This document shows positions 1-25,487 of a DNA stretch of 25,487 nt, one piece after another. The notes under the pieces were generated by a model that was given only the letters and a program-made list of their open reading frames with translations, was not told the DNA's origin and made no database searches. The position numbers and the translations under genes are program-made. The DNA comes from a virus (lineage: Duplodnaviria > Caudoviricetes): the IMG/VR virus record IMGVR_UViG_3300037422_000391, positions 1 to 25,487 of that record, one strand, 5' to 3'. Position 1 is the first letter of the stretch; each line of letters begins with the position of its first letter.

Positions 1-152
1 AGAAAAGGGCCAAGGTCGTCACTACACGCCGCCGCGCGCCGTTCTCCTCACCCAACCCCTTGATCCACCAGCACCGCCGCGGCAAATCGACTCGGGATTT
101 TGGCGCCCAACTGCGCAAGTTGGGCTAACTCCGGACACGGGAGATCACTTCC

Positions 153-659
153 ATGTACATGGTCGGAATGCGCCCTGGCGAGGTCTACAGCGAGACCAGG
201 GCAAAGCGCGGTGCATGCCCCAACCCGGGCACGCGCTTCGTGGACTCGCAAGGCCGCGAGTTCATCATGGTCAAGGTCGGCGCCTCGCAGAACCTGACCA
301 ACGGCATGGCGGTCTGCATCCAGGCTGGCGACTTCCTGACGACCGTGGGCACCGTGCCCGGTGCCGGCGTGCCCAACATCGGCATGGTCGGCATCGTGCA
401 GTGCTCGATTACGGCCAGCACTTCACACCTGGTGTGGGCTCAGGTCTACGGGCTCTGCCAGAACGCCATCTTCGCTGCTTCGGCCTCTGCGCTCCCGGGT
501 GCAGCGGTGAAGTTCGCCGCGGACGGCAAGCTGACGGCGGTCGGTGTCACCACGGCGTCGGCCTACATCGCCGGCATCAACTGCGTCGCCACCAACTCGG
601 TGATCGACTCTCCGGTTGGCCAGATCTTCCTCAACTACCCGAAGGCCATCGGCGGCTAA
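153..659 (+). CDS. Putative capsid decoration/cement protein (168 aa)
   Basis: RBS GGGAGA 8 nt upstream; small G/A/V/T-rich beta protein with GREFIMVK and WAQVYG motifs like those of decoration proteins that follow major capsid genes; first gene of the visible virion module. Confidence 0.6.
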   Translation: MYMVGMRPGEVYSETRAKRGACPNPGTRFVDSQGREFIMVKVGASQNLTNGMAVCIQAGDFLTTVGTVPGAGVPNIGMVGIVQCSITASTSHLVWAQVYGLCQNAIFAASASALPGAAVKFAADGKLTAVGVTTASAYIAGINCVATNSVIDSPVGQIFLNYPKAIGG

Positions 660-671
660 ACGCAATCGCTG

Positions 672-689
672 GGGCGGCTTCGGCCGCCC
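672..689 (+). terminator. GC-rich cUUCGg hairpin after the decoration gene (pause, stability or weak terminator)
   Basis: GGGCGGC-TTCG-GCCGCCC perfect 7-bp stem; no U-tract. Confidence 0.45.
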
Positions 690-708
690 TGGCCCCTTGG
701 GGGAAGGT

Positions 709-1530
709 ATGAATCGCAGCATCTACATCGGTTACGACGTGCGCGAAGCAGAGACCTTCGCCATCTGCCGGCACACCCTGCGTCGCTATGCGCCGGACAT
801 CCCAATCAACGCCATCAGCTTGGAGGACGTGCGCGACGCTGGTCTCTACTGGCGCCCCACCTCGCGTGATGAAAAGGGCCGCCTATTCGACGACATCTCG
901 GACGCGCCAATGTCCACCGAGTTCGCGATCTCGCGTTTCTTGACGCCCGTGCTCGCTAAAGCCGCCGGCCGGACCGGCTGGGCACTGTTCATGGACAGCG
1001 ACATCCTCGCCCGCGACGACGTCGACGACCTGTTCGCCGAGTGCGATTCCTCCAAGGCAGTGATGTGTGTGCAGCACAACCACGTGCCGCCCGAGGGTAT
1101 CAAGATGGACGGGCAGATTCAGACGCTCTACCGGCGCAAGAACTGGTCGAGCGTAGTCGCCTATAACCTCTCCCACCCGAGCAATCGCAAGCTCACCGTG
1201 AACCTCATCAACACGGTGCCCGGCCGCCACCTGCATGCCTTCTGCTGGCTGGACGACAGTGAGATCGGCGCGCTCGACCCGTGCTGGAACTACCTGGTCG
1301 GCTACACGAAGCTCACCGACGGCGAGCAGCCCAAGCTGGTGCACCACACCGAGGGCGGCCCTTGGCTCGAAAACTACAGGGATGTGGAGTTCGCCGACGA
1401 GTGGCGCGCTGCACGCGCCTCCTGGCTGAGGGAGGGGATGGACACTCGCCCGACGGCTCGCGTCAGCGCGCTGGCGCCGCGCCGCCTTAATGGCTCCCTC
1501 CTCAACGGCGCGTCGGAGGTTCGCATCTGA
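709..1530 (+). CDS. GT-A fold glycosyltransferase (GT8/CDI-like, 273 aa)
   Basis: ATG at 709 after GGGGGAAGG; motifs IYIGYD.RE, STEFAISRFL.P, GWALFMDSDIL (DxD), YRRKNWSSV, WNYLVG, HHTEGGPW. Confidence 0.85.
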   Translation: MNRSIYIGYDVREAETFAICRHTLRRYAPDIPINAISLEDVRDAGLYWRPTSRDEKGRLFDDISDAPMSTEFAISRFLTPVLAKAAGRTGWALFMDSDILARDDVDDLFAECDSSKAVMCVQHNHVPPEGIKMDGQIQTLYRRKNWSSVVAYNLSHPSNRKLTVNLINTVPGRHLHAFCWLDDSEIGALDPCWNYLVGYTKLTDGEQPKLVHHTEGGPWLENYRDVEFADEWRAARASWLREGMDTRPTARVSALAPRRLNGSLLNGASEVRI

Positions 1531-3218
1531 TGCCGTTGATCTCGAAAGAGTACCGCGAGATGAACCGGCAGCTGCACGCCGAGCACCCGACTTACGGCAT
1601 CTCCGCTGGCCACTTCCGGGATTTTGTGTACGGCCTGTGGAAGGTCGAGGGCTACAAGACCATTCTCGACTGGGGTTGCGGTAAGGGCGTTCTGAAGCAG
1701 CTGCTGCCGGACCTGCCGATCGCCGAATACGACCCGGCGATCGATGGCAAGGATGCCATCCCCCAGCCGGCCGAGCTGGTGGTGTGCTTCGACGTTTTGG
1801 AGCATGTCGAGCCCGAGTATCTCAACGCGGTGCTTCGCCATCTCCAGGGCCTGACCGGACAGAAGCTCGCTTTCAACATCGCGACCCGACCGGCCAACAA
1901 GACGCTGCCTGACGGCCGCAACGCGCACCTCTCGCTGCACGATGAAGCTTGGTGGCGGCGCAAGCTACTCGGCTACTTCCAGATCATTTCGTGGAACGCC
2001 CTGGAGGGCACGGTCTACGGCGAGGCCTTGCCGATCCGCGGCGCTGTGCTGCACGCGCACGGCCTGGCGACGCGAAAGCGCCGACCAGTCAGCCGCGACC
2101 TCGCCGCCATGTTCGAGGCGATGAAGGCCAACTCGGCCAGGTACGCCGACGAGGTCCACCGCATCAAGACGGTCGAGATGTGGGAGGGCAACGGCGACAA
2201 GCCTGCCGATGTCATCGCTGCGATCAACATCCTCGAGCATTGCGCCGACATCGATGCAGCCCTGCAGGATATGGCGCTGAAGGCCAGGCTCGGCGTGCTG
2301 GTGACGATGCCGGCTCCGAAGAACGAGGCCTTGTGGCGGAACATCTTCGAGCGCCGCCTGCGGATCGTCGACTGGATGATCCAGGACGGCGGCTTGGTCA
2401 TGTTCGGCAGCCCGATGGTGGGCGTGCAGGGCGTGAAGGCCATCGGCGCCGTCGACTCCGATGCGCGCTGGGAGCAGGTGAAGTGGTCGGTGGAGCGCTA
2501 CCCGAAGCGCATCGAGCCCGCACCCAGACACCACCGCACGGCAATCCTGTGCTGCTACGGACCGTCGTTGGTCGACATGGTTCAGTGTATCAAGGACGAG
2601 CACGCAAAGGGCAATGCCGACATCATCTCGGTGTCCGGCGCGCACGATTTCCTGCTGCAGAACGGGATCGTGCCCAAGTACCACGTCGAGTGCGACCCGC
2701 GCCCGCACAAGGCCCTCAACCTCGAGAAGCCGCACCCTGGGGTGACCTATCTCGTCGCCTCGACCTGCCACTCCGACTACTTCAAGCGGCTCGAGGGCGC
2801 CGATATCAGGCTGTGGCACGTCGCCACCGCCGAACACTCGATCCGCCTGGTAGATGAGCTCAGGCAGTCGAGCGAACACTGCGTCTCCGGCGGCGGCTCG
2901 GTCGGTTTGCGCTCGCTGCCCCTGCTCTACTGCATGGGGTACCGCGACTACGCGATCTTCGGGATGGACTCATCGTTCCGCGATGACGGCCATCAGCAGT
3001 GGGCCGGCAAGCATGCTGGCAAGAAGCATGACATCGTCGATGTCGACTGCGGCGGTCGGATCTTCAAGTCGAGCCCGATCCTGCTGACTTACGCGACCGG
3101 CTTCTTCGAGACGATCCAGAAGACGCACGATGCCCGGTACCGCGTCTACGGCGACAGCCTGTTGGCATCGATGTGCGTGCTTTACGCCGAGCTCCCCATA
3201 TCAGCCAAGGCAGCGTGA
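1530..3218 (+). CDS. Fusion of a class I SAM methyltransferase, a degenerate second MTase-like segment and a DUF115/MAF_flag10 (Maf/MptE-like) domain (562 aa)
   Basis: ILDWGCGKG and CFDVLEHV (MTase); repeat-like ADVIAAINILEHC; C-terminal CYGPSL...GIVPKYHVECDP...GGGSVG...MGYRDYAIFGMDSSF typical of DUF115/Maf; TGATG coupling to the upstream GT. Confidence 0.75.
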   Translation: MPLISKEYREMNRQLHAEHPTYGISAGHFRDFVYGLWKVEGYKTILDWGCGKGVLKQLLPDLPIAEYDPAIDGKDAIPQPAELVVCFDVLEHVEPEYLNAVLRHLQGLTGQKLAFNIATRPANKTLPDGRNAHLSLHDEAWWRRKLLGYFQIISWNALEGTVYGEALPIRGAVLHAHGLATRKRRPVSRDLAAMFEAMKANSARYADEVHRIKTVEMWEGNGDKPADVIAAINILEHCADIDAALQDMALKARLGVLVTMPAPKNEALWRNIFERRLRIVDWMIQDGGLVMFGSPMVGVQGVKAIGAVDSDARWEQVKWSVERYPKRIEPAPRHHRTAILCCYGPSLVDMVQCIKDEHAKGNADIISVSGAHDFLLQNGIVPKYHVECDPRPHKALNLEKPHPGVTYLVASTCHSDYFKRLEGADIRLWHVATAEHSIRLVDELRQSSEHCVSGGGSVGLRSLPLLYCMGYRDYAIFGMDSSFRDDGHQQWAGKHAGKKHDIVDVDCGGRIFKSSPILLTYATGFFETIQKTHDARYRVYGDSLLASMCVLYAELPISAKAA

Positions 3219-3220
3219 CC

Positions 3221-3460
3221 ATGTCCAGGAAGCGACCGCTCTGTGCTCGCATCGATATCAGCAAGACCGCAGGTCTGTCGGGCCTGAACATCGGGGAGGA
3301 GGCGACCGTCACCATCGTGGGGACGGTGAAGGCGCTCAACGCTCCGCGGGAGGACTACTACTTCGCGCCCGGCGGGTCGAAGAGCTCGATGATGCCGGGG
3401 TCGATCGAAATCGAGATCGACGAGATCAGGGTCTCCGGAAGCGATCCGGACGACGTGTGA
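3221..3460 (+). CDS. Small virion protein, possibly capsid staple-like (79 aa)
   Basis: ATG 2 nt after the upstream stop; pattern LNIGEEATVTIVGTVK...SIEIEIDEI resembles small beta-rich staple proteins. Confidence 0.4.
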   Translation: MSRKRPLCARIDISKTAGLSGLNIGEEATVTIVGTVKALNAPREDYYFAPGGSKSSMMPGSIEIEIDEIRVSGSDPDDV

Positions 3461-3488
3461 TTTCCAGCCTTTGGGGGAATTGCCGTGA

Positions 3489-3725
3489 ATGAGCATGACG
3501 CCGCGCGCATCGCCCGACAGCTGGGCACTCAGCGTCGAGCACAGGCTAACGGTTCTGGAGCAGGATTCCATCCATACGAGGGAGCTCACCACGAAGATGG
3601 ACAAGCGGCTGACCCTGCAGGAGCGGGGGCTGCTCCTCGTCATCGTGGTGCTCAACGTGCTGGCGCACGAAAAGCTGCCCTGGCTCGCCAAAATGCTCGC
3701 AGGGCTGCTGAAGGCACCGCTGTGA
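3489..3725 (+). CDS. Small coiled-coil plus C-terminal TM protein (XhlA/holin-like, 78 aa)
   Basis: VEHRLTVLEQ heptads followed by hydrophobic GLLLVIVVLNVLA; GGGGGA upstream. Confidence 0.55.
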   Translation: MSMTPRASPDSWALSVEHRLTVLEQDSIHTRELTTKMDKRLTLQERGLLLVIVVLNVLAHEKLPWLAKMLAGLLKAPL

Positions 3726-3814
3726 GCACGATCCTCTGGACCGCCGTCTACGTCTCGCTCGGTGTCGTCGCCCTGCGCCTCGGCTGGCTGGTTGCCCTCG
3801 AACTGATGAGCTGA
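3722..3814 (+). CDS. 30-aa hydrophobic peptide (MSTILWTAVYVSLGVVALRLGWLVALELMS)
   Basis: GTGA start/stop overlap with the upstream gene; fills the gap to the next RBS; GC3-rich codons. Confidence 0.5.
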   Translation: MSTILWTAVYVSLGVVALRLGWLVALELMS

Positions 3815-3826
3815 AAGGAGAACCGA

Positions 3827-4492
3827 ATGCTCGCGATTGCAGATGACTTCCCGATGAAGCTCGAGCGGGAAGCGGGCATGCCTGACCACGTACCGCCTGT
3901 CTCCGTCGGCTTCGGCCTGAGCGCCATCCTTGATGACGCCAAGACCGCGGAGGCCGGGCACGAGGTCTACAAGGACGTCGAGTTCATCAAGATCGCCATT
4001 CCTGGCGACCGCAACAGCCTGTTCTTCCAGCCGGCCACAGAGCAGCACAAGAAGCGCTTCCCGAGGGCATGGGCCGACTACAAGGCGCGCGATATCACCA
4101 AGCCGCGCGAGGGCTTGCCGATCGAGAACTGGGCGCCAATCAGCCGGGCCACAGCCCTCAACCTGAAGGCGGTCAACATCCACACGGTCGAGGATCTCGC
4201 CGTCGTGCACGACGGGCATGTCGCCTCCCTCGGCATCCAGGGGCGCGAGTTGCGCGCCAAGGCCCAGGCCTTCCTCGAACAGGCGCGCGACACCGCGGCC
4301 GCCACCAGGGCGGCCAAGGAGAAGCAGGAGCTGCAGGACCAGATCAAGGCCCTGCAGGCGCAGATTGCCGACCTGGCCGCGCGCGCGCCGGCTCCTCCGG
4401 CGGTTACTGCCGCCCCACTGCCGGACGTCACCGCAGACGTCGAGGATGACGTCGCTCGCGCCGCTCGCCGCCCGCGCGCTGGCCGGGTGTGA
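3827..4492 (+). CDS. Phage protein of unknown function with C-terminal coiled coil (221 aa)
   Basis: Strong RBS AAAGGAG; motifs FIKIAIPGD, RFPRAWADYK, IHTVEDLA like those seen upstream of adaptor genes in this phage type. Confidence 0.75.
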   Translation: MLAIADDFPMKLEREAGMPDHVPPVSVGFGLSAILDDAKTAEAGHEVYKDVEFIKIAIPGDRNSLFFQPATEQHKKRFPRAWADYKARDITKPREGLPIENWAPISRATALNLKAVNIHTVEDLAVVHDGHVASLGIQGRELRAKAQAFLEQARDTAAATRAAKEKQELQDQIKALQAQIADLAARAPAPPAVTAAPLPDVTADVEDDVARAARRPRAGRV

Positions 4493-4510
4493 GGGTAGGC
4501 GGAGGCGGAC

Positions 4511-5212
4511 ATGGCCACCCTGCTGACCATCTGTCAGGACGCGGCATCGCAGCTCGGCCTGCGGCAGCCCTCGGCGGTGGTCGGCTCCAACGACCTGACG
4601 TCGCAGATCATGCTCCGCCTCGCCAACCAGGCCGGCAAAGAGCTCGCGCGCTATCACGATTGGAACGCGCTCACCGTTGAGCACACGTTCACGACGATCG
4701 CCGCCGTGGTGCAGACCAGCGGGTTGCCATCCGACTACGACCGGATGCTCTACAACCCCGAGATCTGGAACCGCACGCTTGCCCTGCGCTACGCCGGCCC
4801 GACCCCGCAGCGCGTCTGGCAGCGCCTGCAAATCGGGGTTGCGGCCGGTGTGGCCGGCTACTGGCGCCTCAAGGGCGGCGCGCTCAACATCCACCCGGCG
4901 CCGACGGCCGGCCAGACGGTCGCCTTCGAGTACATCACCAAGAATTGGTGCGAGAGCTCCGACGGAGACGGCCAGGCGCTGTTCATGGCCGACACCGATG
5001 TGCCCCTGATCCCCGAGGATCTCTTTGCCCTCGAGATCGTGTGGCGCTTCCGGGCGTCTCGCGGGTTCGCGGCTTACGCCGAGGACCTCAAGACCTGTGA
5101 GATCGAGAAGGAGAAGGCCGCCTCGCGTGATCGCGGCAGCGGCAAGATCCGCCCGAACAACAACGACCTCGGTGATCCTCCACCGCCGGTCTGGGACGGG
5201 ACGATCGGCTGA
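4511..5212 (+). CDS. Head-to-tail adaptor protein (233 aa)
   Basis: RBS GGAGG; MATLLTICQDAA..LGL...LAN.AG.EL...HDW, LPSDYDR, IHPAP motifs; position before the hub gene. Confidence 0.75.
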   Translation: MATLLTICQDAASQLGLRQPSAVVGSNDLTSQIMLRLANQAGKELARYHDWNALTVEHTFTTIAAVVQTSGLPSDYDRMLYNPEIWNRTLALRYAGPTPQRVWQRLQIGVAAGVAGYWRLKGGALNIHPAPTAGQTVAFEYITKNWCESSDGDGQALFMADTDVPLIPEDLFALEIVWRFRASRGFAAYAEDLKTCEIEKEKAASRDRGSGKIRPNNNDLGDPPPPVWDGTIG

Positions 5213-6831
5213 TGGCACGCCAAGCGCTCGCAGGAGTGTCGGCACGCAAAGGCGCGGACTACGTGGTCCGCGCCGTGCCCAACACTGCGCGCGGCATGTC
5301 GATCCCGGCGCCGGTGGGTGGCTGGGATGCGATCAGCCCGCTCGCGGCCATGCCCGAGACGAACGCGATCGTCCTCGACAACATGTTCCCGCAGCCGGGC
5401 TACATCGAGATCAGGAAGGGTCACAAGACTCACCACAAGTGCGGTGGCGCCGCAGTCGAGAGCCTGATGCCCTACCACGCGCCGGATCCGACCAACGACA
5501 AGCTGTTTGCAGCCTGCACCTCGGCGATCTCGGACGTCACGGTCTTCACCACGGTGTCAGCCTCGAGCACGGCTACGGCGGTGGTGAGCAGCCTGGCCAA
5601 CGCCCGCTGGCAGCACATCAACGTGGCGAACTCGGGCGGCAACTATTTGTGGATCTGCAACGGCGCCGACAAGCCGCGCTACTACGACGGCTCGGCCTGG
5701 GCCACGGTGGAGCTCGCCGGCGTGTCGTCAACGGGCCCGATCCAGGCGGCACTCTTCAAATCGAAGATCTGGATGACCATCGCCGGCCAGCTCAACGCGG
5801 CCTACCTGCCAACGAACGCGATCCAGGGAACTGCCGCGCCCTTCGATCTCACCGGCGTGTTCCGTAAGGGTGGCTACCTACAGGCCGTCGGCTCCTGGTC
5901 GCTCGACGGCGGCGCCGGCCCCGATGATCACATCGCGTTCCTCACCAGCAAGGGTGAGGTTGCGATCTATACCGGCACGGATCCAGCCAGCGATTTCAAG
6001 CTGCGGGGGCTTTACGAGATGGGTTCGCCGCTCGGCCGCCGTTGCCTGGTGAAGGTGGGCGCCGACTTGCTGGTCACCTGTCTCGACGGCTTGCTTCCCC
6101 TCTCCAAGGCGCTGGTGACGGACCGCGCCGCGGCCATCACGGCCTCGATCACGAAGATGATCCAGCCCGTGATGAACGCCAGCGCGCGCAGCTACGGCGC
6201 CAACTTCGGCTGGGAGGTGGTGCCCTACCCGAGGGGTACCCGCGCCATCCTCAACGTGCCGGTCACCGAGAACACCCTGCAGCACCAGTACGTCATGAAC
6301 ACGGTGACAGGTGCCTGGTGCCGCTTCACCGGAGAGAACGGCAACTGCTGGGGCCTATTCAAGGACCGCCTCTTCTACGGCGGCAACAACGGCCGTGTCT
6401 TCGAGGCGGATTGCCAGGGGTTCGATGAAGGCGCCGCCATCGCCGTCGATGTCGAGACGGCCTTCAACTACGCCAAGAGCCGGGGCACGCAGAAGCAGTG
6501 GACCATGGCCCGCACGCTTCTGACAACCGACGGCCAGGTGAACCTGGGCATGGCGCTGAACGTCGACTTCGCGCGCACCGCCGTCGTGCACGTGCCGAAT
6601 ACCGCTCAACCGGTCGTGGCCCAGTGGGACGTCGCCAACTGGGACGAGGGAACCTGGCCGGAGGTGCAGCGCATCGTTACCGACTGGGTGGCGGTGGAGG
6701 GTATCGGGTACTGCGCCTCGATCCACATGCAGGCGAACGTTCAAGCAGGCGAGTCGGTCGCGGAGGCACAGAGCCTCACCCTCCAGATCAATGGCTGGGA
6801 CACCCTTATGCTCGATGGAGCCTTCCTGTGA
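5212..6831 (+). CDS. Tail hub/nozzle (P22 gp10-like stabilisation protein, 539 aa)
   Basis: IPAPVGGW N-terminus, beta-propeller-like composition, WDVANWD C-terminal motif; follows the adaptor with TGATG coupling. Confidence 0.75.
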   Translation: MARQALAGVSARKGADYVVRAVPNTARGMSIPAPVGGWDAISPLAAMPETNAIVLDNMFPQPGYIEIRKGHKTHHKCGGAAVESLMPYHAPDPTNDKLFAACTSAISDVTVFTTVSASSTATAVVSSLANARWQHINVANSGGNYLWICNGADKPRYYDGSAWATVELAGVSSTGPIQAALFKSKIWMTIAGQLNAAYLPTNAIQGTAAPFDLTGVFRKGGYLQAVGSWSLDGGAGPDDHIAFLTSKGEVAIYTGTDPASDFKLRGLYEMGSPLGRRCLVKVGADLLVTCLDGLLPLSKALVTDRAAAITASITKMIQPVMNASARSYGANFGWEVVPYPRGTRAILNVPVTENTLQHQYVMNTVTGAWCRFTGENGNCWGLFKDRLFYGGNNGRVFEADCQGFDEGAAIAVDVETAFNYAKSRGTQKQWTMARTLLTTDGQVNLGMALNVDFARTAVVHVPNTAQPVVAQWDVANWDEGTWPEVQRIVTDWVAVEGIGYCASIHMQANVQAGESVAEAQSLTLQINGWDTLMLDGAFL

Positions 6832-6902
6832 TCACGTGCTTCACACCGCTCGGGTTGGTGCTGTTGATGGTCGTGGCGATGAGCTTTGCGGTGATGCTGT
6901 GA
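6828..6902 (+). CDS. 24-aa hydrophobic peptide (MITCFTPLGLVLLMVVAMSFAVML)
   Basis: GGAG 7 nt before GTG; GTGA overlaps at both ends. Confidence 0.45.
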   Translation: MITCFTPLGLVLLMVVAMSFAVML

Positions 6903-7105
6903 TCTGCATGATCTGCCTCAGGGACGGCCACCAGGCGTGCTCTTGCCCGAGCAGGGTCAAGGGTGAGCCGATCGCGACTCGGTCACCAGGGAGTGCCGTG
7001 GGCATGCTGGCGAGGCCGGGCGACCGTTGCCACGCGGCAGCTGAGCGCGCCGCTGTCGAGTTGCCGATTACGACAATAATCGGACATCCAAGAGTGACGA
7101 AATGA
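6899..7105 (+). CDS. 68-aa CCHC zinc-knuckle protein
   Basis: N-terminal CMICLRDGHQACSC is an exact C-x2-C-x4-H-x4-C; GTGA and ATGA overlaps with both neighbours. Confidence 0.55.
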   Translation: MICMICLRDGHQACSCPSRVKGEPIATRSPGSAVGMLARPGDRCHAAAERAAVELPITTIIGHPRVTK

Positions 7106-7608
7106 TAGTGCCGATGCGCACCGCCGAAGAGAAGCAGCTGCTGGCCCAGTACCTCGCCTTCAAGATGGGGTGCACGGCTCAGGAGCTCGTCGGCGCCGTG
7201 CCCTTCGAGATCGTGGCGGTGGCCAGGGATGGCTATCCGGTTGGTGCGGTCCTTTACATCAACTACCGCCAGGTCAGCATCGAGATGGCTTGTGCCGGCG
7301 AGCCTGGCTGGCTCACGCGCGCGAATCTGCGCGACCTGTTTCGCTACCCGTTCGTGCAGCTCGGTTGCTACACGGTGATCACCACCGTCAAGCGCTCGAA
7401 CACGGTAGCACGCAAGTTCAATGAGAAACTCGGCTTCACCACCCTGGGCGTGATCGAAAGCGGACTGGGTAGGGGCGAAGACATCATCGTGAACACGATG
7501 ACCAGGCCACAGTGCAAGTGGCTAACCCCTGCTGACTATGCCGCCGTCGCTGCACGCGTTGTCCGTTCCGCCGCAGCTGCTGGAGAGCATGGTCGAGCAT
7601 CCCTCTAG
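7102..7608 (+). CDS. GNAT-family acetyltransferase-like protein (P22 gp14/DUF2824-like, 168 aa)
   Basis: LFRYPFVQLGC...N..ARKFNEKLGF..G GNAT motif; typical position between hub and ejection genes. Confidence 0.75.
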   Translation: MIVPMRTAEEKQLLAQYLAFKMGCTAQELVGAVPFEIVAVARDGYPVGAVLYINYRQVSIEMACAGEPGWLTRANLRDLFRYPFVQLGCYTVITTVKRSNTVARKFNEKLGFTTLGVIESGLGRGEDIIVNTMTRPQCKWLTPADYAAVAARVVRSAAAAGEHGRASL

Positions 7609-7626
7609 CAGAGGAGTGCCCTGACA

Positions 7627-8616
7627 ATCGGCAGCAAAGCACCGAAGCCCCCAGATCCGTACAAGGTTGCTGACGCCCAGACCCGGTCGAACATCGACAC
7701 GGCGAAGGCGCAACAGCAGCTTTCGTTCACGGGCAAGACCAACCCCTACGGGTCGGTGCAGTTCGTCCTCGATCCGACGAGCCCGAGCGGCTTCCGGGAG
7801 GTGACGCAGTTCTCCCCCGAGATGCAGGCCCTGATGCAGCAGAATCAGGACCTAACGGCGCAGTGGGGGGCCACCACCGGCGAGCAGCTCGGCCGGGTCG
7901 ACGACCGCCTGGGCGAGACTTTCTCGTTCGACGCCGGCCGCGGCGCCGTCCTCTCCGATCTGAAGCGATCGATGATGGATCCGCTGTGGGAGCGCAAGCG
8001 GGACCAGCTCGAGACGCAGCTCGCCAACGAGGGCATCCGGCAGGGCTCCGAGGCCTATGCGGAGCGCATGCGGCAGTTCGAGCAGCAGTCCGGAGATGCC
8101 TACAACAAGCTCTTCCTCGACAGCTACACGATGGCGAATGACGCCGCCCTCAAGGAGTGGCTGCTGCCCCTGACCGAGATGGGCATGCTCACGGCGGCCG
8201 GCTCCGGCGCGGCCATGCCATCGCTGCCGCAGTTCGGGCAGCCGGCGGGCCCCGGCGTCGCCCCGACCGACCTCACCGGCACAGTCATGCAGGCCTACCA
8301 GCACGAGGCTGCCAACGCCAACGCGGCGATGGGAGGGCTCTACGGGCTCGGCTCGGCGGCGCTCGGCGGATGGGCTCAGGCAGGCTTCCCCGGGCTCGCG
8401 GCCGGTCTCGCCCTGATCTCGGATCGACGGTTGAAGACAGACATCGAGCGCATCGGAGACGATCCGAGGGGCTGGGGTGTCTTCTCGTTCCGCTACGTCT
8501 GGGGCCCCGAGCGCTTCATTGGCTACATGGCCGACGAAGTCGAGCCGATCCGTCCCGACGCCGTCGTCACCGGCCCGGATGGCTTCAAGGCCATTCGCTA
8601 CGACCTGCTCGCGTGA
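7627..8616 (+). CDS. Pilot/DNA-ejection protein with C-terminal peptidase S74 (autocleaving chaperone) domain; probable non-canonical ATC start (CTG at 7621 is the alternative)
   Basis: Frame open from 7609 and encoding (I/M)GSKAPKPPDPYKVADAQTRSNIDTA...TNPYGS upstream of the track's GTG at 7756; RBS GAGGAG at 7611-7616; C-terminal SDRRLKTDIERIG...GYMADEV...PDAV. Confidence 0.7.
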   Translation: MGSKAPKPPDPYKVADAQTRSNIDTAKAQQQLSFTGKTNPYGSVQFVLDPTSPSGFREVTQFSPEMQALMQQNQDLTAQWGATTGEQLGRVDDRLGETFSFDAGRGAVLSDLKRSMMDPLWERKRDQLETQLANEGIRQGSEAYAERMRQFEQQSGDAYNKLFLDSYTMANDAALKEWLLPLTEMGMLTAAGSGAAMPSLPQFGQPAGPGVAPTDLTGTVMQAYQHEAANANAAMGGLYGLGSAALGGWAQAGFPGLAAGLALISDRRLKTDIERIGDDPRGWGVFSFRYVWGPERFIGYMADEVEPIRPDAVVTGPDGFKAIRYDLLA

Positions 8617-8625
8617 GATGAGCCC

Positions 8626-10758
8626 ATGGCAGAGAACGAAATCGGCATCGTCGACTCTGGCACGTACTACACGCCCGAGTCCTCGAAGATGCGCCGCCGG
8701 CTGGCCGAGGCGATGCTGAAGGCTGGCATGGAGACTTCGCCGATCCGCAGCCACTGGCAGGGCCTGGCTCGCATCGCGCAGGCCATGCTCGGCGGCTACA
8801 CGGCGCACAAGCTCGAGCGGGAGGAGAAGCAGGGGCAGAAGGCGCTCGGTGATCTGACGGCAGGCAGATACGGGCTCGGCCCTTCGCTCTCGACGTCCCC
8901 GGAGTCGTCGCAGCCACCATCGATCCCGAATTCGGCACTCGGCGACATGCCGGCGAACGCGCCGGCTGACAAGATCGCGCTCGGCCGAAAGATCGTCGAG
9001 GAACTGAAGCGGCTCGATCCGACCCTCACCGATACCCAGGCGGCCGCCGTGGCGGCCAACATGGTGTGGGAGGGCGGTGGCAAAACCGATCTCGTCAACG
9101 CCGGCGACAACTGGCGCAACTCTCCGCGCTCGCCGCACAGCGTCGGACTTGGGCAATGGAACGATCGAGCGCCGGCGCTCATCAAGTATGCGCGCCAGCA
9201 GGGTATCGACATCCCCGAAGGCAACCTGCTCGACGCCCGCTACATGCAGGACGTCATCAAGCGCATTCCGCTCGAGACGCAGCTCGGTTTCGCCCTGTCG
9301 GAGTGGCAGGGGCCCGAGGGGCGCGCCTATGCAATGCTCAGGGCGGCCCCGGACGACATGGCGGCCGCCCTGAAGGGTGCCATCAGCTACCACCGGCCGC
9401 GGGGTTGGACGTGGAGCAATCCGGCGGCTGGCCATGGCTTCCAAGGACGCGCGGGCATCGCCAAGCAGCTGATCGAGGATCTCGGGCGTAACCCACTGCA
9501 GCCTGTCAAGGTCGCACAAGCTCCGGGCGCCGTCACGGACGGGCAGCCGTTGGTGCCCCCGCCTGGCATCGTACTTGAGCCGGGAGCCGCTTCCGAGGCC
9601 TCGGCGGCCGCCGCGCCCGCGCCTGCGATGCCGTCAGTCGCTCCTGCGGCGGCGGCGACCACCGCTCCGGCAGCTCCTCAGATGGCAGCGCCGCCGTCTG
9701 TTCTCGGAGAGGTCGGAACCCCCGTCCTTTCGCAGCAGGAGGCCCTCGCCGAGGCCTGGAAGAGCCTTGGACCGCGCGGCGCGCTGGTACAGACGATGCT
9801 GCGCAGCCCCGATCCACGTATCCGGGGCGCCGCTGAGGCCGAGATCAAGGGCGCGCTCGGCCGCGTGATGGCGGCTCAGCCTCCGATCGAGCCCAAGAAG
9901 CAGGCCGAGCTCGCCTACACGCTCTCTCAAATCCGCGAGAACGAGGCCGAGCTGCCGAAGAAGCAGGCCGAGGCCCGCAAAGCGACTGTCGAGGCGCTGG
10001 CGGCCGAGCGCGACATGAAGCCCAGCAAGGAAGAGCTCGCACTGCGCCTGCAAGGCATGGTCGAGAACCTTGCCCAGGTGCCGCATGAGTACGGCCGGCA
10101 GGCGACCGAGCGCGCCGTCGGCCCATACTCAGGCGCCAACATCACCGAGAACGAAGGTGGCTATGTAGGTTCGGTGATCAACGCGATCCCGACGGCCATC
10201 GCCAAGATGCGCGGCGAGTTGGCCGCTCTGTACCAGGGCGGCGCGAACCCGAGCGAGGTGCGCCGGCGCATCGAAGGCGACACCCAGGCGCTCGTCAACC
10301 TCATGAAGCCGTACCTCAGGGTGAAGGGCGAGGGTGCACAGTCGAATTACGAACTCCAGCAGCTTCAGTCGGCCATCGGCCAAGTCGTCCAAGCCCGCAC
10401 GGTCGAGGAATACAACCGCGGCGTCGAGGACTTGCGCCACAGGCTGACCGGCATGATCGGTGTCGAGGTGCCAGCTGCGCGCGAGCAGAAGCGCAGCGGT
10501 GCAGGGCCGGCCTACGCCGAGGAAGTCACGACTGGGGCGGAGGCGGCCGTCGACACGCTACCCGCCGGGCTCAAGAGCGCCGCCGAGCGTGCCTTGTGGA
10601 TGACGCTCGGCGTGCCAGCGCGCCCCGAGCAACCGAAGGCGGCTCCATCCGACATGACGGAAGTTCAGAAGCTGCTCATGGAGCGGATGATCGCCAAGGG
10701 GACCGATCCGGCCGTCGCGCGCGACATCGTCATGAACATGCTCAAAGGAGGCCAGTGA
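8626..10758 (+). CDS. Internal virion/ejection protein with phage tail lysozyme (Phage_lysozyme2-like) domain (710 aa)
   Basis: QAAAVAANMVWEG...SVGLGQWNDR...LETQLGFALSE...YHRP segment (about 8990-9490), Ala/Pro linker, helical C-terminal half. Confidence 0.7.
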   Translation: MAENEIGIVDSGTYYTPESSKMRRRLAEAMLKAGMETSPIRSHWQGLARIAQAMLGGYTAHKLEREEKQGQKALGDLTAGRYGLGPSLSTSPESSQPPSIPNSALGDMPANAPADKIALGRKIVEELKRLDPTLTDTQAAAVAANMVWEGGGKTDLVNAGDNWRNSPRSPHSVGLGQWNDRAPALIKYARQQGIDIPEGNLLDARYMQDVIKRIPLETQLGFALSEWQGPEGRAYAMLRAAPDDMAAALKGAISYHRPRGWTWSNPAAGHGFQGRAGIAKQLIEDLGRNPLQPVKVAQAPGAVTDGQPLVPPPGIVLEPGAASEASAAAAPAPAMPSVAPAAAATTAPAAPQMAAPPSVLGEVGTPVLSQQEALAEAWKSLGPRGALVQTMLRSPDPRIRGAAEAEIKGALGRVMAAQPPIEPKKQAELAYTLSQIRENEAELPKKQAEARKATVEALAAERDMKPSKEELALRLQGMVENLAQVPHEYGRQATERAVGPYSGANITENEGGYVGSVINAIPTAIAKMRGELAALYQGGANPSEVRRRIEGDTQALVNLMKPYLRVKGEGAQSNYELQQLQSAIGQVVQARTVEEYNRGVEDLRHRLTGMIGVEVPAAREQKRSGAGPAYAEEVTTGAEAAVDTLPAGLKSAAERALWMTLGVPARPEQPKAAPSDMTEVQKLLMERMIAKGTDPAVARDIVMNMLKGGQ

Positions 10759-10759
10759 C

Positions 10760-11056
10760 ATGGGCACCCCGAACGCAGGCTCTGAAGGCGGCTTTGGCGG
10801 GATCCCGAACAGCCTCCTGTCGTTTCTCACGAACGCGCTGGGCGCCGCCACGGCACCTCTGAGCGCCAAGGGGTCAAAGATCAGCGGTGCGCAGAAGCCG
10901 AAAGACTTCGGCCTGCCGCCGCTCGACAAGGTGCCGACGGCGACTGCCGGCTTCAACGCAGAGCTCCCTCCTGCCGAGCGGGTGAACCTGCTGAGGGCGA
11001 TGATCGCCCGCGCCAAGAGCGGTGGCGTTCCGCCGGCCCCGGCCTCGGGCAGCTGA
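10760..11056 (+). CDS. Hypothetical protein (98 aa)
   Basis: RBS AAAGGAGG; fills the gap between flanking genes. Confidence 0.6.
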   Translation: MGTPNAGSEGGFGGIPNSLLSFLTNALGAATAPLSAKGSKISGAQKPKDFGLPPLDKVPTATAGFNAELPPAERVNLLRAMIARAKSGGVPPAPASGS

Positions 11057-11072
11057 TCAGGAGGAGCGGCTC

Positions 11073-11888
11073 ATGGCGCGCAACGGCGCGGGCGTCTACA
11101 GCGTCCCAAACACCTTCCTGCCTTCAACGACCATGAGTGCCACGGCCGTGAACGCCAATTTCACGGACGCAGGCTCCGAGCTCACCAATTCGCTCGCGCG
11201 CGACGGGCAGAGCTCGATGTCGGGGCAATTCAAGGCGATCGCGGGTTCTCTCGGCGCGCCCGGCATCTCTTGGGGAAGCGACACCAAGACCGGCTTCCGG
11301 CGAGCGTCGGCCGGCGAGATGCGCTGGGTCACCCAGTCGGTCGATGCGATGTACATCGACTCGGTCGGGAAGCTCTGGCACCTGGGTGCCATGGACATCG
11401 CTGGCGGCCTCGTCATTGGAGGCGCGCTGTCCGGTGCCGGCGTCCCCGATCTTGCCGCGATCGAGGCCCTGACCGGCAAGGGAATCCTGAAGCGCACGGC
11501 CGACAACACGTGGGGCCTCGATACTGTCCTCACGGCGCTCAGCTTCACTGTCAACGGCAATGGCAACGTGCTCGCCACCGGAGTCTGCGGCGACCTGGTG
11601 GCGCCCTACGACATGGTGATCACGGGCGTCACGGTGCTCGCCGATCAGTCCGGCTCGCTCGTGCTCGATATTTGGAAGGACACCTACGGCAACTACCCGC
11701 CGACGGTGGCCGATACCATCACGGCCTCTGCCAAGCCCACTCTGTCGAGCGCCACGAAATACACCGACAGCACCCTGACCGGCTGGACCACCACCGTGAC
11801 GGCTGGCGACACCTTCCGGTTCAACATCGACAGCATCACCACGATCACCCGCTTCACCGTGATCCTCACCGGCACGAGGTTCGCCTAA
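11073..11888 (+). CDS. Tail fibre/adaptor protein, paralogue 1 (271 aa)
   Basis: RBS AGGAGGAG; MARNGAGVY...N.NF.D...LTNSL.RDG virion-attachment-type N-terminus; Thr-rich C-terminal beta domain. Confidence 0.7.
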   Translation: MARNGAGVYSVPNTFLPSTTMSATAVNANFTDAGSELTNSLARDGQSSMSGQFKAIAGSLGAPGISWGSDTKTGFRRASAGEMRWVTQSVDAMYIDSVGKLWHLGAMDIAGGLVIGGALSGAGVPDLAAIEALTGKGILKRTADNTWGLDTVLTALSFTVNGNGNVLATGVCGDLVAPYDMVITGVTVLADQSGSLVLDIWKDTYGNYPPTVADTITASAKPTLSSATKYTDSTLTGWTTTVTAGDTFRFNIDSITTITRFTVILTGTRFA

Positions 11889-12709
11889 TGGCCAGGAACG
11901 GCGCCGGGGTATTTGCAGTCCTGAACCCGATCCTCATCGGGGCCCTGCGGTCGTCCTCCGCAGTGAACCAAGACTTTTCCGACATGGGGGATGAGATCAC
12001 CAACACCCTGCCTGTGGACGGCCAGGCAGGGATGACCGGACAGTTCAGGGCGGCCGACGGCAGCCTGACGATGCCCGGCATGTCGTTTGCCGTGGACACC
12101 CGCCTCGGCTTCCGGCGCACAGCTCAAGGCGAGATGCGATGGGTGTCCGGCGGTCAGGACCGCTTCTTCATCGACCTCGACGGCAAGGCCTGGCATCTGG
12201 CGGACATGAGCGTGGCCGGCGCGCTGACGCTCAACGCCGAAGTGTCAGCGCCTATGAGCGACCCCGTCACGATCGGCAAGTTTGCCGCCAACGGTGCCGC
12301 CAAGAGGACGAGTTCGACCAGCACGCCGGCGTGGTCGCCGGAGCCTTTCTACTACACGCTCCACTACACCATAGGCGGCTATGGCACCGTCATCCCCACT
12401 GGCGTGATTGGCGATCTCCAGGCGCCGGCGGCCGGGACCATCGTTTCGGCGGCGTTGATGGCTGACCAGACCGGGTCGGTTTCGGTCGACATCTGGAAGG
12501 ACAGCTACGCGAACTACCCGCCGACGGTGGCCGACAGCATCGTGGCCTCGAGCCCGCTGGTGGTCAGCTCGGGCGTTGGCGTGCTCGACCAGACCCTCTC
12601 CGGTTGGACGACGGCGGTCGCCGCCGGTGACTGCTTCCGCTTCAACGTCAACAGCGTCACGACCGTCACGCGCCTCACCATTGCGCTCCGCATTCGGAGG
12701 TTCGCGTGA
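11888..12709 (+). CDS. Tail fibre/adaptor protein, paralogue 2 (273 aa)
   Basis: TAATG coupling; colinear similarity to 11073-11888 (MARNGAGV, GEMRWV, DIWKD.Y.NYPPTVAD, FRFN, RFA). Confidence 0.75.
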   Translation: MARNGAGVFAVLNPILIGALRSSSAVNQDFSDMGDEITNTLPVDGQAGMTGQFRAADGSLTMPGMSFAVDTRLGFRRTAQGEMRWVSGGQDRFFIDLDGKAWHLADMSVAGALTLNAEVSAPMSDPVTIGKFAANGAAKRTSSTSTPAWSPEPFYYTLHYTIGGYGTVIPTGVIGDLQAPAAGTIVSAALMADQTGSVSVDIWKDSYANYPPTVADSIVASSPLVVSSGVGVLDQTLSGWTTAVAAGDCFRFNVNSVTTVTRLTIALRIRRFA

Positions 12710-13620
12710 CGACCAAGGTGATCTTCTTCACGACTCCGGGCGCCGGCAGTTGGACAGTTCCAAACGACTGGAACAACAACGCCAACACCGTTGAGTGCAT
12801 CGCCGGGGGAGCCGGCGGCCGGTACGGCGCCAACCCGGGCGGTGGTGGCGGCGGGGGCGCCTATTCAGCGGCTTCGAATGTCCCGTTGGCCCCGGGTGAG
12901 ACCGTACCTCTACAGGTCGGTGCCAAAGGTACTGGCGGTGCGAGTGGCACGCCTGCAACCAGTGGGGGAGACACCTGGTTCAACGGCACCAGCCTCGCGT
13001 CTTCTTCGTGCGCCGCCAAAGGCGGAGCCGCGGACGGCACGGGCGGCGTTGCCTCCTCAGGGGTTGGCACGACCAAGTTCAACGGCGGCGATGGCGGCAC
13101 TGGTGGTGGTGGAAGCGGTGCCGGCGGCGGTGGCGGTGGCGGCGCTGCTGGGCCACATGGCGACGGCGCAGATGGAGCGAGCGCCACTACAGACGATGGA
13201 GCAGGCGGTGGCGGAGCCGATGGAGGATCAACGCCGTCGTACAGCACCAGCGGCAATAACCCAGGCGGCAACAATCGCAGTGGCACTGGTGGCGGCTCTG
13301 GCCCGGCCGGAAACGGCTCCGACGGTGGTGGTGGAGGTGGTGGAAATCCTGGCGGCCAAGACGGCGGCGCCGGCGGCGATGGCGAGGTGCTCTGGACGCA
13401 GACCTCGGACAGCGCCGAAGCAGGGCCCGGTGGCGGTGGTGGTGGAGGTGGCGGCGATACCGACGGAGACGGCGGCTCTGGCGGAGGTAAGGGCGGCGGT
13501 GGTGGTGGCGGCGGCAGTGATGCCTTCAACAACCACGGCGAGGGCGGCGACGGCGCTCCGGGCATCATCATCGTCACCTACACACCGGCGGTGATGCTCA
13601 ACTCCTGCGTTACAGGCTAG
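12706..13620 (+). CDS. Glycine-rich (polyglycine-II-type) tail-associated protein (304 aa)
   Basis: GSWTVP...ECIAGGAGG...GGGGGAY...VGA.G.GG...GGDTWF and C-terminal GG.GAPGIIIVTY framing typical of Gly-rich virion domains; GTGA coupling. Confidence 0.75.
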   Translation: MTTKVIFFTTPGAGSWTVPNDWNNNANTVECIAGGAGGRYGANPGGGGGGGAYSAASNVPLAPGETVPLQVGAKGTGGASGTPATSGGDTWFNGTSLASSSCAAKGGAADGTGGVASSGVGTTKFNGGDGGTGGGGSGAGGGGGGGAAGPHGDGADGASATTDDGAGGGGADGGSTPSYSTSGNNPGGNNRSGTGGGSGPAGNGSDGGGGGGGNPGGQDGGAGGDGEVLWTQTSDSAEAGPGGGGGGGGGDTDGDGGSGGGKGGGGGGGGSDAFNNHGEGGDGAPGIIIVTYTPAVMLNSCVTG

Positions 13621-13622
13621 CG

Positions 13623-13883
13623 ATGAACCCCCTTCTGATTGCGATGCTGAATGCTGCGATGGCGCAGCAGCCGAGGCAGCCCGCGAGGACCGCATCGGGT
13701 GCACTTGTGCGCGCGATGATGAGCAAGAGGCAGGCCGCCAAGGACGCGTCACTCGCCGCTCTCAAGCCCTACGCCGAGTCTCAGCACGCCGACCGGTACG
13801 GGGCCGCCCCGACCCAGGACCTTGGCGCATTCCAAAGTGATTCCTTCGCGAACGATGCCTTCCAGGTGAGCGGAGAGACCTGA
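13623..13883 (+). CDS. Hypothetical protein (86 aa) ending in AFQSDSFANDAFQV
   Basis: Tightly packed between neighbours; TGATG coupling to the tail fibre gene. Confidence 0.6.
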   Translation: MNPLLIAMLNAAMAQQPRQPARTASGALVRAMMSKRQAAKDASLAALKPYAESQHADRYGAAPTQDLGAFQSDSFANDAFQVSGET

Positions 13884-16492
13884 TGACCGTCGCGATCCGT
13901 CACAAATTCACTTCCATGGTTGCCGACGCGCAGGCGTCCGGCTTCGTGAAGCCGAGCAACTGGAACGACACCCACGCGATCTCGCTAGCCGCGGGCTCGC
14001 TGCTGGGTCGCTGGCAGGGCACGCCTGGCGACGCCAGCGAGATCGCCGTCGATGTCAATGATCTCCAGCTCGACAGCTCTGGCCTGCACCTTTCCCCGAC
14101 CGGCATCCAACCTGGCTTCTACACGAACGCCAACGTCATCGTCGACGCCAAGGGTCGCATCACGCAGATCGCGAATGGCACGAGCTCGGGTGGTGCCAAC
14201 GCGCAGTCCGAGTACCTGCTGGGGGCCGCCGACGGCGATCTCGGCAATGCGCGCTTGCCCGTCGACACCAGCACCATCGCCTGGGATATGACGACCGATC
14301 ATGAGTTCAAGGCCAATTGGCTTGGACTCGTGACCGACCTGACCCCGCAGCTCGGCGGCGATCTCGACCTCAACGGCCACGTCATCAGCGGCCTCGAGAT
14401 CGGCATCGATGTGCAGGCACACGATGCCCAGCTTGACGACATCGCCGGCCTGACGCCCACCGACGGCAACATCATCGTCGGAGATGGGGCGAACTGGGTG
14501 GCGGAGAGTGGTGCCACGGCGCGCACCAGCCTCGGCCTTGGGACCGGCGACACGCCGCAGTTCACGGCGGTCCGCGCGGCCGATGGGTCCGCCACCTCGG
14601 CGGCCTACGGGTTCGCCAACGATCCCCAGCTGGGGATCTTCCGGGCTGGATCAAACATCCTTGGGTTCGGCATTTCTAACGCCGAGCGCATGCGGTTGCA
14701 GGGCGTCAGCGGCGGTGCGCAGCTGACAATTCTGGTCGGCGGTACTGAAGGCAGCTTCGCGCTCGGCAGCATCACCAACGCCGATGTCAAATACGGGCGT
14801 GATGGATTCGGCATCGCTGCGATCCGCAATGGCACCAACGCGCAGATCTTGCGCGGCTACCGCACCTGGGCCAACGCCGGTACTGACTATGAGCGCTGGG
14901 CGCTGCAAACCGGCTCCGGCTACATGGAGCTGGCTGCTGAGACCGGCGGCACCGGCACCGACGACCTCGATCTGAGGCTCACGCCGGCGGGCACCGGCCG
15001 TGTTACCACGGCGGCCGGGGTCAGCGTGGGTGGCACCCTCGAGCTTGGCCACGCCTCGGACACGACTCTTTCGCGCGTCAGCGCCGGGGTCGCTGCGATC
15101 GAGGGCAACAACATCCTGACTGCCAATTTGATCGGCTCGACGGTGCAAAGCTACGACGCCGACACCGCTGCCATCGCTGCGTTGTCTCCGTCGGACGATG
15201 ACATCATCCAGCGGAAGGGCGGTGCCTGGTCGAACCGCAGCATGGCTCAGCTTATTGCTGACCTGGCTGCGCTCGGCACCACCTTCCAGCCACTCGATGC
15301 CGACCTGACGGCGATTGCAGGCCTGAGCACGACTGTTGCGGGCCGATCCATCCTCACCGTTGCTGACCCCAACGCCGACCGGATCATGGCGTGGGACGAC
15401 AGTGCTGGTGCCATCGTTCCCATCGCTCTCGCCGACATTGCGGCTGAGGCTTCGCCAGCGGCCGGGGACTACGTTCTGGCCTATCTGGCCGACGGAAGTC
15501 TTGCCAAGGTCGACTGGGACCTTCTGCCCGGCGCCGGCACCGCCCTGAGTGTCGAAACGTTGATGGACTTGGTCGAGCCGACCGCGGCATCAGAGGCCAG
15601 CGACGAGATCACCCTCGACGTTGATGACGGCAATGCCCTGTTCTTTACGCGCACTATGACAGCGCACGAACTGATCCTCGATCCAGTCGACATGCCGCTG
15701 GGTTCGACTATCAGTCTCCTCATCGACCCGACCCAGCATCCCACATCAGCGCCTGTTGTGGCGGCGACCGCGAAGGCGCAGACGGCTGCCGGCACGTCGC
15801 ACTCCATCACACTGCCGAGCGGCATCGCGGCGGGCCACCTCCTCCTGGTCATCGTGTCGATGGACGGCAGCCCGACCCTGTCCGTCGACACCGGTGCCTC
15901 CGGCAACAACTGGAACATGCTGGGCCAAGCCAGCAATGGCTCGAACGTCACAGGTGCCGTGTTCTGGAAGTTCGCCGAAGGCAGCGACGTGCTCACCATC
16001 ACGTCGAGCGCGAGCGAGGAAGGCACCCACATCAGCTTCCGGATTACAGGCGCACTCCAGCCCGACGATGTGCACGGCATCAGCGCCAACGGATCCAGCA
16101 CGAACCCGGACCCTGCCGATCTGACAGGGCTGGTCTCGCAGGAATACCTGCTGATCGCGTCGACCAGCCACGATGCGCAGGTCGTCTCGACCGTGGCTCC
16201 GTCCGGGTACGCCAACCTCGATTCGCAGGCAGCTGCCACCTCCGGCGGCGCCTCGACCAGCATTGCATACCGCACGGCAACGGTGACGAACGAGAACCCG
16301 GGCACCTTCACGGCGACCACTGAGCAGTGGGTGACCTGGACGATCGCCATTGGACCGTCCGGCTTCTATGTCGCGTCGTTCGACAGTGGATTCGAAGCGC
16401 CGCTGCCCGACATTGAGACCGAGACGCTGCTGACCATCCAGAACATCGGCTCGGGCCGGTTCGTGGCCGTCAAAGCGTGGGAGGCAGAGTGA
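13883..16492 (+). CDS. Long tail fibre / receptor-binding protein (869 aa)
   Basis: IRHKF.S...VKPSNWND.H N-terminus, G.YTNANVIVDAKGRIT and PQLGGDLDLNG fibre motifs, three Q..DA.L..IA.L repeats, C-terminal beta domain. Confidence 0.8.
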   Translation: MTVAIRHKFTSMVADAQASGFVKPSNWNDTHAISLAAGSLLGRWQGTPGDASEIAVDVNDLQLDSSGLHLSPTGIQPGFYTNANVIVDAKGRITQIANGTSSGGANAQSEYLLGAADGDLGNARLPVDTSTIAWDMTTDHEFKANWLGLVTDLTPQLGGDLDLNGHVISGLEIGIDVQAHDAQLDDIAGLTPTDGNIIVGDGANWVAESGATARTSLGLGTGDTPQFTAVRAADGSATSAAYGFANDPQLGIFRAGSNILGFGISNAERMRLQGVSGGAQLTILVGGTEGSFALGSITNADVKYGRDGFGIAAIRNGTNAQILRGYRTWANAGTDYERWALQTGSGYMELAAETGGTGTDDLDLRLTPAGTGRVTTAAGVSVGGTLELGHASDTTLSRVSAGVAAIEGNNILTANLIGSTVQSYDADTAAIAALSPSDDDIIQRKGGAWSNRSMAQLIADLAALGTTFQPLDADLTAIAGLSTTVAGRSILTVADPNADRIMAWDDSAGAIVPIALADIAAEASPAAGDYVLAYLADGSLAKVDWDLLPGAGTALSVETLMDLVEPTAASEASDEITLDVDDGNALFFTRTMTAHELILDPVDMPLGSTISLLIDPTQHPTSAPVVAATAKAQTAAGTSHSITLPSGIAAGHLLLVIVSMDGSPTLSVDTGASGNNWNMLGQASNGSNVTGAVFWKFAEGSDVLTITSSASEEGTHISFRITGALQPDDVHGISANGSSTNPDPADLTGLVSQEYLLIASTSHDAQVVSTVAPSGYANLDSQAAATSGGASTSIAYRTATVTNENPGTFTATTEQWVTWTIAIGPSGFYVASFDSGFEAPLPDIETETLLTIQNIGSGRFVAVKAWEAE

Positions 16493-16776
16493 TGTTCCTC
16501 GTCATCGAGACAAAGGAGGGGATCGTCGAGGCGCCCAAGAGCCATAGGGCCGTGTTCTCATCGGCAAGCCGCGGCCGCATCGGTCAGGCCACGGTCCGCC
16601 GCCTGGCGCGGCACAACATGCGGGCGATGCTTGCCGAGTACGGCGTCCATGTGGTCGATGAGATCGATGTGCCAGAAGGCAAGGTGCGTACCTCGGCGGG
16701 TTTCGCAAAAGTGGATGGTCGGATCGTGCGCACACAATCTCTCGAGGATACCCCGGTCAAAGGGGAGGCACAGTGA
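16492..16776 (+). CDS. Small protein, possible tail-fibre assembly factor (94 aa)
   Basis: TGATG coupling after the fibre gene, GGAGG RBS; function inferred from position only. Confidence 0.55.
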   Translation: MFLVIETKEGIVEAPKSHRAVFSSASRGRIGQATVRRLARHNMRAMLAEYGVHVVDEIDVPEGKVRTSAGFAKVDGRIVRTQSLEDTPVKGEAQ

Positions 16777-17426
16777 GCATCCCCGGTCTACCCGTCTTGA
16801 TGGGCATACCTGGGATCACGGAGATCCTGCAGCAGGACTCGGCCTCGAGCACGGGCGACACTATCACCTGGCCGGCGGTGCAGTCTGGGGATATCGCTGT
16901 CTTGTTCGACTTCGCACAGAGTATCTCCCCCGCGCCAAGCTCGGTGACGCCCGCGGGCTTCACAAACATGTGCAACGCGACGGACGGGGTCAGCAGTCGC
17001 GGCATGACGAGCTTCAAAATTTGCGATGGCTCGGAAACCGGTAACATCACCGGCATGAGTGGCGCGGTCTTGAACAGAAAGGCCTTGGTCACGTTCCGCG
17101 CTACGGCGGCGGCGGTGGTTGCCTTGGGAGCCGATGGCGAGAATGGAGCGGTCGCGACCGGCAACCCGAGCGCCATCACCATCAACGCCTCGAGCGGTGT
17201 GCCACCGCTGCTGGTTGTTGGCTACTACCGGTCGAGTGGCGCCATTGATCCGCGAACATTCACGGCTGGTGGCTCACCAGCGAAGGATGGGGAGATCAGT
17301 TTTCATTCGAACACGATGTACGTGGCTTGGAAGGTATACCTGGAGAACCCGGCCGACGTCGTGATCGATATGGATGACGAGGGTGACTTCAATCTGGTGC
17401 AGGGCTTCTACGTTGCTCTCAGCTGA
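16773..17426 (+). CDS. Putative fibre-tip/receptor-binding accessory protein (217 aa)
   Basis: RBS GGGGAGG, GTGA overlap; TITWPAVQSGDIAVLF resembles the fibre C-terminal SITLPSGIAAGHLLLV segment. Confidence 0.6.
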   Translation: MSIPGLPVLMGIPGITEILQQDSASSTGDTITWPAVQSGDIAVLFDFAQSISPAPSSVTPAGFTNMCNATDGVSSRGMTSFKICDGSETGNITGMSGAVLNRKALVTFRATAAAVVALGADGENGAVATGNPSAITINASSGVPPLLVVGYYRSSGAIDPRTFTAGGSPAKDGEISFHSNTMYVAWKVYLENPADVVIDMDDEGDFNLVQGFYVALS

Positions 17427-17467
17427 GAGAGCCGGCCCTCACCACAGATCCCAGTGAGAGGATAGAG

Positions 17468-17686
17468 ATGGACGATTTCACCAAGCAGGCGATGATCACG
17501 AAGCTGGGCACCCTCATGTTCGCCAACGCCGAGCTGGCCGCCCAGAACCAGCAGCTACTCCAGCAGATCGCGCTGCGGGATAGGCGCATCAAGGAGCTTG
17601 ATGCGCAGGTGCCGAGGCCTGCCGACCCGGGCGAAGGCGCCGAGGCGAACGGGGCGGGGGTGCACCGACCTTTGGCCTCTCCGTGA
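17468..17686 (+). CDS. Small coiled-coil protein (72 aa)
   Basis: RBS GAGGA; ITKLGTLMFANAELAAQNQQL heptads; last gene of the virion operon. Confidence 0.65.
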   Translation: MDDFTKQAMITKLGTLMFANAELAAQNQQLLQQIALRDRRIKELDAQVPRPADPGEGAEANGAGVHRPLASP

Positions 17687-17764
17687 AGAATCCACGGCGA
17701 TTGCTTACACTTTTGTTCCTGACTTAGATTGCTACAGTCGAGGTTCATTCGAGTGGGGGAAGCG

Positions 17765-18121
17765 ATGCGCATTGCGACAATGGTTATTGCACTCGCGTTA
17801 TCCGCGTTTGCTCTGCTTGAGTCGTTTGCCGTGAAGGTCGAAGGTGCTCTTGTCAATGTGGTGGAGGCCAAGCACGCTGCCTCTGTGGGCATCGGGGTTG
17901 CCTTCGGCCTCTTGGTGGGTGGCGCGTTCGCATTTGGTCTCCCCGCAGTGGCGCTAGTCGTCTTTGCTTTGAGTGGCGCCTATGCGCTCAGCGTTGCCGG
18001 GCGCCTTTACCCGATTTTCCCTGACCTGTTGGTGTTCGGTTGGGCTTGCGTAGCACTTGCGCTGATGGCTGCGTTGGCATGGCGAGAAAAGTGGAAGGCG
18101 GCGAGAAAGCAGCGCTCCTGA
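17765..18121 (+). CDS. Moron-like multi-pass membrane protein (118 aa)
   Basis: GGGGGA RBS; about four hydrophobic segments, basic C-terminal tail; lower GC3 than the virion genes. Confidence 0.65.
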   Translation: MRIATMVIALALSAFALLESFAVKVEGALVNVVEAKHAASVGIGVAFGLLVGGAFAFGLPAVALVVFALSGAYALSVAGRLYPIFPDLLVFGWACVALALMAALAWREKWKAARKQRS

Positions 18122-18153
18122 TTACCAGGAGACCTTCGGGCTCAGGCGAACCC

Positions 18154-18495
18154 CTACTTCTTGAACTCGAAATTCTTGACAGCCTCGCCGGACTCCAACT
18201 CTTGAGCGACACAGGCGTGCAACCAGAAGTACGACGCCAAGAATAGAGCCGTTTGCTGCCTACAGTGCCTTTTGACCCGCTGCGGTACGCTATCCCAGAT
18301 GGTCTTCAATTCATTGTACGACTCCTGCTCTTGCGTGAGGCATGCCTTCATCCAAAAGTCGCCCCCGCCCAACATCTCTGATTGGCGGCCGCAGTGGCCC
18401 TTCACATCATAGTCGGGCATGCCTGGAGGAAGCTGGGCCGGTGCAGCCGGACCCCACAGCGTCGCAATCAGCAGCACGCTCAGAAACAGTCGCAT
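18154..18495 (-). CDS. Secreted/periplasmic four-Cys protein (113 aa)
   Basis: Signal peptide MRLFLSVLLIATLWGPAAPA; internal duplication HC...ACLTQE / HC...ACVAQE; candidate promoter TCGACG-N17-TAGAAT at 18552-18524. Confidence 0.7.
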   Translation of the reverse strand: MRLFLSVLLIATLWGPAAPAQLPPGMPDYDVKGHCGRQSEMLGGGDFWMKACLTQEQESYNELKTIWDSVPQRVKRHCRQQTALFLASYFWLHACVAQELESGEAVKNFEFKK

Positions 18496-18531
18496 CCCCG
18501 AGCCCCGGCATCGTAACATCGCAATTCTAGT

Positions 18532-18756
18532 CTATACTGAGCGCATCGTCGATGGGCGAGGAAAGGGCAGCCATCCGATCTCGCGACCGCCCCATGAAGG
18601 GTGCTGCAGGGTCGCTCCCTTGCAGCCGCAGGCGCTGCACCGCGCCCGCTCGCGCAGCACGTCGCTAGACGCCTGCGCACCCCACCGGATGATGAGGGGT
18701 GTCAATGCCATCGGCGTCTTGTGCCGGCAGCTCGATCGGTTGGTGGCGAGGCATTT
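18532..18756 (-). pseudogene. 5'-disrupted small zinc-ribbon protein
   Basis: Frame reads KCLATNRSSCRHKTPMALTPLIIRWGAQASSDVLRERARCSACGCKGATLQHPSWGGREIGWLPFP...stop, but is cut by an in-frame TAA at 18759-18757 just before the first Cys; not in the ORF track. Confidence 0.55.
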
Positions 18757-18824
18757 TTAGAGCATGCCGCCGTCGCTGCCGTTAATGGAAGCCGCTACAG
18801 ATCGTTGCCGACTCCCACTCTCAC

Positions 18825-18840
18825 GCACTACATGTAGTGC
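18825..18840. promoter_or_regulatory. Perfect 16-bp palindrome GCACTACATGTAGTGC, NrdR-box-like operator
   Basis: Self-complementary; fits the core of the NrdR consensus acaCwAtATaTwGtg; overlaps a candidate -10 (TACATG) and ends 1 nt before ATG 18842. Confidence 0.5.
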
Positions 18841-18841
18841 C

Positions 18842-19081
18842 ATGGTGTCCCTTCATGCCGATGCGTGCGGTCGGTGCAAGAATCGCAACCCCATCTCGTT
18901 CGGCGTCGAGCCCGAGGAGGCCTGGCGCACTGTCGTCCTGAACCGCTGGCGAACCTTGTGCCCTGCATGCTTCGATCAGCTCGCTGAGCAGGCGGGCGTG
19001 CGCTACAAGTTCGTGAAGCTCGAAGGGACGGCGTGGAGCGACCGGCCGCTGCCGCGGGAGAGCAGGGGACGGAGGCGCTAG
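18842..19081 (+). CDS. Small CxxC...CxxC zinc-finger protein (79 aa)
   Basis: CGRC...LCPACF; no SD, possibly leaderless from TTGCCG-N18-TACATG. Confidence 0.65.
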   Translation: MVSLHADACGRCKNRNPISFGVEPEEAWRTVVLNRWRTLCPACFDQLAEQAGVRYKFVKLEGTAWSDRPLPRESRGRRR

Positions 19082-19097
19082 GCAGCACCGTGGAATC

Positions 19098-19142
19098 GGG
19101 CGCTGCAGACGCCCAAGAGCGCAGGGCGCAGTAGACGCCCAA
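19098..19142. repeat. Two tandem near-identical hairpins GGGCG-N7-CGCCC-AA
   Basis: GGGCGCTGCAGACGCCCAA (19098-19116) and GGGCGCAGTAGACGCCCAA (19124-19142). Confidence 0.7.
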
Positions 19143-19169
19143 ACACGAAGGCCGCCCCGAAGGACGGCC
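19141..19169 (-). terminator. Rho-independent terminator (minus strand)
   Basis: GGCCGUCC-UUCG-GGGCGGCC-UUCGUGUUU; the U-G stem pair forms only on the minus-strand RNA. Confidence 0.75.
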
Positions 19170-19216
19170 CTCGCTGAACGAAGAAGCGCCGCTGATGGCA
19201 CACCTCCGTCTCGACA
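19141..19216 (-). ncRNA. Candidate ~76-nt antisense sRNA (antitoxin-like)
   Basis: Bounded by a candidate promoter TTGATC-N16-TAAAAG (19249-19222) and the terminator; its first 31 nt can pair with 19380-19410 of the divergent peptide leader. Confidence 0.6.
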
Positions 19217-19410
19217 CTACCCTTTTACTCTGAAAATTCGACGGATCAATGTCGTGTACAACTAGTTGAAGTATCGATAATTTTTGGCAGTTTCTGTCTA
19301 TTTCCTTTATGTGGCGTACCTGCCACGCTCTCCCCCCCTCCAAAAGAAGGACATGGTCTCAATCTATAAGACTGCAAGCGCGCTGCTGGTGGGACACCTT
19401 CGTCTCGACA
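19186..19410 (+). repeat. 31-nt imperfect direct repeat (19186-19216 and 19380-19410, 27/31 identical)
   Basis: GCGCCGCTGATGGCACACCTCCGTCTCGACA vs GCGCTGCTGGTGGGACACCTTCGTCTCGACA. Confidence 0.9.
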
Positions 19411-19468
19411 ACGTAAGACCCTCCAGCCAGCGCGTGACTACCCGATTGACCAGCTCGAGGAGGTCCGC

Positions 19469-19621
19469 ATGGACATATCCCTTGAGTTCTGGACGGGTGG
19501 CCTGGGGCTCCTCCTGGGTGGCATCGGGATCTTCCTCGCACTGAGGGCAGATACGGTGCTCCACGAGATCCGTAGGCAAGTCGAGGCTGTCAAGCGCATC
19601 GTCTGCGCCCAGCGGACTTGA
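19469..19621 (+). CDS. 50-aa single-TM peptide (type I toxin-like), MDISLEFWTGGLGLLLGGIGIFLALRADTVLHEIRRQVEAVKRIVCAQRT
   Basis: Strong SD GAGGAGG 5 nt before ATG, own downstream terminator; below the ORF-track length cutoff. Confidence 0.75.
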   Translation: MDISLEFWTGGLGLLLGGIGIFLALRADTVLHEIRRQVEAVKRIVCAQRT

Positions 19622-19639
19622 CCACCGTCACGAGCTCGG

Positions 19640-19666
19640 CCCCGGCGCCATAAGCGCCGGGGTTTT
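19640..19666 (+). terminator. Rho-independent terminator after the 50-aa peptide
   Basis: CCCCGGCGC-CATAA-GCGCCGGGG-TTTT, perfect 9-bp stem. Confidence 0.85.
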
Positions 19667-19694
19667 CGCTCCTTGGCTGGCGACATTTGCCGCC

Positions 19695-20636
19695 TCAGTC
19701 GGTGACGAAGACCCCCGGGTCAAGCTTCAAGCCGCTCGAGCGCTCGGGCCGCGCGTGGAGGTAGCCAGACGTCGTCGCCACGTTGCTGTGCCCCAAGGTT
19801 TCCTGCACCTCGGCAAGGGTCGCGCCGCGGTCGAGGGCATGGCTGCCGTGGGCGTGCCGCAGCCAGTGGGGCGACAGCTGGCCGGTGACGCCGGCGCGCC
19901 TTGCCGTCCGCTTCACCATCGCGTGCACGCTACGGGTCGAGAGATGGCCGCCCTGACGCGAAGCGAAGACGGGGTGCTCTGGTCCGGTGACTCCGAGAAT
20001 GCCTCTCAGCGCTTCGCTAGCGGGTTTTGGCAGCAAGACCTGGCGCACCTTGCCGCCCTTGCCGGTGATGGACAGCTGCAGGAGCTCGCCTCGGTCGATG
20101 ACCATCGCTCCGGTGAGGTCGACCACCTCCTGCGGACGCAGGCCGCCGCCGTAGGCCACTTGGATGAGCACGCGGTCGCGTTTGGTCTTCGCGGCTCTGA
20201 TGAGCAGGCCAACCTCGACCTCGCTGATGATGCGCTTCGTCATGGTAGCTCCCCTGTTCTCCGACCGCACCTTGATGGTGACGCCGGCGTTGAATGGCGT
20301 GTAGCCGAGCTCGTGCGCATAGGTGAGCAGGCTCTTGACGCGAAGCACGTACTGCCTTGCCGAGCTGTCTCCGACCTCGGCCGTGATCCTGTCGATCGCC
20401 TCGCGCACGTGCTCGACCGTTGCTAATCGCATCCCCATCTGCAGCCCGGCCAGGAAGCGACGGCCGGTCTGCCGGAAGTTTCTGCGGCTATGCGAGGAGC
20501 CGAGCGAGGCGAGCCACGAGTGCAGGAGTTGCTCGTCGGTCTCGGCACTGGTGGCGCGCGGCAGCGCGACGATACGCGGCTCGCGCGCAACGATGCGAGC
20601 TGCCCCACTGTCTTGCGCGTTCACCGCTACGGTCAC
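19695..20636 (-). CDS. Xer-like tyrosine recombinase/resolvase (about 313 aa; start uncertain, ATG 20648 is the alternative)
   Basis: Complete catalytic set GGLRPQE, TGKGGK, HWLRH, LGH, TSGY; GTG at 20636 overlaps the upstream micro-ORF stop (GTGA). Confidence 0.9.
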   Translation of the reverse strand: MTVAVNAQDSGAARIVAREPRIVALPRATSAETDEQLLHSWLASLGSSHSRRNFRQTGRRFLAGLQMGMRLATVEHVREAIDRITAEVGDSSARQYVLRVKSLLTYAHELGYTPFNAGVTIKVRSENRGATMTKRIISEVEVGLLIRAAKTKRDRVLIQVAYGGGLRPQEVVDLTGAMVIDRGELLQLSITGKGGKVRQVLLPKPASEALRGILGVTGPEHPVFASRQGGHLSTRSVHAMVKRTARRAGVTGQLSPHWLRHAHGSHALDRGATLAEVQETLGHSNVATTSGYLHARPERSSGLKLDPGVFVTD

Positions 20637-20776
20637 CGCAGCCACCATGTGGTGAAGTCGAACGCAATCCAGGCGATGAAGGCGAGAATGGCGACATTCC
20701 GGACGCGGCCAGAATTGCGGCTGGCCCACGTGGTCGGCCACCAGGTCATGAACCGGTTGAAGAGGTTGGCGCTCAT
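20633..20776 (-). CDS. 47-aa Trp-rich membrane peptide (MSANLFNRFMTWWPTTWASRNSGRVRNVAILAFIAWIAFDFTTWWLR)
   Basis: RBS GGAG; ATGA and GTGA overlaps on both sides; one hydrophobic helix. Confidence 0.55.
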   Translation of the reverse strand: MSANLFNRFMTWWPTTWASRNSGRVRNVAILAFIAWIAFDFTTWWLR

Positions 20777-20937
20777 GATTTTCTCCGTTTGCTGAACACG
20801 TTAGAGGCGTCTACCGGGACCTGCGGGGCGCACAAGTGCGCAAGCCAGCGCGCGATGGCGGTGCGGGAGCGTCGTGCGTCGTCTGGGCACCTGCGGCGGG
20901 CAATGAACCTGCGAAAGAGGATCCAGATCCTGATCAT
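20773..20937 (-). CDS. 54-aa basic hypothetical protein
   Basis: GGAGGCGGA upstream; ATGA overlaps with both neighbours. Confidence 0.45.
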   Translation of the reverse strand: MIRIWILFRRFIARRRCPDDARRSRTAIARWLAHLCAPQVPVDASNVFSKRRKS

Positions 20938-21158
20938 GGTTTCCGCCTCCGCCGATGCAAGCGCTCGACCACAACGGGCTTCGGCTTCTCGCCCGTGGCG
21001 GCGGGCGACCAGCGTGCGTCTCGAGCACGGGCCCGCGCCTCGGCGACACGGTCGCGCCCCGGGGGCGACGCCTTCTGGACGAATCCGAACCATGGCTCCG
21101 TGAGCGGCAGAGGCCGTTGGATGAGGGGCGTACGGGCCGCGGGACCTCGCTTGATCAT
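20934..21158 (-). CDS. 74-aa basic hypothetical protein
   Basis: ATGA overlap with the RHH gene stop and with the next ORF. Confidence 0.45.
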   Translation of the reverse strand: MIKRGPAARTPLIQRPLPLTEPWFGFVQKASPPGRDRVAEARARARDARWSPAATGEKPKPVVVERLHRRRRKP

Positions 21159-21415
21159 AAGCGCGTTCCCTTCATCTTGTCGTCGAGCTCCTGGATGGCG
21201 CGCTCCATCGTTTCGGTGAAGGAGCAGGCCAGCGCGTTGCTGAGCCGGATGATCTGCTCCCGCCGCTCGGGTGTGACGCGGAAGATGATCTGCTTGGTTT
21301 TTCCGAGGCGGCGGCGACGACGGCCGTCGATTGATGCCATGGCTCGTTCCTCGGCCCTGTCTCTGCCCTCACGCTGCGTTCTCGGCGCGACGGTCTGCAT
21401 GTCCAGCTTGGTCAT
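21155..21415 (-). CDS. Ribbon-helix-helix partner of ParA (ParG-like, 86 aa)
   Basis: KTKQIIFRVTPERREQIIRLSNALACSFTETMERAI strand-helix-helix pattern, Arg-rich flexible N-terminus; directly downstream of parA. Confidence 0.7.
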   Translation of the reverse strand: MTKLDMQTVAPRTQREGRDRAEERAMASIDGRRRRRLGKTKQIIFRVTPERREQIIRLSNALACSFTETMERAIQELDDKMKGTRL

Positions 21416-22049
21416 TGTCGGCCTTTCTGATGACGAACTCGATCGCTTGAACGAGGTTTATGATCTCCACGCTGGCTTCCCGGTTGATCTCCGCGCCGCT
21501 CTTCGCGGCAATACACGCCCTCGCGTAGTCGACCCGGTTGGTCAGTTGCACTGGGCGGTGCGCCGCCATCGGCTCGAGCTTCTTCAACGTTTGGGCCGCA
21601 ATCGTTGACCTGCCATCGACCTTGTTCAGGACGAACAGCGACCGGTGTCGCTTTCCCAGCTTGTCGACTTCCTTGAGGGCATCCTCCTGAGACCACAGGT
21701 CGAGGGGGCTCGGGAGCAAAGGGAGCACGATGCAATCGGCCGCTGCGATGGCATCCCGCATCACATTCATGAAAGCTCCTGGCGTATCGACGACCAGGTA
21801 GTCGCGCTCGTACCCTGCGCTCTTGAGGCTTGCTATGGTGCTCGAGATGAGATCGACGTTTTCGAGAAGGACGATGCGGTCATCGCTCGCATGCCTGGCG
21901 CGATGCTCACAGAGCTCGGCTAGCGATTTTTGGGGATCGAGGTCGGCAACGTAGACCGTGTGGCCCTTTGCGAGCTCAACGGTGATCGCCATGGCGATGG
22001 TCGTCTTGCCGACGCCGCCTTTCGACCCCGCACACGCGATTGTCTTCAC
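21369..22049 (-). CDS. parA: ParA-family (type Ib, ParF-like) partition ATPase (226 aa)
   Basis: Deviant Walker A KGGVGKTT, DLDPQ, VVDTPG, LNKV; no N-terminal HTH. Confidence 0.92.
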   Translation of the reverse strand: MKTIACAGSKGGVGKTTIAMAITVELAKGHTVYVADLDPQKSLAELCEHRARHASDDRIVLLENVDLISSTIASLKSAGYERDYLVVDTPGAFMNVMRDAIAAADCIVLPLLPSPLDLWSQEDALKEVDKLGKRHRSLFVLNKVDGRSTIAAQTLKKLEPMAAHRPVQLTNRVDYARACIAAKSGAEINREASVEIINLVQAIEFVIRKADNDQAGHADRRAENAA

Positions 22050-22083
22050 AGCTAGCGCCCGGTGCAATCATCGATCATGATCA

Positions 22084-22125
22084 AAGATAGCCTTGCTTGA
22101 CACAAATGTCAAGCAAGGCTACACT
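22084..22125. promoter_or_regulatory. Palindromic bidirectional sigma70 promoter/operator
   Basis: TAGCCTTGCTTGACA-CAAA-TGTCAAGCAAGGCTA (22088-22121); plus strand TTGACA-N17-TACACT, minus strand TTGACA-N17-TATCTT. Confidence 0.85.
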
Positions 22126-22180
22126 ATCAGAATGATCGACACGAATGATATCTGCGAGATAGCTGCCTTATAGCCACACC

Positions 22181-23347
22181 ATGCATCCCCGCTCTCCGAG
22201 CCTCCGTGCGAGGCTTACCCTCGCAGGCCTCGCACGTGCCCTCGCACTCGTCTGGCTGGTCCCGGCGCTCCTCTGGAACATCGATTGGACGGGGATCTCA
22301 GGCTGGGCGCACAACGGCGCCGCCGTTGGCACGATCCTCGGCGCGGCCTTGTTAATCCACATCTCCTCGGCCCGGCCGCACCTGATCGGCACCCCGGTCC
22401 TCCTGCTGGTCGCCTTGTTCATGGTCTACGGCAACACCAAGCAGGCCGTGCGCGCGTTGAGCTTCTCCGGCGAGGTTGCCAGCGAGGCTCGCGAGGCCAA
22501 AATCGCCGCAGGCTCGCAGGTCGCCTCGCAGCGCTCGCACCTTGAAAAGCGACGGGAAGCCCAAGTCAAAGTTGCAGGTGAGGCCGCTGCCGCAACCCTG
22601 GAAGCCGAGCTGGAAGCGATCAAGGTTGCCGAGCCCCGCCGATGGCAGCTCACGAGGGGCTGTCACCCAGATGAGGTGACCAAGTCTGTCACCTTCTGCC
22701 TCCAGGTCGCCCAGGCCAAGGCCAAAGTCGCTGCTGCCGCCGAGCGGGATAAGATCGATGCAGAAATGGCGAGGCTACCAGCGGCGGCGACCATCTCGAC
22801 TGGCCTCGCCGACGGGCAGAAGCAGGTCGCCGATCCCTACGTCGCCAACGTGATCGAGCTGCTGAGAGAACTCGGGCTCCGGCCCTCCGAGCGGCTGGTC
22901 AAGTCCGAGGAGGCCGTCAGCCGCGCGCTGGGCCTCGAGTTGCTGGCCGCCTTTGGCCCAAGCTGCTGGCTCATTTTCGTGGACCTGCTCGCCGGCGTCG
23001 GCGGCGCCGCGTCGTCAGCATCAGCACGCTTCAAGGGCCTGTCGAAAAGACTGCGAAACGCCGAGGGCGCAGCGCCGCCGGCCCCGGGCGAGCCGGCCAA
23101 AGCCGACGCCATAGACCGCTGGATCGCCGACGACTTGGAGGTGCACGCGGGAACCGTCACCTTCGCCAAGGCGCTGCGCCAGACGCCCGGCTGGCCGGCC
23201 CACCAGCCCGGCATCACGGAAAACGCCATCTGGCAGCGGCTGAAGAAGGTACCTGGCGTCAAGCACGATCCCAACAGCGGCCGACCCCGCTACTTCGGCC
23301 TCCGGATCCGCGCGAAGGGCCCAACCCTCGTAGTCAACAACGTATAG
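22181..23347 (+). CDS. Membrane protein with coiled coil and putative C-terminal winged-helix DNA-binding domain (388 aa)
   Basis: Three N-terminal TM segments, coiled coil with W..TRGC...FC, a further hydrophobic segment, C-terminal IDRWIAD...IWQRL...RYFGLRI resembling primase/D5 C-terminal domains. Confidence 0.6.
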   Translation: MHPRSPSLRARLTLAGLARALALVWLVPALLWNIDWTGISGWAHNGAAVGTILGAALLIHISSARPHLIGTPVLLLVALFMVYGNTKQAVRALSFSGEVASEAREAKIAAGSQVASQRSHLEKRREAQVKVAGEAAAATLEAELEAIKVAEPRRWQLTRGCHPDEVTKSVTFCLQVAQAKAKVAAAAERDKIDAEMARLPAAATISTGLADGQKQVADPYVANVIELLRELGLRPSERLVKSEEAVSRALGLELLAAFGPSCWLIFVDLLAGVGGAASSASARFKGLSKRLRNAEGAAPPAPGEPAKADAIDRWIADDLEVHAGTVTFAKALRQTPGWPAHQPGITENAIWQRLKKVPGVKHDPNSGRPRYFGLRIRAKGPTLVVNNV

Positions 23348-23386
23348 ACGCTTGCGGGCGAGGTTTAGTGTAGCTATATGTCGGTC

Positions 23387-23731
23387 ATGAGGCGCTGGCC
23401 TGACTATCTGAGGCGCGACACGCTTGCTGCTCGCCTCGATGTGGCACCCGGCTACGTGGATCAGCTACGCAAACGCGGGCTGCTGCCGGAGCCGATCAGG
23501 CTGGGCGAGGCAGAGCTCTATCGTTGGGCCGACATCGAGCAGGTCTTGCAATCTGGGAGCGTGCATGCTGACGTGCGGGCCGACGATCCCTACCTCGACG
23601 CTCTCAATGCCCCGTCGGCCGAAGCTTCCACCGCACGTGCGCCGCGTCGTAGCCAGGGGCAAACCCTACGTCTACTTCCAACGGGGCCGATCGACGGCGC
23701 GGGCGGGAAAGCCGATCAGGCTGCCGGATGA
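23387..23731 (+). CDS. Excisionase/AlpA-like HTH protein (ATG 23378 is the alternative start)
   Basis: YLRRDTLAARLDV...VDQLRKRGLLPEPIRLG...RWADI wHTH pattern; immediately upstream of and overlapping the integrase. Confidence 0.75.
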   Translation: MRRWPDYLRRDTLAARLDVAPGYVDQLRKRGLLPEPIRLGEAELYRWADIEQVLQSGSVHADVRADDPYLDALNAPSAEASTARAPRRSQGQTLRLLPTGPIDGAGGKADQAAG

Positions 23732-24662
23732 CGTCGACTCCGCCGAATTCTGGGCTGCCTACGCGGCTGCTGCCAACCTCCCGCTGCCCCAGCCGCGACC
23801 CAATGCCGTCGGTCTCCTCATCGACGCTTACCAACAAAGCCCCGAATGGAAGGACCTCGCCGACAAGACACGCGAGGAGTGGACACGGTATCTAGACCGG
23901 GTGCGGCAGCGCTGGGGTCACCTCGAGGTGCGCGGCATCGAGCCGAAGCATGTGCTGGCGCTCCGGGACACGTACGCGAGCACGCCGGCGTCGGCCAACA
24001 ACCTCTTGCGCGCGTTATCGTCGATGCTGTCGTGGTCGGTGCCGCGGGGCTGGCGCACCGACAATCCATGCGATCACGTCAAGAAGCTCAAGGGCGGCGA
24101 GGGCTATGCGCCCTGGTCGAGACGTGAGATCGCGCACTTCGGGAAGCATGCGCGCTCGGACCTCTGGCACTCTGCAGCGCTCGCCCTCTACACCGGCCAG
24201 CGCCAAGGTGACGTGGTCGTGATGCGGCGCTCGAGCATTCGTGATGGCGAGATCGAGGTGGTGCAGCACAAGACGGGCAAGCGGGTATGGATTCCGCTCC
24301 ACCCCGACCTCAAGGCGATCCTCGCCGAGATGCCGAAGCGCTCAGTGTTTCTGCTGACGAACTCGGTCGGCACGCCATGGACGCAGGATGGGTTTCGCGC
24401 GAGCTGGCAGGCGGAGATGGACCGCCGCATCTTCAAGCCGCTGCGGCGCCGCCGGCGCGTGTTTCATGGATTGCGCAAGAGCGCGGTGGTCTTTCTGCTC
24501 GAGGCCGGCTGCACCGATGCTCAGGTGGCGGCCATCACGGGGCAGAGCCGGCAGATGATCGAGCACTATGCGCGACAGGTGAACCAGAGGAAGTTGGCAC
24601 GTGCCGCCGTGCTGAAATGGGGCCGGGCCGACAGACGGACGAGGAACGAACCGGGGCGCTGA
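23607..24662 (+). CDS. int: Phage tyrosine integrase (351 aa)
   Basis: MPRRPKLPPHV...YVYFQRGR arm-binding N-terminus; YTGQRQGD, HKTG, FHGLRKS, MIEHY catalytic motifs; points toward the tRNA 3' end. Confidence 0.93.
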   Translation: MPRRPKLPPHVRRVVARGKPYVYFQRGRSTARAGKPIRLPDDVDSAEFWAAYAAAANLPLPQPRPNAVGLLIDAYQQSPEWKDLADKTREEWTRYLDRVRQRWGHLEVRGIEPKHVLALRDTYASTPASANNLLRALSSMLSWSVPRGWRTDNPCDHVKKLKGGEGYAPWSRREIAHFGKHARSDLWHSAALALYTGQRQGDVVVMRRSSIRDGEIEVVQHKTGKRVWIPLHPDLKAILAEMPKRSVFLLTNSVGTPWTQDGFRASWQAEMDRRIFKPLRRRRRVFHGLRKSAVVFLLEAGCTDAQVAAITGQSRQMIEHYARQVNQRKLARAAVLKWGRADRRTRNEPGR

Positions 24663-24683
24663 TTGTCAAACGCCTTGTCAAAC
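24663..24683 (+). repeat. Direct repeat TTGTCAAAC x2, probable integrase arm-type sites of the att junction
   Basis: 24663-24671 and 24675-24683, between the int stop and the tRNA 3' end. Confidence 0.55.
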
Positions 24684-24729
24684 CGACGGCACAGCGGAAC
24701 TCAAGAAACGTCTAAGTTACTGAATACAT

Positions 24730-24807
24730 TGGCGATCCCGGCAGGATTCGAACCTGCGACCCTCTGCTTAGAAGGCAGATGCTCTAGTCCAGCTGAGCTA
24801 CGGGACC
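24730..24807 (-). tRNA. tRNA-Arg(UCU), prophage attachment site
   Basis: Cloverleaf GGTCCCG acceptor, anticodon arm TCTGC-CTTCTAA-GCAGA, T arm GCAGG-TTCGAAT-CCTGC, encoded CCA. Confidence 0.97.
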
Positions 24808-24892
24808 GTCGTGGGGCCGGCGCCGACGACGCCGGCTGCGGCCACGCCCCTGGAATAGGTCAGCGGCGGCGTTTAGGCAAGGAATGCCCGGC

Positions 24893-25198
24893 TCAGTGGG
24901 TCCAGGACTCGCTGCGGCCGAAGCGGAAGTTGTCGGCGTAGGACTTGCGCACGGGGGCGCGCGGGTTGGGCTCCATGACGCGGTAGGGGAGCCCGTTGCG
25001 CTCGGCGTAGGCGACGGCCTCCTCGCGGGTGTCGAAGGAGAGGCGGACCTGGCCCTTCATGTCGCGCGAGCTGGTCCAGCCCATCAGCGGCTCGACCTCG
25101 CGCGGGGTCTCGGGCTCGAACTCCAGCACCCAATCCTTGGCGCGGGCGGGGCCCGACTGCATGGCGGTCTGGGCGGGCCTGTAGATGCGGGCAACCAT
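24893..25198 (-). CDS. Host ETC complex I subunit (NDUFS4-like) protein (101 aa)
   Basis: ARIYRPA.TAMQSG...W.LEFE...EPLMGWTSS.D...QV.L.F.TREEAVAYAE..G...KSYADNF signature. Confidence 0.93.
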   Translation of the reverse strand: MVARIYRPAQTAMQSGPARAKDWVLEFEPETPREVEPLMGWTSSRDMKGQVRLSFDTREEAVAYAERNGLPYRVMEPNPRAPVRKSYADNFRFGRSESWTH

Positions 25199-25487
25199 GG
25201 CTTGCGTGGGTTCTCGTGGACCGTCGTAGGCTCGTGCGCGGCGCCGGCGCACGCGGCGCAGGTTCCCAAAAGCCGGCGGCGCGGGCCAATGTCAAGCGGC
25301 TTCGGCGCCGTGCGTCAACGCGCGAGGTGACGCGCTGACGGCGGTTGCCGATGCGCGGGAGAGGGGTAAGTCCGGTCCCGACGGCGACGTTGTCGTTTGG
25401 TTGCTCTTGTTGGTGGCGATGTTGACGCCTGTTGGGGCCTTGTTGGCGGCATGTTGGAGGCGATGTCGGTGGGCTGGGAGTGTGCAT

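Follow-up and report, generated by a model that had tools for sequence, protein, structure and literature searches.

A candidate type I toxin-antitoxin locus in a putative alphaproteobacterial prophage, with a predicted divergent antisense RNA and a 50-aa membrane peptide

A virus record of 25,487 nt, here called the window, contains a gene for a 50-aa peptide with one hydrophobic segment and, divergently oriented upstream of it, a predicted small RNA (sRNA) unit whose 5' part is complementary to the leader of the peptide mRNA. The feature is real and well built, and it probably represents a new family of a known kind, namely a divergent, leader-targeting type I toxin-antitoxin family that would work like timP/TimR or tisB/IstR. 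On the sequence evidence, a type I toxin-antitoxin pair is the likeliest reading of the locus, as the original prediction had proposed.

The window carries tail-type genes, a tyrosine recombinase, a ParA-like gene, an excisionase-like gene and an integrase, which adjoins a tRNA at 24733-24807; a host gene of the NDUS4 family comes next. The best matches of the encoded NDUS4-family protein share 76-80% identity with it and carry the labels Hyphomicrobiaceae, Hyphomicrobiales or uncultured Alphaproteobacteria; we infer that the element is a prophage integrated in a member of the Hyphomicrobiaceae. The locus is part of a group of accessory genes that separates the tail region from the recombinase, with the Xer-like tyrosine recombinase gene directly 3' of it. 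Two further prophages that carry a related Xer-like gene both lack the sRNA/peptide module. The region 19695-24807 holds two tyrosine recombinases, the ParA-like gene and the excisionase-like gene beside the tRNA, and the element may have both integrated and plasmid-like states. A near-perfect inverted repeat with TTGACA (22085-22121) is located between the divergent parA-like gene and a 388-aa ORF; its fold (z -6.2) is the strongest among 340 control windows, and it is possibly an operator, promoter or origin element. Among the structural genes, the region 616-3218 encodes a methyltransferase/MptE-like fusion protein (562 aa), and the 304-aa ORF upstream of it has no Pfam match.

The anatomy of the locus can be read directly from the DNA (Table 1). 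The elements listed in the original prediction, i.e. the peptide ORF, its GAGGAGG, the TATAAG, the minus-strand promoter and the UUCG hairpin, were all found where it had placed them.

Table 1. Coordinates of the features of the locus within the window
Feature	Position	Strand	Details
Predicted sRNA, ~76 nt	19141..19216	-	6-nt free 5' tail, hairpin 19210-19177, terminator-like hairpin 19174-19145
Predicted sRNA terminator	19145..19174	-	13-bp UUCG hairpin with short U tail; UUCG loop 19161-19158
Antisense segment, sRNA nt 1-31	19186..19216	-	30/31 positions pair with the leader
Direct repeat, 31 nt	19186-19216 / 19380-19410		27/31 identical
Candidate sRNA promoter, TTGATC-N16-TAAAAG	19222..19249	-	TTGATC 19249-19244, TAAAAG 19227-19222
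AT-rich spacer between divergent promoters	19259-19268 (10 nt), 19272-19279 (8 nt)		Two perfect palindromes at these positions
Candidate mRNA promoter	19310..19370	+	Short inverted repeat, 18-nt block where the -35 is expected, then TATAAG 19365-19370
5' leader hairpin	19378..19435	+	sRNA predicted to target the 5' arm and the 7-nt loop (19404-19410)
Extended stem	19438..19500	+	Predicted to lock SD and start region against early codons
SD GAGGAGG	19457-19463	+	
Peptide gene, 50 aa	19469..19621	+	Acidic N-terminus, hydrophobic segment 7-25, basic amphipathic C-terminal half
Predicted mRNA terminator	19638..19666	+	GC-rich hairpin followed by four U; z -4.0 for 19620-19680

The predicted 76-nt RNA has a computed folding energy of -44.1 kcal/mol and a z-score of -4.9 to -5.2, compared with -1.4 for the plus strand, and a z-score of -4.5 or lower was reached by 1 of 340 control windows. 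The candidate sRNA promoter agrees with the consensus at 8 of 12 positions and is devoid of the -7T, which alphaproteobacterial promoters commonly lack (PMC7703639). A consensus scan at its thresholds called neither of the two promoters and neither of the two terminators, and the U tracts are short at both predicted terminators. Directly behind the predicted sRNA terminator, two 26-nt copies (19098-19149) are arranged head-to-tail with 77% identity. A frame of 86 aa that overlaps the locus yielded no homologs.

The predicted starts of sRNA and mRNA are ~160 nt apart, and the spacer between the divergent promoters is AT-rich as originally described (36% GC at 19250-19299); its palindromes are possible operators. 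The alphaproteobacterial LexA-type motif is GAAC-N7-GAAC, and no such box is present in the spacer. A single perfect GAAC-N7-GAAC occurs at 18940-18954, inside a 105-aa ORF, and one-mismatch matches across the window are at chance level.

The candidate mRNA promoter has counterparts in host DNA. Its block matches the region upstream of a host gene in G332/L106 (about 1480-1550) with 82% identity and an E value of 1e-5, and a similar block with a TA-starting hexamer at the same offset is found in G217/L121 (about 1455-1535). In these two genomes of the nearest genus, the block corresponding to 19310-19358 precedes the gene for a conserved 341-aa host protein of no Pfam family. A promoter-like block, again with a TA-starting hexamer at the same offset, is also present on one contig of the sequencing run X1. 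The recurrence of block and hexamer supports the assignment of TATAAG as a real -10 element, and the sharing of the block hints at a host activator. As a family-wide motif, the 18-nt block was rejected: it occurs in 25 of 251 genomes, a reversed control gives a similar number and the matches are mostly in coding sequence, so that no regulon is indicated.

Evidence for an antisense function comes from the 31-nt repeat. At an identity of at least 27/31 and a spacing of 40-400 nt it is unique in the 25,487 nt, and the best repeat in 300 shuffles of the 2-kb region reaches 23/31. The claim that the 5' 31 nt of the minus RNA are complementary to the leader at 19380-19410 is confirmed, with the repeat far exceeding chance, and computed folding and pairing of both RNAs point the same way: in addition to the strong fold of the minus RNA, its duplex with the plus leader consists of 27 Watson-Crick pairs, 3 G-U pairs and 1 mismatch and has an energy of -60.7 kcal/mol, compared with -46.0 kcal/mol for the opposite orientation. 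When the antisense segment was run against targets across the window, excluding its own complement, the leader ranked best (-61 kcal/mol, followed by -40.7). After accounting for the structures that have to be opened, net binding is about -19 kcal/mol, or -27 by co-folding. The first six bases of the sRNA are mostly unpaired and complementary to the 7-nt loop of the leader hairpin.

It had also been argued that the G-U pairs mark selection on RNA pairing rather than on DNA identity. The underlying observation holds, in that three of the four differences between the copies become G-U pairs and 30 of the 31 positions pair, but alone it is no proof of such selection. The bias by itself has a chance probability of about 0.02-0.11, depending on transition bias, and it cannot be credited to the duplex alone because the leader hairpin, too, requires all four differences: 19 of the 31 positions are paired in it and all four variant bases form Watson-Crick pairs. 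Giving the leader the bases of the sRNA copy costs 9.8 kcal/mol, and the reciprocal exchange costs 9.0 kcal/mol, almost wholly from two positions. The size of these costs is unexceptional, as the average for four changes made at random is 5.4 plus or minus 4.4 kcal/mol. The partner arm of each hairpin nevertheless matches its own copy, which favours a function as RNA on the predicted strands.

This match also bears on the idea that no sRNA is made and that the repeat is a DNA feature, be it a duplication relic, an operator pair or a set of sites for the Xer-like recombinase. The tyrosine recombinase gene directly downstream and the weak promoter consensus would fit such a role. It is nevertheless quite improbable, since each copy belongs to a separate strand-specific hairpin, in which the partner arm fits the variant bases of the copy, and since relatives keep both pieces while their flanks differ. 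Sites of the dif type have two-arm symmetry, which the repeat lacks.

With reservations, we consider it possible that the antitoxin arose by duplication of the leader of the toxin, that the two copies were then tuned to their separate folds while a G-U-tolerant pairing was kept, and that the loop captured by the sRNA also switches the locked ribosome-binding site open.

Conservation of RNA fragments was observed in X1, which may be the source sample of the window itself. Eight contigs of this run were compared: one is the window's own sequence, one contains the sRNA terminator only, one has the promoter block mentioned above and five are short relatives (51-151 nt, depth 2-3.4) that are unlinked to each other. 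In one relative, the similarity to 19169-19216 (2 differences) breaks off at 19216, where the sRNA is predicted to start, and a hexamer beginning with TA lies 6 nt upstream of that start. Another contains the leader hairpin (19377-19439, 3 differences), followed by a different linker and an AGGAGGT five bases before an ATG. The remaining contigs contain 30 nt identical to the antisense copy, the mRNA terminator (19634-19669, 5 differences) and a match to the coding region, respectively. As far as these short sequences go, relatives appear to keep both RNA pieces, i.e. the 5' part of the sRNA and the leader hairpin, and not their flanks.

A further indication comes from P0006, an ENA homolog of the peptide that is called with a 34-residue extension spanning its leader. 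When back-translated, this extension beats 150 of 150 shuffles against the antisense copy, with the match ending at 19216. Against the window's own leader the match is weaker, being beaten by 2/150 shuffles for the whole leader and by 25/150 for its 5' half. Residues 2-15 of P0006, which were picked post hoc, have their top-scoring match on the two strands of the whole window at 19216 (19.6 vs 16.5). The shorter extension of P0015 gave no match when back-translated. Thus, a similar target seems to be present in one independent relative, about 60 nt ahead of the start codon.

A complete homologous locus was not found in metagenomes, GTDB, IMG/VR, genomes of the host family or phage and plasmid collections. 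The metagenome scan returned one locus, which is spurious and antisense to an ABC permease-like ORF. Peptide-pattern scans gave 0 of 118 stretches in GTDB and no homolog in three scans of IMG/VR, where DNA patterns gave 5 and 7 chance matches. Two-copy patterns hit at least 237 loci and, among the matches listed, none has the peptide or more than 37/62 matches to the two copies. In the host family, DNA searches retrieved 15 of 401 genomes, comprising 14 terminator hairpins and 1 promoter block; the peptide profile gave one weak hit (1/401) within a 243-aa frame, which was discarded, as was a core pattern found in 3/401 genomes versus 1 control match, none with the anatomy of the locus. The 42 genomes of the nearest genus contain no peptide match and short matches only to the RNA regions. 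As the host-family genomes are incomplete, the locus counts as not found in them rather than as absent. Matches in the phage and plasmid collections are limited to short chance or terminator matches.

The peptide itself is conserved. A single-sequence search detected 6 homologs at 64-81% identity, a profile search added 5 further homologs and one doubtful sequence, and an exhaustive search added P0015, P0016 and P0017. Because P0004 and P0005 have an identical peptide, merging leaves at least 12 distinct metagenomic homologs with 48-81% identity; P0014 (E 8.4) was left out of this count. All stem from assemblies of metagenomes or of Logan, and the contigs with a stated length span 0.6-12 kb. 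The 55-aa P0004 shares a 90% cluster with P0008, an unrelated 396-aa protein, which is apparently a database artefact. The homologs keep the length, a single hydrophobic segment near the N-terminus, a neutral-to-acidic N-terminal part and a basic C-terminal part. The hydrophobic segment 7-25 has a hydropathy of 1.85, within a moderate range of 1.2-2.0. The AlphaFold model shows a single continuous helix from residue 2 to 49 (pLDDT 91), in which positions 10, 13, 17, 20, 24 and 27 are Gly or Ala and form a small-residue face, and the 3-4 register runs on into Leu31, Ile34, Val38, Val41 and Val45. This model suggests that the peptide could form an oligomeric helix bundle.

The original statement that the locus does not belong to a described family is upheld by the absence of any type I toxin match and of any Rfam match. 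Twelve members were scanned against the type I toxin models in Pfam and NCBIfam at E 0.1 without a match, on the assumption that these databases hold a model for each of the named families (TisB, ShoB, ZorO, DinQ, TimP, Hok, Ldr, Ibs, Fst). A match of 6 of the 12 members to MakE, which stayed far below the cutoff (best E 0.0015), and one to DUF2371 were read as compositional. For the window's peptide, PHROGs and PADLOC gave no match, and neither the fold search against viral structures nor the sequence search of the PDB returned anything useful.

The same sRNA repression could act on a non-toxic membrane accessory of the phage, for example a factor for superinfection exclusion, a peptide that helps lysis or one that modulates a membrane protein of the host. 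Consistent with this idea are the prophage location among accessory genes, the nearest Atlas clusters (viral hypothetical proteins of 49-60 aa at a score of 0.88, which is no more than a lead), the C-terminal helix, which is long and amphipathic and could bind a partner, and the precedent of HokW, which is described as assisting phage release (PMC8621323). However, a locked ribosome-binding site, a dedicated terminator and a near-perfect 31-nt antisense control are traits of toxic peptides, and the peptide has no match in PHROGs, PADLOC or viral folds and no IMG/VR homolog in the three pattern scans. A non-toxic accessory is an unlikely, though not negligible, reading and the main rival of the toxin.

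How a toxic peptide would be kept silent has to be considered in view of the predicted leader, which is about 92 nt long and contains two predicted stems. The mRNA is predicted to be monocistronic and about 290 nt long, with a sequestered SD and a terminator-like hairpin. The first hairpin has a probability of about 1.0 in every transcript prefix from 19435 onwards, and its loop is 96% unpaired. The SD is predicted to be about 80% paired, and opening its stem costs 18.7 kcal/mol, the second highest value of 18 window genes (range 4.4-19.1), although one ordinary window gene has an equally costly ribosome-binding site (19.1 kcal/mol). The sRNA target ends 47 nt upstream of the SD and, according to equilibrium folding, access to the SD is nearly unchanged when the target is blocked by the sRNA. 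Because SD access hardly shifts, repression must act outside what equilibrium folding captures. Candidate contacts of the loop are the 5' arm of the SD stem (19455-19460, -6.2 kcal/mol) and codons at 19580-19587 (-11.4 kcal/mol). Either might be the counterpart of the pseudoknot that activates the timP leader and is disrupted by TimR.

These calculations also speak against a role of the sRNA as an activator of translation, whose GGAGGU would trap an anti-SD in the leader (19396-19401) and free the ribosome-binding site. Two pairings are feasible, one between 19396-19401 and the SD (19459-19464; -5.8 kcal/mol) and one between the loop and the SD stem's 5' arm (-6.2 kcal/mol), but the anti-SD is already engaged in the 5' hairpin in every prefix and blocking the target leaves the SD closed, which makes activation very improbable. 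A release mechanism, in which the sRNA frees CCCUCC (19417-19424) for pairing with the SD, was also rejected, as this pairing has a probability of 0-0.05.

For the preferred toxin-antitoxin reading, the following sequence of events is proposed. Once made, the mRNA would fold its 5' hairpin while the second stem locks the SD; with the SD locked in this stem, the mRNA would therefore be poorly translated by default. By analogy with timP and tisB, translation would depend on an activating element further upstream, within the 5' hairpin or close to it. This could be a standby site or, alternatively, a contact of the loop by which the SD stem is opened. The unpaired 5' tail of the sRNA would dock on the 7-nt loop and invade the 5' arm, generating a 30-bp duplex that ends 47 nt before the SD. 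Such a duplex would take away the activating element and give nucleases a double-stranded substrate; loss of a standby site, loss of the loop contact and duplex decay are the candidate routes of repression suggested by the same two systems. If sRNA synthesis stopped, for example upon prophage loss, induction or host shut-off, the peptide could be made. By analogy, it might insert with its N-terminus out, oligomerise via its small-residue face and damage the membrane. By the same analogy, the most plausible role would be prophage maintenance.

The appeal of the locus lies in the extension of this layout to a new class and in an antitoxin origin that may still be visible, with expression, toxicity and mechanism predicted from sequence and from analogy. 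Passages of Fozo et al. 2010 (PMC2887945) describe the divergent layout as found only in E. coli and close relatives, leave its presence in other bacteria undecided, report no homologs of known toxins outside Firmicutes and Gammaproteobacteria, and ask how such sRNAs arise. A 2025 paper gives the range of type I systems as Proteobacteria, Firmicutes and Tenericutes, with the classes unnamed in the part considered (PMC12390103). In titles and the openings of abstracts, covering few subscription papers, no type I pair of Alphaproteobacteria was found; tables S7/S8 of Fozo et al. and the T1TAdb organism list lie outside this scope and may hold predicted candidates. In another class, a divergent layout that has no link in sequence with the families of enterobacteria and apparently still shows the duplication behind the antitoxin would provide a compact and testable case for the questions of Fozo et al. 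It would give alphaproteobacterial genetics a small RNA-controlled switch and could serve as a seed in the search for similar pairs, via short direct repeats upstream of small membrane-peptide genes.

Among phage RNAs, C4 and sRNA-Xcc1 resemble the locus in that they recognise a repeated sequence in a nearby leader. The C4 layout comprises two short boxes and a co-directional RNA, unlike the one long pairing region and the divergent unit found here. Rfam models of antitoxins, leaders, C4 and sRNA-Xcc1 gave best local scores of 13-19 bits, which correspond to terminator hairpins and lie below the gathering scores, and a scan of the whole window against Rfam gave no match. In C. difficile, the phiCD630-1 antitoxins overlap the toxin message. 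The hok/sok antitoxin overlaps its toxin message as well (PMC8594479), whereas here it would be a separate divergent copy. The hokW/sokW pair of Sp5 and the phiCD630-1 pairs share with the locus a small membrane peptide, a prophage location and RNA control, and, in the portions of these reports considered, prophage type I pairs are assigned roles in phage release or maintenance (PMC8621323, PMC7699646).

By sequence and structural model, the predicted components lie within the ranges of type I systems, i.e. a single-helix hydrophobic peptide of <60 aa, an mRNA of 150-400 nt and an antisense RNA of 60-200 nt. With the sRNA 5' of the mRNA and with a predicted target that precedes the SD within the 5' UTR, the divergent, leader-targeting layout, which had been likened to tisB/istR, shoB/ohsC and zorO/orzO, is supported. 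The divergent subgroup (tisB, shoB, zorO, dinQ, timP) is characterised, in the sections of the sources used (PMC8594479, PMC2887945), by an upstream, non-overlapping sRNA within 300 nt and by extended pairing with the 5' UTR, as is the locus. There are differences in detail: tisB has a LexA-type box in its spacer, which is absent here, and zorO has a 180-nt leader with a perfect 21-nt match, compared with 31 nt including 3 G-U pairs and 1 mismatch.

The closest working model is timP/TimR of Salmonella and other enterobacteria, according to parts of several reports (PMC7667032, PMC11228461, PMC13000454, PMC8167048). In timP/TimR (ryfA, RF00126 in Rfam), as in the locus, the 5' end of a divergent sRNA pairs with a leader stem-loop. 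Portions of two of these reports (PMC7667032, PMC11228461) further describe a target that lies about 50 nt before the SD, the SD itself being locked in a separate stem, and a small membrane peptide, located in the inner membrane in the case of timP. To the ryfA model itself, the locus has only a 23-nt terminator-level match (13 bits vs a gathering score of 80). The timP leader is longer (144 nt with four stems), the target is the first hairpin here, unlike in timP/TimR, and the peptide has 50 aa instead of the 38 aa of TimP and is prophage-borne in a putative alphaproteobacterium. Thus, by sequence the locus falls into no named family, and by layout it looks like a member of the divergent subgroup.
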